Below, one piece after another: positions 1 to 64,000 of a stretch of 64,000 nucleotides of DNA. The translations under genes and the position numbers were made by a program. The notes under the pieces are model-generated. The model had not been told where the DNA came from. It made no database searches and was given only the letters and a program-made list of their open reading frames with translations. The DNA is taken from NCBI GenBank assembly GCA_019057865.1, contig JAHLWP010000011.1, positions 6,248 to 70,247 of the forward strand, given 5' to 3'. The first letter of the stretch is position 1. Each line of letters begins with the position of its first letter. The stretch is from Promethearchaeota archaeon. Its GTDB lineage: Archaea > Asgardarchaeota > Lokiarchaeia > Sigyniarchaeales > SOKP01.

Positions 1-426
1 TTAGTAATTGACTGGATTATAAAGAAACAATACAATAGGCTTTTGGAAGAAAAAATATTTTTATTTGGCAGAAGCATGGGAGGCGCAATAATATTAACCC
101 ATGGTTATACTGATCATAGAGTGAAGAGGAGCATAGCTCTCTGTACTAGATATGATTATCATACAACTACAGTAAAGTTTCAAGAAGATATTATTAAAAA
201 AATAAGTCCTAAATATTTTTTAAAAAAAGATCCTTTAAATAAAAGAATATTGATCGCGCATTGCAAGGATGATCAAAGAATCCCATTTGAGAATTTTTTT
301 CAAATAAAAAAACAACTTGGATTAAATGATGAAAATGCACTTGAGTTTGATACTGGAGGACATTCTTTTAAAGGTCATCGAGAAGAGATTTTTAAATATT
401 CTCTTGAATTTTTAAAGAAGTTATAA
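1..426 (+). CDS. Alpha/beta hydrolase (5'-partial; frame open from base 1)
   Basis: GRSMGG nucleophile elbow, HCKDD-RIP acid motif, GGH catalytic His; no stop upstream of 43 in this frame. Confidence 0.8.
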   Translation, partial: LVIDWIIKKQYNRLLEEKIFLFGRSMGGAIILTHGYTDHRVKRSIALCTRYDYHTTTVKFQEDIIKKISPKYFLKKDPLNKRILIAHCKDDQRIPFENFFQIKKQLGLNDENALEFDTGGHSFKGHREEIFKYSLEFLKKL

Positions 427-480
427 TAAAGAAAATTATAAATTAAATAATGATGATATAAAATTAAAAGGTGAAATTAG

Positions 481-1383
481 ATGGAAAAGATCTTAATCGT
501 AGGACCCGCATCTCAAATACTTGGAGTAAAAATCGCAAAAGAGTTAGGAATTGAGGCCATAAATACTGAAGTTAAGAAATTTCCAGATGGGGAAAACTAC
601 CTAAGAATTAATATTGAGGATGAAACAATAATAGCTGGAAAAGAAGTTATTATTATTCAATCAACAGGACCTAGTTCGAATAATAATCAAAATGCCAGAT
701 TAATGGAACTTTTTATGATGATTAATTCTGTTAAGCGTATGGGCGCATCAAAAATCATTGTTGTTGTACCCTATCTTGCATACACTCGCCAAGATAAAAT
801 ATTTAGGCCAGGAGAAACTCAATTTGGTAATGTTATTATACATATTATTAATTCCTTAGGCATAGATGAATTTTATACTGTAGATGTTCACGCTCCAGTG
901 ATTTTAGAGAAATGTTCATGTAAAGCAATTAATATTGACTCAATGAAACTTCTGGCAGATAATATAAAAACTCTTGGAGCAGAAGATATCGTTGTAGTAT
1001 CACCTGATAAGGGAGGAATTGAGAGATCAAGAGCTTTTGCAAAATATTTTGGAGAAAGTGTTCCTGTTGACGTGTTCGAGAAAAGTAGAGATGTAAAAAC
1101 GGGTGAAATTAAGATGTCAGGAAAGTTGAGTCTTAAAGGTAAAGATGTTGTTATTGCAGATGATATTATTGCAACAGGTGGTACTATGGCGACAGCAATT
1201 AAATTAGCTAGAGAAAGCGGAGCAAATAGAATTTATGCTGTAGCTACGCATGCATTATTGTTAGAACAAGCTAAATATCGAATATTGAAAGCAGGCGCAG
1301 ATAAAATAATTGGTACTGACTCGATTGATAATGAAGTAAGTACAGTTTCTTTAGCAAAAATAATTGTTGATTATTTAAAATAG
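481..1383 (+). CDS. prs: Ribose-phosphate pyrophosphokinase
   Basis: FPDGE, PYLAYTRQDK, SPDKGG, DDIIATGGT motifs. Confidence 0.96.
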   Translation: MEKILIVGPASQILGVKIAKELGIEAINTEVKKFPDGENYLRINIEDETIIAGKEVIIIQSTGPSSNNNQNARLMELFMMINSVKRMGASKIIVVVPYLAYTRQDKIFRPGETQFGNVIIHIINSLGIDEFYTVDVHAPVILEKCSCKAINIDSMKLLADNIKTLGAEDIVVVSPDKGGIERSRAFAKYFGESVPVDVFEKSRDVKTGEIKMSGKLSLKGKDVVIADDIIATGGTMATAIKLARESGANRIYAVATHALLLEQAKYRILKAGADKIIGTDSIDNEVSTVSLAKIIVDYLK

Positions 1384-1395
1384 AGTATTTTTTCC

Positions 1396-1938
1396 TTAAT
1401 AGTTATGAATTAAATCTAAAACTAATTTTCTAATTCTTTCTTTAAGATCTTCCTTAGTCGAATCATTTTTAATTGTGTAATCTGCATTATTTAAAACCTC
1501 TTCAAGACCAAATTCGATTTCTCTCTTATTTCTATCTTTTAAATCATCAATACTTTTTGGATCATCACTTCGAGCTCTTTCAAAAAGTCTTTTAAACCTT
1601 CTTCTCTCTTCTAGAACTATAGCAATTATAGGAAATTTCCAGTGTTTTCGAAAAACATTTACTTCAGCCATAGATCTCAATCCGTCAATAAAAATAATGT
1701 TATTATTTTGCTTATTTATTAAGTCTACACATTTTTCAGCAATTATATTAGAACCGTATTTTAACCTCAATTCCTTAGCAATTTTGCCTAAATTTTCACT
1801 AGTAGGTTCAAGCTTTCTTTTCTTTGCCTCATTTCTAATAATATCACCCATTATAATGACAGATCCTAAATTTCTTATAGCATCTATCGCTGTACTTTTA
1901 CCAGAACCGGGAAGACCGCAAATAGCTAGTACTTTCAT
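1396..1938 (-). CDS. UPF0200 / CoaE-like P-loop nucleotide kinase
   Basis: GLPGSGKS P-loop, MGDIIR, DGLRS, R-R-SDD motifs of the archaeal COG0237 family. Confidence 0.8.
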   Translation of the reverse strand: MKVLAICGLPGSGKSTAIDAIRNLGSVIIMGDIIRNEAKKRKLEPTSENLGKIAKELRLKYGSNIIAEKCVDLINKQNNNIIFIDGLRSMAEVNVFRKHWKFPIIAIVLEERRRFKRLFERARSDDPKSIDDLKDRNKREIEFGLEEVLNNADYTIKNDSTKEDLKERIRKLVLDLIHNY

Positions 1939-2035
1939 TTTTAAAGAAATTAGACATTAAAACAATTTATATATTAAATCTTTATTTAAATTCTATATAG
2001 AATAAGAAATAAAGTTTTAAAAAAAAAAGGAAATA

Positions 2036-3157
2036 ATGAAAAAGAAAAAGATAGATCCTTATTATTCACCTGCTCATTTGACATATAAAGCATACAGAAA
2101 AATTTGTGGTTATGCTATAAGATATGCAAATGAATATTTAGATGAGAGTAAATGGCGTGAAGTATATGGTATCTTAATAGGATCAATAAAAAATGAAGCT
2201 GAAGTTATAATAAAAGATGCAATTCCAATGGTAGTTGGAGATAGAGCAGGTGTAAAATATGAAAATAAACAATACGTTGATATGGCACAAATTGATGCCT
2301 CAGTCTTTGAAAGATCTATCCAAGATAAAAGAAATGATTTTATAATTGGTTGGTGGCATACACATCCAGGTTTTGGGTTTTTTTATTCTCCAATTGATTG
2401 TATGACTCAATTAGGTTACCAAATCCCGAATCCTTACGCTCTTGGATTAGTCTTTGATCATTGTGAAAGAAAATCAGATTCACATTTTTTAGGAATAGCT
2501 GGGTTAAGATTAAAAGATCCAAATAGAGGTATTTCTTCTACTTATGATCTTATCGAATTGAAATACGAGTTAAAGAAGGAAATAATGCTTAAAAATTCTG
2601 AAAAAGAAATAGATAAAATCAATAAAAACATGAATAAAGTAATAGATGAAGTTAATTATATTGATCAGATACTCCGTAAGAAAGCATTGGCTCAATTACA
2701 AAGAAATTTTGGATTAATTTTAGTACCTAAGGAAGATATTGTAGTGACTGATAATGAACAAGAAGCTGGAGAGGATGAACGTTATCTATATGAGTGGGAT
2801 CCTGCATTTTTCAAAAAATCATATCGAATTCCTAAATTTAGGGAAAAGTTAGAGAAGGTAATATCTGATATTTATGACGAGTTAGATGAATTAATCGAAA
2901 AGAATGAGCTTGAAAAATATAAGTTAAGAAAAGAAAAACTGCAAAAAAAAGTCCAAAATATGTTAAAAAAACCTAATGAATGGTACGAACGATTATTGAA
3001 AGATTTTTCTAAACGGATAGAAGTGATATTTCCCTATTATGACTACTTAGATACTAATGAGAGAAAAATATTCGAATATTTTGAAGAAAGAAGTTCTGAG
3101 TATAATAAAATATTGGAAGAGTTAAATTCTCGAGTAGAACTAAATTTTCTCGCTTAA
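2036..3157 (+). CDS. JAMM/MPN+ (Rpn11/CSN5-like) metalloprotease with helical C-terminal extension
   Basis: EVYGILIG and GWWHTHPGFGFFYSPID (E...HxH-x7-SxxD). Confidence 0.85.
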   Translation: MKKKKIDPYYSPAHLTYKAYRKICGYAIRYANEYLDESKWREVYGILIGSIKNEAEVIIKDAIPMVVGDRAGVKYENKQYVDMAQIDASVFERSIQDKRNDFIIGWWHTHPGFGFFYSPIDCMTQLGYQIPNPYALGLVFDHCERKSDSHFLGIAGLRLKDPNRGISSTYDLIELKYELKKEIMLKNSEKEIDKINKNMNKVIDEVNYIDQILRKKALAQLQRNFGLILVPKEDIVVTDNEQEAGEDERYLYEWDPAFFKKSYRIPKFREKLEKVISDIYDELDELIEKNELEKYKLRKEKLQKKVQNMLKKPNEWYERLLKDFSKRIEVIFPYYDYLDTNERKIFEYFEERSSEYNKILEELNSRVELNFLA

Positions 3158-3373
3158 TTTATTTAAATTAATTTCTTGAAATATCTTAATTAGATATTAA
3201 GAACATTCGACATATTTAGTAATTTTTCAAATCTTATTTTGAAACTTAAATATTTCGAGATCATATATCCAGTTTAAGAATTTAACAAAATTTTATATTA
3301 ATTGGAGTATTAATTGATATATTATACTTCTTTTCAATTAATTAGAAAATATTTTTACCAATGATATTCTATC

Positions 3374-3694
3374 ATGGCAAATGAAACAACACTCATCATA
3401 AAGAATAGAGCTGAAAAAGAAAAAACAATAAAGGATGCGATTTTTGCATTATCGGGTGGGAAAAAAACCCTTTTGATAAAAGGAGAAGGAGAAGAAATTA
3501 GTACAGCCGTAGAAGTTGCAGAAATTCTTAAGCATCGAATGTATCCTAGTGTAGAAATCGCTAATGTGTCTTTAGGAAGCCGCCCATTTTTTAACAAAGG
3601 ACAAAGAGGAAACTACAATAGAAAAAATAGAAATAATAAAAAAGATCTTATTTCTAAAATTGAAATTACGCTTAAAATGAAATCATATATTTAA
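3374..3694 (+). CDS. albA: Alba family DNA/RNA-binding protein
   Basis: IKGEGEEISTAVEVAEILK and ISKIEITL resemble the Alba core. Confidence 0.75.
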   Translation: MANETTLIIKNRAEKEKTIKDAIFALSGGKKTLLIKGEGEEISTAVEVAEILKHRMYPSVEIANVSLGSRPFFNKGQRGNYNRKNRNNKKDLISKIEITLKMKSYI

Positions 3695-3698
3695 TTCC

Positions 3699-3869
3699 AT
3701 GACTTCTAATTTTAAACACTTAGGTCCATTATTAGAAGAAACACGTACTCAAGCAGTTTGTGAGATATGTAAGAATTTTATCTATAAACGTGTTTATTTC
3801 GATGAAAATTCTAAGGAAAAAAGAAAAACTGTCTTTGTTTGCAAAAATTGCTTAAATAATAATAAGTAA
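3699..3869 (+). CDS. Small zinc-ribbon protein, 56 aa (not in ORF track)
   Basis: Manual translation MTSNFKHLGPLLEETRTQAVCEICKNFIYKRVYFDENSKEKRKTVFVCKNCLNNNK; two CxxC; starts 4 nt after the alba stop. Confidence 0.65.
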   Translation: MTSNFKHLGPLLEETRTQAVCEICKNFIYKRVYFDENSKEKRKTVFVCKNCLNNNK

Positions 3870-3888
3870 TAACTTAAAATCTTCTGTT

Positions 3889-4674
3889 TTAACGTTCTTT
3901 AGCTTTTATTTTACTTCTTTTATCAATAAACTTATTCCAATCAAATGCCAGAATGAAAAACATGATGGTAAGTGTAGCTATAAGCATTAAAGCTTCAGTT
4001 ACCACGCTTGAAACATCATTAAGTTCGACTTCAGAAGCAGAAATTCCTAAATTAATCAAAATAGGAAGAAAAACATAAAATAAGGTTGTAAAATTTTTAC
4101 CAATCCATCCAAAAAGAAGACACTTAAAAAAATTTATTTTTTCCTTTGACATTCCTAAAGCTATCCATAGCGGATCATCTGGAATTGGAAGAGCTGCTGC
4201 TATGAATATATATAGATACATACTTTTTGGATGTTCTAAAACTAATCTTCCAAACCCTTGAACATTTTCAAAAGTTTTTGATTCTGATATTGAAGCAATT
4301 TTCTGAGCTCCTCTTCCCAATAAAAAACTTGTAAGTTCACCTAAAGCAGCACCTAGCCCACCAGCGATCCCAAGACCAAAGATTAGTATTAAACCACTAT
4401 GCCCAAATTCTGTGATGATTGAATTTGAAAAGAAAAAGAGTATAAAGGGAAATGGCACAGGAAATCCGATACTAGCACTTCCAAGAAGACAAATAATAAG
4501 GGAGATAAATAGTGCCCAAAAATAATTTGTACCTTCTGTTATATATGCTAATTTTTGTCTTGAATTATTAATAGCATCTTGAAAATCAGGGACAAATAAA
4601 TATAATAATAAGTAAATTATAACGCAAACATAAAATAGTAGAAATACAATTGAAAGTCTTCTCGAAACAGCCAT
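3889..4674 (-). CDS. DedA/VTT (SNARE-associated) family membrane protein
   Basis: Multiple TM helices; GAALGELTSFLLGRG and AALPIPDD motifs. Confidence 0.8.
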   Translation of the reverse strand: MAVSRRLSIVFLLFYVCVIIYLLLYLFVPDFQDAINNSRQKLAYITEGTNYFWALFISLIICLLGSASIGFPVPFPFILFFFSNSIITEFGHSGLILIFGLGIAGGLGAALGELTSFLLGRGAQKIASISESKTFENVQGFGRLVLEHPKSMYLYIFIAAALPIPDDPLWIALGMSKEKINFFKCLLFGWIGKNFTTLFYVFLPILINLGISASEVELNDVSSVVTEALMLIATLTIMFFILAFDWNKFIDKRSKIKAKER

Positions 4675-4700
4675 GTTTAAAACTAAGTTTTTTGTTTAAT

Positions 4701-5087
4701 CTATACTCTAAGAATTTTAGTATTTAATCCATTCCTTGCTTTTAATAATAATTCGAGATTACTCATAACTTTTCCTACTATATTCACCTTATTTGACATT
4801 TCAAGAGCTTCTATAGTTATTATTAATTCATCGTTTTTAGGATTATATACAATATCCCCCTCTTTCACTTCTGAAACTGATTTAGGATTTAGTCCTTTAT
4901 AAATTTCTATACCTGGTAGTGTCCAGTATTTTTTAGAGCCAAAGCTAAATCGTCCACGAAGAATAATAGGCAGTTTATTAATTATAGCGTCTGCAGAAAA
5001 AGGTGCTATATGCCGAATAAGATGACCCTCTAATGCCCCAATACCGAATAATTCGATTTTTATAGGTATTTGTCCTTGATCTGTCAT
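4701..5087 (-). CDS. Cyclophilin-like fold protein
   Basis: AP-SADAIINKLP, EGDIVYNP, VNIVGKV typical of archaeal cyclophilin-like proteins. Confidence 0.65.
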   Translation of the reverse strand: MTDQGQIPIKIELFGIGALEGHLIRHIAPFSADAIINKLPIILRGRFSFGSKKYWTLPGIEIYKGLNPKSVSEVKEGDIVYNPKNDELIITIEALEMSNKVNIVGKVMSNLELLLKARNGLNTKILRV

Positions 5088-5193
5088 ATTTTATAAATAA
5101 AGTAAATACAAATTTATATATTATAGCAAAATGAAAATCATTTTAAACTTCAAAAATTGAGCTTTAAAGTATGAATATTCTTTAAATTTTAAT

Positions 5194-5209
5194 AAAAACA
5201 TTTAAATAG
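5194..5209 (+). promoter_or_regulatory. BRE/TATA box for the putative ncRNA
   Basis: AAAAACA-TTTAAATA with TATA at 5201-5208, ~25 nt upstream of the first base of the 5' closing helix. Confidence 0.5.
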
Positions 5210-5231
5210 TCAAATTGTTATATATTTAATT

Positions 5232-5708
5232 GGATGGATAATAGGTCTAATAATGCATTGGAGTAGTTACATAAAATCAAATCAAATAACGACAAATTTG
5301 TAACAATATTTCTAATGTAATCGTTATTTCCGACAATATTTTTTTATTTGATATCTCAAGGAGTAAATAAATACTCTGTATCTTTTCTAAAGTTATTTCA
5401 TGATGTTCCTATAGTGTCTAATACAGTAGAGCTTAATATAATCATCTAGGCGAGCACTTTAGAGTAGTTTTAATGGATTTACGCTCATATCACTAATGAA
5501 AATAGAGACTCACAGACTTTGTTACTCAAATTCTTGTCGAGCGTGTATTTTTTTTTTTGAAACACGAGACATTAAAACAGAGTCTAACATTAAAAAATGA
5601 GTGCTAAAGAATAGGAGCTTTGATTACAGATTTGGTTCATAGGGTATAATATCGTTAATTCCTTACTTACTACAAATCTGAGTAATATCTGAGTTCCTAT
5701 TGTCCATC
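5232..5708 (+). ncRNA. Candidate large (~480 nt) structured non-coding RNA, family unknown
   Basis: ORF-free; 5233-5245 pairs with 5696-5708 (13 bp, one G-U); nested helices 5467-5475/5570-5578, 5481-5486/5539-5544, 5627-5634/5673-5680; G-U pairs favour + strand; TATA upstream and T12 downstream. Confidence 0.7.
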
Positions 5709-6560
5709 TTTTTTTTTTTTAATATTATAATTAGACAAATCCAATTTAGAATCAATATCAGAAAATTCAAATCTATTATCAATTTCAACGGCAATTATTT
5801 TTTCTCCATTACTAATCATATAATTAATAATTTCCCATATTGTGTTTACTGAGACTTTTCCTTTTAATTTTAAAAACTCACTCACTATTTTGAAATTAAA
5901 TAAGAATACTGGTATTGCTTGCCTTATAAACTCTATATCTTGAAGAACTCTCAAATCTTCTTGTTTAATTGCTCTTAAAAAGGTTTTCGAATTTTTTCTT
6001 TCAATTTGGATAATTGATATGAACTTGGGGGATTTTTGAATAATCTTGTTATGTTTTTCTTTTAAAATATTAACTTTTATTTTTCTGTAAAAAATTATTG
6101 GATATTCTTGAATGAGATTAGAATTATTCATTAGTGTAATAATAAGTTCATTTAGAAGGTTAAACTCAAATATTGTGTCTCCAGGAATTACGAGAAATAG
6201 ATTACTTTTCTTAAAAATCATGTTATTTTTAGTTATAGATAAGAATGAATATAAAGGACCTAACTTATAATCAATACCTGAATCAATAATTAATAATTTA
6301 TCTGTTAGAGATTTTTTTGTTTTTTTAAGTAAAGAAATAAATTCATCAATTTGATATCCTAAATGTCCTTTAATTACTACTATTTGGTTTATTCCTAGCT
6401 TTATAAAATTATTTATGGTATGATGTAAAATCGTATTATTATTTAATGATTTAATTTTTAATAATGGTTTTGGTAAATTTTGAGTGATTTCCTTGAAGCG
6501 TGATGCTTCCCCAGCACACAATACAACCACCTTGACCTTTTCAATTAATGTCTTCATCAT
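5697..6560 (-). CDS. Sugar-phosphate nucleotidyltransferase family protein
   Basis: VLCAGEASRF, LPKPLL, PGDTIF, DIDS; start taken at ATG 6560 to avoid overlap with map. Confidence 0.8.
   Translation of the reverse strand: MMKTLIEKVKVVVLCAGEASRFKEITQNLPKPLLKIKSLNNNTILHHTINNFIKLGINQIVVIKGHLGYQIDEFISLLKKTKKSLTDKLLIIDSGIDYKLGPLYSFLSITKNNMIFKKSNLFLVIPGDTIFEFNLLNELIITLMNNSNLIQEYPIIFYRKIKVNILKEKHNKIIQKSPKFISIIQIERKNSKTFLRAIKQEDLRVLQDIEFIRQAIPVFLFNFKIVSEFLKLKGKVSVNTIWEIINYMISNGEKIIAVEIDNRFEFSDIDSKLDLSNYNIKKKKDGQ
5709..5720 (+). terminator. Oligo-T archaeal terminator (T12)
   Basis: 12 consecutive T immediately after the 3' strand of the closing helix. Confidence 0.55.
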
Positions 6561-6567
6561 CGAAAAA

Positions 6568-7485
6568 TCATTCTTTAGTGGTAACAATTGTATTCCCTTC
6601 CTTATCAATTACTATTGTGTGCTCTTGTTGAGCTACGGGTTCACGAGTTCTTTCTATTAAAATAGTATATTTATCAAGGATTTGTTTTCTTAGAAAATCG
6701 TTAACAATTCTCATTATTCTATTCTTAGGTATTAAATTGTTATTTTCAATCCATCTTGGTGAAAATGGAAGTCGCCTAAAGTTTTTTTCAATTTTATTCA
6801 TATAGTTTTGTAGCTCATAGGGCATATTTTTCTTTACTTTTTTAACAAATCGATATATATAGGCATGATCTCCATTTTCAACTAATCCTTCTCCTGAAGT
6901 TGCAAATGGTTCACATGCAAATGCATCTCCAGATTTTAATATATTGTTATGCCTTTTTTCCAAATAATTTGGTATAAATGGGCCTGCATGGAGATTATAT
7001 TGTTTCAATTCATGACCGCCAAGATTTCTAATTGGTTTTAAGCCATAGCTTTTAATTTTATCTTCAATTGCACCTCCTAACTCATATAATTTTGTACCCG
7101 GCTTAAATAGAGCAATTGCAGCTTCAAGACCTTCTTCTGCCGCATCTATATAATTTTGTAGCTTTGGATCTCCATCAATATTTATTGTAAAAGCAGAATC
7201 TGCTATATAACCGTTAAAGTGAGACCCCAAATCAATTTTTAATAAACCTCTTTCTGGAACAATAGTATCATCATCAATTGGCGGACTATAGTGGGCAGTT
7301 ATCTCATTTAAAGACATATTAATAGGAAAAGACAAATTTGCACCGTTTTTTATAATTTCAGCTTCACATTTATTAGCAATTTCTAAAAACAATGCACCAG
7401 GATGAATAATTTTCCTTGCTAACTTCTTGGCAGCTATTACTGCTTTTCCAGCCTTAATATAATCTTGAATATAATCTTCACTCAT
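6568..7485 (-). CDS. map: Methionine aminopeptidase type II
   Basis: AHYSP, KIDLGSH, DSAFT, GGH, EPFAT, QQEHT. Confidence 0.96.
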   Translation of the reverse strand: MSEDYIQDYIKAGKAVIAAKKLARKIIHPGALFLEIANKCEAEIIKNGANLSFPINMSLNEITAHYSPPIDDDTIVPERGLLKIDLGSHFNGYIADSAFTINIDGDPKLQNYIDAAEEGLEAAIALFKPGTKLYELGGAIEDKIKSYGLKPIRNLGGHELKQYNLHAGPFIPNYLEKRHNNILKSGDAFACEPFATSGEGLVENGDHAYIYRFVKKVKKNMPYELQNYMNKIEKNFRRLPFSPRWIENNNLIPKNRIMRIVNDFLRKQILDKYTILIERTREPVAQQEHTIVIDKEGNTIVTTKE

Positions 7486-7528
7486 AATTTAATTATTTTT
7501 AAGGTTATTAATTTTAGATTTTAAAAAA

Positions 7529-8848
7529 TTAAGGAGTTAAGCGATCTGGAGTCCGCGGATAAAATATTGATTCCCGAATATCATCTAATCCACATAAAAA
7601 AGTGATCCAACGGTCTATCCCTAAGCCAAATCCAGCATGAGGTGGCATTCCAAAATCAAATGCTTTAAGGTGGGACTTAAAAGATATAGGATTTAAGCCT
7701 TTAGATTCAAGCGCAGCAATTAAGTGATCTTTATTATGGACTCGCGTTCCACCTGAAGTTAATTCAAGCCATCCCATTTGTAAGTCGAAAGATTCACTAT
7801 ATGTTGGATTTTTAGAAGGCATAATATAAAATGGCTTTATTATCATTGGCCAGTGAGTAATGTAATAATATTCTGTTAATTCATCCCCTAATTTACGATA
7901 AGCTTCTGTAGATATATCTTCACCCCATTCTATATTTAGACTAAATTTTTTTTCTATTAGTTCAAGGATCTCATCATATTTATATCTGGGAAAAGGAATT
8001 TCAGGAATAATAGTCTTATTCTCCATATTTAGAAATTTTAAAGCAGTAATTTGATTTTCTCTGATATCCTTAATAACGGTATGAACTAGTTCTTCTAATA
8101 CCGTAAGAACATCATACATATTTGAAAACGCTATCTCAACATCTAAAGTAAAAATTTCACATACATGTCGCCTGGTACGACTTTTCTCTGCCCTGAAAGC
8201 TGGGCTAATTTCATAAACCCGTTCGTAAACACCACTAAGTTGTTCTTTGTAAAGTTGAGCAGATTGTGTTAAAAAAGCTTCTTTATCAAAATACATTATC
8301 GGAAATAATTCTGTACCTCCTTCTGTGGCAGAACCAATTATTTTTGGAGTTGTTATTTCAGTGAAATCTCTCTCAATTAGAAATTTTCTAATAGAATTTA
8401 ACACCTGACCTCTAATATCAAAAATTGCTTGATTTCTCTGTGATCTTAAATCTAAAGGTCGATTATTCAATCGCAAATCTAATTCAGATATAGTTTCCCC
8501 TGTCATATCAATAGGAAGTTTTTCAGGGGTTTTATTTAGAATTTTAATATCTGAGGGGATTATCTCGATTCCTCCTGGAGCTTTTTTGAATGTTTTGACT
8601 TTACCTTTAACCATAATGCAATATTGATATCCAAGCTTAGCTTTTTCAAACAGCTCATCGGAAATATCACCTTTTTTTAAAGTAATTTGACGTTCTCCGT
8701 ATTTATCCTGAAGATTTATAAACTTTAAACCACCCAAATCTCGATAATTTCTAACCCATCCACCTAATATAACTTCTTGACCATCTAATTCAGGAGAGAC
8801 GTCTTTAGTATAATGTGTTTTTCTCCAATCACCCAACTCATCCAGCAT
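7529..8848 (-). CDS. aspS: Aspartyl-tRNA synthetase (archaeal type)
   Basis: OB-fold N-terminus, [47 protein letters not shown]. Confidence 0.97.
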
Positions 8849-8936
8849 TATTCTGTATCCATTTGTATTTTTTTATAATTAATTTTGCAAAAAGTTGAAT
8901 AAAAATTAAATTTTTGCCATCTTATTAAGTGGTAAT

Positions 8937-9170
8937 ATGGTAAAATTTAATTGGGAAGGCAAAAGAAAAGCTATTAAATTTCTGAATTCACTGGAACATG
9001 AAAAAAAATACGAGTTTAAAGTAATCGAATCAATAATGTCTCCAATAAATGAAAATATTGAGCTGGACTCTAATTTAATTTATCAAAATGTTAAAAAAGA
9101 ATTAAGAAATCTTAAAAAAGAATACAGTTGGGAAAACCAGCTTTATTGGGGAGATAATTATACGAAGTGA
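8937..9170 (+). CDS. Hypothetical protein (island)
   Basis: 77-aa ORF, no recognisable motif. Confidence 0.45.
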   Translation: MVKFNWEGKRKAIKFLNSLEHEKKYEFKVIESIMSPINENIELDSNLIYQNVKKELRNLKKEYSWENQLYWGDNYTK

Positions 9171-9276
9171 TGATTGGGTTCAGGGTTTTGGTAATAATTC
9201 CACCCTACGCTTGAATAAAATTATCGAATTAAGCGATTTGTTTCGCATAAGTAATAGAAATTTTTAAAAATTCTTT

Positions 9277-9753
9277 TTACTCATCTGAGTTGAGGTTTTC
9301 TAGACCTTTGGTATTAGGAATCGGGTCATAAACCTTAAAGATAGTATTTATTGCTTTATTTAATTCGTTAATGACCTGTTCCGGAGTTCCATCTGTTATA
9401 AAATATTTATTTTTTATTATTGTGTTTCCTTTTTTAATTTCAGATCCAATGCATTTATACTTTAATATATTAGCTAAAATATGAAATAACCTATACGGTA
9501 ATTTAGGTGTAAATTCATATAATTTTAACCCGTCTTTCAAATTGTGACTTAAGTAAAATTTTTTTATACCGTTTTTCAATATATTGGGGTTATATCCATA
9601 TCCAAATGCTAGCTTTGGTTTGGATTTTTGATCTAATTGAATAAGATTTTCTTCTTTCATATTTTCTTTAATGTTGTTATTTTCCTTCTCTTTAGATGTC
9701 CAATTAGACAAATTTCCTTGTTTTGTCGTATTTGACTCCTTTTCTGACTTCAT
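9277..9753 (-). CDS. Hypothetical protein (island) with N-terminal PIP-box-like motif
   Basis: 158-aa ORF; KQGNLSNW in a low-complexity N-terminus. Confidence 0.55.
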   Translation of the reverse strand: MKSEKESNTTKQGNLSNWTSKEKENNNIKENMKEENLIQLDQKSKPKLAFGYGYNPNILKNGIKKFYLSHNLKDGLKLYEFTPKLPYRLFHILANILKYKCIGSEIKKGNTIIKNKYFITDGTPEQVINELNKAINTIFKVYDPIPNTKGLENLNSDE

Positions 9754-9929
9754 ATAAGTATATTTTATGTTACAGAAATAAAATATATTTATTTATTAAT
9801 CCCTTATTTTACTGATAGATTAATAATTATTTAAAATGCCTGTTTGTTTTTTTAAAAATATATATAAAATAGTAAATTAATAATAATTTTGAGAAAAAAT
9901 TCCAGTAATATAAAAGTTATAGCTTAATA

Positions 9930-12900
9930 GTGGGTTTTTTGATAAAGAATACAGGTATAGAGAGAGTTCTGGCTGATTTAGATTCATTATTTAAAGAGAA
10001 AGAAATTAATGCTCAGGATTTTCAAGATTTTTTGGATAAAGTAAAAAGCGGAGAAGTGAAAAATTATTTAGTAGCTTTAAGCAAGGGGTCAAAACCAGAA
10101 CAAGCATTAAGAGAAATATTTTTTACATTTAATTCTAAGTTTGCTAAATTTTTATTTAAAGATGTCTTTCCTGAAGTAAGCCAAGAAGGAGGTTTTATAG
10201 ACTATTTAATCAAGGAAAATAGAGAAGAAATTGGTCTTGAGATAAAGCCTCTCTATAAAGGGGTTTTTAAAAAGGAAAGATCAGGAAAAATTTTTTCTAA
10301 AATTAAGAAACTACAATTAAATCCTGAAGATCATAAAAAACAGATTCAAAAATATCTTAAAGGAAAAAGGGATTATGTTGTATTAACTAACTTGGAGGTT
10401 TGGTATTTTTATAGTAAGACATCATTATTAGATCAAAAATATACTCCTTTTACTCAAGTTAATTTGTTTGAATTGTTGAAAGATTTTTCACAAGTTGAGG
10501 ATTTTTGGCATTATTTGGATGTTCAAGAAGATTTATCTATTAAAGAACCATTAGATAATAGATTTTTTGTAAGTTTGAAAGACTGGGTTTCTGAGCTTAG
10601 TAGTGTTAAATTTACTGTTGATAATAAGAAGAAAACTGAATTAATTATAAATTTAATTAATAAGTTTATCTTTATTCAATCTTTGGATAGCTTTTGGGTA
10701 ATTAGTAAGCACTACATCGAAGAAGAATGGAAAAGTATTGAACGTAAATGGACAGCAAAGAATAAACAGCGTATTTTAAGAAAATATTTAGAAGATATTA
10801 ATGAGTATTTTTATGAATTATACGATACAGAGTTATTTAAAATTGCTGAAGAAAATAAGACAATTTTAGATTTTATTGATCAAAATCAGGATAACATATT
10901 ACTTCTTTATCAGAAATTTAAATTAATATTAGGTATTGAATATGGGGTATCAACTAGTTCTTGGATGCCTGGAATTATTCAATATAATTTCCGAAGAATT
11001 GATGAGGATATTTTAGGTAAATCTTACGAGACTTTTTTAGCAGAAATTAGAAAGGAACAGGGTATATTTTATACCCCTAAATATATTACACAGTTTATTA
11101 TAGATAATACAATAAAAAAATTCTTTGATGGGAATTTATCACTATTTTCTGATTCATTAAAAAAGAAAGAATATGATAAATGTCATGAGTTATTAAAGAA
11201 GATTTTTCACTTTAAGATTTTAGACCCTGCATGTGGCTCAGGGTCATTCTTAATTAAAGCGCTAAAAACTATCTGGTCTGGATACAAATCTTTAATTCAA
11301 ACTATTGAAGAGATGTATGAAAAATATAGCAATTTTCAAGGGACAATTATTAGATCTCCTGATATCGAAAGCGAATTCCAAGAGATTCTAAAAATAAAAA
11401 GCCTTCTTAATTTTCAAGATAAACGGAGATTCATTTCAAGTATAATTATTCGCCATATTCATGGTGTTGATTTAGATTCTAATGCAATTGAGGTTGCAAA
11501 GTTAAATTTATGGTTAGAGGCTATTAAGTTGGCCCCTAAAGAATTCCATTTTGATCAAGTCCCTGCCAACACAAACCATATATTACCAGATTTAGAAATG
11601 AATCTCTGTAATGGTGATTCTTTAGTAGGATTACCTGATCAGCAAGCTCTTGATATTATTTATTCTGATTATAAAAATGAATTAAAAAAATTATTTGAAC
11701 TACGAGATAAATACATAAATGACCCCGCAAACATCGAATTGGTAAAAAAAATTGTTGATATTAAATCAGAAATAAAAGAGAAGTTAAATACCTTTTTTAT
11801 TGATTTTTTAAAACAAAATAATATTAATTTAGATATTCAAAATCATACAATACCGTTTTATTGGGCATTAGATTTCTGGTATGTCTATTTTGAAAAAACA
11901 ATTGAACGAAAGGAGCCAGAAGAGCAAGGGTTTAATGCTATAATTGGCAATCCCCCGTATTTTTCAATTAGGGGAAAAGGAACCGGTACTTTAGTACAGG
12001 CTTATAATTACGACTTTCTTCAGAATGCTTCACATTGGAAAGCTTTTTTTAGAAGCCAGTCAGATATATATTATTATTTTATAATTTTATCAATAAATTT
12101 ATTACAACAATCAGGGATTTTTGGCTTTATCATTGAATCCTATTGGATTGAAAATGATTATGCTGATAGGTTAAAAGATTGTTTATTAGCAAATACAAAT
12201 ATTATATTATTACTTAATTTTGGTAAAGTTAAAAAAATATTTGAGGATGCTGATAATGATACCTGTATTTTGATTTTTGAGAAGGAGCAAGAAGCTGAAC
12301 AAAAAATTATTTACGTCTATTGTAAGAAGAATTTTTCTATAGGTTCATTACATCAAAATAACCAGAAGTTAATTTCTCATATAGTTAAAAAGATATCTAA
12401 AGAAGATTTCTCGGATGACTATATCGATATTTATAAAATTAATCAAGAGAGTTTAGGAACTTCAAAATGGATTTTATCAAAATCAAGCAAAATAGATATT
12501 ATTAGTAAAATAGAGTCCAATAATGAAACACTTGGAAACCTGTGCGAGATTGGACAAGGTGTGGTCCCCGGTAGAAAGAAAGAGTTCACTATTTCGCGAG
12601 AAGAGACTAAAAATACTGGAGGTTATTGGAGAAAAATTGAAGAAGAATATATTGAAGTTATTGATAATAAAGAAAGAAAATCTCATAAGATAGAAATTCT
12701 ATTTATAAAACCATTAATCACTAATAGTGGTATTAAGAAATATTATTTAATTGAAAGTGATGAATATCTTGTATATACTGTCCCATTACAGGATGGACGA
12801 TTCAATATTGACGACTATCCTGGAGTATTGAGTTATTTAGAAGTATATGAAGATAAATTAAAGGAGAGATATGATTATGACGATAAAGAAGAGAAATATC

Positions 12901-13922
12901 CTTGGTATGGATATCAAAGAATTCAAAATATAGAGTTGTTTGAAAATTCCAATATAAAAATTTTATGTCCATATCGAGCTCCCGAGAATAGTTTTGCGCT
13001 AGATGAAATTGGTTATTTTGGAACTTCAGATATGTATGCAATTACTCCCAAGAATAACTCTCAAATTGATTTAAATTATCTTTTGGGAATTTTAAATTCT
13101 AAACTATTAACATTCTGGTATAAAATAGCAGGAAAATCAAAGGGTCTTATTTGGGAGTTTTTTGCGACGCCTTTAGGTAGAATGCCGATATATATAGCTT
13201 CAGATAAAGAACAGGCTAAATTAGGCAGAATTGTCTCACATATATCGAGGAGGAAAAAATTATTCGTTGCTTTTTATCAGATTTGGATTGAACTTTCTGA
13301 GAAGTATAGAAATGGGACCAAAACATTTAAGAAACTTGTTCTTGATGACAAAATAAAAATTCAGAATGGTGAATTTGATGAAGTATGGATATCAGATATT
13401 AATATTTTTCCTGATGGTGAAGAAGAAGTATTATTTACGGAATTCAATCAATTTAAATTAATTATAGATTGTAATTCTACTTTGGAACTTTACGGAATTA
13501 AAGGTGTTGATGAGATACCTTTACTGATTTTTGAGACCAAATTACCAGAATTTAGAGATATTATATATCTTGAAATATTACAATTACTAAATTCAAGAAA
13601 AAGGGTTAAAAGCTTAAATGATATTTTCTCAAAGACTATTATTTCTGTAATTAAACCAAATATTTGGGAAAAATCTTTTAATTTAATTAAATATGCAAGA
13701 GCTAAATTTATTGCTAGATACCAATTAAGAATTAAAGATCCAATTCATTTGGATACTATGATTCAAAATTCTAAAAATTTAGTAGACGCTTACGTATTTA
13801 ACTATTACAATTTATCTCTATCTGAAATAGAAAGCATATTAAACTCATTAAATACCACTAAGAGTATAAAAGATGATATTATAAAGAAATTCAATAGAGT
13901 AGAAGAAATACAGGCTCTTTAG
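9930..13922 (+). CDS. Type IIG (Eco57I-like) restriction-modification enzyme: nuclease + N6-adenine MTase + TRD
   Basis: N-terminal E...D...EIK (PD-(D/E)xK-like), GIFYTP, ILDPACGSGSFL, GNPPY, TaqI-C-like YLLGILNSKLL. Confidence 0.9.
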   Translation: MGFLIKNTGIERVLADLDSLFKEKEINAQDFQDFLDKVKSGEVKNYLVALSKGSKPEQALREIFFTFNSKFAKFLFKDVFPEVSQEGGFIDYLIKENREEIGLEIKPLYKGVFKKERSGKIFSKIKKLQLNPEDHKKQIQKYLKGKRDYVVLTNLEVWYFYSKTSLLDQKYTPFTQVNLFELLKDFSQVEDFWHYLDVQEDLSIKEPLDNRFFVSLKDWVSELSSVKFTVDNKKKTELIINLINKFIFIQSLDSFWVISKHYIEEEWKSIERKWTAKNKQRILRKYLEDINEYFYELYDTELFKIAEENKTILDFIDQNQDNILLLYQKFKLILGIEYGVSTSSWMPGIIQYNFRRIDEDILGKSYETFLAEIRKEQGIFYTPKYITQFIIDNTIKKFFDGNLSLFSDSLKKKEYDKCHELLKKIFHFKILDPACGSGSFLIKALKTIWSGYKSLIQTIEEMYEKYSNFQGTIIRSPDIESEFQEILKIKSLLNFQDKRRFISSIIIRHIHGVDLDSNAIEVAKLNLWLEAIKLAPKEFHFDQVPANTNHILPDLEMNLCNGDSLVGLPDQQALDIIYSDYKNELKKLFELRDKYINDPANIELVKKIVDIKSEIKEKLNTFFIDFLKQNNINLDIQNHTIPFYWALDFWYVYFEKTIERKEPEEQGFNAIIGNPPYFSIRGKGTGTLVQAYNYDFLQNASHWKAFFRSQSDIYYYFIILSINLLQQSGIFGFIIESYWIENDYADRLKDCLLANTNIILLLNFGKVKKIFEDADNDTCILIFEKEQEAEQKIIYVYCKKNFSIGSLHQNNQKLISHIVKKISKEDFSDDYIDIYKINQESLGTSKWILSKSSKIDIISKIESNNETLGNLCEIGQGVVPGRKKEFTISREETKNTGGYWRKIEEEYIEVIDNKERKSHKIEILFIKPLITNSGIKKYYLIESDEYLVYTVPLQDGRFNIDDYPGVLSYLEVYEDKLKERYDYDDKEEKYPWYGYQRIQNIELFENSNIKILCPYRAPENSFALDEIGYFGTSDMYAITPKNNSQIDLNYLLGILNSKLLTFWYKIAGKSKGLIWEFFATPLGRMPIYIASDKEQAKLGRIVSHISRRKKLFVAFYQIWIELSEKYRNGTKTFKKLVLDDKIKIQNGEFDEVWISDINIFPDGEEEVLFTEFNQFKLIIDCNSTLELYGIKGVDEIPLLIFETKLPEFRDIIYLEILQLLNSRKRVKSLNDIFSKTIISVIKPNIWEKSFNLIKYARAKFIARYQLRIKDPIHLDTMIQNSKNLVDAYVFNYYNLSLSEIESILNSLNTTKSIKDDIIKKFNRVEEIQAL

Positions 13923-13926
13923 TTTA

Positions 13927-14046
13927 TTACTTTTCACATACTCTATTTAGTCTATTCGCTAATCCTGTTAAAGCCCCCATCAAGTAGGAGAGTTGCATTT
14001 CTGTATTTTTCTCATTCAGGACTTCATCTCCTAGATTTTCTTCCAT
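13927..14046 (-). pseudogene. Short protein-like remnant (39 codons)
   Basis: MEENLGDEVLNEKNTEMQLSYLMGALTGLANRLNRVCEK; in-frame TGA six codons upstream of the ATG suggests a broken longer gene. Confidence 0.3.
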
Positions 14047-14080
14047 TGCAAAACACGCTATTCATATATCAAAGAAAAGA

Positions 14081-14593
14081 TTGCTCGATATTTATAATAG
14101 TAATGATATGTTCAATTGGAAAAACATTTATGGAAAAGATATCGGCCCATTTAAGATATTACAAATTACTAAACCCGATAAAGAACAATCAATCCCTACA
14201 GAATTCTTTGCGAAAAGTGTTGACAAAGACATTAATTTAAATGCTTTCGAAAAGCCTAGTTTTAATGTAAAAATTGAAAAAAAAGATAATAAAGTATTTT
14301 GTGAATTGATTGATTATTCTTTACCATATGAAAATTTAATTTCTGATAATCTTAAAAAAAATATCAAAAAATGGACGGATTGGATCGATTATTGGGCTAT
14401 AGATTTTGATAATATGAGTGATATTTTCATTGTCATGTGGGTTTCTTATAGAACTCCTAAAAATCGAGGTTTAAAATTAATCTCAACACCTTATAATTTT
14501 TCTAAAAAAAAATCCTATAAGGTTTTAATAAAAGTTATTGATATTCTTGGTATAGAAACTGTTAAAAAAAATACAACATCGCACTTTAATTGA
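14081..14593 (+). pseudogene. C-terminal fragment of a type III R-M Mod-like DNA methyltransferase
   Basis: WTDWIDYWAIDFD...SYRT...KVLIKVIDILGIET matches the Mod C-terminal domain; no DPPY/FxGxG catalytic motifs. Confidence 0.7.
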
Positions 14594-14625
14594 TTTTTTT
14601 TAATATTTTCTCTTAATCGATGGAA

Positions 14626-16011
14626 TTATTTAATAATTTCCCTAAGAAGCATAGTAGCATAAGATCCTTTTTGAATAGAAAATTCAATTTTTACTTTTTT
14701 CTTGTTCTGATAGAAATTATCCTCTGTAAATTCTATTAACTTTAAATTAATTGGTTTTATCATCATCGCTCTAGTAGATCCTTTAAATTCGAATGTTTCT
14801 AAGAGTTTTTGTTTAAAAATGTTTTGATTTATGTTTTCTTGTTCTATAATTACATCATAAAAGGTTTTCATTAGTGGGAATTTGTTCATATCAGTATCAT
14901 AACCAATAATTGGAGCTATTATAGACGCTCGATTGAGATTCAGTGCCTGTTTTAGATAATCATCATAATCTCCACCATATATATAATTAACTTGAGTTAC
15001 AATACCATTATCATCATCAAGTATGCTAATAACATCACCTTTTAAAGGTTCAAATAAAGAGAAACCTTTCTGATATCTTAAAGAGCTCATCTTATTAAAT
15101 AGATAAGATTGGAAAGAACTTATTAACAATCTCTTTAAACCAAAAGATAAAGTTGATATACATCCTTCATAATCTCCAGGGTTCTCTATTAAATACTTTA
15201 TCATTTTTCTTTCATAGAATAGACTATGTGGAAAATTCATATATGCATTTTCAAAATTCTTGTCTTTCTCCAGGTCTTTTCTTACTTTTATTGATTTCTG
15301 AGATTCTGTAGAATAAGTTGATGTTACAAATTCATTAAAAGCGTTTTTATAATCATTTTCTAATAGATATCGACCAATTAAGTGAGAATTTGGTCTAAAG
15401 GTACCAAATCTCTGGAGACCAAAATAATTAGGAAATCCATATTTAATTAAGAAATTTAATATTTCTTTAAACTTGTTTTCTAAATTTTCCTTGCTTTCTA
15501 TATTTCTAATTATTATAGTAAAATAATTACCCCAATGACTTCCCAATTTAACAGATTTTTTAGAAGAAGTTATGTCTCTAAAATATAAATCATTTAATTT
15601 TAAATTTCTTAGTTTTTCTATATAATCTCCTTTTATGGAAACTTTTTGAACACTAATAGAACATTTGTCTTTTAATCCAGAATATTGGATTAATTCTGAA
15701 GGAATTTTTAAGGTATTACTAATTTCTCTTATGGCTTCAAATGTATCCTTATTAAATTTAATTAAATTGAATGTAGTATATTTATTATTCGATTCTTCTG
15801 AAAAAGAGAAAATCTTCTTACCCTTATTTATTTTAAGAATTTTTCCCTTATTGGTTATTTCTTGTACAATAAAATCCTTATATGTTTTTTTATATTCTCC
15901 ACCAATACCATCTATACTAGAAGTAGCATAAGCTTCAATTCCTACAAATTTTTCTAGTTCTTTATTATCATTTTTAGCAAATAGGTAAGTTACATCCTCT
16001 TTTTCTAACAA
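14626..16011 (-). CDS. truD: tRNA pseudouridine(13) synthase TruD
   Basis: DFIVQEI, GLKDK, GN-F-I, PNYFGLQRFG, GSYATMLLRE. Confidence 0.95.
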   Translation of the reverse strand: MLEKEDVTYLFAKNDNKELEKFVGIEAYATSSIDGIGGEYKKTYKDFIVQEITNKGKILKINKGKKIFSFSEESNNKYTTFNLIKFNKDTFEAIREISNTLKIPSELIQYSGLKDKCSISVQKVSIKGDYIEKLRNLKLNDLYFRDITSSKKSVKLGSHWGNYFTIIIRNIESKENLENKFKEILNFLIKYGFPNYFGLQRFGTFRPNSHLIGRYLLENDYKNAFNEFVTSTYSTESQKSIKVRKDLEKDKNFENAYMNFPHSLFYERKMIKYLIENPGDYEGCISTLSFGLKRLLISSFQSYLFNKMSSLRYQKGFSLFEPLKGDVISILDDDNGIVTQVNYIYGGDYDDYLKQALNLNRASIIAPIIGYDTDMNKFPLMKTFYDVIIEQENINQNIFKQKLLETFEFKGSTRAMMIKPINLKLIEFTEDNFYQNKKKVKIEFSIQKGSYATMLLREIIK

Positions 16012-16032
16012 TTTTATAGCCTATTAATCTGA

Positions 16033-16389
16033 TTATAATAATTTTAAATCTCCTGTAATCTTATCGATTTCTGTAGATAATGCAGGTCCAATACCTACTG
16101 CTGTTGTTGTTCCTGGAGGTAATTGAGTAAGACCAGCATCTTTTACGATAAAATATGGTAATTTATGTTTCTCAAGTTTAATAATCATATTATTCAATTC
16201 TTCTTTACTCTTTATTTTGAGAACTATCTTTTTCTGTCCAAAATTTTTCCAATTTTTCCAAACACTTTTATTTTGAAATCGAACTAAATCTGAAGCTGAA
16301 ACACTAGCATGGCACGACTGGGCACACTTTTTACCAGTTCCCATTTCAAGATCTGTTCTTATTAAAATAACTTGCTTATATTCTTCCAC
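16033..16389 (-). CDS. pth2: Peptidyl-tRNA hydrolase Pth2
   Basis: [34 protein letters not shown]. Confidence 0.96.
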
Positions 16390-16438
16390 GATATCTTAAA
16401 CCTATTATATTTTAAGAAATTAGTAAATTAAATCTTAA

Positions 16439-16948
16439 CTATTGAAACTCAATCCTAGTAATATTTCCTGTTAGTTCTAAAATCAATTCTTCTAGTTCTT
16501 CTTTAGTAAATAGAATTTTATCTTTATCTTCCTCTCGAAGAACTGCCCTAAATTGAGCATCACCAGTAGCTAAGAAGATTTCATTTAACGAGACCAATTT
16601 GCTAGGTGCAATTAATGCTTCTACTACTGGTCTAGGCTTACTTGTTTTTTCCATTAATATAATTTCATCTATTTGATATGTTTCTTTTACCCAAGCTATT
16701 AATTCTGATGATATTTTAAGTTTATCTTTATTTCCAATCACCAATATTACAACATCTTCGTAATCAATCGCTTTATGAAAAGAAACATTTTTTAGAAATT
16801 CAAATTTCTCAGAATCTTCCAATTTAATTAAATCTTTGGCTAAATCTAGCTCAAATTCCGTAATTTCTCCAGCATCTAATTTTACCTGACAACTAGTGCA
16901 TAAAAATCCCGAGTTTACACATGTCTTACAAGCTGGAAGAACTTTCAT
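16439..16948 (-). CDS. Archaeal NusA-like protein with N-terminal Zn finger
   Basis: CxxC-x5-CxxC N-terminus followed by degenerate KH-like region; usual neighbour of pth2/truD. Confidence 0.65.
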   Translation of the reverse strand: MKVLPACKTCVNSGFLCTSCQVKLDAGEITEFELDLAKDLIKLEDSEKFEFLKNVSFHKAIDYEDVVILVIGNKDKLKISSELIAWVKETYQIDEIILMEKTSKPRPVVEALIAPSKLVSLNEIFLATGDAQFRAVLREEDKDKILFTKEELEELILELTGNITRIEFQ

Positions 16949-16965
16949 TCAATTTTGACCTAAAA

Positions 16966-17160
16966 TTAAATTTCTATAATCTCACAACCAATATTCCTTA
17001 ATATACGTTCTGCTGATGTTGGATCTGTTTTATATGTATAAAGATATTTCTTGGTCCTAAGTTTGAGCTTAACTATATCTTTAATCCTCTTTACCCTACA
17101 ATGAAATGCATACTCAGATAATTCTAAAAACTTATCCTCATCAAATATTTCTTTTGGCAA
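16966..17160 (-). CDS. rpl38e: 50S ribosomal protein eL38
   Basis: MPKEI...F...VKLKLRTKKYLYT signature. Confidence 0.88.
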   Translation of the reverse strand: MPKEIFDEDKFLELSEYAFHCRVKRIKDIVKLKLRTKKYLYTYKTDPTSAERILRNIGCEIIEI

Positions 17161-17350
17161 ATTTCCTCAGCTAAGTTTCAGTATTGTAATGATGTTTAGA
17201 TCTATAATCTATAGAATTTTAATTTTATCATATTATTCAATAATTTTAAACAAAAATTTTATTTTGAATCATATTTTTTAAAAATTATTCCTATAATTGT
17301 ATTTTCTAAGTTAAATTTAAAATCAAAATAAAAAAGAAGAACTGAGTAAA

Positions 17351-17512
17351 TTGCCGATTGATGACCCAGTTAAGAGAAGAATAGCAAGATATCATTTATT
17401 GGAGAAATCAGTATGTAGACGTTGCGGTGCTTTGAATCCATTCAAAGCCAAAAAATGTCGAAGATGTCACGGTAAAGACTTACGATTAAAAAAAAGAGAC
17501 CTTACAAAGTAG
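17351..17512 (+). CDS. rpl40e: 50S ribosomal protein eL40, 53 aa (not in ORF track; TTG start)
   Basis: Manual translation MPIDDPVKRRIARYHLLEKSVCRRCGALNPFKAKKCRRCHGKDLRLKKRDLTK. Confidence 0.93.
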   Translation: MPIDDPVKRRIARYHLLEKSVCRRCGALNPFKAKKCRRCHGKDLRLKKRDLTK

Positions 17513-17650
17513 TTTTATGGGTTTTTTTAACCTAATTTAAAAAAATTAACTTAGAGTAAAATTATTGAATTATTTTTCAAAATTTTTTCAATTTTTAATG
17601 AAAACCTTAATACTCTTTTTCTTTAAATATATGGAAAATAAAAAGGTAAT

Positions 17651-17932
17651 ATGACAGAGAATCGTAAATTCTTATGTGAGGTTGTTTTTTCTGATCATAA
17701 TTTGGGGCTATTAACAAGTCTTATAGGACATATAGATCAAAATCAGTTAAATCAATTTTCAAACGGAGGAGGCAAGTTTATTACATTAAAAGAAAAGCAT
17801 CACCCACCCATTTATAAACCTGACATAAAAGAAATAATTATCTACCGGGTAGATAAACATTCCACTATTGATAAGGAAAAGATTGATGTAAACAATTATA
17901 TTAAAGGCAACTTTAAGGTAAAAATTAGCTAA
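17651..17932 (+). CDS. Hypothetical protein
   Basis: 93-aa ORF with AAGGT RBS-like element. Confidence 0.55.
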   Translation: MTENRKFLCEVVFSDHNLGLLTSLIGHIDQNQLNQFSNGGGKFITLKEKHHPPIYKPDIKEIIIYRVDKHSTIDKEKIDVNNYIKGNFKVKIS

Positions 17933-18134
17933 AAAAAAATTTTAACTATTTGTACTCTTCATAGATTGTACCCTCTAATAATGATCTAATTTCATTAATC
18001 TAATTCTCAGCTCTATATGCAAAAAATACAAAAAATCGTAAACTTTTTTAATTTTATGACTTAGAGATCATTATATATATAATCATTAAAAATCAAAATT
18101 AAATCAAAATAAAATTTACAGAACGTGAAAAATA

Positions 18135-19817
18135 ATGGCACAATTAGGTGGAACTCCTATATTAATAATGAGGGAAGGCACAGAGAGAACACGTGGAAGA
18201 GATGCAATGGAAAACAATATTGCTGCTGCTATAGTAATTGCTGAAGCTGTAAGAACATCACTAGGACCACGGGGTATGGACAAAATGCTTGTAGATCAAT
18301 TCGGAGATGTAGTTATTACTAATGATGGTGCAACAATTCTTAAAGAAATTGATGTTCAACATCCAGCCGCTAAAATGATGGTCGAGGTCGCAAAAACTCA
18401 GGATTCTGAGGTAGGTGACGGTACAACTACTAGTGTAGTTCTTGCTGGTGAGCTTTTAAAGCGTGCTAAAAAGCTTTTGGAGCAAAAAATCCATCCAACA
18501 GTTATTACTGAAGGTTTTAGAAAAGCAGCAGAAAAAGCCATCGAAATCTTAGATAATATGTCGATTAAAAGTGGCATTGACGATAAAGAAGGCTTAAAAA
18601 ACGCTGCTATGACATGCATGTCGTCAAAACTTGTATCAGAAAGTAAAGAACAACTAGCCAAGATCTGTATGAATGCTATTGAAGCTATTGCTGAACAAGA
18701 TGAAGATGGTAATTGGGTTGCTGATATTGAAAAGGTTCAAATTCAAAAGAAAGAAGGAGAAGGCATAGATGATACTAGCTTAATTAAGGGCATCATTCTT
18801 GATAAAGAAGTCGTAAGTCCCGGCATGCCAAAAATCGTTAAAGATGCAAAAATTTTACTCTTACAAAGTGCAATAGAAATTGAAAAGACAGAATTTGACG
18901 CTAAACTCCAAATTACCAGCCCTGAACAAATTCAACAATTCCTTGATGAAGAAGAAAAAATGTTAAGGACTATGGTTGATAAGATCGTTAATTCCGGAGC
19001 TAATGTAGTTATCTGTCAGAAAGGAATAGATGATATGGCTCAACATTTCGTATCTAAAGCTGGAATTATGGCTGTGAGAAGAGTGAAAAAATCTGATCTT
19101 GAAAAGTTATCAAAAGCTACTGGTGGTATGATCTATACGAATCTTGATGATATAACTGAAGATAAACTAGGTTGGGCAGGATTAGTAGAAGAACGCAAAA
19201 TCATGAACGATAGCTGGATTTTTATTGAAGAATGTAAAGATCCTAAATCAGTTGTAATTCTAATAAGAGGTGGAAGTGAACTTATCGTCGATGAGGTTGA
19301 AAGAGCCATTCATGATGCTCTCTGCGTAATAAGAGATGTTGTAGAAGATCAAAAACTCGTTGGTGGTGGAGGCGCTCCAGAAATAGAAACTGCAATTCAA
19401 TTGAGAACATATGCCTCTACTCTAGGTGGTCGTGAGCAATTAGCAGTAGAAATTTTTGCTGATAGTCTTGATATTATCCCAAAAACCTTGGCTGAAAATG
19501 CTGGCTTAGATCAAATTGATACCTTAATGAAATTAAGAGCTTCACATCAAAAAGGCAATAAATTTGCGGGTCATGATCTAGATACTGGTAATGTAATTGA
19601 TGACATGGCAAAAGTGGGCGTCGTTGAACCAACTATAGTTAAAGTTCAAGCTATTAAAAGCTCAACTGAAGCAACTTCCATGATCCTCAGGATAGACGAT
19701 GTAATTGCAGCTGCGAAAAGCGCGATGCCTCCTGGTGGAATGCCTCCTGGAGGGATGCCGCCTGGGATGGGCGGTCCTGGAATGGGTGGAATGGGGATGC
19801 CTCCGGGGATGTATTAA
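18135..19817 (+). CDS. ths: Thermosome (group II chaperonin) subunit
   Basis: [32 protein letters not shown]-repeat tail. Confidence 0.97.
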
Positions 19818-20075
19818 GAGTTTAATCATTTTTTTTAATTTATTTTTTCTTTCTATTTTTCTTGTAGTTTTTTAGCAATATTTTGGGCAAGTTCACATCC
19901 AACGATGTCTATTCCGTTAATTGCCCATTTAAGTTGTTCTTTAATTTCTTTTGAGTTTACGGATTTCTTTAATACGGTTAGATCAACCCTCACTTCTGCT
20001 AATAATTTAGCAAAAGATATATAAAATCTATACAAAAAAGTCATGTTTATATTTTTAAGTTAATAATGATCTCAT

Positions 20076-20384
20076 GTGAAATATTGTAATAATTGTAAGC
20101 AAATGGTTAATCCAGAAAAAGAGTGGAATGGGTGTCTCTTTGTTTTCTTGATCTTTACGATGATTGGTTGGATCATATACTTAATATGGTATGGTGCTCA
20201 TGAGGGCTTTTGTCCCATTTGCAAGAGCAGAAATTGGGGAGAACCCCAACCTACTCAACCACAAGTCATACAACAAGTCATTCAACCGCCTAGACCTCAA
20301 GCAACAATTTATTGTTCTCTCTGTGGTTATCTTAATGATAAAAAAAATAAGTATTGTGGTAATTGCGGCAGTCTTATCAAATAA
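20076..20384 (+). CDS. LITAF-like zinc-ribbon membrane protein with second C-terminal zinc ribbon
   Basis: CxxC - hydrophobic segment - CPIC, P/Q-rich linker, CSLCG...CGNCG. Confidence 0.65.
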   Translation: MKYCNNCKQMVNPEKEWNGCLFVFLIFTMIGWIIYLIWYGAHEGFCPICKSRNWGEPQPTQPQVIQQVIQPPRPQATIYCSLCGYLNDKKNKYCGNCGSLIK

Positions 20385-20406
20385 TAATTTAAAAAATAAA
20401 CTCATT

Positions 20407-20625
20407 CTAAGAATCTTTATTTAAAGTAAAAGTATAGCCCTCGTCTCTTGATATAATTAAAATTCCCTCTTTTCTAAATTTATGCATTAGTGGTTTAACT
20501 TCTTTAAGAGGAATGCCATAATTTTCCGCCATGATTTCTATCATAAATTTAGGGAACTTTTAGCTCTTTTTCATTTTCGCAACAATGTTAAATATAAATA
20601 GATAATTATGTCTTTTTGAATCCAA
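20407..20625 (-). pseudogene. Small winged-helix-like gene with internal TAA
   Basis: TTG start; (M)DSKRHNYLFIFNIVAKMKKS*KFPKFMIEIMAENYGIPLKEVKPLMHKFRKEGILIISRDEGYTFTLNKDS*; stop at 20560-20562. Confidence 0.5.
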
Positions 20626-20718
20626 TTTATCTATTTAAAGAAAATTTGTATGAAATTCTTAGAAAAAGAATAAAAAAAGAAGGTTAGGATTTTAAATAAT
20701 TTATTTCAGAAAAAATAA

Positions 20719-21033
20719 TTATATCTGCAGAGCTTGAATTTTTTGAAGGTCTCTCATACTCACTAATGGTTCTACTTTCCAAGTATATCCTTCAACCTCT
20801 GAAAATAAACTCATTATTTTTGCTATGTATATTCCTGCCTCATCCACCTTTTCGGGATCTGTATATACAATACCATAACCTTTAAGACCTTTTCTTCCGT
20901 CAGCTGTTCCGAACAATTGCCATTTTTTAATGTAAGGCGGAAATTGTTGAGGCATTTTTTGTTGTATTTTGGCTACCTCATCTGCTTTATGAAATGGGTA
21001 CCAATTCGTTACCATAAAAATCATAAAATGCAC
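20719..21033 (-). CDS. Hypothetical protein, probable small ferredoxin-like (alpha+beta) fold
   Basis: 104-aa ORF with GAGGTG RBS; alternating strand/helix pattern. Confidence 0.65.
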   Translation of the reverse strand: MHFMIFMVTNWYPFHKADEVAKIQQKMPQQFPPYIKKWQLFGTADGRKGLKGYGIVYTDPEKVDEAGIYIAKIMSLFSEVEGYTWKVEPLVSMRDLQKIQALQI

Positions 21034-21479
21034 CTCTTTTAATTTAATTTTTAATATTTGGATTTAAAGGTAAGTTTAGTTACAATTATAATCAATATAA
21101 GTTTTTACAAAGATTATGATTTTATAAATGAGAGTTATGGAAAAACTTGAATGGTATTGCTATGTCATAGCTAGTTTTAAATAAAAATTTCTTAGAGAAA
21201 AAATCAAGTGAACTTCTAGACCTGGATTATCCATCTCTTATAATAACAATAAATTAGAAATGGAAATTGAAAAGTATTGCCTTATCTTTAAAGGAAAATG
21301 GAAATAAGTAACTGTAAAATAAAAATTATAAATGTAATGTTATTTAGGAGGGTTTAAAAAGCTTTTATTATTTAATAGGTATATCTATTATATGAAAAAG
21401 AAAAGAATGGTTTTTTTTCGAGTTTTATAGGGTTTCTAGAGAAAAAAGAATAATACTAAGATTTCTAGAGAAGGTTGAG

Positions 21480-22199
21480 ATGAAGAATTCGCTTGAATTA
21501 AAAAAAATTTATCATTATTATGGGAGCGCAAAGGTGCTTGAAGAATTCAATTTAAAAATTGAAAAGAAATCTCTAAATGCTATTATTGGCCCAAACGGTG
21601 TTGGAAAATCAACACTCCTTAAATTAATAATTGGTTTAGAAAAACCTAACAGAGGAAAAATAGAATTCCTAGGTAAAAGAATAGATGGCTTAAAAGCTCA
21701 TGAAATCACTAAAAAAGGAATCTCACTTTGTCCAGAGCGTCGCAGATTATTCTATGATATGACTGTTTTTGAAAATCTTAAAGTAGGAGGGAAACTAGTA
21801 AAAAAAAAAAGCAGGGAAATCTTTAAAGATCAATTAAACTTTGTTTATGAGATATTCCCTCGTCTTAAAGAAGGAAAAAAACAGCGAGCAGGAACGTTAA
21901 GCGGGGGTGAACAACAAATGCTTGCGATAAGCCGTACATTAATGTCAAATCCAAAACTACTCTTGTTGGACGAACCTTCAGTAGGGTTAGCTCCAATTGT
22001 AAAAAAAAAGATATTTGGTGCAATTAAAAAAATAAAGCAAGAAGGAACAACCACTTTATTGGTTACACAGGATATAATTTTTGCAATGTATGTTGCAGAT
22101 ATGATTCATGTACTTGAAGACGGAAAAATTGAAATAAGAGGAACAAAAGAAGAATTAGAAAAAGAACCTCGAATAAGAAAAGTATATTTGGGAATTTAA
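21480..22199 (+). CDS. livF: Branched-chain amino acid ABC transporter ATPase (LivF-like), orphan
   Basis: GPNGVGKST, PERRRLF-DMTVFENL, LSGGEQQMLAI, LLDEPSVGLAP. Confidence 0.85.
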   Translation: MKNSLELKKIYHYYGSAKVLEEFNLKIEKKSLNAIIGPNGVGKSTLLKLIIGLEKPNRGKIEFLGKRIDGLKAHEITKKGISLCPERRRLFYDMTVFENLKVGGKLVKKKSREIFKDQLNFVYEIFPRLKEGKKQRAGTLSGGEQQMLAISRTLMSNPKLLLLDEPSVGLAPIVKKKIFGAIKKIKQEGTTTLLVTQDIIFAMYVADMIHVLEDGKIEIRGTKEELEKEPRIRKVYLGI

Positions 22200-22400
22200 G
22201 TGATTTAATGAAAATTTAATGAAAAAAACTGAGAAAAAATTTAATACTTAATACTATATATATTAAGGTAAACTATAAATAAATCTAGGTTGTGAAGATA
22301 TGGCTACTGGTAATGCTACAATTATGGGAGGAGAATCCCAGATGGATATATAAATTAGAAGCTAATACTTTTTAAATAATTAGAAATCTATTTAATCATT

Positions 22401-23003
22401 ATGTCATTAATTAGTGATTTATATAAAATACAAAAAAAAGATCTTAAGAACGCAGTAAATGTACTCACTAATGCATTTTCTGAAGATTCAATGTGGAAAG
22501 AAGTATTTAATGATGAAGATAAGAACCATGTACTAACTGAAGTTATGGTTAGATTTTGTTTGAAATATGGTAATGTCTTATCGACATCTGATAATTTAGA
22601 AGGAGTAATGGCAATTGCACCTCATGATAAAGATATGACAACATTGAGAGTCATTCGAAGTGGTGCTTTTTTTCTTTCTATGAAAATAGCAAGCGAATCA
22701 AAGATAATGAAAGTTCTCAGTAATGCAATTGAAGAAGCGAAGAAAAGTCTTAATTTAGGCCCATATATACATCTATTAATAATGGGTGTTTCACAAGAAT
22801 TTCAAGGAAAAGGTTTTGGAGGAAAATTATTAAGAGCAATTATAGAAAAAGCTGAAACAGAAAGAAAACCTATATATTTGGAGACTCAAAAAGAAGAGAA
22901 TGTTAATCTCTATGAAAAGTTTGGATTTTATGTTACTAAAAAAATAAATCTTCCAGATCCAGTGAATTTACCAATGTGGTTAATGGTTCGAGAGGCGAAA
23001 TAA
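22401..23003 (+). CDS. GNAT family N-acetyltransferase
   Basis: GVSQEFQGKGFGGKL and NVNLYEKFGF. Confidence 0.9.
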   Translation: MSLISDLYKIQKKDLKNAVNVLTNAFSEDSMWKEVFNDEDKNHVLTEVMVRFCLKYGNVLSTSDNLEGVMAIAPHDKDMTTLRVIRSGAFFLSMKIASESKIMKVLSNAIEEAKKSLNLGPYIHLLIMGVSQEFQGKGFGGKLLRAIIEKAETERKPIYLETQKEENVNLYEKFGFYVTKKINLPDPVNLPMWLMVREAK

Positions 23004-23115
23004 ATTTATAATAAAAACTAAAAAGAGGGAGTAAAAAAATGGAAATAGATAAGAAAAAAGATGAATTTATGAAAGTGATTGTATACACAAAATACGGTAA
23101 ATTGGAGGATTCCCT

Positions 23116-23790
23116 TTGATTATCTTAATGAGGTTATCTGGTTTTCTCTTTCTGTTTATTTTGGTTTTGCAAGTTGCAATGGCATCATTTGGTTATATAT
23201 TAGAACCAATGCCGAAGCATTATGAATCAGACGCTAAGCTGCCAAAGATTAACAATAATCCAAAAAAATTTCAAATAAGCATCGTGTTAGCGCTTATAGA
23301 ACATGTTAGCGTCATTACACTTGCTATAATGTTGTTTATTGTTTTTAGTCCTTATAACATAATTCTTGGAATTGTTTGGACCATCTTTCGAATAGCAGAA
23401 GGCTCGATCCAAGTCTATAATGAAAAAAACTACTGGGGACTTCTCAATATAGCAAGACAATACTCAGTTACTAGTGGTACGGAAAAAAATTCGTTGAGTG
23501 ATTCATATCGTATCATTCTCCAAACAAAAAGCTCTAGATTCGCATTTGTAATGATCTGTTGGTCCATTGGTACACTCGCATTTTCAATCCTGTTGGTTAC
23601 CTATGAAGTGGTACCCCCAATTATTGGATGGCTAGGAATTGTTGCTAGCATTCCCGTTGGCTTCGGTAATGGGATAAAACTTGTAAAACCTAACTTTAAA
23701 GTCTTTGAAGTTCTGACATCTATCGGTGGTCTGTTGGCGATTCTATTTGAATTAATCCTCGGAGGATGGCTATTGTTTTATCCACACTAA
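23116..23790 (+). CDS. DUF4386-like membrane protein
   Basis: TM helices; RLSGFLFL, FRIAEG, P-IIGWLG, FELILGGWLL pattern. Confidence 0.7.
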   Translation: MIILMRLSGFLFLFILVLQVAMASFGYILEPMPKHYESDAKLPKINNNPKKFQISIVLALIEHVSVITLAIMLFIVFSPYNIILGIVWTIFRIAEGSIQVYNEKNYWGLLNIARQYSVTSGTEKNSLSDSYRIILQTKSSRFAFVMICWSIGTLAFSILLVTYEVVPPIIGWLGIVASIPVGFGNGIKLVKPNFKVFEVLTSIGGLLAILFELILGGWLLFYPH

Positions 23791-23798
23791 AATGGTGA

Positions 23799-24014
23799 AA
23801 AAAATGGAAAGCAACAGTAAAAGCTAAAAATCCTGATCCTTCTATAATTTGGGAGGGCCATTTTGCTGGGATTGAATTAGGATATTTCCAAATGGAAAAA
23901 TTGACCAACTTAGATAAGGTTCCACCAGTTGGGGCAACTATTTATTGCTTTCCCATTAAAATTGCGAGAGCTAGTGCTGGCTGGGTTAGAGCTGTTGTTA
24001 CAATTCCCGAATAA
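23799..24014 (+). pseudogene. C-terminal fragment of cyclase (kynurenine formamidase-like) family protein
   Basis: IIWEGHFAGIELGYFQMEKLTNLDKVPPVGATIYCFPIKIARASAGWVRAVV; no in-frame start, N-terminal part missing. Confidence 0.75.
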
Positions 24015-24045
24015 TGATTGAATTAAATTAAGAAAAAAAAATATT

Positions 24046-26265
24046 TTATTCTTCTTCTTTAAATATATCTTCTACTAATTTGGCATCATCTTTAAAGTAA
24101 ATGAGGGCACCACTCCAATCTTTGAGTACTTCTGAGTATTTTTCTTCAAAGGTTTTAACAAATTCTTTTAAACGTCCTCTTACTTCTGGGCTTTCAATAC
24201 CTTTTATAAAGAGAGCGCCAAAAATGCGTTGACCATATTCTAAAAGAATAGTAATATCACCATGGTCAATTTTTTTCAATACTTCGGTAGATTTAGTCAT
24301 TTCTTTAATGAATGAAGTAATTGCTGAAAACATTCCTGACACTAGCCCTGGATCTTGGACAGTTTCTCTAATAAAAGGATAATTAAAAATACCCCGACCA
24401 TCATCATAAATTATATATAAACCTTGTTTTTCTACTCTTTCATATGTGAAAGAAAATTCAGGTTTCCAGATACTTATTAGATTATTAAAAAAGAGATATT
24501 TAAGAGTAAAGAAAAGTCTCTTTTTTTCATTTTCATCTTCTGGTTTAAGTTGCTCTAATAATGTGTCCTTTTCCAAAATATTCAATAAATCCTTAATTTC
24601 TTCTCGTTCTTGTTCAATATCCTTTAAATCTATATCTGATTTTATAGTAATTAGGTATTGAATTTCTCCTTCAGAATAATCTTTGTATGTAATATAATCG
24701 CCAACTGAGGCAAATATTGTACTTTCTATTCGACTTTCATCAATTGGGAATTTAATACTTCTAAATTCCTTTTTGAGATAAAAGGCTATTAACCCCCAAA
24801 TGATTATATTGAACACATACCTTGTAAATAGATAAGGAACCGCCAAAAAACCTAATAAACCAGTTAGATTAGCATCTAAAGCAGCTGTTCTAAAGGTATA
24901 AAAGTTGAATCCAAATATACTAAAAAAACTTGTTTGACCTGTTATCCAGTATTCTTCTGGAGCAAAGTTAATCAAAGCTGGTGCTTGTAGAAACCCAAAT
25001 AATATGGAAACTAGGATTATTACCGGTAAAAACGATGTAAAGCTTAAGAATAGACTTTTTAAATATTTCAAGGTATAAACCAAAAGTATAATTATTATAA
25101 TTAAAGGAACAAGTTGTAAAGCAAAAAAATTGAAAATTACCATCGAATCAAATAGAATTGAATAATTAAGAGTTGGATCTACAGGAGGAAGAAATTTCCC
25201 TGAATCAATAATAGAGTCAGGATCTTCGAATGCAATAAGGTATATGGGATTAAATGCGATCATATTTAAAATTAGAAATACGAGTACAGCCAAAAAACTA
25301 AATACTATTCCATAATAAAAGTTTGTGTAATTAGTTTTTCTGATTTTTTCTTTTTTATGTTTCCACCAATCCAGTATTTTAATAAAGATGAGAAGAGCTA
25401 TTGGTTCAAAGATATTAAGGAACAAAACGAAAATGATTGAAGCCATTATAAAATATGCGAAGAAATAAAGCATTATTGGAATTGAATCTGTATATTGGAC
25501 AATAAATAATAAAATTGATAAAATCGATATAGGTGCTCCTACTGTATAAAGACTTTTGTATGTATCTCTTCTCATATCCTCTCCAATATATCTACCCTTT
25601 AATGTAATTTGGGAACTATATAATAATTCTATGCTTAAGATGAATATTGCAAGATATACAAACAGAATTTCAATGAACCACCCTAATGCTGTTTCACCAG
25701 TAAGCAATGGATCACTTTCTTTTCCTGTCACAGTTAAAATCACTTGTAAGAGGTAAAGTGATATAGGTAAAAGTACAATCATTAATTTTAATATTTCTTT
25801 TTCCCTAGTCCAATTATTTTTTATTAATTCTTCTCGAATTCGTTTATAAGGACTGTCGCTTAACTGGTAAGTCAATAATGTTAAATTGAATTTAACAGGT
25901 CCTTCTGCTTTTCTTAACCGATTCCAAACATAAAAAATTGATAAGAAAGGGGCAACACAAAAAATAAACGGTAAAGTGACTAATGGGTAATAGGCAAATA
26001 AAGATACTAACGACCCTAAATGAGAAAACAAATATCCTAATCCTACTGCATCATTTTGGCTTTCTAATTCTTCAGGATCTATTTTTACTTGGTAAATTAT
26101 TGGAAGAACCCAGTATATTAAATAAAAAACTAAAATTCCAACATAAATTCTAAGATATAGGTTTCTTATAGCTTTTTTTCGAATAAAGAAGTAGGGTATT
26201 AATAAAATTAAAATTGGAATTGCATTTACATATATAGTAAACAAAATTTCAGGAGCATTCATCAT
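24046..26265 (-). CDS. Polytopic membrane protein with C-terminal longin-like domain
   Basis: About 10-12 hydrophobic segments, then LYIIYDDGRGIF...DPGLVSGMFSAITSFIKEM...FEEKY...W-G typical of Asgard longin-like domains. Confidence 0.75.
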   Translation of the reverse strand: MMNAPEILFTIYVNAIPILILLIPYFFIRKKAIRNLYLRIYVGILVFYLIYWVLPIIYQVKIDPEELESQNDAVGLGYLFSHLGSLVSLFAYYPLVTLPFIFCVAPFLSIFYVWNRLRKAEGPVKFNLTLLTYQLSDSPYKRIREELIKNNWTREKEILKLMIVLLPISLYLLQVILTVTGKESDPLLTGETALGWFIEILFVYLAIFILSIELLYSSQITLKGRYIGEDMRRDTYKSLYTVGAPISILSILLFIVQYTDSIPIMLYFFAYFIMASIIFVLFLNIFEPIALLIFIKILDWWKHKKEKIRKTNYTNFYYGIVFSFLAVLVFLILNMIAFNPIYLIAFEDPDSIIDSGKFLPPVDPTLNYSILFDSMVIFNFFALQLVPLIIIIILLVYTLKYLKSLFLSFTSFLPVIILVSILFGFLQAPALINFAPEEYWITGQTSFFSIFGFNFYTFRTAALDANLTGLLGFLAVPYLFTRYVFNIIIWGLIAFYLKKEFRSIKFPIDESRIESTIFASVGDYITYKDYSEGEIQYLITIKSDIDLKDIEQEREEIKDLLNILEKDTLLEQLKPEDENEKKRLFFTLKYLFFNNLISIWKPEFSFTYERVEKQGLYIIYDDGRGIFNYPFIRETVQDPGLVSGMFSAITSFIKEMTKSTEVLKKIDHGDITILLEYGQRIFGALFIKGIESPEVRGRLKEFVKTFEEKYSEVLKDWSGALIYFKDDAKLVEDIFKEEE

Positions 26266-26344
26266 TATTCACATGCATTTTTTTATTAAATAAAATGTAT
26301 TTAAAATAAAGTATGCAAATTTTAATATAATAATTTAGTTATTT

Positions 26345-27463
26345 TTGAATATTTTTAAAGTTAATATGCCAAAGAATAATAAAATTGGAATTGTTGTTGA
26401 TGATGACTTTGCTTCGAAGAATATTCCCCCATATCCACATCCAATCTTTCTTTCTTACGAAACTCCCCTTAGGATCAAATCTATTTTGACTCACTTTGAA
26501 AATAGAAAAATTTTCGAAAATGAAAATGTAATTAAATTAAAACCTAAACTAATAGATGAATCGATAATTAACTTAGCTCATACAAAATATCATATTGATT
26601 CTATTAAAAATCTCTCAAATTTAGGTAGTGGCTTTCTTGGCGAAGAAATCTACATCACAGAAGACACCTTTTTACTAGCAAAAAAAGCAATTGGAGGTAC
26701 TATACAAGCAATTGAGAGTGTAATAAATCAAGATGTAAATCAATCGTTTGCTCTTATAAGACCACCAGGACACCATGCTTTGAGAGAAAAGGCTTCTGGA
26801 TTTTGTATATTTAATAATATAGCAAATTCAGTCATATTTTTACGGGAAAAACTCAATTATAATAAAAAAGTAGCAATTATTGATATTGATAGTCATTTTG
26901 GTGATGGATTAGTACAATATTTTTATGATGATCCAAATGTTCTTTATTTTTCTATTCATGAATTTGATTTTGTAGAGGGAGAAATTGGTTTTATAAATGA
27001 ATTAGGTGAGGGTGATGGTCTAGGCAAAAGTATTAACTTTCCAATACCAATGCACTGTACAGATGATACATTTTTAGAATTTATGGACATACTTGAACCT
27101 ATATTAAATGAATTTTGCCCTGATCTAATAATTATTGCTGCTGGATTTGATATGCATTTCTCAGATCCAATAGGAAACTGTAGTTTAACATCTAATTCTT
27201 ATTTCAAATTCACTAAGAGAATTTTAAAAATATCAAATGATATATGCATGGGCAAATTAGTATTTGTTTTAGAAGGTGGCTATAATTTAATAGCATTACC
27301 ATTCTGTGTCCATGCTGTCATAAATGCACTTTTAAATGAAGAATATGAACCACCCACTTTTGAGAATATTGAATTCTTAGAAAAGAGTAAAATTGAAGAT
27401 ATAACTAAAATAAAAAATTCTTTAAAAAACTTATTAGCTAATTACTGGACTTCGATAAAGTAA
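26345..27463 (+). CDS. Histone deacetylase family (class II / AcuC-AphA) protein
   Basis: RPPGHHA, GFCIFNN, DIDSHFGDG, AGFD-H--DP, LEGGY. Confidence 0.93.
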   Translation: MNIFKVNMPKNNKIGIVVDDDFASKNIPPYPHPIFLSYETPLRIKSILTHFENRKIFENENVIKLKPKLIDESIINLAHTKYHIDSIKNLSNLGSGFLGEEIYITEDTFLLAKKAIGGTIQAIESVINQDVNQSFALIRPPGHHALREKASGFCIFNNIANSVIFLREKLNYNKKVAIIDIDSHFGDGLVQYFYDDPNVLYFSIHEFDFVEGEIGFINELGEGDGLGKSINFPIPMHCTDDTFLEFMDILEPILNEFCPDLIIIAAGFDMHFSDPIGNCSLTSNSYFKFTKRILKISNDICMGKLVFVLEGGYNLIALPFCVHAVINALLNEEYEPPTFENIEFLEKSKIEDITKIKNSLKNLLANYWTSIK

Positions 27464-27481
27464 GAAAAAATTAAGAAATTA
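27406..27481 (+). repeat. 76-bp direct repeat, copy 1 (3' end of HDAC gene)
   Basis: 72/76 identical by manual alignment to 31805-31880. Confidence 0.9.
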
Positions 27482-27580
27482 TCGTCCTCAATATTTCGTA
27501 TTAACTTATAGGAATAATTAATAATCAGTTAATTCATTTTTTGTTTTTTACATTTCTGTAAGTTAAGATATCGAAATCTC

Positions 27581-30500
27581 CTATCTTGTACTTTGAATAA
27601 ACAATCTTTCTCTATTTTGCTCTTTTTCCCATTTTTTGCGCTCTGAACGTAATTTGAAGAGGTCAATATCTTTATATATCAAGCCTTCTTCTTTTGCTGG
27701 AATGTTTCTTTCAGTACGATCTTTCTCGGGGGTATAGATTAGCGAATCACCAAATTCAGCGACATTGGCGAAGAAGCAGTAAGCATATATAGATCTACGT
27801 GCATCAAAATGAGCTGCTTTAAAGTCAGCGGTAACAGGAGTAAATGCTGGATTTAAAATAATGTCTACAGCAGGTTCGAAATTCTTTAATTCTACTCTTA
27901 AATCCATATCTAAAAAGTCTCGACATATAGCGATAGCAATTCTTCCGTATTCAGTATTACAGACTAGTATTTTTCGAGGTCTTGAGGTGGTTTCTATAGC
28001 TTCTTTAAATTTTTTATCTTTAAAGTGAATTATAGCTGGAATATGTTTTTCTTGTTTCCATAGAATTCTTTCAGGAGAGATAACCATACTTATATTTTGT
28101 TTTGTTTCTTGGTCGTGATAGGAACCTGGAATGATATACATATTATATTTCTTGGCGAGATTTGATATCTCTTCCAAAAATTCTATATAGTTTAAATCTA
28201 TAGTCATTTCTGGAAAAATTAGAACATTAATTTTATGTTTACCAGCATTATCAACCATTTTTTTAACATTACTTATCACAGTTTTTATTTTATCTTTTTT
28301 AAATCCCAACAGACCAGAAGATTTCTCTTCAAAAAATTCTGTTATAATTTCACCAGTTTTTGATAAACCAATTTGAGCAATACCTATTCTAAATTGACTT
28401 TTTTGGATTTTAAAGTCCTGATTAAGAAAATCTGTATATATTATTTCATATTTTTTCCTTTCAGTTTTCTCTTCTACAAATCTTCTTAATATATTATCTG
28501 TGATTTGACGTACTTCACTTAATCTAGGAGGTTGACTGATTTCTATAGGACAAGCCGGAGCAATTATACCAGTTGTGCTTCCAGAAATCTCAGGTTTTTT
28601 AATTGAATTTAAAGCAGAAAACAAAATCTTTTCTTCCTTTTCAATCAATCCAATACGATTCAATACTTCATTTTGTTTATCTTCGTAACCTGCTTTACCG
28701 AAAAGATCTGCTGTTGATTTTAGAATTTGCTCTCCTAATTTAAGAAGTCTTTCTTTCTCTTTTAATTCCATCTCTTCATCTGCTTTAATTATATGCCATA
28801 CACCATCAAAATAAGTAGAAGTAGCTATAGCCCAATTTGCACCATTTTTAAAACCTCCCTTCTCATAAGAAGTTGCAGCTCCTCTTAACATTGCTTTAAT
28901 GTTTGGATACAATTTTACTTTAGTTTCTGAGTCATAAGACTCATCAAATTTACATCCTAGTTTTAAAGCATTACAGAAAGCAGAATTCCCAGACGCTAGC
29001 AATTTCATTTTATTATCAGGAAAAGTTTGGCTTGCTTTTGAGAATAGATCTGCTGCTTCTGCATATCTTTCTGGTTCTAAATAATTTTCAGCGAATTCCA
29101 TATTCTCCCAGGCTTTACAGAGATAATAAACTGCTTTAAGTTCCTCTCGTTCTCGTTTAATTATAAATAGAGTGCAAATATCTCTAATTTGAGAAGCTGC
29201 TGAGGAAAATTTTTCTGCAGCATCAATATGTTCTCCTTTTTTTCCTAAGATCTTTGCTTTTTCAAGGTTTATTCTGGCTGAGCAATAATTCATCCTTATT
29301 TTGGCTATATTCTCGAGTTTCTTGATTCTTTCTTTTTCAATTTTATCTTTAGATTGTATAAAGGATTTTTCTAGCGTCTTTATAGCGTTATAAAAGATTT
29401 TTTTGGTTTTTTCGAAACTCTCAATGGCTTCATTATATTTTTCTTGTTTACTGAGGTGCTCTGCTTCCTCTTGTGATATCCATGCAGAAAAGTAGAGTGC
29501 TTCGTAATTGTACCTTGGTATTCTTTTTAGAATTTCACACGCTTTTTCGTAACATTCTTTAGCTTTTAAGTGACTTTCTCTTTTATTGTATGATTTTGCC
29601 TTTTCGATTAGATTCCAAGCATGGGCATATTCAATTTTTTCATTGACCCTTTTTTTCAAGAGTTTGTATTCAATGGTTTCAAGTGACTTTCCGTAAGCTT
29701 TTTGAGCTCTTTTATAGTGTTCCGCAGAAGCCGTGTGATTGCCCAGTCGATCTTCTATGCGTGCTATATATTCATGAGCAGCAGCAGCACAAAAATCATA
29801 TCCCCTTTCTATACTTTGATTTATAACTTCCTGTAAGGTTGTTTTTGCTTCTGAAAGAAAAGAAATATCTTTGGTTAAAATGCTAAATTCTTCGTAAAAT
29901 AAACCTAACCTTAATTGCGTTGTAAGAATTCCAGTCCTAGATTCAACATTACTTTGCATATATTTTTTAATAGAATCTATCGCAGAAGAAAGCATATTTA
30001 CTTTTTTATCAATGGGTTCTACAATCTCTGCGAGTGTTTTATATGCTTTATATAAAGATGCAGAACCAGCATTCTTGACCCAACCTCCTTCATATTTTTC
30101 TGCAATAGTTTCTGCTTTCTTTGCATATTCAAGTGCAGTCTGGGCATGTTTTTCTTTTTCTGTTTTATTTTTACTCAAAAGTGCTAGTCCGCAGTACGAC
30201 AAAGTTAGCATTTGGCACAACCAAGCTGAAAATGGTTCAAAAACAATTGTTTTTATAGCATTAGAAGCAATATTAATCCCTCTTTCAGCATATGACTTCC
30301 TATCTGATAATTTAAAAAATTTACTTTGTGCAAAATTACCATAAATCATAGCTGGTAAGAAACTAGTATAAAATTGCCAATTTGTGAAAGAATTTGAAAA
30401 CTTTTTACCATGTTCTAAAAATTCTTCTAAGTCATTAAAAATTCTCTTTTGAATATAATCAATTTTACCTCCAAGAAAGGTATGCCAATCCAAACAAAAA

Positions 30501-31414
30501 ATACTTTCAATTATTTCAGAGAAAAAAAAAGATTGCCGTCCAAGTTCTATACTTTTTTCAACCAAATCTATTTCTTTTTCTATAAATTCATTTTGATCAG
30601 TTTCATCTTCCAAGAAAAAAAGACCATACATACCATAACAAAAGCCAACAATGAAATAAAGTTGACTAAGAATTCTTTTGTCTTCGCATTCTTTACAGTA
30701 TTCAAGACTCTTTTCACACCTTTTAGTTTCTTCTTTCACATATTTTTCCCAAAATGGATCCATACGATAATTTTTAATACAGGATATCATGAATACGATT
30801 CTTCCTTCAGCAATTAAAGATTCTGTAATTATCTTACAATTCTTTAAATCAAAAGAAATTTCCCATGCTTTCTTAGCAAAATTTAATCCTTTTTGACTTA
30901 TTTCATCAATTTCTTTAGGATCTCTGTGAAGATATAATATAAAGGAAATTGTCATAGCAGCACGACTTAATGCTAAAGCAATTTTTTCTCTATTATTTTC
31001 TTTTGAATAATCCTTATACGCATCAAGAAACAAATCACATGCTTTGCTTAATATTTTTTTTCCGGAGCGTTCTGAGTCCGCCAATAAGCCTTTAATAAAT
31101 AAAGATTCCGCGTTACATTCTATTGATTCAACAGTATTTTTAAGTTTTAAAAACATTTTATTGGCTTTTTGAAATGCATCAATTGCATTGTTTTGCATTT
31201 CGATGTATTTTTCACGGCTGTCAGTCTTTTCTGAAGCCTTATCAAATAGATACCCAAGTTTCTTATATAAATTAGCAACTCCTTCAAAATTATTTTTTTC
31301 TAAATAATTTGTAATTAGTTGTTGGTAAAGTTTTATTGCCCTCAACCAATTATAGTTTTTTTCCTCAACCTTTACTCTTTCTAAGAGAGATACTTCTGTT
31401 TCCTCTATCATCAT
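27581..31414 (-). CDS. Large TPR-like helical repeat protein with C-terminal carbon-nitrogen hydrolase (nitrilase-fold) domain
   Basis: ~970 aa of TPR/SNAP-like helices; IGIAQI, FPEM, QEKHIP, ICRDFL give an E-K-C triad. Confidence 0.8.
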   Translation of the reverse strand: MMIEETEVSLLERVKVEEKNYNWLRAIKLYQQLITNYLEKNNFEGVANLYKKLGYLFDKASEKTDSREKYIEMQNNAIDAFQKANKMFLKLKNTVESIECNAESLFIKGLLADSERSGKKILSKACDLFLDAYKDYSKENNREKIALALSRAAMTISFILYLHRDPKEIDEISQKGLNFAKKAWEISFDLKNCKIITESLIAEGRIVFMISCIKNYRMDPFWEKYVKEETKRCEKSLEYCKECEDKRILSQLYFIVGFCYGMYGLFFLEDETDQNEFIEKEIDLVEKSIELGRQSFFFSEIIESIFCLDWHTFLGGKIDYIQKRIFNDLEEFLEHGKKFSNSFTNWQFYTSFLPAMIYGNFAQSKFFKLSDRKSYAERGINIASNAIKTIVFEPFSAWLCQMLTLSYCGLALLSKNKTEKEKHAQTALEYAKKAETIAEKYEGGWVKNAGSASLYKAYKTLAEIVEPIDKKVNMLSSAIDSIKKYMQSNVESRTGILTTQLRLGLFYEEFSILTKDISFLSEAKTTLQEVINQSIERGYDFCAAAAHEYIARIEDRLGNHTASAEHYKRAQKAYGKSLETIEYKLLKKRVNEKIEYAHAWNLIEKAKSYNKRESHLKAKECYEKACEILKRIPRYNYEALYFSAWISQEEAEHLSKQEKYNEAIESFEKTKKIFYNAIKTLEKSFIQSKDKIEKERIKKLENIAKIRMNYCSARINLEKAKILGKKGEHIDAAEKFSSAASQIRDICTLFIIKREREELKAVYYLCKAWENMEFAENYLEPERYAEAADLFSKASQTFPDNKMKLLASGNSAFCNALKLGCKFDESYDSETKVKLYPNIKAMLRGAATSYEKGGFKNGANWAIATSTYFDGVWHIIKADEEMELKEKERLLKLGEQILKSTADLFGKAGYEDKQNEVLNRIGLIEKEEKILFSALNSIKKPEISGSTTGIIAPACPIEISQPPRLSEVRQITDNILRRFVEEKTERKKYEIIYTDFLNQDFKIQKSQFRIGIAQIGLSKTGEIITEFFEEKSSGLLGFKKDKIKTVISNVKKMVDNAGKHKINVLIFPEMTIDLNYIEFLEEISNLAKKYNMYIIPGSYHDQETKQNISMVISPERILWKQEKHIPAIIHFKDKKFKEAIETTSRPRKILVCNTEYGRIAIAICRDFLDMDLRVELKNFEPAVDIILNPAFTPVTADFKAAHFDARRSIYAYCFFANVAEFGDSLIYTPEKDRTERNIPAKEEGLIYKDIDLFKLRSERKKWEKEQNRERLFIQSTR

Positions 31415-31726
31415 TCGAATATATTGAGTATGTTATATTTCTACCCTTAGGTTTTCTAAATATATTTTAGATAATGATTAATAAACAGTTATTTCTGTTT
31501 TTATTTTTTTTGGTAGAAGATCTAGTGAAAATCAATTTACTAAAAAAAAAGATAGAATTACCTTTTAATAATAAAATTATCAAAAAGATTATAAATCATT
31601 TAAGAGAAAAATATTGTTTTTGGAACTTTTTTAAATTAATCATTTAACAACAAAATCTTAAGAATGATTTTTGCGAAAAAAATTAAGAAAGTCATAGAAT
31701 TTCTAAATTTAACCTTCGAGTTTTAA

Positions 31727-31745
31727 TGCAGTCTGTTGGACTGCA
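31727..31745. repeat. Inverted repeat TGCAGTC-TGTTG-GACTGCA
   Basis: Perfect 7-bp arms, GC-rich in an AT-rich spacer, next to the duplicated HDAC end. Confidence 0.6.
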
Positions 31746-31804
31746 AAATAACTATCCTTTGAATATTTAGATTTTTCAAATAATTCTAAGGAATTAGAAA
31801 TAAA

Positions 31805-31880
31805 TAAAATAAAAAATTCTTTAAAAAACTTATTAGCTAATTACTGGATTTCAATACAATAAGAAAAAATTAAGAAATTA
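31805..31880 (+). repeat. 76-bp direct repeat, copy 2 (orphan HDAC C-terminus)
   Basis: Region from ~31756 encodes SFEYLDFSNNSKELEINKIKNSLKNLLANYWISIQ* versus HDAC TFENIEFLEKSKIEDITKIKNSLKNLLANYWTSIK*. Confidence 0.9.
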
Positions 31881-32291
31881 AACAAGACTAGTTAATTTTT
31901 GGGCGTACTCTTGAACAACAAATAACGTATCCCTAGGTCCCACTTTTGGATTTATATAGCAAATTAATGCTCCTGTTCCCCCGATAGGAATGGGACAAAT
32001 AATAATATGCCCTTTTCCTGTTATATTCGTTCCTATTTTTCTTTCTTCTGTGTTTTCTACGATCATATATTTTATAGCCTGAATAGTAATATTTGTCATT
32101 CCTTTTTGACCAAGCTCTAGTTTAGTATTAAGCAACTCGTTAATCTGATCTAGATCGTTAGAAACATCCCAGTTTTCAGTTTGAGTGAGTAGAATACCAT
32201 CTTTATTTAAAATCGCAATCCCAAAAATATTTTGCTCTTCATTTAATAACTCATCAATAATTACTTCTATTTCAGACATTATAATTACCAA
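31878..32291 (-). CDS. Asgard (Loki-type) profilin
   Basis: IFGIAI--KDG--LTQTENWD, IKYMIVENTEERKIGTNITGKGH, GALICYINP--GPRD match recalled Loki profilin sequences. Confidence 0.88.
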   Translation of the reverse strand: MVIIMSEIEVIIDELLNEEQNIFGIAILNKDGILLTQTENWDVSNDLDQINELLNTKLELGQKGMTNITIQAIKYMIVENTEERKIGTNITGKGHIIICPIPIGGTGALICYINPKVGPRDTLFVVQEYAQKLTSLV

Positions 32292-32383
32292 AATATTATA
32301 TTAGCAAATTATTATTTAATAAATAAATTATAAATTTAAATATACGTTTAAAAATAATTTTAAATTAATGACGGTGAAATTGA

Positions 32384-32926
32384 TTGGCATTCAGAATGTG
32401 GAAAAAGGCAATACTTCTTTCATTGCGTGAAAAAAGGATATTCACAGTTTTTGTATTGATATATACTATTTTAATATTTTTATCAAGTTTATTCATAGAA
32501 TTGGGAATTGGGGGTCAATTAGGAGAATCTGCTATATACTATATCTTGATTTTTTTTAGTACTAGTTTAATTCTTTCTCTACTCTATGCTTGGATTTTGG
32601 TGTCTAGAAGAAGACGAGTTTGGGCTACATTCAAATGTATTGGTTATACAAATAAAAATATAATTATATTGGTATCAGGAATTATATTATTTACTACATC
32701 AATGGGATTTTTTATTGTAATTGAAGTTCTATTTCATTATGCTGCTATTGTCGCTTATTTAAATTCAGCAGAAATCAATTTAGATATTACAATTTTAATA
32801 GGATTAGTCCCAGTTATTGTAACTAGTGTATTATTCATATTTGTTCAACTAATTGCCCTTATTGTTGTTTATAGAAAAGTGTTAAAAGTAAGACCAATAA
32901 TTGCATTAAAAAGAGTAGGAGTGTAA
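32384..32926 (+). CDS. FtsX/MacB-like ABC permease (short)
   Basis: 4 TM; RRRVWATFKCIGYTNKNI motif; P-IALK tail. Confidence 0.8.
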   Translation: MAFRMWKKAILLSLREKRIFTVFVLIYTILIFLSSLFIELGIGGQLGESAIYYILIFFSTSLILSLLYAWILVSRRRRVWATFKCIGYTNKNIIILVSGIILFTTSMGFFIVIEVLFHYAAIVAYLNSAEINLDITILIGLVPVIVTSVLFIFVQLIALIVVYRKVLKVRPIIALKRVGV

Positions 32927-32939
32927 GGAGGAAAAAGAA

Positions 32940-33632
32940 ATGGCATTTGCAAAAGATATTATGATTGAGGCAATTGATATAAATAAGGAATATAGACGGG
33001 CAGGAGCCATTATTAGAGCATTAGTAGATATAAATTTAAAAGTAAAATCTGGGGAGTTTGTAATAGTGCAAGGACCAACCGGATGTGGAAAAAGTACTCT
33101 CCTTAATGTATTATCAGGTTTAGATTTACCAGATTCGGGTAGAGTTATTTTTGATGGTGAAAATATAGCACGAGCAACAGAAGATAGATTAAGTAGAATT
33201 CGGCGTCAAAAAATTGGTTTTGTATTCCAAGATTATAACCTTGTTAATTCATTAACAGCAATCGAAAATATAGAAGCATTATTATGGCCGACAGTCTTAA
33301 GTAATAAAGAAATAGAAAATAGATCAATTGCAGCATTAAGAGATGTTAATCTTCTTGAACGTAAAGACCACCATCCTGTTCAACTAAGTGGTGGTGAAAA
33401 ACAAAGGGTTGGATTAGCGAGGGCAATTATTCATAGACCTAGGGTTATCTTAGCAGATGAACCAACTGGAAATTTAGATCCTGAATCAGAAACACATGTA
33501 ATGGAGTTATTAAAGAAAATTAATAAGGACAGAGAAACAACAGTTATAGTAGTTACTCATCGTACGCACTTGAATAAATTTGCTGATAAAGTTATTAAAA
33601 TGGATAAGGGAAGAATTATTAAAATTGAATAA
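32940..33632 (+). CDS. LolD/MacB-like ABC ATPase
   Basis: GPTGCGKST, GFVFQDYNL, LSGGEKQRV, LADEPTGNLD, VVTH. Confidence 0.92.
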   Translation: MAFAKDIMIEAIDINKEYRRAGAIIRALVDINLKVKSGEFVIVQGPTGCGKSTLLNVLSGLDLPDSGRVIFDGENIARATEDRLSRIRRQKIGFVFQDYNLVNSLTAIENIEALLWPTVLSNKEIENRSIAALRDVNLLERKDHHPVQLSGGEKQRVGLARAIIHRPRVILADEPTGNLDPESETHVMELLKKINKDRETTVIVVTHRTHLNKFADKVIKMDKGRIIKIE

Positions 33633-33877
33633 TATCTAATTCTATTTTATTATCATTTTTTTTGCTTGATTTTCTCATTCTATACATTTATCTATCAAAT
33701 TTTTATACTCCTCTGAATATAGATAAAGATTTTTTTCTTAAATTATTGCAAGTATGGTATAAATTATATACTTAATAAGATAGATGGATTTTCAAAACAA
33801 AAATATAAATATATTAAGAGTTTTTGAAATACTATTAACTAAACTAAAATCAAAGTCTAAATTAAAAATTAGGTAGG

Positions 33878-34642
33878 GTGTTAAAAATCGGAAAAAAGCG
33901 TGTGATTCTGTCAGGTTGTGCTGGAATGTGTTGTCTCTTACCAATGGCATATATAAGTTTTCGGTTTCTAAATTTAACAGGAGGAGTTACTGGCGGATTA
34001 TTAGAGAATTTTGAGGATGCTTTGAGTTCAATAACAGATCTCATAGGTTTTGGTGGACCCTTTTTAGAAATTGTAGCGGGGGGTTTTATTGGAATGGCTA
34101 TGATTTTTTTATTTCCTATTCATTGGTGTATATATTACCGCCCTGAAGATGTAGGGTTAATTATTGCGGTTACTGTTCCTTGGATTTTATGTTGTGCCAT
34201 CACGAGTGGCTTATTTGCTCATTCTCCTCGAGGTGGTATTAACACTAGTCTTGCTATTGGTTTTGGATATATGATTCCACTATCGATTATTTATCTAGTA
34301 TTAGCTGTTGCATTTCCATTAGGTTCAGCAGTTTTAGATGGGTTATTATTGGGATTGGCAGACTTACCATTTTTACTTGCTATACTTACGTCAATCTTTG
34401 AGGGCTGCTTGGTGGGGGCAGTTTTTGGAGCGTTTATTGGTAGCTTGAAATATAAACCCGGGAAAGCAAAACCAAAGATTAAAAAAGTTAAAGACAAAGA
34501 AGCCGAAATTTCTGAACCTACTTTTGAAAAATTAGGAAAAGCAGAAGAGGCAGAAAGTATTTCACCTTTTTGTACGAACTGCGGAGCTAAACTTACTCCA
34601 TCTGATGATTTTTGCACTAATTGCGGGCAAAAAAGAAAGTAA
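33878..34642 (+). CDS. Membrane protein with C-terminal zinc ribbon
   Basis: 5-6 TM; CTNCG...FCTNCG. Confidence 0.75.
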   Translation: MLKIGKKRVILSGCAGMCCLLPMAYISFRFLNLTGGVTGGLLENFEDALSSITDLIGFGGPFLEIVAGGFIGMAMIFLFPIHWCIYYRPEDVGLIIAVTVPWILCCAITSGLFAHSPRGGINTSLAIGFGYMIPLSIIYLVLAVAFPLGSAVLDGLLLGLADLPFLLAILTSIFEGCLVGAVFGAFIGSLKYKPGKAKPKIKKVKDKEAEISEPTFEKLGKAEEAESISPFCTNCGAKLTPSDDFCTNCGQKRK

Positions 34643-34997
34643 TTAATATCGGACATTTTTTTAATACTTTTTATTTAAATAAATGACCGTTTGAATAAAG
34701 ATTTTGACTTGAATCAAACAAAGATAAAGTAAATATATAAAAAAAAAATCCAATGTATATGTCAGCACCTAAAGGGTTAAGGTTTAGCATGATTTTGTTT
34801 TTTCAATTTTACTCATTTATCTTAATTCTTTAAAAAATAAAAAAAAATATTTATTTAATTTTGGATTCTTATAAATTTTATTCTTCCTCTTCTACTTCTT
34901 CTTCCTTTTCTTCTTTAGCCATTATTTTCAAACTCCTTTTTTAGCAGTTTTATTATTTATCGGTTCTCTCGAAGTGGGGCATACTTACAATAAAAAA

Positions 34998-35201
34998 TTA
35001 AAAAATTTTATTTTCTTTTTTTCTATTCTTGATAGTAAATGTCACCATCCAACCAATAGAAAATACTAATCCAAATAATATTGAGAATTTAAGACCCTCT
35101 AGTAGGTCTCTTTCTAATATTAAATCGTAAATCAACCCCAGAATGATCGCAATTGGAAAAGCTCCTAATCCAACCAAAGAAACTTTTTTATTATGTTTCA
35201 T
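34998..35201 (-). CDS. Small 2-TM membrane protein (candidate immunity protein)
   Basis: 67 aa, two hydrophobic helices, basic tail. Confidence 0.6.
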   Translation of the reverse strand: MKHNKKVSLVGLGAFPIAIILGLIYDLILERDLLEGLKFSILFGLVFSIGWMVTFTIKNRKKENKIF

Positions 35202-35355
35202 TTCCTAACCTTCTTTATTTTATGTTTTATGGTAGAAATTTTTGATTTTACTTTAATTTTTTTGAGTTAGAACAATTCTTTATGGAAATTAACAGAGATT
35301 AATAGTAAATTCTATTTTTATTCATATAATCAATTCTTTAGTATGTATTATTAGC

Positions 35356-35844
35356 CTACATGAAAGGTCTGAAGTCTCTCTTCTTGCCCAATCTGTACAT
35401 TATATACGCTGCGAGGCTATATGAGGGCATAATAGTTAAGATAAATATTATGTCCTTCAATGTTCCTTGACTCTCATAAAAAGGAGCCCATGGGGCCACA
35501 ATAAAAAAATAACTAATGAACATCCAAATTGGCCATCCTAAAGACAGCCCTCCACCTACAATCCATATTCCCTTATAGATATTTCTCTGATATTTTGATT
35601 TTCTGATATAGTAGAGAATGAATAATATTATTGGTGTTATAAAAGTAACCCCCATTGCAACCCATAAATTCATGCTTCCAAGAAAATATTCTAACCAGCT
35701 TATCATCGTTGCCCCGATATATGATCCAATGCTAACCCATAACCAATGTTTTTTAAACGCACTCCAAAAATTTTTGATTTTATCCTTTATTTTCAGAATA
35801 ACCCTCTCTTTAACAAATTTAAGGACACCATTTAAAATATTCAC
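35356..35844 (-). CDS. 4-TM membrane protein (candidate immunity protein; start uncertain)
   Basis: Four hydrophobic helices; abuts or overlaps the stop of the upstream secreted gene. Confidence 0.65.
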   Translation of the reverse strand: MNILNGVLKFVKERVILKIKDKIKNFWSAFKKHWLWVSIGSYIGATMISWLEYFLGSMNLWVAMGVTFITPIILFILYYIRKSKYQRNIYKGIWIVGGGLSLGWPIWMFISYFFIVAPWAPFYESQGTLKDIIFILTIMPSYSLAAYIMYRLGKKRDFRPFM

Positions 35845-37213
35845 AGGCTATAGAACAACTAACATGAAGAACATCAATGTAATTCATTATCCATATGCAT
35901 AGAGGACAAAATACAGGATAGAACAAGCATGCAATAATACATCCAAGTAAGAGAGCTACTCCACATCCTACTTCACAGAAAAAACATCTTAATGGGTCTG
36001 ATGGTGGTGGTGGTGGCGATGGTGGCGGTGTGTAACCCCCGCCATTGTCGGTATATATATCCGCTAAAACTGCAAAACTCTCAAGAATTTGCCAATCGTA
36101 TTTTAAGAGTTGTTCTTTTACTAATTCGGAAAGAGATGCAATTCCTTCTTTTATATCAATGTAAGCATAATAAAGTTCCATTATGTCTAAACCCTCTGAT
36201 TTTTTATAAATTTTTGCCATTTCTTCCGCAATATCTGCTAAAATGTCGTATTGTTGGGATAATATAACAGACATATTGAATTGTACAAACTCCATTGAAG
36301 TTATAGCTTTTTCGTTAACAGGAGTATATTTTAGATTTGTAAATGAACTATTATAAGTCTCTGAATTTAAAGGATCAAGGCGAGTATAAATCGTTAATTT
36401 ATAGTTATTATGGTAAATTAAATACTCTAATTGATAATATTGCAAATAGTAATTTTCTGAAGTGATTTCTGTCGAAATAAAATAAGCAGATTTATTGATT
36501 GTACTTGTAAATTTATTATAACTCCATAATATAGTGTGAGTATGAATAAATTCGTAGACTGTACCATTAAGTTCAAATCTATTGAGAATTGTTATATGGT
36601 CTTCTTGTTGTTCTAATACCTTAGATGTTATGTTTATTGATTCACTCTGACTTGGGCATTCTTGATTTTCATTACAAGATAGACAACCTGAATAATATAA
36701 AAGTAGTGGTTCTATTAGTAATTCAAATTTTGTATCAGCTATTTCATTTACCGTAATATAGTGATAACTTGTCCAGATTGGGTAATTTGCATCAATCCAT
36801 GCCAGTATGCCACCAAGTATATTATATACTTTTGTAAAGCCATACTCAACAAGTATCTCACTTGCTAATTGACTCCTATAGCCAGACTTACAGTAAACAA
36901 TAATCTCAGTATTCTTATATTCTTCAAGTTCATTTATTCTAATTTCAAGTTCATCATGAGGTATTAAAATAGCGTTGTATAGGTGACCCTTTTCATATTC
37001 GCAGGAGGTTCTAACATCTAAAATAACAAGGTTCGGATATTTATTTTCATGTTTTATCATATAATTGGCAGTATCTATAGTAATATTTTGATATATTTGT
37101 TCTTCAGCAGTAACCATTATTATTAAACTGAAAGACGGTAGTAAAAATGCAGTTATAATGAAAAGAGCGATTGTCTTATGACTTATATGTTTTAAACTAT
37201 TTTTTAAATTCAA
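35819..37213 (-). CDS. Secreted rhodanese-domain protein with Pro-rich linker and 10-Cys hydrophobic C-terminal peptide
   Basis: Signal peptide; ILDVRT--EY-KGHL, CKSGYRS, GGILAW rhodanese motifs; GGGYTPPPSPPPPPS linker; Cys-rich tail ending CEYFKWCP. Confidence 0.8.
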   Translation of the reverse strand: MNLKNSLKHISHKTIALFIITAFLLPSFSLIIMVTAEEQIYQNITIDTANYMIKHENKYPNLVILDVRTSCEYEKGHLYNAILIPHDELEIRINELEEYKNTEIIVYCKSGYRSQLASEILVEYGFTKVYNILGGILAWIDANYPIWTSYHYITVNEIADTKFELLIEPLLLYYSGCLSCNENQECPSQSESINITSKVLEQQEDHITILNRFELNGTVYEFIHTHTILWSYNKFTSTINKSAYFISTEITSENYYLQYYQLEYLIYHNNYKLTIYTRLDPLNSETYNSSFTNLKYTPVNEKAITSMEFVQFNMSVILSQQYDILADIAEEMAKIYKKSEGLDIMELYYAYIDIKEGIASLSELVKEQLLKYDWQILESFAVLADIYTDNGGGYTPPPSPPPPPSDPLRCFFCEVGCGVALLLGCIIACLFYPVFCPLCIWIMNYIDVLHVSCSIACEYFKWCP

Positions 37214-37495
37214 AATTTTACCTTTTTATATTTTATTTTTTTTTAAATTGATTGATTTATACAAGTTAAATATAGCAATATGAAAATTTAACTGTTATAT
37301 TTCTGCAATCATATTTATGAGATATTAAAATGATTAATTAATTATCTATTTTTATACACTTATTTTATTTATTATTAGAATTGATTTCCATAAATTTGTA
37401 TTAGATACTTATATTTTAATTCCAAAAAAAAATAGATTAATTATTAAGTTATATTATTATAATAATAATGAAAATTCAAACTATAAGATGATATT

Positions 37496-38527
37496 ATGCC
37501 GAAAGAGGTAAAAGGGGTATTATTTAGCCGTTTGGTTGTTTTGATTTCTATTGTTCTTATCCCTATAATCACATTTTTAATCTATAATTTTGCTGGTTTT
37601 GAATTATGGTTTTCAAATGATCCAGATTTGGAGTTTTTGATTATTAACCTTTTATGTCCCTTAGTTTTTAGTATTTCATGGTTATTTTTCATAATTTTAT
37701 TTGCTAACCGTTTTGCTGAAACTATCGATTCTACAGATAGAGTGGTGGGGGTAATTCCCTTAAGATTGAAATTGTTTTATGGTATAAATGCCGTTTATAT
37801 ACTTCTTATTTTTGTATTTCCGTTAATCACACCTGTTGTTTCAGTTTTAACTTTTGCTTCCTTTGGGTGGCAATTAACAACCATTAGAAAAGAACGATGG
37901 GAGGAGGACACAAAAGTTTCTTTATTAACTAAAATTGTTATGATTCTAGCTTCAATAATCCCTGTCTTCTGTGGAATAGTTATTATACCAGAATATATAA
38001 AGTTATCAATATTTTTATTATGGGATATTTGGATTCCATTGCTTGATCCGATTTACAAAATCTCGTATTGTTTATGTACCGCTCTAGCAATTGGGTCTTT
38101 ATTTATTTTATTTGCTAATTCAGGCATAAGTGAATATGAGCAAATATTTGTAGATACTACAAAAACTAAAAAGATGATGCAAATTAAAATTTTGGAAGTA
38201 GTTTTATTCGTTTTCTTCTTATTTTTAGCATTTTATGAATTTACTGTAATAGATCTATTCTATAATGCGGGATTTATAATTGTTCTTATAGTGTCAATTG
38301 TCAACTACTTTAGTGGGAAACAAAAAACAAGTAAATTTCGAGGTCATGTGATGGGATATATTCTAGCTGCCATTTTTATGGGCTCCAATTTAATATTCAT
38401 TTCAGATACAGAATTCTCAGATTTTATGAAAGTCTCGAGTCTTATCATCTCTGGAATATTGTTTATTTTAGTATTTTTGTATACATTCATTCACCTAGAG
38501 GAACCTGAACTAAAATATAATCACTAA
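37496..38527 (+). CDS. Polytopic membrane protein, unknown function
   Basis: About 9-10 hydrophobic segments. Confidence 0.7.
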   Translation: MPKEVKGVLFSRLVVLISIVLIPIITFLIYNFAGFELWFSNDPDLEFLIINLLCPLVFSISWLFFIILFANRFAETIDSTDRVVGVIPLRLKLFYGINAVYILLIFVFPLITPVVSVLTFASFGWQLTTIRKERWEEDTKVSLLTKIVMILASIIPVFCGIVIIPEYIKLSIFLLWDIWIPLLDPIYKISYCLCTALAIGSLFILFANSGISEYEQIFVDTTKTKKMMQIKILEVVLFVFFLFLAFYEFTVIDLFYNAGFIIVLIVSIVNYFSGKQKTSKFRGHVMGYILAAIFMGSNLIFISDTEFSDFMKVSSLIISGILFILVFLYTFIHLEEPELKYNH

Positions 38528-38842
38528 TTTTTTTTTTTGATTTTTAATTTTAAGTTAACCCTGATATATTCATGTTAAAAATTAAACTGATTTCCTGAAT
38601 ATATTAAACTAGATTAAAAAATTATTATTTTAGAATAAGCGAGATTAATAAAGATATTGATTTTATTAAAATTCGCATCAAACAGTAAGAATTCGTTGAT
38701 TAAATATTTTAATTCGATATGAGTTAAATTATCCTAAAATTTTCTACTATATTAGAATATAAATTATTAAAAAGCTAAATTTTATTTATAATTTTAAGGT
38801 TAAAATTAAAATTTATTAAAAAAAAATAAGGGTTAGAAAAAA

Positions 38843-40900
38843 ATGAAAATTATAAATGCTAAATCCTTAATGGTTCTTTCTTTGTTTCTTACCTCAATGA
38901 TTGCAATGCCAGTTATGGTATCTGCTGACGACGATAATAAATTTGACTTTGATCAGTGGGGAGGTAGCGAGGGTTTTGTTACTGGTTTTCAGGGAGGCTT
39001 TGGAAGTATTTTTGGAGGATTAGGTTATGCAGGAAATCTGTTAGGACATGTTTTTCAAATGTTATTTGTTCAAGCATATGAGAGTTTTGATAGTAAAGAG
39101 ATGCTACCAGGCGTCTATGTTTTAAGTGCATTTAATGAAACGAAAACTCCAGTTAAAGTTAATGATTATGGACCTGTTGGTGTTAGTGAATACCATCTAC
39201 TACCGGAGGATTATGCTGCAGGACTTCCACCAGATACGACAGCTTACTGTGAAGTAGTAAAGAGTGGTTCATATGAGTATAATATGACTGTTGGGGCAGG
39301 AGTCACACTTATAATTTGGGATAGCGATAATTCATTCATTAAAGCAGTTAAAAAGTTAATTAGCTTTTTCAAAGAAATAGAAGCGATCGAAGGAGAAGAG
39401 ATTCCTGAGGATCTTATTAGAGAAGGAGTAGAACTAATTGTTTGGTTTTTAATCCATATAAATGATATTATCACTGGCGATGAACTTTTTATATTGAATC
39501 CCATTACCTGGCAGAAATTAGAAATTACTCCAACTACTTTTCAAATAACAAAAACATGGTATCTTTCTGCTACTGAGAATATAATTGATCCTAGTGGTGA
39601 TGATGTTCTTAACGCAATAACATATCCAATAATATACAATCAATTGAATACAAATGCCAGTAACAGAAAAGATATTTATATGCAATGGTTATTGAGAGAT
39701 ACAGAAATTATACCCAATGAAAAATTATACTGGACAGCATTTACCTTCGATTTAATTGAATTATGGATGAAAAATTTTGAAATTCATATTGACATAGCAG
39801 AACTTATTGACATTGGAAGTGGAGAGGGAGGCGATCCTGCGAAAGCTTTTCAGGGATGTGATATTGAATTTTACCTATTTACCCATCATTTAGCTGGTGC
39901 TTTCCTCTATAATGATTTAAATCTTGATCGTGAACTTTCTGTGAACTATACAGATACAACAGTAACAATTGATGGTGAGGATAAAGATATATCATATCCA
40001 GTGAGTTCTGAACTTACTCACAGATTAATTTTAAGATATGTGGACAATTACAATTTTATACCTCCAACTAAGAATGATGATAATACTATTTCATGGGGAT
40101 TACAATTACAAGATGTTAATATCTCTGCAGTTCCTGTTGGCATTGATTTAGATTCCTATCTAGCAGCTCCTCAAGAAAATCTAGATTATGTTCATTTTGG
40201 ATTTACTTTTGATCCAGAAAAGAACGTACGAGGAGCAGATGCCGTAGGGAAAATAAAACTAGACCAATACTTTGCTCCATGGAATAATGATACTGATCCC
40301 TACGCAAATGCTGATATTACAGATTTGGATATGGCAATAATTTATGTGTCAACTATATTACATTTTCACTTAAATGTAGCAACTTCTGGTGTTGTTGAAC
40401 CTCCTGATGCAAACATAGATGATTTTTATGATGATGATCCAAATGATGACGATTATGTTAAAGAGACTCATGAATTAAAGGTTGGAAATTACCTTGGCGG
40501 CTCAGAACCACTGGATTTCGTTGATATTGCCGGACCATATTATGATTATGGTAATGAAACCCTCCCTAGAGGACGTGATAATGCGAGTACTGCTATCATC
40601 CCTCTTGCTGTATGGACTGGTGAAATGGAAAGACATGATACATTTGTACCACCAAGTGAAACAGATGTACAACCTTTTGCTACTGATATTAGGGTTAATA
40701 TAAGTTTTACTGTAGTAGCTTACGCGGTATGTTATCCTGAATTTGAGGATGGCACCGGAATTTGGCACGACCCTACTTTCTCAGTTTTCATGACTTTTCA
40801 AACTCCAGAATTCTGGGCTTTAATTGTATTGATTGCTGGTATTGGATTAGTCGGTGTTGCAACGATATTGATAAAAAGAAGAAAGGACATGAGAATCTAA
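38843..40900 (+). CDS. Secreted acidic cell-surface protein with C-terminal TM anchor
   Basis: Signal peptide, several N-x-S/T sequons, C-terminal TM plus KRRK. Confidence 0.75.
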   Translation: MKIINAKSLMVLSLFLTSMIAMPVMVSADDDNKFDFDQWGGSEGFVTGFQGGFGSIFGGLGYAGNLLGHVFQMLFVQAYESFDSKEMLPGVYVLSAFNETKTPVKVNDYGPVGVSEYHLLPEDYAAGLPPDTTAYCEVVKSGSYEYNMTVGAGVTLIIWDSDNSFIKAVKKLISFFKEIEAIEGEEIPEDLIREGVELIVWFLIHINDIITGDELFILNPITWQKLEITPTTFQITKTWYLSATENIIDPSGDDVLNAITYPIIYNQLNTNASNRKDIYMQWLLRDTEIIPNEKLYWTAFTFDLIELWMKNFEIHIDIAELIDIGSGEGGDPAKAFQGCDIEFYLFTHHLAGAFLYNDLNLDRELSVNYTDTTVTIDGEDKDISYPVSSELTHRLILRYVDNYNFIPPTKNDDNTISWGLQLQDVNISAVPVGIDLDSYLAAPQENLDYVHFGFTFDPEKNVRGADAVGKIKLDQYFAPWNNDTDPYANADITDLDMAIIYVSTILHFHLNVATSGVVEPPDANIDDFYDDDPNDDDYVKETHELKVGNYLGGSEPLDFVDIAGPYYDYGNETLPRGRDNASTAIIPLAVWTGEMERHDTFVPPSETDVQPFATDIRVNISFTVVAYAVCYPEFEDGTGIWHDPTFSVFMTFQTPEFWALIVLIAGIGLVGVATILIKRRKDMRI

Positions 40901-41035
40901 AAAATATATTTTTTTAAAATTTTATTTTTTTTTATTTTTATTTTCTTGAAACTTTATCCTACAAAGTTTTAAATTTTGATATATCTAAATGATATAAAGA
41001 GAAAAAAATTTTACAAGTATCAGTGAGAAGAAGAA

Positions 41036-42826
41036 ATGCCAATTAAGTTAGATGATACCTATCAAGTAGATGAAAATGAACGATGGTTTAAGAAATGGTG
41101 GCCTGAGGGAATCCCTTTTAATACTACATTTGAAGAAAAAACTACAAATGAATTTTTAGACGAGCAAGTGGCGAAGCATTCTAATGAAAATTTAATTTGG
41201 TTTTTAGATACTTGGATTTCTTATAAACAATTTCAAGAGTATGTAAAATCATTTGCTACGGCATTAGCTGATTTAGGCATTAAAGCCGGGGATGTTGTAG
41301 CAATCCACATGCCTAACTGTCCTCAATATATAGTAGGATATTATGCTATTACTAGAATAGGAGCTATTGCTAGTGGAATTAATCCCACTTACCAACCTAT
41401 GGAAATATTACATCAACTTGACATTATAAAGCCTAAAATGTTAATTGTATTAGATGCTTTATATAAGACTTATATTAAACCTATTATTGAGGAATCAAGT
41501 GTAAAAATAATTGTTTATACTAATCTAGCAGATCTAACTGATATGATTAGTGTAAAAAAGATTGTTGGCAAATTTGTAAAGAAGATTCCTACAGGGAAAG
41601 TTGATTATCCTAATGCATATAGATTTAAAGATCTTCTTAAAACTAAGCCAAATATTCCAGAAATTAAAATTAATGTTAAGACCCATCCTGCAACTTATAT
41701 AATGACCGGTGGAACAACAGGTTTGCCAAAAGCATCAGTTTTAACGCACTTTAATGTAGTATCCAATGCTAAACAATGCAAATTATGGTTGGGTGGAGAA
41801 AGACCATGTATAGGAAATATTGGGATACTTCCATTATTTCACAGTTTTGCTCATACAGTAGTTATGAATACTACTATAGCAGTTGGAGGTTGGATCATGC
41901 TCTTTCCAAGTCCTCCTTCACAAACAGAATTATGTGAAGAAATCGAAAAATTACCATGTACAGAAGGATTAATTTATGCGGGTACTGAAATGCTATTCAA
42001 AAGGCTAGCTGAACTCAAAAGAATAAAAAAAAGATACCCAGGAGTAATGGGAAAATTAATATTATGTGTTTCAAGTGCCGGTCCATTGCATAAAGCGGTA
42101 CATGATGCCTTTATTGAAAATACTGGTGGTAGAATTGTGGAAGCTTATGGATTATCAGAAGCCAGCCCTGCTGTAAGTGCTGGTAATTTATTTGGTGAAA
42201 GTCCAGTTGGCAGCATAGGTGTGCCATTCCCAGGAACAGAATGGGGCATCTGGCCAACAGACAATTTCAATTTAGGTCCTATATGTTTAGGAAATCCAGA
42301 TGATAAAAATTTTGGTATTGAACATTCTGGAGAAATTTGTGTTGCTGGTCCCCAGATCATGTTAGAATATTTAAACGAACCAGATGAAACTGCTGATACA
42401 ATTTTAGAATACAAAGATAAATTATGGTTATTAACAGGAGATATTGGTTTTATGAATGAAGATGGCACAATCGTAATTAGGGATCGAAAGAAACAACTTA
42501 TTAAACATAAGGGTTATTCTGTATTTCCTAAAGAAGTAGAAGAACTCCTAATGAAACATCCAGATATTGCCGAAGCGGCAGTAGCAGGGTTACCACATGA
42601 GGAATATGGAGAAGTTATAAAAGCATGGGTTTCAATAAAAGAAGATTGTAATTTATCACCCCAGACGATAAAAGAATGGGCTACTGAAAATATGGCACTT
42701 TATAAAGTACCTTATTCTATTGCTATTGTTGGAGAATTGCCAAAAAATATCATAGGAAAGGTTCAGCGTAGAGCACTTCAAATTAAAGACCCGTTATATA
42801 TTGAAAAATACGGAGATTCTCAATGA
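41036..42826 (+). CDS. fadD: Long-chain-fatty-acid--CoA ligase
   Basis: TGGTTGLPK, YGLSEASP, TGDIG, DRKKQLIK, GKVQRR. Confidence 0.9.
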   Translation: MPIKLDDTYQVDENERWFKKWWPEGIPFNTTFEEKTTNEFLDEQVAKHSNENLIWFLDTWISYKQFQEYVKSFATALADLGIKAGDVVAIHMPNCPQYIVGYYAITRIGAIASGINPTYQPMEILHQLDIIKPKMLIVLDALYKTYIKPIIEESSVKIIVYTNLADLTDMISVKKIVGKFVKKIPTGKVDYPNAYRFKDLLKTKPNIPEIKINVKTHPATYIMTGGTTGLPKASVLTHFNVVSNAKQCKLWLGGERPCIGNIGILPLFHSFAHTVVMNTTIAVGGWIMLFPSPPSQTELCEEIEKLPCTEGLIYAGTEMLFKRLAELKRIKKRYPGVMGKLILCVSSAGPLHKAVHDAFIENTGGRIVEAYGLSEASPAVSAGNLFGESPVGSIGVPFPGTEWGIWPTDNFNLGPICLGNPDDKNFGIEHSGEICVAGPQIMLEYLNEPDETADTILEYKDKLWLLTGDIGFMNEDGTIVIRDRKKQLIKHKGYSVFPKEVEELLMKHPDIAEAAVAGLPHEEYGEVIKAWVSIKEDCNLSPQTIKEWATENMALYKVPYSIAIVGELPKNIIGKVQRRALQIKDPLYIEKYGDSQ

Positions 42827-42968
42827 GGTTTTATTAAAAACAAGTATTAAAAATCTTAATGATTAAATTAATCCAAATACGTAATTTTTTTTATTTTTCA
42901 AGATATTTTGAAATATCAAAAAATAATAAATAATTTTAAAAATTATATTAAGATAAAGGATTGCATAG

Positions 42969-43000
42969 ATTCTAGTGTATAATTTCTAGTACACTAGAAT
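42969..43000. promoter_or_regulatory. Palindromic operator-like site ATTCTAGTGTA-N10-TACACTAGAAT
   Basis: Perfect 11-bp inverted repeat 70 nt upstream of a wHTH gene. Confidence 0.55.
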
Positions 43001-43069
43001 AGTAATTAATAAAAATATAAGTTTTTTTTAATAAGATAATAAATAAATAAAACTTAGAGAGACAATATT

Positions 43070-43996
43070 TTGTCAGAAAAACCAGAAATAGAAAAACTTG
43101 AAATAGAGGCTGCGAAACTAGAAGGAGTAAAAGTAAAAGATAACGAGCTTTTATTAATTGATGAATTAGTTCAAGATTATGCTCCAGAAATTGCTCACAT
43201 TTATGATTTTAGAGAGGATGAATCAGAAGAACAACAAATTAAAACAGGACGCCTTCATGAAAACCGTATCTTAGGTATTATCCTAAAATTTTACCTAAAA
43301 GGTAAAAAGAAAATTACTACAACTCAAGTTGAGCAAGAGTATAAAAGATATTATAAAGAAATTGCTCGTTCTACAATTTCGACTTACTTAAATATGCTAA
43401 AAAAAGAATCCACATTATATAAAGAAAGAGATGGTAGAGTAGTTTATTACATTTTTTATGAAGATCCTCCAAAAGATATTAAGCCATTTTGGTTTACTAG
43501 AATTTTTTGTATTGTTCCAGCTTACTTTGATAGAGCAATGTATTTTTCGAAATTGTATCTAAAGTCTGAATTATATACTCAAGAATACATTAAACGAACC
43601 AACAATGGAAATAAACAAATATTAAACAAGAATTTCAAATTTCTGACTGGTTTAATTGTTTTAAATATTTTAAAAAATAGAAGTTCAAAATGTGTATTTT
43701 GTCAATTTAGTAAACGAGAAATTTATAATACTTTACAGGAGGCAATATCGGTTGCAATTAAAGACCGATCTGATGTTTTACCTGAAGAATTGTTAGATTT
43801 TCTAATCAATGAGTATTCAGAAATCCCTATATTTAATGGGATCAATATTGAATGTCAAGAAACAGAAAAACTAATACTTGAAAATATCTTTAAATTTGCT
43901 GACAATTATAAAAAAGATTTAGAATTTCAGATAATGGTTTCAAGTAGAAGACAAGATATAAGATTAAAACAAAAAGAAATTATGGAACAAGAATAA
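43070..43996 (+). CDS. Winged-helix domain protein (putative transcription regulator)
   Basis: IARSTISTYLNMLKKESTLYKERDGRVVYY wHTH motif. Confidence 0.65.
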   Translation: MSEKPEIEKLEIEAAKLEGVKVKDNELLLIDELVQDYAPEIAHIYDFREDESEEQQIKTGRLHENRILGIILKFYLKGKKKITTTQVEQEYKRYYKEIARSTISTYLNMLKKESTLYKERDGRVVYYIFYEDPPKDIKPFWFTRIFCIVPAYFDRAMYFSKLYLKSELYTQEYIKRTNNGNKQILNKNFKFLTGLIVLNILKNRSSKCVFCQFSKREIYNTLQEAISVAIKDRSDVLPEELLDFLINEYSEIPIFNGINIECQETEKLILENIFKFADNYKKDLEFQIMVSSRRQDIRLKQKEIMEQE

Positions 43997-44070
43997 ATAC
44001 AATCCATAAGATAAACAATAATTTATTTCTTTACTTATAAAATAAGATTTTAAGTGTTCTTTGATAAACA

Positions 44071-44601
44071 CTAAAGCAGATTAGATTTTTGCATCATTAA
44101 GCTTGTTAGTGCTTCAAATGTTTCTTCTACATTTTCTCCTGTTTTAGAACTACACTCAATAAAACCGTCTACTCCTCTTGATTTTGATATATTAATTCCT
44201 TCCTCTCCAGAGATTTCACGATCATCAATTAAATCTGCCTTCCCGCCAACTACAATAACAGGAAATTGATCTTCTGATCTAATTTCTTTTTTAACAATTA
44301 ATAACCAATCATCTATGTGAGCCAAACTCGAGTAATTTGTGACATCGTACATGAAGAGCGCCCCATTTGCACCCCTAACATATGTTGGCAACAGGAATCT
44401 AAACCTTTCTTCACCTCCAAAATCCCAGATCTGAAGTTTTACTTTCTTTTCATTAATTTCCAAACTTTTTACTTCAAAATCCACACCTATTGTCATCTTA
44501 GAATCTGATTTAAACAAATTAGTAAGGAACCTTTGGGTTAAGGTAGTTTTCCCTGTTCCCGCATCACCGAATATTACTACTTTGTATGTTGCGTCGTACA
44601 T
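44071..44601 (-). CDS. Rab-like small GTPase (variant G3/G4)
   Basis: GDAGTGKT, TIGVDF, WDFGGEERFR, GGKAD, CSSK. Confidence 0.92.
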   Translation of the reverse strand: MYDATYKVVIFGDAGTGKTTLTQRFLTNLFKSDSKMTIGVDFEVKSLEINEKKVKLQIWDFGGEERFRFLLPTYVRGANGALFMYDVTNYSSLAHIDDWLLIVKKEIRSEDQFPVIVVGGKADLIDDREISGEEGINISKSRGVDGFIECSSKTGENVEETFEALTSLMMQKSNLL

Positions 44602-45060
44602 TAACTTCCTCTTCCGAAACTTTATTTTAGTTTAATTTTTATACTTAAGGGAGGTATTTTTTATCTTTTTTAATTATATAGATATTTTACATTTAAATTT
44701 TATTTTTAAGGATTTATGTTTTAATAGATGGTTATTCTTTTAAGATTTCTATGTTTATTATGTAATTCATATATATAAATGTTTTAAAGCATTATAAATA
44801 AAATATCGAATTATAATTTATAATTTTAATGTAATAATTTTGAAACTTATGTTGTAAGAACCATTTACTATTTTCAATTTGTTATATAAGTTAATAATTC
44901 TGTTTTTTCTATAATTAGTCATGAAAATATGACAAGTAAAGTTTCTTTAAATAATCTTGTAATGAAAGAGATTGACAATAAAAGTTAAATGTATATTAAA
45001 CTTTTACAAACTTAGAAGTTTTTTAACTACAAATGGGGAGTAAATTCTCTAAAAAATCGA

Positions 45061-45442
45061 ATGAGAGTGAGGATAATAACTGAGGTAAAAGATAAATGTG
45101 GGAAGTGCGGAGCAAAAATATCTCCTGATTATGATTTTTGCCATTCATGTGGTACCAAATTCAGTAAAATAGCAGCAACAACAAGAAAAAGAGAAAAAAA
45201 AAAATCATTATACTAAAAAAATAGTAGGTTCTAACCTTGATCGAGTTGAACGTTTAGAGCAATATATGAAAAGGAAACATAAAGTTCAATTAGCAATTGC
45301 TATTATAGGAGCAATCATAGGCGGGATAATAGGTGGGATCTGATGGGTAAACCTAGGAAAGATTGAAAATTGGTGGATTATCCCTCTTGGAATACTCATA
45401 GGTGCTGTCGGTCCCTTTTTCATATATGATATGTATATGTAA
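45061..45442 (+). pseudogene. Disrupted zinc-ribbon membrane protein
   Basis: CGKCG...FCHSCG N-terminus, frameshift near the A-run at ~45195, in-frame TGA at 45341 between two TM segments. Confidence 0.6.
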
Positions 45443-45533
45443 ATCTCAAAAAATAAATTCTTTTACTTATTTTTTACTTTAATCTATACTTAATGTATTA
45501 GTCTATTTTTAATAACTATATGGTAATAAGATA

Positions 45534-46649
45534 ATGAGTAAAGAAAAGAAAAGCCCTTATGAAATTGATGAGACAATTTACCAGCGATTTGAAGAGAAAA
45601 ACAATATGATTTATCGCCGTTTATGGGATAAATCTTTACCAACTTATGGTCAAATGTTTTTTACTAATATTCAAAAGCATATTGATTCTAAAAAAGAAGG
45701 ATATTCCCGTATTGATTTTAATCTTGTTAAATCAGGTTGGACAGTCTATGAAAAATTTCCATTTGCATTTGCGTGGGAAAGAAAGGATCATTATACAGGA
45801 GATTATGGGAAGAAATGGACAAAATCAAAATTTAAAGTTGAAAATCTTGAGGATTTTACTGAAATAATAAAAAAGACTGCAAAATTTTATGGTGCATCAT
45901 TGGTAGGAATTGTTGATATTGATGAGAGATGGATTTACAAAACAGGATTTATCAGACCAGAAAATAAAAGTGAAGAAGATTCTAAAGGGAAAGTAAGGGA
46001 GGGTGTACAAAGTGTTTCTATTCTTCAGCAGCCAATTAATTTGCCAGAGGGTATAAATAAAGTTATTGTAATGGCAATTGAAATGGATAAAGATGCTATC
46101 TCTACGGCACCTGCTCAACCTGCAGCCGCAACTGCAGCTGTAGTTTACTCCAAAATGGCTTTTACAATAGCATGTGTAGGTGAATTTATAAGGAACTTAG
46201 GATATAGAGCAATACAATGTGGAAATGATACCGCGTTGAGTATACCCCTAGCTATTGATGCAGGATTAGGTGCATTAGGGAGATTAGGTTTGTTAATAAC
46301 CCCCGAGTTTGGTCCAAGAGTAAGAATTTGCAAAGTATTTACAGATTTACCATTAAGAACGGATAAACCTAATCTTGAATTTATAAAAAAAGTTGAAAAC
46401 TTTTGTAAGAATTGTTTTAAATGTGCTGAAGCATGCGAAACAGAAGCAATTACTAAAGATAAAGAACCTAAATTTAAAAGTGAATCAATAAGTAACAATT
46501 CTGGCGTAAAAAAATATCATGTTAATGTGGAAAAATGCTTTGAATTTTGGATTGAAAATAGTAGTGACTGTGGGGCATGTATTGCAGTTTGCCCATTTTC
46601 AAAGATTATTAATTATCTAACTCCTAATGAGTTCTGGAAATTAGATTAA
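45534..46649 (+). CDS. Reductive dehalogenase (RdhA-like, cobalamin + 2x[4Fe-4S], no Tat signal)
   Basis: AKFYGASLVGI, LGYRA, SIPLAIDAGLG-LGR-GLLITPEFGPRVR, CxxCxxCxxxC and C..CGACIAVCP. Confidence 0.85.
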   Translation: MSKEKKSPYEIDETIYQRFEEKNNMIYRRLWDKSLPTYGQMFFTNIQKHIDSKKEGYSRIDFNLVKSGWTVYEKFPFAFAWERKDHYTGDYGKKWTKSKFKVENLEDFTEIIKKTAKFYGASLVGIVDIDERWIYKTGFIRPENKSEEDSKGKVREGVQSVSILQQPINLPEGINKVIVMAIEMDKDAISTAPAQPAAATAAVVYSKMAFTIACVGEFIRNLGYRAIQCGNDTALSIPLAIDAGLGALGRLGLLITPEFGPRVRICKVFTDLPLRTDKPNLEFIKKVENFCKNCFKCAEACETEAITKDKEPKFKSESISNNSGVKKYHVNVEKCFEFWIENSSDCGACIAVCPFSKIINYLTPNEFWKLD

Positions 46650-46755
46650 ATAGAATAATCAAAAATTTTATGAGCTATTTTTGATATATTTAACAAAACA
46701 GATAAAAGTTTCAATCCTTTATTATTAGATAATTTGATTATTTTATTTCTGAAAA

Positions 46756-48471
46756 ATGAATATTGTTGATAAAAAAACAATCGCAGAATTTTTAGGTGAA
46801 TATGTAACCTATATCTCAGTAGAAGAACTTGAGAGTATAATTGAAATTCCTCCTCCTGAAATTAGTTATACATATGCATTTCCATGCTTCCAATTAGCTA
46901 AGTGGGAAAAAAAAGCTCCAAATATTATTGCAGAAAACTTACAGAAGAATTTATCTTTAACAGATTACTTAGAAAGTATTGAAGCAATAGGTCCTTATCT
47001 CAACTTCAAAATTAAATCTTCAATAATTTTGCAGAATATTTATGAACTTGGGGGAGATTATGGTAGAATTTATGAAGAAGCAAAGAAAAAGAAATCTAAA
47101 CCGTCAAAAATAGTAATAGAATACCCTGCTCCTAATACAAATAAACCTCTTCATTTTGGTCATATTCGAAATATACTTTTAGGTCGTTCTATTTCAAATC
47201 TTTTGAGATATAAAGGGGATAACGTGTTTGAAGTTAATTTATATAATAATAGAGGGATTCATATCTGCAAATCTATGCTTGCATATAAGAAATGGGGTAA
47301 AAAAGAAGAACCAAATGTAAAAAGTGACCACTTTGTAGGAGACTATTACGTTAAATATGTTCAAACGGAAAAGAAAGATAAACAGTTAATAGATGACGTT
47401 TATGATTTGCTAAAATTATGGGAGAGTGGAGATAATGAGACCAGAGAGTTATGGACAAAAATGAATAAATGGGCGATTGATGGCTTTAAAGAAACCTTCA
47501 AAAAATTCAATATAAATTTCGATAAAGAGTATTTTGAATCGGAAATATATGAAAAAGGTAAAGAAATTGTTCTTTCGAACCTTGAGAAAGGTATCTTTGA
47601 AAAAACCGAAGACGGAGCTGTTTTTGCTAGTTTAAAGGAAAAATATAATTTACCTAATAAAATTTTACTTAGAAGAGATGGAACTTCAGTCTATATTACG
47701 CAAGATATTTATCTAGCATTCCTTAAAAAACAAGATTTTGATTATGATAAGTCAATTTATGTTGTTGGAAATGAGCAGGATCTATATTTTAAACAACTTT
47801 TTGCTGTTTTAGATTTGATTGGATTTAAAGAAGATAAATATCATCTTTCTTATGGAATGGTTTCTTTACCAGAAGGAAAAATGAAAAGTAGAGAAGGTAT
47901 TGTTGTAGATGCAGACGAGATAGTAGAAAAAATGGAAATGCTTGCTTATGAAGAAGTCAATGAAAGATATCCTGAACTTTTAGAAGAAGAAAAAATAAAA
48001 AGAGCTAATGTTATAGGTATGGCAGCTTTAGTATTTTTCATTTTGAAATTTAATCCAAAATCAGATTTCATATTTAATCCAAAAGAAAGTATATCATTTG
48101 AAGGGGAAACAGGACCATATATTCAATATTGTTATGCAAGAATAGAATCCATAATCTCTAAATCAAAAGAGAGGATTAGCTCTAAGATTAATTGGGCTTT
48201 ATTAAGCCATCATTTAGAGCAAAATTTAATTAAACAGTTAAGTTACTTCCCCGAGATTGTGGACACTACAGCTAAAAATTATAGTATACATTTAATACCT
48301 CAATATCTTCTAAACTTATGCCAAATTTTTAATTCTTTTTACAGTGTTTGTCCTGTTATCTCAGATAATAAAGAATTAGAGAAAGCGAGATTATTATTAA
48401 TAAAATGTGTACAGATTGTAATAAAGATTGGATTAGATATTATGGGAATAGAAATACTCAATAAAATGTAA
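46756..48471 (+). CDS. argS: Arginyl-tRNA synthetase
   Basis: PNTNKPLHFGHIRN (HIGH), KMKSREG, FEGETGPYIQY. Confidence 0.97.
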   Translation: MNIVDKKTIAEFLGEYVTYISVEELESIIEIPPPEISYTYAFPCFQLAKWEKKAPNIIAENLQKNLSLTDYLESIEAIGPYLNFKIKSSIILQNIYELGGDYGRIYEEAKKKKSKPSKIVIEYPAPNTNKPLHFGHIRNILLGRSISNLLRYKGDNVFEVNLYNNRGIHICKSMLAYKKWGKKEEPNVKSDHFVGDYYVKYVQTEKKDKQLIDDVYDLLKLWESGDNETRELWTKMNKWAIDGFKETFKKFNINFDKEYFESEIYEKGKEIVLSNLEKGIFEKTEDGAVFASLKEKYNLPNKILLRRDGTSVYITQDIYLAFLKKQDFDYDKSIYVVGNEQDLYFKQLFAVLDLIGFKEDKYHLSYGMVSLPEGKMKSREGIVVDADEIVEKMEMLAYEEVNERYPELLEEEKIKRANVIGMAALVFFILKFNPKSDFIFNPKESISFEGETGPYIQYCYARIESIISKSKERISSKINWALLSHHLEQNLIKQLSYFPEIVDTTAKNYSIHLIPQYLLNLCQIFNSFYSVCPVISDNKELEKARLLLIKCVQIVIKIGLDIMGIEILNKM

Positions 48472-48498
48472 GATTTAAATTAATAAAAAAGATTTATT

Positions 48499-49410
48499 AT
48501 GAATTTTTTTGATTTCGGAGAATTGATAGATAAAGACACTGAATTTGTCATTTTTGGAATACCTTGGGATTACTTAACTTCAATAGAGGGCCCAAACTCT
48601 GCCATTGCTCCTCAAAAAATACGTGATGTTACTGAGAATTTAGCTCTTACATCTGAAATGGGCTTTAAGATTCCTAATTTAAAAGTTATTGATATTGGAG
48701 ATGTTAATATCGAACCCAAAAACGTAGAGAGGAATCTCAAAGAAATTGAAAATTTTGTCAAAAAGATATTTGAAGAGAAAAAAGAGATAGTCTCTGTAAT
48801 GATTGGAGGAGATCATTTCTGTACTTACCCTGTAGTTAAAGTAATCGGGAATAATTTTGATAATAAAGATAAATTTGGATTTTTAGTTTTTGATTCTCAC
48901 TTAGATCTTTACGAAGAATGGGATAAAGGTGTTTACTCACATGCAACAATCTCCCATCGAATTTATGATATGGAATTTATTAATAATAAAAATTTATTAG
49001 TTGTGGGGACAAGAGATATTGATATTCCTGAGTTAGATATAGCAAATAAAGAAAAAATTGCATATTTAGATGCCTACAAATTAGCTGAAATTGGATTAAG
49101 TGAATATATTAATATAATAATTGATTTTTTTAATGGTTCTGATATCAATAACCTCTATGTATCCATTGATATTGATGCTTTAGACCCTTCTATTGCCCCT
49201 GGTACGGGTTTTGCTATCCCTGGAGGATTTTCTTACCGTGAGATATGGATTATTTTAAGAGAATTAACTAAAAATTTTAATATTAGGGCATTTGACGTGG
49301 TTGAGGTTGCTCCAAATTTGGATAATGCTAATAATATGACTTGTAATTTAGCAGCTAAGTTAATTATAGAATTTATATCATTTATAGCTGAAAAAAATGG
49401 TAAGATTTAA
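48499..49410 (+). CDS. speB: Agmatinase (ureohydrolase family)
   Basis: GGDH, DSHLD, SIDIDALDPSIAPGTG, DVVEVAP. Confidence 0.9.
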   Translation: MNFFDFGELIDKDTEFVIFGIPWDYLTSIEGPNSAIAPQKIRDVTENLALTSEMGFKIPNLKVIDIGDVNIEPKNVERNLKEIENFVKKIFEEKKEIVSVMIGGDHFCTYPVVKVIGNNFDNKDKFGFLVFDSHLDLYEEWDKGVYSHATISHRIYDMEFINNKNLLVVGTRDIDIPELDIANKEKIAYLDAYKLAEIGLSEYINIIIDFFNGSDINNLYVSIDIDALDPSIAPGTGFAIPGGFSYREIWIILRELTKNFNIRAFDVVEVAPNLDNANNMTCNLAAKLIIEFISFIAEKNGKI

Positions 49411-49413
49411 ATA

Positions 49414-50361
49414 ATGGATAACAATTTTAAAGAAAAGTTGAAGAAAGTAAACCAATTTAAAGTAACAGACGAAATAGACATAATCAGCCTTATTCATTCT
49501 TTAAAAGAGACTGGTTTTAATGCTAAAAGATTAGCTTTAGCTTGTCACATCTATAAAGATATGATTAACGATAAAGAATGTACGAAATTTTTTGGCTTGG
49601 CTGGTGCTATGGTTCCTGCTGGAATGCAAGGAATTATTCATGATTTTGTTAAAGAGGGATTTATTGATGTGTTAGTTTCTACTGGAGCAAATTTAACGCA
49701 TGATCTTGCTGAGTGCTTAGGTTTTCATCATTTACAAGGTGAAATTAATCCTAATAATATTGACGATGCTAACTTACTTAGCGAAGAGATGAATAGAATT
49801 TATGATGTTTTTTTGCCAAATAAAGTCTATGAGGGAATAGAGGATTTTATATCTCAGCTGAAAATCCCAGACAATACCATGTCAGTAAGCTCATTTTTAA
49901 AATTTTTAGGAGAGCATTTACCTAAAAGTTCAAATTCAATTTTAAGAATCTGCGCAGATAAGAATGTCAAGGTCTTTTGCCCTGCTTTTACTGACTCTGG
50001 ATTAGCGATGCAGTTAGGTTTTCATCATAAAAATTTAAATTTAAACCACTTCAAAGATATGCTCGAAATGGTTGATATTGCATGGGATGCTAAAAAAGCC
50101 GGAGTTTGCATAGTTGGAGGGGGAGTTCCTAAAAATTTTATAATGCAATCATTACAATTTTGCCCAAATTCGGCTAGCTATGCAATTCAAATAACTATGG
50201 ATAGACCAGAACCAGGTGGATTAAGTGGTGCTACATTAAGAGAAGCAATATCTTGGGGGAAAGTTAATAAAAAGGCAAAATATACAACACTTATATCAGA
50301 TGCCACAATTGCTTTACCACTAATATTTTGGTTTTTGAAAAAATCAAAAAATAACAAGTAA
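49414..50361 (+). CDS. dys: Deoxyhypusine synthase
   Basis: STGANLTHD, GGGVPKN, GGLSGATLREAISWGKV, DATIALP. Confidence 0.93.
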   Translation: MDNNFKEKLKKVNQFKVTDEIDIISLIHSLKETGFNAKRLALACHIYKDMINDKECTKFFGLAGAMVPAGMQGIIHDFVKEGFIDVLVSTGANLTHDLAECLGFHHLQGEINPNNIDDANLLSEEMNRIYDVFLPNKVYEGIEDFISQLKIPDNTMSVSSFLKFLGEHLPKSSNSILRICADKNVKVFCPAFTDSGLAMQLGFHHKNLNLNHFKDMLEMVDIAWDAKKAGVCIVGGGVPKNFIMQSLQFCPNSASYAIQITMDRPEPGGLSGATLREAISWGKVNKKAKYTTLISDATIALPLIFWFLKKSKNNK

Positions 50362-50394
50362 TTATTTAAATTGTCTTAATTATAGAAATCTTTA

Positions 50395-50856
50395 TTATAA
50401 TATCCCTTTTAATTTTTGATCAATAGTTTTTGTATCAGTTCCAAAAATTTTATCAAGATTTTGCTTAAAATTCCTAAATTGAGAAACTTCTGATAAATTC
50501 TTACCAGTATTAAGCGATTTAAATTCTTTTAAGATTTTATGTAATGATGGTTGAACTATTTTATGAATATACTTGTCAATCTTCTTCTCTTTATCTAATA
50601 TGGCGTAAGAAATCAGAAGTTCAGGTTCATTACTATTATCAGATAAGATTTTATCCCCAATAAAAGCGATAATAAATTTTTTTCCTTCAAAATATTCAAC
50701 TAAACCCTGTGAAAAGGCACTTTCTGCAAAATTTAGGAAAGCAGTTAATAATCCACTTCTTAAATCTACATCGATTTTTCCAAGACTAGTTTTATGATAA
50801 CTTTTCTTTACTACAGTAAATCCTCTAAACAATAATCCCGCTTCCCGGATAACCAT
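50395..50856 (-). CDS. Stand-alone longin-like domain protein
   Basis: beta-beta-helix (DVDLRSGLLTAFLNFAESAF)-beta3-helix-helix pattern. Confidence 0.6.
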   Translation of the reverse strand: MVIREAGLLFRGFTVVKKSYHKTSLGKIDVDLRSGLLTAFLNFAESAFSQGLVEYFEGKKFIIAFIGDKILSDNSNEPELLISYAILDKEKKIDKYIHKIVQPSLHKILKEFKSLNTGKNLSEVSQFRNFKQNLDKIFGTDTKTIDQKLKGIL

Positions 50857-51100
50857 ATTGAGATTTAAATCTATTGATTTTTTTAACTAATTGAAGAATT
50901 TCCAAAAAGTAATTTATTTAATAATTTAAATATAACAATCCAATTTAATAAAATCTTTCCTCATTAAAAAGAATTAAAGATTCATTATGTTTACCTACTA
51001 AAAAATATATAATCTTATAAATTAATCTATTTCCAGTCAATTCCAATTTTTAAGAGGTTAAACAACAAGAATTTTTATATTTAGTATATTTCTTAAAACT

Positions 51101-52288
51101 ATGATTACCAAAGATAAAGTTAAATTATGCGCTGAAAATATTGCCCGAAGTATAAGTATAAAAAAAGAAGGCGAATTCGTTTTTATAAGAGGAGGTGCTT
51201 ATTCTCAAGAATTAATAGAAGAGATAGGATTAAGCATTTTAAGAAAAGGAGGAATTCCTCATATCTCATATACATCGGATTACTATACAGAAACTATTTT
51301 TCAAGATGATCAAATTAAGGTTAAGACATTAGAAAAAACTCCTCAACATTATTTAAAAATGATTGAGAATATAGATGCATATATTGTAATTGAACCCCTC
51401 GAAGATCCTTCAATTACCACCAAAGCACCAAGAGAAAAAGTAGATGCTGTTGCTAAAGCTAGAGCTCCTATTAGAGAAATTCTTTATGGTTTTAAGGAAG
51501 AATATGCACCTGGCAAAAAATGGTGTTATGCTGCCTGGCCCTCAAAAAAAGCAGCAGAATTCTATAATATAGATTATGACTTTTATGAAAGGTTTATTGT
51601 TGGAGGAATGAGTGTTCCTTATAATGAGATGAATAAAATTACAAAAAATCTAGGAAGATTCTTCGATAAAGCTAAAAAAGTGTATGTTAATGATGAATTT
51701 GGGACTGATTTTTGGGTTTCAATAGAAAATAGAAAAAAAATTCTTGATGATGGAATCATTTCAGATGAACAAATTGAATCAGGAGATTTAGGGGGTAATT
51801 TACCGGCTGGAGAAGTTTTTTTCCCACCTAACGAAAAACAAGGTGAGGGCAAACTCTTTTGTCCTTTAACTAAAGATAGATTCACAGATAAAATCATAAG
51901 AAATGTTGATTTAGGTTTTAAAGAAGGAAAATTATTAATAGATAAAACAACTGCCGATACCAACTTAGAAGATTTAATTGCTTCTTTTAAAAAATGTGAA
52001 GAAATGGATAAAGAGAATAAAGTACCTGAACTTAGAACTTATAATGTTGCTGAACTTGGAATTGGGTGTAATCCGGAAATTACGAGAGCAATTGGATATA
52101 TCCTTACTGATGAAAAGATTATTGGGAGTGTACATTTAGCATTTGGATTTAATAAAAGTTTTGGGGGAACTTCCGCATCCCAGATGCACTGGGACTTTGT
52201 AACTGCTCCTAAAGCTAATATTACTGTTGAATATCTAGACGGGTCCAAAAAATTAATAATGGACAATGGTAAATTAATTGATAATTAA
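51101..52288 (+). CDS. Aminopeptidase, M29 (AmpS/AmpT) family
   Basis: NLPAGEVF, AELGIG, DEKI-G-VHLAFG, HWDFV. Confidence 0.92.
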   Translation: MITKDKVKLCAENIARSISIKKEGEFVFIRGGAYSQELIEEIGLSILRKGGIPHISYTSDYYTETIFQDDQIKVKTLEKTPQHYLKMIENIDAYIVIEPLEDPSITTKAPREKVDAVAKARAPIREILYGFKEEYAPGKKWCYAAWPSKKAAEFYNIDYDFYERFIVGGMSVPYNEMNKITKNLGRFFDKAKKVYVNDEFGTDFWVSIENRKKILDDGIISDEQIESGDLGGNLPAGEVFFPPNEKQGEGKLFCPLTKDRFTDKIIRNVDLGFKEGKLLIDKTTADTNLEDLIASFKKCEEMDKENKVPELRTYNVAELGIGCNPEITRAIGYILTDEKIIGSVHLAFGFNKSFGGTSASQMHWDFVTAPKANITVEYLDGSKKLIMDNGKLIDN

Positions 52289-52304
52289 GTGTATTAGTGA
52301 AAAG

Positions 52305-52778
52305 CTAAATTAATTTTTCAATATATTGGAGTACTTTTTCTAATACCTTCTTTTTAAATGTAATTCGATCTGTCTTGAAATTGTATTTCTCCACAATAGT
52401 TTCTTTTTCATTTGAAAACCCAATAAAAACCAGCCCTACTGGCTTTTCTGGTGTCCCACCAGTCGGACCTGCTATACCACTAATACCAATACCTATGTCT
52501 ACATTTGATTGTATTCTAATATTATTGGCTAACTGTCTTACAATTTCTTCAGAGACAGCACCATTTTCTTCAATTGCTTTAGGATCTACATTTAATAAAT
52601 CTATTTTTGCCTGATTGTTATAGCATACAATACCTCTTTCAAATACATTCGAAGCTCCCGAAACATTGGTAAACATATTCGAAATATAACCTCCCGTGCA
52701 TGATTCTGCGACAGCTATTCTAATATTTTCTTTAGTAAAATTTTTAATTATCTTCTCGATTCTGTTTAAAAGAGCCAA
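52305..52778 (-). CDS. pncC: CinA C-terminal domain / NMN deamidase PncC
   Basis: AESCTGG, GAVSEE, SGIAGPTGGTPEKPVGLV. Confidence 0.9.
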   Translation of the reverse strand: MALLNRIEKIIKNFTKENIRIAVAESCTGGYISNMFTNVSGASNVFERGIVCYNNQAKIDLLNVDPKAIEENGAVSEEIVRQLANNIRIQSNVDIGIGISGIAGPTGGTPEKPVGLVFIGFSNEKETIVEKYNFKTDRITFKKKVLEKVLQYIEKLI

Positions 52779-52787
52779 ATTACATCA

Positions 52788-53252
52788 TCACCTTTGTATC
52801 TCAAATTTTTTGCCACATGACTTGCAATATTGTCCTTTTTTACTCATAGGAGTACCACAATAAAGACAAAACACTTTTGTAGCAGGTTTTTTAACAGGGG
52901 CTAGGGATTTAAATATTTCTGGTTCTTTTTCCCCAAAAGGTTGATATTGCAAATTTTTTTCAACAACTTTCTGAAAACATCTAGGACAATTCTGCTTTTT
53001 CTTAATACCATAATAGAACACATAGGGATTGAGTGCCATAAAAAACCACATATAATATAAAAAGAGAATAATCCCTGAAAAAATAAAAGAAGTTATAACG
53101 GTAATAGTTATTAAAGTCATTAATATAATAACTGCAAAAATACCAAATAATTTAATATTAAATTTTGGTCTTGATGGAAAAACATTCATTTTGCAGCTTT
53201 CACAGAACTTCATTTCGTTTATATCTTGACTCATATCTCTCCATGTAAACAT
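52788..53252 (-). CDS. LITAF-like zinc-ribbon membrane protein
   Basis: CESC - two hydrophobic helices - CPRC, then CLYCG...CKSCG. Confidence 0.65.
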   Translation of the reverse strand: MFTWRDMSQDINEMKFCESCKMNVFPSRPKFNIKLFGIFAVIILMTLITITVITSFIFSGIILFLYYMWFFMALNPYVFYYGIKKKQNCPRCFQKVVEKNLQYQPFGEKEPEIFKSLAPVKKPATKVFCLYCGTPMSKKGQYCKSCGKKFEIQR

Positions 53253-53400
53253 TTAAAACAATTTGCTATTATTATTAAAAATACCATAAATATAAATTAA
53301 TAACAAATAAAAATAAATAATTAAATAATATCTTATACTTTTGAAATTTTAAAGCAATAGTATTATTATTCGGAAAAAAAAATTTTACAGAGTGATTTAA

Positions 53401-53940
53401 ATGAGAAATAATGAAGACAAGAAAGGATTTGTGTTTAAGATTACAGTTATTGGAGATGGAGCAGTAGGAAAAACCTCATTAATCAAAAAATACACTCAAG
53501 GGAGTTTTCAAAAAGACTACATTAAAACCTTAGGAGCACAATTTTCAAAATACGATGAGGAAATTGAAGGAGATAATTGTAAATTATTTTTCTGGGATAT
53601 TGCTGGCCAGGATGAATTCAATTTCATGCGTCCTACCTTCTATAAAGGAAGTAAAGCAGCAATTATAGTATTTTCACACACTGATGATGATAGTTTTGAA
53701 CATATCTCCCAATGGCATGATGATATTATAAAATATTGCGGTGATCTCCCAATAGTTTTATTCGGAAACAAAATTGATTTAATCAATAAAGAGGATTTAG
53801 ATGATGGGAAGGCTAAAGAAATTGTAAAAGAAAGAAATTTTCTTAAATATTATAGAACAAGCGCTAAAACAGGAAGTGGTGTATACAAAGCATTTCAGGC
53901 AATAATTAAAGAATTATATTATAGATATAAAGAAGACTAA
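53401..53940 (+). CDS. Rab-like small GTPase
   Basis: GDGAVGKT, WDIAGQ, GNKID, TSAK. Confidence 0.93.
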   Translation: MRNNEDKKGFVFKITVIGDGAVGKTSLIKKYTQGSFQKDYIKTLGAQFSKYDEEIEGDNCKLFFWDIAGQDEFNFMRPTFYKGSKAAIIVFSHTDDDSFEHISQWHDDIIKYCGDLPIVLFGNKIDLINKEDLDDGKAKEIVKERNFLKYYRTSAKTGSGVYKAFQAIIKELYYRYKED

Positions 53941-53944
53941 TAAA

Positions 53945-54244
53945 ATGCATGAAGATTTCGAGCAAGATTATCCTAAGATAATATTTTTTTCTTCGAATCA
54001 TTGCGCTCCTTGTAAGCCAGTTGAAGAAATGCTGAAAAAAATAAATATTTCATTGTTTGGAAAAAAATTAAAAATAGAAAAAATTTTGATTGATCTTGAA
54101 GAAAACCGAGGATTTACTCGAGAATATCGAATCACCTCTGTGCCAACATTAGTTATAGCTGAAAAAAAATTAGCAGTAAACATTCAAGAAGAAGATATAA
54201 TTGACGCAATTTTATATGCGTTTATAGCATCTGTAAAAATATAA
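53945..54244 (+). CDS. Thioredoxin-fold protein (CAPC)
   Basis: HCAPCKP active site and SVPTLVI cis-Pro loop. Confidence 0.85.
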   Translation: MHEDFEQDYPKIIFFSSNHCAPCKPVEEMLKKINISLFGKKLKIEKILIDLEENRGFTREYRITSVPTLVIAEKKLAVNIQEEDIIDAILYAFIASVKI

Positions 54245-54307
54245 TTTTAAATAAAAAATACTAAAAAGATATGAATAAAAAAAAGAATAAATTTTAAGTG
54301 AATTTGT

Positions 54308-54787
54308 ATGGATCGACCATTACTATCTAAAATTTTGGCTCAAATGAAAAAGAATTTAAAAGAAGGAAAATCAATAGGAGATATGAAGGTTGGTGCTTTA
54401 TTAGCTTTAGGACACCAACTAGAAGCGATTTTTTATTATTTAGGACACGAGTTAGGGACAATTCTAAAAGTCAAACAAATTGCTGATGTAAATAAAATAC
54501 CTGATGAATTAAAAAAGACGATCTCTGAATATAATCTAGGAGATATTGAAATTACGGATAGTTCAGATGAAGTAGTACAATTAAAGTTGAAAGGGCATTC
54601 ATCCATCAAGGATTTAATTAATAAAGGAATCAAAACAACTGGTAGTTTTTGTTCATTCGAAGCGGGATTGCTAGCTGGAGTTGTAGAAAAAATAAGCGAT
54701 CATCATTGCTTTGCCCAGGAATTAGAATGTAGTTTGCAATCAGATAAGGGATACTGTGAATTTATGATAGTTTTTCAAAAAGAATAA
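54308..54787 (+). CDS. V4R domain protein (Bet3/TRAPP-related fold)
   Basis: YYLGHELG, LGDIEI, CSFEAGLLAGVVE, ELEC...GYCEF. Confidence 0.85.
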   Translation: MDRPLLSKILAQMKKNLKEGKSIGDMKVGALLALGHQLEAIFYYLGHELGTILKVKQIADVNKIPDELKKTISEYNLGDIEITDSSDEVVQLKLKGHSSIKDLINKGIKTTGSFCSFEAGLLAGVVEKISDHHCFAQELECSLQSDKGYCEFMIVFQKE

Positions 54788-54890
54788 GTTCAATTTATTC
54801 GAATATTTAACAAGAAACTTGAGTCGAAAATTATTAATAAGTATAAACTATATTGTGAATATAAAATAAAACTGTAAGTTTTGATCAACA

Positions 54891-55418
54891 ATGAGCGACC
54901 CAAAATATATAATAAAAATAGTTCTTCTTGGAGACGCTAATGTAGGTAAAACTTCGTTACTTTACATGTGGATCGAAAATAAATTTAGAGAAAATTACAA
55001 ATCAACCTTAGGAGTTAATCTTCTAAAAAAAGATTTGAATATAACTGGATATGGTGAGGTTTCTGCTCAAATTTGGGATTTAGGAGGTCAAGAATCTTTT
55101 AAATCTCTCAGAAGATTATACCTAGAGGGAGCTAATGGAGCTTTATTATTATATGATATGACAAATAAAGAATCATATGAAAAACTTGATGAATGGATAC
55201 AAAGCTTTAAAGAAGATCGAGAAAATGAACCTATCATTTTAATTGGGAATAAATCAGATTTAAAAGATAAAATTAAAATTACTGATAAAGACATTAATGA
55301 ATTCGCAAAAAGAAATAAAGTGGATATAATTATTACATCAGCTAAAACAGGGAAAAATGTGGAAAAATCATTTATTGAATTGACTACAAAAATCTTAAAG
55401 AAAATTTCAAAAGAATAA
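54891..55418 (+). CDS. Rab-like small GTPase
   Basis: GDANVGKT, WDLGGQE, GNKSD, TSAKTG. Confidence 0.93.
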   Translation: MSDPKYIIKIVLLGDANVGKTSLLYMWIENKFRENYKSTLGVNLLKKDLNITGYGEVSAQIWDLGGQESFKSLRRLYLEGANGALLLYDMTNKESYEKLDEWIQSFKEDRENEPIILIGNKSDLKDKIKITDKDINEFAKRNKVDIIITSAKTGKNVEKSFIELTTKILKKISKE

Positions 55419-55660
55419 AAGTCTAAGAATATAACCAAACTAAATTATTTACATCTTTAATTTTTACAAGGATATTTCAAAGTGAAAATGTAAATATCAA
55501 AATTTGGTGATTTTAGCACATATCTTTTTTAAATCAACTATGTCTTTTTAAATAAATTTAAATAAAAACCTTTATTTAAATAAAATTATAAAAAATACCA
55601 TGAAAGAAAGAATATATTTTTTTATTAAATTTCAAATCACAATTATCTTTCCTAATTATT

Positions 55661-56353
55661 ATGTCAGAAGAAAATAAAGAATTTGATAAGGATTCTGAAG
55701 AAGAATCCAAAGAGGAAATTGAAGAGGAAGAGGAGGAATTCGAAGGGGATTATGATTATGAATCTAATTTAGATTATAAAATAGAGAATGTTGTAGCAAC
55801 AGTAGTTGTTGAAATTACAGAAAAAATTGATCTAAATCAGATTGCACGGCGCCATGCAGAGGTTGAATATAATCCAGAACGGTTTCCTGGTCTTGTAATG
55901 CGGATTGAAAAACCACGTGCGACTATTTTAATATTTTCTACTGGAAAAATGGTTGTAACGGGACTTAGAAAAGCATCTGAAGCTGAACGAGTCGTTGATA
56001 AAGTTGTAAAAAACATAAGAAAAGCAGGAATTAGAGTAGCTAATCCAGAAATAACGATTCAAAACATTGTGGCTTCAGGTGATCTACATACAAATATAGA
56101 TCTCAATATGGCCGCTATTGTAATGGAATACGCAATGTATGAACCAGAGGTATTTCCTGGGTTAATTTATCGTATGCAGGAGCCAAAAACTGTTTTCCTA
56201 ATCTTTTCAACTGGTAGAATTGTTTGTACAGGAGCAAAAAGAAAAGAGATTGTTAGAGAAGCAGTTTTAAAATTAAATCAACAAGTTCGAGATTTAGGTG
56301 TTGCTAAAAAAGATATAGGAGACTCAGAATATCAAGATATAACTTTCATCTAA
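55661..56353 (+). CDS. tbp: TATA-box binding protein with acidic N-terminal extension
   Basis: Two TBP repeats: ENVVAT..YNPERFPGL..LIFSTGK; QNIVAS..YEPEVFPGL..LIFSTGR. Confidence 0.97.
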   Translation: MSEENKEFDKDSEEESKEEIEEEEEEFEGDYDYESNLDYKIENVVATVVVEITEKIDLNQIARRHAEVEYNPERFPGLVMRIEKPRATILIFSTGKMVVTGLRKASEAERVVDKVVKNIRKAGIRVANPEITIQNIVASGDLHTNIDLNMAAIVMEYAMYEPEVFPGLIYRMQEPKTVFLIFSTGRIVCTGAKRKEIVREAVLKLNQQVRDLGVAKKDIGDSEYQDITFI

Positions 56354-56453
56354 ATCTCTTATCTTTTTTAATTTTTTAATCCATTTATTGTAATATTCAA
56401 ATTGTATTATTTAGATTCTTATAATCTTTCAGACAATATATTTAAACTTATAT

Positions 56454-56792
56454 TTAGATGACTTTCTTTTCATTAATAGCATTAATAGAAACAATATATT
56501 CATCATATAAAGCTTGTAATAACTTGGATTCTTTAGCTTTATTAAATGCTAAAAGAAAAAGTCGGTTTAATGATTTTTCATTATTGATTTCATAAATATC
56601 ATCATCAATTCCTAAGTGATCACTATTTTGATCAAGAAAATTACACAAAATGTATCTATTTTCTCTTCTCAAATTCACTTTATTCAAGGCTCCAAACATT
56701 TTTAAAATTAAAGGTCCTTGATATTTAATTTTCTTATGATTGATTGATTGAAAGAATTTAAGGTATTCATTTCTTTTTATAGGAACCGACAT
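56454..56792 (-). CDS. Hypothetical protein
   Basis: 112-aa ORF, helical composition. Confidence 0.6.
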   Translation of the reverse strand: MSVPIKRNEYLKFFQSINHKKIKYQGPLILKMFGALNKVNLRRENRYILCNFLDQNSDHLGIDDDIYEINNEKSLNRLFLLAFNKAKESKLLQALYDEYIVSINAINEKKVI

Positions 56793-56924
56793 AAATAATG
56801 AATTTTTAAAATAGTTATTGAAAAGAAGTAATATTAGGATAATATAATATAGAAATAGTTACAAGATTACTTATTTAGCTTTAAGCTATTGAATTAAAAA
56901 CAAGTATTAAATTAAAAAAATACT

Positions 56925-57197
56925 TTAAAATGCATATTCAAATCCTTTAAATTCATTTTTAGACCCTTGCAATTCATAATCAACTTTTTCTACGTGAGCA
57001 TATTTGGGTCCTTTTTTTGAAAATTCTAATAATTCAAATAACTCATTTTCAGGACCTTCTGCTTCAATAAGTACACTCCCATCAGGCATATTTTTAACAT
57101 ATCCAGTTAAACCTAATTTCCGAGCAACTTTTCGAGTGGTATATCGAAAAAAAACGCCTTGAACAAGCCCATATACTTTAATTTTAATTCTTTTCAT
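56925..57197 (-). CDS. acyP: Acylphosphatase
   Basis: GLVQGVFFR, GYVKNMPDGSV. Confidence 0.95.
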   Translation of the reverse strand: MKRIKIKVYGLVQGVFFRYTTRKVARKLGLTGYVKNMPDGSVLIEAEGPENELFELLEFSKKGPKYAHVEKVDYELQGSKNEFKGFEYAF

Positions 57198-57243
57198 ATA
57201 AAAAGCAAATAGATATTTAATTTTTTTAATTTTGTTAACTCAA

Positions 57244-57891
57244 TTATAATTCTAAGTAGTAGGTATCCTTATTTGGGTTGTATCCTATAACTTTATTTTT
57301 AAGCAGAGTTTCAATAACACTCATTAACCACTTGTTACTCGTATGAATGTTTTTTTTTAATTCACTTAAACTTAAATCTTCATTTATAGCTAAAAGAAAC
57401 AAGATTTTGCTCTTAACATTTAATTGATTAGAATTTGTGATTTTATTAAATTTTACTTCAAAATCATATTCTCTTGTTTTTAGATATACAACTTCATTGC
57501 TTAGTTTAATGATAACTTCCTCAGTAGTTCGAAAGGCATTTAGACTATAATGAAACTTACTTTCTAATTGTTCTTTTAGATTCTCTTCCATTACTTCTTT
57601 ATCAAGTTCTTTGTTAAATTCTTCGAGGAGTTCTAAATAGTCTTTGCCAATATCATATTCGGTCAAAACTAAAACAATTATCATTTCTTTGTTTTCATTA
57701 TAACATGAAACAGAATTCCACTCTCTTTCTTCAGTGATAATATGAGATTCTGTAAAATTATGCGAAATTTGTAATTGTTGGACAATAGAAATTGGAATTT
57801 CTAGGTCTTCAGGATATTTCATATAAACAGTGCCGCCTTCAACCTCATCCCATTTAATTAAGCAAATCCCTTTAGGCATCCCTATTAGCAA
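57244..57891 (-). CDS. uDENN/longin-like N-terminal domain plus C-terminal winged helix
   Basis: LIKWDEVEGGTVYMKYP hairpin; C-terminal LSLSELKK...IETLLKNKVIGY...YYL. Confidence 0.55.
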   Translation of the reverse strand: MLIGMPKGICLIKWDEVEGGTVYMKYPEDLEIPISIVQQLQISHNFTESHIITEEREWNSVSCYNENKEMIIVLVLTEYDIGKDYLELLEEFNKELDKEVMEENLKEQLESKFHYSLNAFRTTEEVIIKLSNEVVYLKTREYDFEVKFNKITNSNQLNVKSKILFLLAINEDLSLSELKKNIHTSNKWLMSVIETLLKNKVIGYNPNKDTYYLEL

Positions 57892-58035
57892 CCTAGTCTT
57901 TAATTTTAAAATAAAGTCTTTTACTATAATAATTTAAATTTTCATTTATTTAATTAAGCAAATATGATATCCTAATATTTATATTTGACTGCAAACCAAT
58001 GACATTGAACTAAAAAAATAAATATAACAAAACCA

Positions 58036-58329
58036 ATGTGTTATATAAGAAATATGCCTGTTTATTATGTGTATATTCTGGAGACCATTGGAAAAAATAA
58101 AAAGAAAAGATTCTATACCGGATATACAAATAATCTTTATAGAAGATTATCAGAACATAAAAATGGAACAGGAGCTAAATTTTGTCGTGGTAAAAATCAA
58201 ATTGAATTAAAATATTTTGAAACATTTACCAATAGAAAAGAAGCAATGAGAAGGGAAATAGAAATTAAGTTATTATCTAGACAAAAGAAAAAAGAATTAA
58301 TTAGTACTATCAATATTAATTTGGTTTAG
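58036..58329 (+). CDS. GIY-YIG nuclease (UPF0213-like)
   Basis: YYVYIL, YTGYTNNL-RRL-EH--G-GAKF, AMRRE. Confidence 0.9.
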   Translation: MCYIRNMPVYYVYILETIGKNKKKRFYTGYTNNLYRRLSEHKNGTGAKFCRGKNQIELKYFETFTNRKEAMRREIEIKLLSRQKKKELISTININLV

Positions 58330-59142
58330 TTGAATAATTTGTCAAATGAGCAAAACTTTTTAATCTGCCTGGCTGGATTACCGGCTTCGGGAAAATCTAT
58401 TTTTGCTAATGAATTAAGGGAGATTCTTGAAAAGAAATTTACTAATTTTAAGGTTAAAATTATTGATCCAGATAAGATAAGGCAAACAATAACCCAAAAC
58501 AAATTTGTTCATAAAAAAGAACACCTAGTTAGAGAAAAGAATCTTCAGATAATAAAAAGAGAATTAAAAAAAAGATCTGTAGTTATTAGTGATGATTTAA
58601 ATTATTATTCGAGCATGAGACATGATTTAAAAAAAATTGCAGATGAGTTAGATGTCAATTTTTTTATAATTCACATCTCTACTCCACTTGAAGTTTGCCT
58701 AAAGTGGAATGAAAAGAGAGGAAAACCCATTCCAAATAAAATAATTAAGAGAATTAATAAAAAATTCGACGATTTTAATAAATATAATTGGGATACTCCA
58801 TATGCGGTATATAATATGAACCAAACACTAGATTTGAATGATTGCCTTATAAATTTTGCTAATCGCTTACATTTAAATGTAAAACAGTCTAAAAAAATAT
58901 TTGAAAGAGAAGCAGAATTTAGACATGATTCCAATCTTTATAAAGAAAAATTGGATAAAATCACTCGAAATTATGTAGGAATACTATTACTAAATTCCAA
59001 TTATATTCCTCTAAAAAATAAAATTATTAAATTAAGAAAGGAATTTTTAAAAACCAAAAAGAATGAATTTTTAAGCGAATCAGAAATTCAAAATTCATTT
59101 CAGACATTTTTAGAGGAATCCTTAAGCATCAAAATATTATAA
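58330..59142 (+). CDS. pstK: L-seryl-tRNA(Sec) kinase PSTK (KTI12-like)
   Basis: GLPASGKS, DDLNYYSSMRHDL, RGKPIP, KYNWDTP. Confidence 0.8.
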   Translation: MNNLSNEQNFLICLAGLPASGKSIFANELREILEKKFTNFKVKIIDPDKIRQTITQNKFVHKKEHLVREKNLQIIKRELKKRSVVISDDLNYYSSMRHDLKKIADELDVNFFIIHISTPLEVCLKWNEKRGKPIPNKIIKRINKKFDDFNKYNWDTPYAVYNMNQTLDLNDCLINFANRLHLNVKQSKKIFEREAEFRHDSNLYKEKLDKITRNYVGILLLNSNYIPLKNKIIKLRKEFLKTKKNEFLSESEIQNSFQTFLEESLSIKIL

Positions 59143-59257
59143 GAACTGGTTTATTTGATTTTTATTAAAAATAAAGAAAAAGAAAATAAACCATAATTAC
59201 TTTAATAACTTGAAAAAAGATATTTTTATTTCTATAATTAAGATATTACTTGAAATT

Positions 59258-61537
59258 ATGATACAAGAAAATAATAATAACAGAATCGCTAAATTGAGAA
59301 TTGAACGATTGGAAAAAAGCAGAAGTGGACGTTCTTTATGTTATATTGACCAACAAATAATGAGCGAATTAGCATTAAATACTGGTGATATAATTGAGTT
59401 AAGAGGGAAAAAGAAAACTACTGGTATTGCTGTTGCGAGTGCTACAGATAGGGGAAAAAATATCATTAGATTAGATGGGCTTCAAAGGCTAAACGCAGGT
59501 GCTACTATTGGAGAATTTGTATCCGTTCAACATGCAGAAGTGTATCCAGCCATTGAGATTGTTCTGACCCCTACTAGACCAAACATTGATTTAAAAAGGC
59601 AAGCAGAAGCAATTAAAGGTAAACTCATTGATAAACCTGTAGTTCTTGGTGATATTGTTGATGTCTTAGGAACTTTTGTTCAAAAAGATAGCTCTGATAA
59701 CCCAATGAATGAAATTATGAAGATGCTTCCATGGGGTAGCAAAAAAAGAACAACATTAGGAATATTAAGATTGATAGTAGAAAATTTAAAACCCTCAGAT
59801 AAAGTTGTAAAAATTACTCGTGATACTCTAATAAAGGTTAATAAAAGAGTTGCTGTTTTAAATGTTTCAGGTGGAGTTGTTACTTATGATGATGTTGGAG
59901 GGTTAACTGATGAAATTCAGAGAATAAGAGAAATGGTTGAGTTACCTTTGAAACATCCTGAACTTTTTCATCGATTAAATATTGACCCTCCTAAAGGTGT
60001 TTTATTTTATGGACCTTCTGGAACAGGAAAAACATTGATGGCAAAAGCAGTATCTCAAGAATCTAATGCGTATTTTATCACGATTAATGGTCCAGAAATT
60101 ATGAGCAAATTTTATGGAGCAAGCGAAGGGCGTCTTAGAGAAAAATTTAGAGAAGCAGAAGATAATGCACCTTCTATCATTTTTATAGATGAAATTGATT
60201 CAATTGCTCCAAAAAGAGGAGATACTTCTGGAGAAGTAGAAAGACGAGTTGTTTCCCAATTACTCGCTTTAATGGATGGTTTACAAGGAAGAGGTGAAGT
60301 AATTTGTGTAGGTGCCTCAAACAGAATCAACTCTATTGATGAGGCATTGAGACGTCCAGGACGATTTGATAGAGAAATTGAATTTGGAGTTCCTAATGTA
60401 AATGGTAGGAAAGAAGTCTTTCAAATTCATACAAGAGGAATGCCACTCCTCGAAGATGTCAATCTCGATAACTATGCTGAGATAACTCATGGATTTGTTG
60501 GTGCTGATATAATGGCAGTATGTAGAGAAGCTGCAATGTTTTCTTTAAGGAGAATCTTGCCAAAAATTAATTTGGATGAGCCAATTCCAAGTGAAGTTAT
60601 TCAAGAATTAAAAATTAAAGATGATGATTTTGTTAAAGCAATTAATATGATTGAGCCATCTGCCATGCGAGAAGTTATGGTTGAGATCCCTAATGTAATT
60701 TGGGAAGATATAGGTGGTTTAGAAGATATTAAACAAGAGTTAAAAGAAGCAGTAGAATGGCCATTGAAATATCCAAAATTGTTTGAAAGAGCAGGAATAC
60801 GTCCTTTAAATGGAATCCTTTTATTTGGACCACCTGGATGTGGAAAAACACTATTAGCTAAAGCAGTTGCAACTGAAAGTAAGTCAAATTTTATCGCAAT
60901 AAAAGGACCTGAGATCTATTCTAAATGGGTTGGAGAAAGCGAGAGAGCTGTTAGAGAGATATTTAGAAAAGCGCGTCAAGCAGCTCCTTCAATTATATAT
61001 TTTGATGAAATCGATGCAATAACTTCTGGTAGAGGAAATTTTGAAGGAACTCATACATTTGCTTCAATTGTAAATCAAATCCTGGTAGAAATGGATGGTG
61101 TGGAAAATCGAAAAGGAATCATAGTCGTTGCTAGCACTAATCGTCCAGATATTGTAGATCCTGCATTTTTAAGACCGGGACGGTTTGATCGCTTAGTATA
61201 TGTAGAATCTCCCGATTATGATGCTAGATTAAAAATCTTAGAAGTTCATACCAAAAAAATGCCATTAGTTAAGGAAATTTCTTTAGAGAGAATCGCCCAC
61301 ATTACTGAAGGTTATAGTGGGGCAGATTTAGAAAATGTATGTCGTGAAGCAGGAATGCAAGCAATTAGAGAAGAATTAGATAAATTAAAAGAAATAAAAC
61401 AGAAATATTTTGATTTTGCACTATCTAAAATTAAATCAACTTTGCCTAAAGAAGTAATAGAGAGATATGAGAATATGGCAAAAAAAATAACAGAATCTCG
61501 AAATATAACAGAATCTCAATCTGATTTATATAGATAA
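59258..61537 (+). CDS. cdc48: CDC48/VCP AAA+ ATPase
   Basis: N-domain plus two AAA modules ([23 protein letters not shown] x2), C-terminal LYR; ATG at 59258 preferred over TTG 59210. Confidence 0.95.
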
Positions 61538-61623
61538 CTAAAATTTCATTATTTAGCTTTTTATTATGTATAATTCTTTTTTAATTTCTTTCTTATTTTA
61601 AAGTTAAAAAAAATGGACTAAAA

Positions 61624-62775
61624 TTACAACTCTTTAATATATTCTTCAATTCTATCCATACCTTCTTTAAGTTTATCTATAGCAGTCGCATAAGATATTC
61701 TTACCATATCTTTTGAGAAAGAACCAAAGGTCTCACCTGGTATAATCGCAACGCTTTTCTTTTTCATCATTTCAGCTGAAAATTCTGATCCTGTCATATT
61801 AAACTTTTTTAATGAAGGCATTATGTAGAAAGCACCACGAGGTTTAACAACATCAAATCCCATTTCTTTTAATCTTTCATAAACAAGTGTTCGCCTTTCA
61901 TTAAATCTTTTCAAGATCTTTTCGAAAAATTTAATATCCATCTTTAAAGCTTCAATAAAACCATATTGAGCTGCATGATTTGTACCAGCAACAGTGTATT
62001 GATGAAATTTTTCCATCAAATCAATTATCTCTTTTGAAGCTACAACATAGCCTAACCTAAATCCAGTGGCAGAAAATAATTTTGACATTGCATTGATTGT
62101 AATAGTGCGATTAATCATTCCATTAAAAGAAGCAGGACTTAAATGTTTCAAACCATCATAAAGATAATTTTCGTAAACTTCATCTGATATTATAAATAAA
62201 TCATTATCTTTGACTATATCGACAATTTCATTAAGTTCGTTAGAACTAAATGCATATCCTGTGGGATTATTGGGTGAATTAATAATAATTGCTTTAGTTT
62301 TTTCTGTAATTGCCTTTTTCAATTTTTCTAAATTTGGGCTAAAATCGGGATTTCTTTGAATTTCTACTACTTTTACACCAAAAAAAGATGCGATGTAGAA
62401 ATATGAAAGGAAGTTCGGAGAAAACAAAATTAACTCATCTCCGGGATTGAAAAGTGAGGCATATGCAAGGCAAAGAGCTTGGCTCCCACCATTAGTTACT
62501 ATGATATTTTCTTTCCAATTTGTTTCTATATTATTAAATTTTTTTAATTTGTTTTCAATTAATTCTAATAATTCAGGAAGACCTCTCGTTGGGGCATAGG
62601 AGGTAACTCCTTTTCTTAAAGCTTCAATTGTTCCTCGAATTGCTGGTTCGGGAGTTGGAAAATCAGGTTGACCAATTCCAAGGCTTATTACATCCGATCT
62701 TCCTAATGCTATATCAAATAATTCTCTTATCTTAGATTTTGGAGCTTTAGATAGATTTTGAGATAGTTCTTTCAT
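61624..62775 (-). CDS. PLP-dependent aminotransferase class I/II
   Basis: IGQPDF, NSPNNPTG, SDEVY, SKLFSATGFRLG. Confidence 0.93.
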   Translation of the reverse strand: MKELSQNLSKAPKSKIRELFDIALGRSDVISLGIGQPDFPTPEPAIRGTIEALRKGVTSYAPTRGLPELLELIENKLKKFNNIETNWKENIIVTNGGSQALCLAYASLFNPGDELILFSPNFLSYFYIASFFGVKVVEIQRNPDFSPNLEKLKKAITEKTKAIIINSPNNPTGYAFSSNELNEIVDIVKDNDLFIISDEVYENYLYDGLKHLSPASFNGMINRTITINAMSKLFSATGFRLGYVVASKEIIDLMEKFHQYTVAGTNHAAQYGFIEALKMDIKFFEKILKRFNERRTLVYERLKEMGFDVVKPRGAFYIMPSLKKFNMTGSEFSAEMMKKKSVAIIPGETFGSFSKDMVRISYATAIDKLKEGMDRIEEYIKEL

Positions 62776-62866
62776 AATTTATTCACTTATTTAATCTTTT
62801 TTAAATAGTTCGCTTTTTATAAGAATGCTTAATAATAAGAAAATAAGATTGAACTATTGAGATTTT

Positions 62867-63427
62867 CTAAACCTTTACGCCATGATTTTTCAAAATTTGG
62901 TGAACCAGAAGTGAGAATGCTTCTTCGATATTTTCCCCTAACTTAGCACTTGTTTCTACAAAATCACTAGCATTAATTTCTTCTGCAAATATTTTTCCTT
63001 TTTCAGTGGGGACAGCTCTCTGCTCTTTTAAATCTGTTTTATTTCCAATCAAAATATATGCTCCTTCTTTCTTCACATATCTTTTAAAATCTTTTAACCA
63101 CTTTGTTCCTATTGAATAAAAAGTTGCCGCACGGGTAATATCAAATACAATTATACATCCACTAACTCCCTGAAAATACATTGATCTTATAACATTGTAT
63201 TTTTCTTGTCCGGCTAAATCCCAAATTATAAGTCGAACTCTTACGTTTAAATTGTCTAAATTAATATCTTTACGTATAATATTTGCTCCTAAAGTAGGTT
63301 TATAATCTTCCTGAAAAGTTTCTTCACAATATCTACTAATCAATGAAGTTTTACCTACTGCAGCATCTCCAAGCATAGTTATTTTAAATACAAATTCTCG
63401 TAATTCTTTAACTTCTTCTGTTGTCAT
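62867..63427 (-). CDS. Rab-like small GTPase
   Basis: GDAAVGKT, WDLAGQE, GNKTD, ETSAK. Confidence 0.93.
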   Translation of the reverse strand: MTTEEVKELREFVFKITMLGDAAVGKTSLISRYCEETFQEDYKPTLGANIIRKDINLDNLNVRVRLIIWDLAGQEKYNVIRSMYFQGVSGCIIVFDITRAATFYSIGTKWLKDFKRYVKKEGAYILIGNKTDLKEQRAVPTEKGKIFAEEINASDFVETSAKLGENIEEAFSLLVHQILKNHGVKV

Positions 63428-63458
63428 TTTGCAATTTATATATTGTTTTTATCTTTAT

Positions 63459-64000
63459 TTAAAACTTTTTTTCAATTTTTAATTTTAAAACAAAATTATT
63501 ATGTTGAGGATCATTTACATCTTCGCTCTTTCTATAGTAATTTATTCGAGAATCAGTTGTTAATGTTTTTTCTAAGGAATGAATAATAAATCCTTTAAAT
63601 AAATCACATGATACACCAATTTCAGAACAGAAAATACATTTTTCGACTTTAACTACAAACAAATTATTAGATTTTTCTATAATTTCAACTTTCCAATCTG
63701 TTAAGATTAATTCATTTATTTCACTTATTATCTCTTCAAAATTTTTTCCGTATGGAAATAAATAAAATGAGAATTTCTTTCCAATTTCAAATAGTAGTTT
63801 GTTAGAATCAAATAATAGACAATTTTGAGCAGCAATAATTTTTTTAAAAGAAAAGAAATCAATAGTACCGTTAGGATCGACATCTCTCATATCCTTCAGA
63901 TGTATCAAACCTGCTTCTTTTAGAATTGATTTCATTCCATCATAATCAAGATTGTCTAAATAGGACTGTAATAAGGCGGTGACTACTCTATTTTTTACAA
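63459..64000 (-). CDS. V4R-like domain protein (5'-partial; frame open to window edge)
   Basis: Frame continues upstream as VKNRVVTALLQSYLDNLDYDG-MKSILKEAGL; CIFC...CDLFKGFIIHSL V4R-like motif. Confidence 0.65.
   Translation of the reverse strand, partial: VKNRVVTALLQSYLDNLDYDGMKSILKEAGLIHLKDMRDVDPNGTIDFFSFKKIIAAQNCLLFDSNKLLFEIGKKFSFYLFPYGKNFEEIISEINELILTDWKVEIIEKSNNLFVVKVEKCIFCSEIGVSCDLFKGFIIHSLEKTLTTDSRINYYRKSEDVNDPQHNNFVLKLKIEKKF

Follow-up and report, generated by a model that had tools for sequence, protein, structure and literature searches.

Exchangeable cysteine-rich tails on a rhodanese-bearing carrier in Asgard archaea: a strain-variable island and a candidate toxin/immunity cassette

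We analysed a 64-kb stretch of Promethearchaeota DNA (64,000 nucleotides, hereafter the window) that carries a three-gene, strain-variable island of about 2.7 kb (34640..37335, no strand assigned). The genes of the island lie on the minus strand in the order of a 464-aa rhodanese gene with a Cys-rich tail, a gene with four transmembrane segments (4-TM), and a gene with two such segments (2-TM). The tailed gene, which we call the precursor gene (35819..37213, minus strand), starts with TTG and is predicted to encode a signal peptide followed by a rhodanese domain, a conserved body, a linker, and the Cys-rich tail. The first-pass annotation of this DNA had claimed an architecture of signal peptide, rhodanese, a middle region of about 240 aa, a linker, and a 55-aa tail with 10 Cys, followed by 4-TM and 2-TM genes, and this was borne out by ORF and domain analysis. 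No Rfam families were found in the 64-kb window. A promoter and terminator scan gave results at the level of shuffled sequence; the models used are bacterial-type and do not apply to archaea.

The N-terminus of the precursor is formed by a hydrophobic segment (approximately residues 1-36; 37106..37213, minus strand; KD mean up to 2.49) that hydropathy identifies as a Sec-type signal. It ends in ...VTA/EE, where cleavage is predicted, and the ...AEE motif is kept in alignments A1 and A5. A twin-arginine motif was found in none of the 46 full-length family members. The rhodanese domain (residues 60-141; 36791..37036, minus strand) matched PF00581 with an E value of 1.2e-17 and a score of 64.7 bits, well above the cut-off of 22.2, and it therefore belongs to the rhodanese family. 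The predicted catalytic Cys108 lies in the loop YCKSGYRS, which fits the pattern CxxGxR(S/T), and the active site is intact by sequence. This Cys loop is kept in 45 of the 46 family loops that could be read. Of 70 members that are 5'-complete and 230 aa or longer, 14 lack the domain itself. Nothing besides rhodanese was found when the whole precursor was searched against Pfam at E<=1.

Downstream of the rhodanese is a conserved body of about 240 aa (residues 150-385; 36059..36766, minus strand) that is represented by profile A4. It begins with a beta-rich part and continues into a helical pre-tail part, which ends at the junction residue, Asp385; 70 of 74 members have Asp at this position. The body had no match in Pfam, NCBIfam, or PDB, with monalysin (E 1) as the best PDB entry. 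Between the body and the tail is a Gly/Pro-rich linker, GGGYTPPPSPPPPPS (residues 386-409; 35987..36058, minus strand), that is present in the Asgard versions and missing from the Bathyarchaeota class-A versions. The protein collection contains 32 homologues of the precursor, which current annotation names for the rhodanese only, and full-length relatives occur in MAGs of Promethearchaeota and Bathyarchaeota. The 23 sequences of alignment A1 are 44-70% identical to the window protein and have tails that cannot be aligned. The conserved body is found in both Asgard archaea and Bathyarchaeia. It occurs in 19 of 400 Asgard genomes, and the spread is patchy (12 of 85 genera).

The precursor ends in a hydrophobic tail of 55 aa containing 10 Cys (35822..35986, minus strand) that we refer to as class A. 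The first half of this tail has the hydrophobicity of a transmembrane segment (KD 2.1-2.4), and an amphipathic second half (KD 0.4-0.8, hydrophobic moment 0.99) follows. No other ORF end in the 4.26-Mb genome of this archaeon combines 10 Cys in the last 60 residues with high hydrophobicity. All 10 Cys, with spacings that include CxxC, CxxxC, and a terminal C-P, are invariant in five class-A tails from Asgard archaea and Bathyarchaeota that are otherwise 31-39% identical. We regard this tail as a candidate divergent halocin C8-like module. Searching 1.84 billion representatives with the class-A tail gave 18 matches, and 18 of 18 fell within the tailed-rhodanese family. We had also considered that the tail might be common to other delivery systems, an idea rejected because all 18 matches are on the same carrier family. 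A likeness to saposins had been suggested as well. This was unsupported: SapB_1 and SapB_2 matched neither the whole protein nor any of 13 tails at E<=10, and membership in the saposin-like family was rejected. An archaeal sorting signal (PGF-CTERM and kin) was rejected because no CTERM model matched and the tail occurs only once in the genome. Profiles of the tail and of the 4-TM protein gave nothing significant against PDB sequences.

Direct model searches bore out the likeness to halocin C8 proposed in the first-pass annotation for a sister tail class and not for the window tail itself. Using the model TIGR04449 (halocin_C8_dom), we found no match to the window tail at E<=10, to the whole protein at E<=1, or in the genome that it comes from, and none of 400 Asgard genomes scored above the cut-off. 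By contrast, a sister tail (L123:2941-3180) scored 25.1 bits against the cut-off of 24. The L158 tail scored 18.5 bits, and the model was listed for 10 of 66 tails, always near full length. An hhalign comparison of class A (alignment A2) with the TIGR04449-positive class (A7) aligned the two end to end with an E value of 1.8e-4 and a probability of 48.8%. In a decoy-calibrated profile chain, the window tail scored 10.1 bits before inclusion, which is above all 2,960 decoys; iterative profile runs at stricter thresholds of 18-20 bits with filters on stalled at four sequences. A chain run that kept three body residues at the junction gave the window tail 22.6 bits, a biased score that was left out of the evidence. 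The window tail thus appears to reach the halocin C8 model only through profile comparisons of moderate strength. The TIGR04449-positive orphan tail had two close relatives in the protein collection and matched no named halocin there.

The ProC8 of haloarchaea, as described in bioRxiv 10.64898/2026.07.27.741052, has an N-terminal HalI immunity domain (Hac8_like_N, PF22862) and a Tat signal. The family studied here resembles halocin C8/ProC8 in that a secreted precursor ends in a hydrophobic module, about 55-90 aa long and containing about 10 Cys. It differs in that the signal is Sec-type and not Tat (0 of 46 twin-arginine), the N-terminal part is a rhodanese and an unnamed body rather than HalI (PF22862), the presumed immunity function would reside in a separate downstream TM gene, and the tails are swapped as cassettes. 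In a survey of titles and abstracts that lay outside the halocin C8 expansion of Makarova et al. 2019 (mBio), no paper naming halocin together with Asgard archaea or with rhodanese dealt with this family, and none listed named halocin C8 together with Asgard archaea or Bathyarchaeota.

Directly after the precursor gene is the 4-TM gene (35356..35844, minus strand), which is predicted to encode a 162-aa protein ending in ...GKKRDFRPFM and is a candidate for the cognate immunity gene. Alignment with homologues placed four hydrophobic segments in this protein. The GTG start, which creates a 26-nt overlap with the gene upstream, is uncertain, since 144-149 aa is the length of most homologues. The family has no name and no Pfam match. 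Homologues are located directly downstream of tailed genes at other loci too. The 4-TM family occurs in 65 of 400 Asgard genomes, and comparing the two genome lists showed 12 Asgard genomes with both the body and the 4-TM gene and 53 with the 4-TM gene and no tailed gene. Some loci encode the 4-TM module as a fusion with a winged-helix DNA-binding domain (DUF7347/HTH_20). Some family members have a further beta-sandwich-like domain after the Cys module, and the 4-TM module adjoins these. Because of these fusions and neighbours, the 4-TM protein may sense or regulate instead of protect.

The last gene of the island encodes a 67-aa 2-TM protein (34998..35201, minus strand) and is single-copy in its genome. 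It had been put forward as a partner of the class-A tail, and here the comparison of loci gave a different answer. Its homologue in L094 (3210-3407; phmmer E 3e-21) is located directly after a class-C-tailed gene, and L172 has the same order of a class-C tail and then a homologue of the 67-aa gene. Thus, the 67-aa gene is of the partner type of class-C tails and is therefore an orphan in the window, making it a candidate orphan immunity gene. The two layouts are reciprocal: in the window a class-A gene is accompanied by a 4-TM gene and the 2-TM gene is the orphan, and in L094 a class-C gene is accompanied by the 2-TM homologue and the 4-TM gene is the orphan.

The island is accessory, being present in some strains and absent from others. 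Contigs of three runs (X5, X6, and X7) from three other studies join the flanking sequences and skip the whole 2.7-kb block, revealing an empty site in related strains. The joins are at 34634->37335 in run X5, at 34633->37361 and 34639->37335 in run X7, and at 34614->37344 in run X6 (side 255, with 55 other letters between). A single 8,908-nt contig of run X6 lies on both flanks of the island. A contig of this run also leaves the window sequence at 36065, which is exactly the body/tail junction. The habitat of the runs is anoxic sediment according to their labels. Cover by run X6 contigs was absent in bins 35381-36064, and a short-sided join (34744->35307) was seen in run X5; both observations were left out of the evidence. 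No relatives were found among viral contigs.

Comparison across loci revealed about 20 unrelated Cys-rich tail classes with differing numbers of Cys among 51 genes, each grafted after the almost invariant Asp of the conserved body. On the body tree, the tail class switches 30 times, where the minimum possible is 19 and label shuffles averaged 37 and never fell below 32. Tails and bodies also diverge to different extents, with tails 63% and bodies 52% identical between L011 and L096, and tails 48% and bodies 80% identical between L008 and L088. The dN/dS of the tail exceeded that of the body in 8 of 8 valid pairs (0.72 versus 0.27 for the window and L007), with values never above 1 and dS partly saturated. 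Among 62 complete tailed ORFs, 15 are orphan cassettes, truncated at the 5' end so that nothing of the body remains except its pre-tail part. The island at L183 contains a tail remnant together with three 4-TM and two 2-TM genes, and L184-L186 have tandem pairs of 4-TM genes with no tailed gene nearby. The prediction that polymorphic tails are carried on a conserved rhodanese and body was supported by these comparisons, with discrete classes and with tails in A1 that cannot be aligned.

Linkage was counted for tailed genes for which 500 nt or more of sequence is available downstream, accepting a partner that starts between -80 and +300 nt. Of 57 distinct Cys-tailed genes, 51 are immediately followed, in the same orientation, by a small gene with at least two TM segments. 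These partners comprise 22 members of the 4-TM family and 29 of other types, and six genes had none. Other genes of these loci, taken as controls, have such a neighbour in 26 of 161 cases. Thus, the downstream TM genes are linked to tailed genes in other genomes, as the first-pass annotation had anticipated. Its further expectation that the downstream gene co-varies with the tail was also upheld, and it does so with the tail and not with the body. The partial Mantel correlation between tail and downstream gene, given the body, was 0.77 (0 of 2000 permutations as high), compared to 0.18 between body and downstream gene, given the tail. Mean downstream similarity was 0.068 in the 241 pairs with similar bodies and different tails, against a background of 0.056; it was 0.60 in the 18 pairs with matching tails, a pair count that is inflated by near-duplicate loci from the same habitats. 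Tail class and downstream type agreed with an adjusted Rand index of 0.54 (0 of 5000 permutations as high). Since the tail and the downstream gene are adjacent, one recombination tract could give co-variation without functional coupling. We also checked whether the tail is invariant and whether the TM genes are unlinked, and neither is the case. Our comparative evidence partly supports a toxin/immunity interpretation: polymorphism, linkage, co-variation, orphan modules, and the halocin C8 model score of a sister tail class favour it.

Based on these comparisons, we think that block 34640-37335 is probably an accessory antagonism cassette, of the type seen in polymorphic toxin systems. The 464-aa protein would be exported by Sec, with the rhodanese and body serving as a carrier or pro-region. 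The exchangeable C-terminal Cys-rich module, divergent and halocin C8-like, would be the membrane-active and putatively toxic part, perhaps after proteolytic release. The 4-TM protein in the membrane of the producer would neutralise the cognate tail, as colicin immunity proteins do, and the 67-aa 2-TM gene would provide orphan immunity against the class-C tails of neighbours. New cassettes of tail plus immunity gene would be gained by recombination at the helical pre-tail region that ends in Asp. In the anoxic habitat, the tail may be matured by the ecto-rhodanese, whose catalytic loop is intact, through cross-linking driven by sulfane sulfur or through oxidative folding; stable disulfides in reducing sediment are doubtful.

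A Sec-exported protein with a TM-grade helix may simply remain anchored in the membrane of the producer, and this leads to a different reading in which the protein is a membrane-held ecto-enzyme for self/non-self recognition. The variable hairpin would pair with a matching TM protein and mark kin, for example when cells touch or exchange membrane. In favour of this, the tail has enough hydrophobicity to remain in the membrane after Sec export, it co-varies with its partner, and the fusion of the 4-TM module to a DNA-binding domain at some loci suits signalling. The island also lacks release machinery, containing no gene for a protease, a dedicated exporter, or lysis. However, 53 of the 65 Asgard genomes with the 4-TM family have no tailed gene, which is usual for immunity genes, the tandem arrays of partners and the orphan islands are hard to square with a two-part identity marker, and one sister tail class lies within the halocin C8 domain family. 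We consider recognition unlikely, if still the strongest competitor to an antagonism cassette.

Less likely again is a sulfur or metal redox module, in which the ecto-rhodanese takes sulfane sulfur and the Cys-rich segment and TM protein relay sulfur or electrons or bind a metal or Fe-S. Such a role would fit the intact rhodanese loop (45 of 46), the 10 invariant Cys of the tail with their CxxC, CxxxC, and terminal C-P, and the anoxic sediment given in the run labels. It fits poorly with about 20 unrelated tail classes that differ in Cys number, and orphan cassettes and empty-site alleles within populations are similarly unexpected for a housekeeping relay. Furthermore, the family is in only 19 of 400 Asgard genomes, the rhodanese is missing in 14 of 70 members, and comparison of neighbourhoods across loci found no conserved redox or transport genes near tailed genes. 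The class-A tail may be a plain helical-hairpin anchor, and a C-terminal hydrophobic segment behind a Pro-rich linker does resemble the anchors of archaeal surface proteins. Yet that the tail is nothing but an ordinary membrane anchor or sorting signal, with unrelated TM genes beside it, is very improbable. The tail is unique in its genome and matches no CTERM sorting model, its 10 Cys are invariant across phyla, and some members have a further domain after the Cys module. The linkage counts (51 of 57 versus 26 of 161 controls), together with co-variation, already largely refute this explanation.

Asgard archaea are the closest prokaryotic relatives of eukaryotes, and to our knowledge almost nothing is known about competition or recognition among them. 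The tailed-rhodanese family would be a concrete toxin/immunity candidate in Asgard archaea and Bathyarchaeia. Standard annotation misses this system, which is labelled as rhodanese only, and the halocin C8 model is blind to it in 400 of 400 Asgard genomes. If an antagonism cassette is the correct reading, the halocin C8 module would reach beyond the Tat-exported precursors of haloarchaea to a design with Sec export, exchange of cassettes, and separate membrane immunity genes, and the approximately 20 tail classes with matched partners would be a ready set of specificity pairs. It also raises the chemical question of what role an extracellular rhodanese has beside a 10-Cys peptide in an anoxic habitat.

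The arrangement is similar to the CdiA-CT/CdiI and Rhs-CT/RhsI systems in having a polymorphic C-terminal part on a conserved N-terminal part, a small cognate gene directly downstream, and 5'-truncated orphan modules that keep a conserved stretch and are exchanged between lineages. [quoted passage not shown] Unlike those systems, the hosts are archaea, no delivery apparatus of the two-partner, T6SS, or Rhs type is present, a short Cys-rich membrane module takes the place of an enzyme domain as the variable part, and the class-A tail is on no other carrier among 1.84 billion representatives. Pore-forming colicins provide a working analogy, with a C-terminal hydrophobic helical membrane element and an adjacent multi-pass protector; here, the tail would bind the 4-TM protein. 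Immunity proteins in the cytoplasmic membrane are described as protecting colicin producers (PMC9558359). We found no sequence relationship between these colicins and the window system, and the pore domains of colicins are presented in PMC2585860 as 10-helix bundles of about 177 residues without Cys scaffolds.

A precedent for the rhodanese comes from the periplasmic rhodanese PspE, which, acting with DsbC, can take over disulfide formation from DsbA/DsbB (Chng 2012, cited in PMC5403849). A tail-maturing role for the rhodanese is therefore conceivable. If sulfane sulfur did cross-link the tail, a disulfide- or polysulfide-stapled weapon would be workable in anoxic, sulfidic sediment. We offer only as speculation the fuller scheme of cassette-swapping antagonism across Asgard archaea and Bathyarchaeia in which the sulfane sulfur of a catalytically active ecto-rhodanese built into the precursor cross-links or loads a halocin-like toxin and TM proteins, some fused to DNA-binding domains, both protect and sense. 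Like PspE, the domain in the window is an extracytoplasmic rhodanese that has one catalytic Cys, and it matches the NCBIfam PspE models (E 5.6e-12). It differs from PspE in scoring 45.8 bits, far under the equivalog cut-off of 102, and in forming part of a larger protein with a long carrier and a Cys-rich tail.

The gene at 35819..37213 on the minus strand is predicted to encode a protein 464 aa long, and its layout of signal segment, rhodanese domain, body, linker, and 10-Cys tail matches the first-pass annotation exactly. The N-terminus has a lysine-rich stretch followed by a strongly hydrophobic segment ending ...VTA/EE. None of the 46 full-length family members contains a twin-arginine motif; given this absence and the hydrophobic segment, Sec is the likely export route. 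The rhodanese domain (residues 60-141; PF00581, E 1.2e-17) contains the catalytic loop YCKSGYRS. For the body (residues 150-385), Pfam, NCBIfam, and the PDB sequence set gave no match. When a body profile (A4) was compared with PDB, the top row was the beta-pore-forming toxin monalysin over body positions 69-163, which is not significant (E 1). A Gly/Pro linker separates the body from the C-terminal tail of 55 aa with 10 Cys. Over its first half this tail has the hydrophobicity of a transmembrane helix (KD 2.1-2.4), and its second half is amphipathic. A similarity search, and a scan of ORF ends in all six frames for hydrophobic sequence rich in Cys, showed that this tail is the only one of its kind in the 4.26-Mb genome, which rules out a general sorting signal.

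We found 32 homologues in the protein collection, with no name beyond 'rhodanese-related sulfurtransferase', and 80 further loci in a metagenome scan; full-length relatives come from Promethearchaeota and Bathyarchaeota MAGs. Alignment of 23 of the 32 homologues showed that the bodies are 44-70% identical to the window protein and that the tails form discrete, mutually unalignable classes. With about 20 tail classes (51 genes), the proposal that tails are hypervariable on a conserved rhodanese/body carrier was borne out. An Asp at the junction immediately precedes the linker or tail in 70 of 74 members. On a tree built from the last 150 body residues, tail class changed 30 times (minimum possible 19; label shuffles 32-39). 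Tails are closer than bodies in the locus pair L011/L096 (63% vs 52%) and bodies closer than tails in L008/L088 (tails 48% vs bodies 80%). In all eight valid pairs dN/dS (NG86) was higher in the tail than in the body and never above 1; for the pair of window protein and locus L007 it was 0.72 in the tail and 0.27 in the body. By this measure the tails are evolving faster than the bodies. The rhodanese domain is missing from 14 of 70 members; its loop Cys is retained in 45 of 46 readable cases, suggesting that the enzyme matters where present.

The tail type of the window, class A, is represented by five tails: those of the window, L007, and three Bathyarchaeota loci. All 10 Cys are kept in the pattern C-x2-C-x3-C-x7-C-x3-C-x6/7-C-x2-C-x12/13-C-x3-C-x5-C, and outside the Cys these tails are merely 31-39% identical. 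A profile of the five had only 18 matches among 1.84 billion representatives, all with the same body and some without rhodanese. Thus, as far as HMMER can see, the class-A tail is restricted to the rhodanese/body family.

Directly 3' of the precursor gene on the same strand is a 162-aa gene with four hydrophobic segments (4-TM), overlapping it by 26 nt if the GTG start is real; homologues of its product are mostly 144-149 aa. A 67-aa gene with two hydrophobic segments (2-TM) lies 155 nt beyond. There are 67 distinct Cys-tailed genes, 57 of them with at least 500 nt of downstream sequence, and we counted as a partner any small multi-TM gene on the same strand starting within -80 to +300 nt. A 4-TM family member of the window's type was found downstream of 22 of the 57 and a small protein of another kind, having two or more TM segments, downstream of 29; six had no small TM gene in that interval. 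As a control, the remaining genes of 200 aa or more at these loci had such a neighbour in 26/161 cases. The expectation that downstream TM genes are linked elsewhere and co-vary with tails also held: in statistics that include near-duplicate loci from similar habitats, the partial Mantel r between tail and downstream protein given body was 0.77 (0/2000 permutations as high), and that between body and downstream protein given tail was 0.18. Downstream similarity was 0.60 for matching tails (18 pairs) and 0.068 for similar bodies with different tails (241 pairs; background 0.056). The adjusted Rand index of tail and downstream class labels was 0.54 (0/5000 permutations as high). The downstream protein type thus appears to follow the tail, with the caveat that the two genes are adjacent so that a single recombination tract carries both.

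Both small TM genes had been proposed as partners of the window tail, and this stands for the 4-TM family. The 67-aa gene resembles L094 3210-3407 (phmmer E 3e-21), located directly 3' of a gene with another tail type, class C (...CEWLCCQV), and locus L172 has the same arrangement of class-C tail gene and 2-TM gene. The window 2-TM gene is therefore of a partner type whose matching tail is missing from the window. In L094 a 4-TM gene also stands alone, 2 kb beyond. Of 62 complete tailed ORFs, 15 are truncated at the 5' end and retain only the helical pre-tail part of the body and the tail; a few of these may be assembly splits. Among 400 Asgard species genomes, with the incompleteness of MAGs applying to each count, 19 have the body (spread over 12 of 85 genera) and 65 have the 4-TM family; a reading of the two lists gives 12 with both and 53 with the 4-TM family alone. 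The 4-TM genes are frequently in tandem, and the L183 island has the order tail remnant, 2-TM, 4-TM, 4-TM, 2-TM, 4-TM. The pattern matches that of CDI and Rhs systems, for which orphan CT/immunity modules have been described (PMC3150448).

In three DNA runs, each from a different other study, contigs run straight from about 34614-34639 to about 37335-37361, and in run X6 a single 8,908-nt contig covers both flanks, separated by 55 other letters. The block of three genes is therefore absent as a whole from related strains, making it one accessory unit. The left edge of these joins falls in the last codons of a plus-strand gene (33878-34642) whose 254-aa multi-TM product carries a zinc ribbon (PF13240, E 1e-6) at its C-terminus. 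The X6 contigs matching the body leave the window at 36065 (codon 383-384), the body/tail junction, and the consensus of their loose ends codes for another linker, similar in kind to those of L094 and the homologue P0038. One contig of run X5 joins 34744-35307 across the 67-aa gene, skipping 562 nt, with a side of just 37 letters and 5 between; it may be an island variant without this orphan gene and is too weak to count. We found no RNA runs containing the window stretch.

The halocin C8 likeness proposed for the tail finds moderate support, through profiles. The halocin C8 model TIGR04449 does not match the window protein, its tail, or its genome directly, and none of the 400 Asgard genomes has a match above cut-off. 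It is listed for 10 of 66 family tails, always over nearly the full model length, and the orphan-cassette tail at L123:2941-3180 passes (25.1 bits vs cut-off 24, E 2.6e-5); the L158 tail scores 18.5 bits and a Bathyarchaeota class-A tail just 8.9-9.5. Class A and the passing class align end-to-end in hhalign (E 1.8e-4, probability 49%), sharing a D-D-W-x-x-C-x2-C start and a C-x5-C-P end. An iterative profile search seeded with the passing class, with filters off and 2,960 composition-matched shuffles as decoys, recruited the Bathyarchaeota class-A tails first; the window tail scored 10.1 bits before inclusion, above all decoys (top decoy 6.2). Searches at 18-20-bit thresholds stalled. These results are moderate evidence for reading the window tail as a halocin C8-like domain that has diverged and become shorter. 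The halocin C8 precursor, ProC8, is described as Tat-exported, its N-terminal part being the HalI immunity protein (bioRxiv 10.64898/2026.07.27.741052), whereas the window precursor has neither the HalI-type domain PF22862 nor a twin-arginine signal. The carrier, export route, and immunity arrangement are candidate novelties relative to known halocin C8.

Exchangeable tails on a conserved carrier, small membrane proteins cognate to them, orphans, and a variable island together form the pattern of a predicted polymorphic toxin/immunity system. Judged from sequence, the combination of a halocin C8-type module with this architecture in Asgard and Bathyarchaeia is probably new. We found no published account of the tailed family; an earlier mention is possible in Makarova et al. 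2019, which lay outside the search. The small membrane protein would protect the producer, and the nearest working analogy is with pore-forming colicins, whose immunity proteins are in the cytoplasmic membrane (PMC9558359). Together with DsbC, PspE, a rhodanese of the periplasm, can support the formation of disulfides (PMC5403849, citing Chng 2012), from which we infer that the rhodanese domain might mature the Cys-rich tail. The three-gene island contains no protease or exporter gene.

Some variants fit this scheme poorly. Three Bathyarchaeota loci have a fusion of the 4-TM module with a winged-helix domain (DUF7347/HTH_20; DUF7347 E 3e-11 to 4e-7) on the opposite, minus strand beside family genes (L018 8155-8904, L021 7807-8511, L022 2918-3631), a predicted membrane-tethered regulator. 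One Asgard family has longer open frames with the 4-TM module. In L018 (5947-7776) and L021 (5911-7722) about 170 aa that weakly match F5/8-type-C lie after the Cys module, and L024 (6458-7768) has a weak CBM_4_9-like domain ahead of it; these added domains are beta-sandwich-like. L020 (6019-7911) has two tandem Cys modules. These variants suggest that the Cys module lies outside the cell or forms a hairpin, instead of being a single-pass anchor, and that the 4-TM domain may combine sensing with protection.

Just outside the island, on the plus strand, are an FtsX-like permease gene (PF02687, E 1.4e-5) and an ABC ATPase-like ORF (32384-33632). No such pair was found beside homologues in L007-L026; in L185 an ABC pair lies beside tandem 4-TM genes. 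On the other side are plus-strand genes without Pfam matches for a 343-aa protein with many TM segments (37496-38527) and a secreted protein of 685 aa that has a TM segment at its C-terminus (38843-40900). A 137-aa ORF (31878-32291, minus strand) matches nothing beyond Roadblock/LC7 (E 0.15) and dCache (E 0.029), both weakly. No Rfam families were found in the whole window, and G+C reaches 0.363 at 18001-20000 compared with about 0.28 elsewhere.
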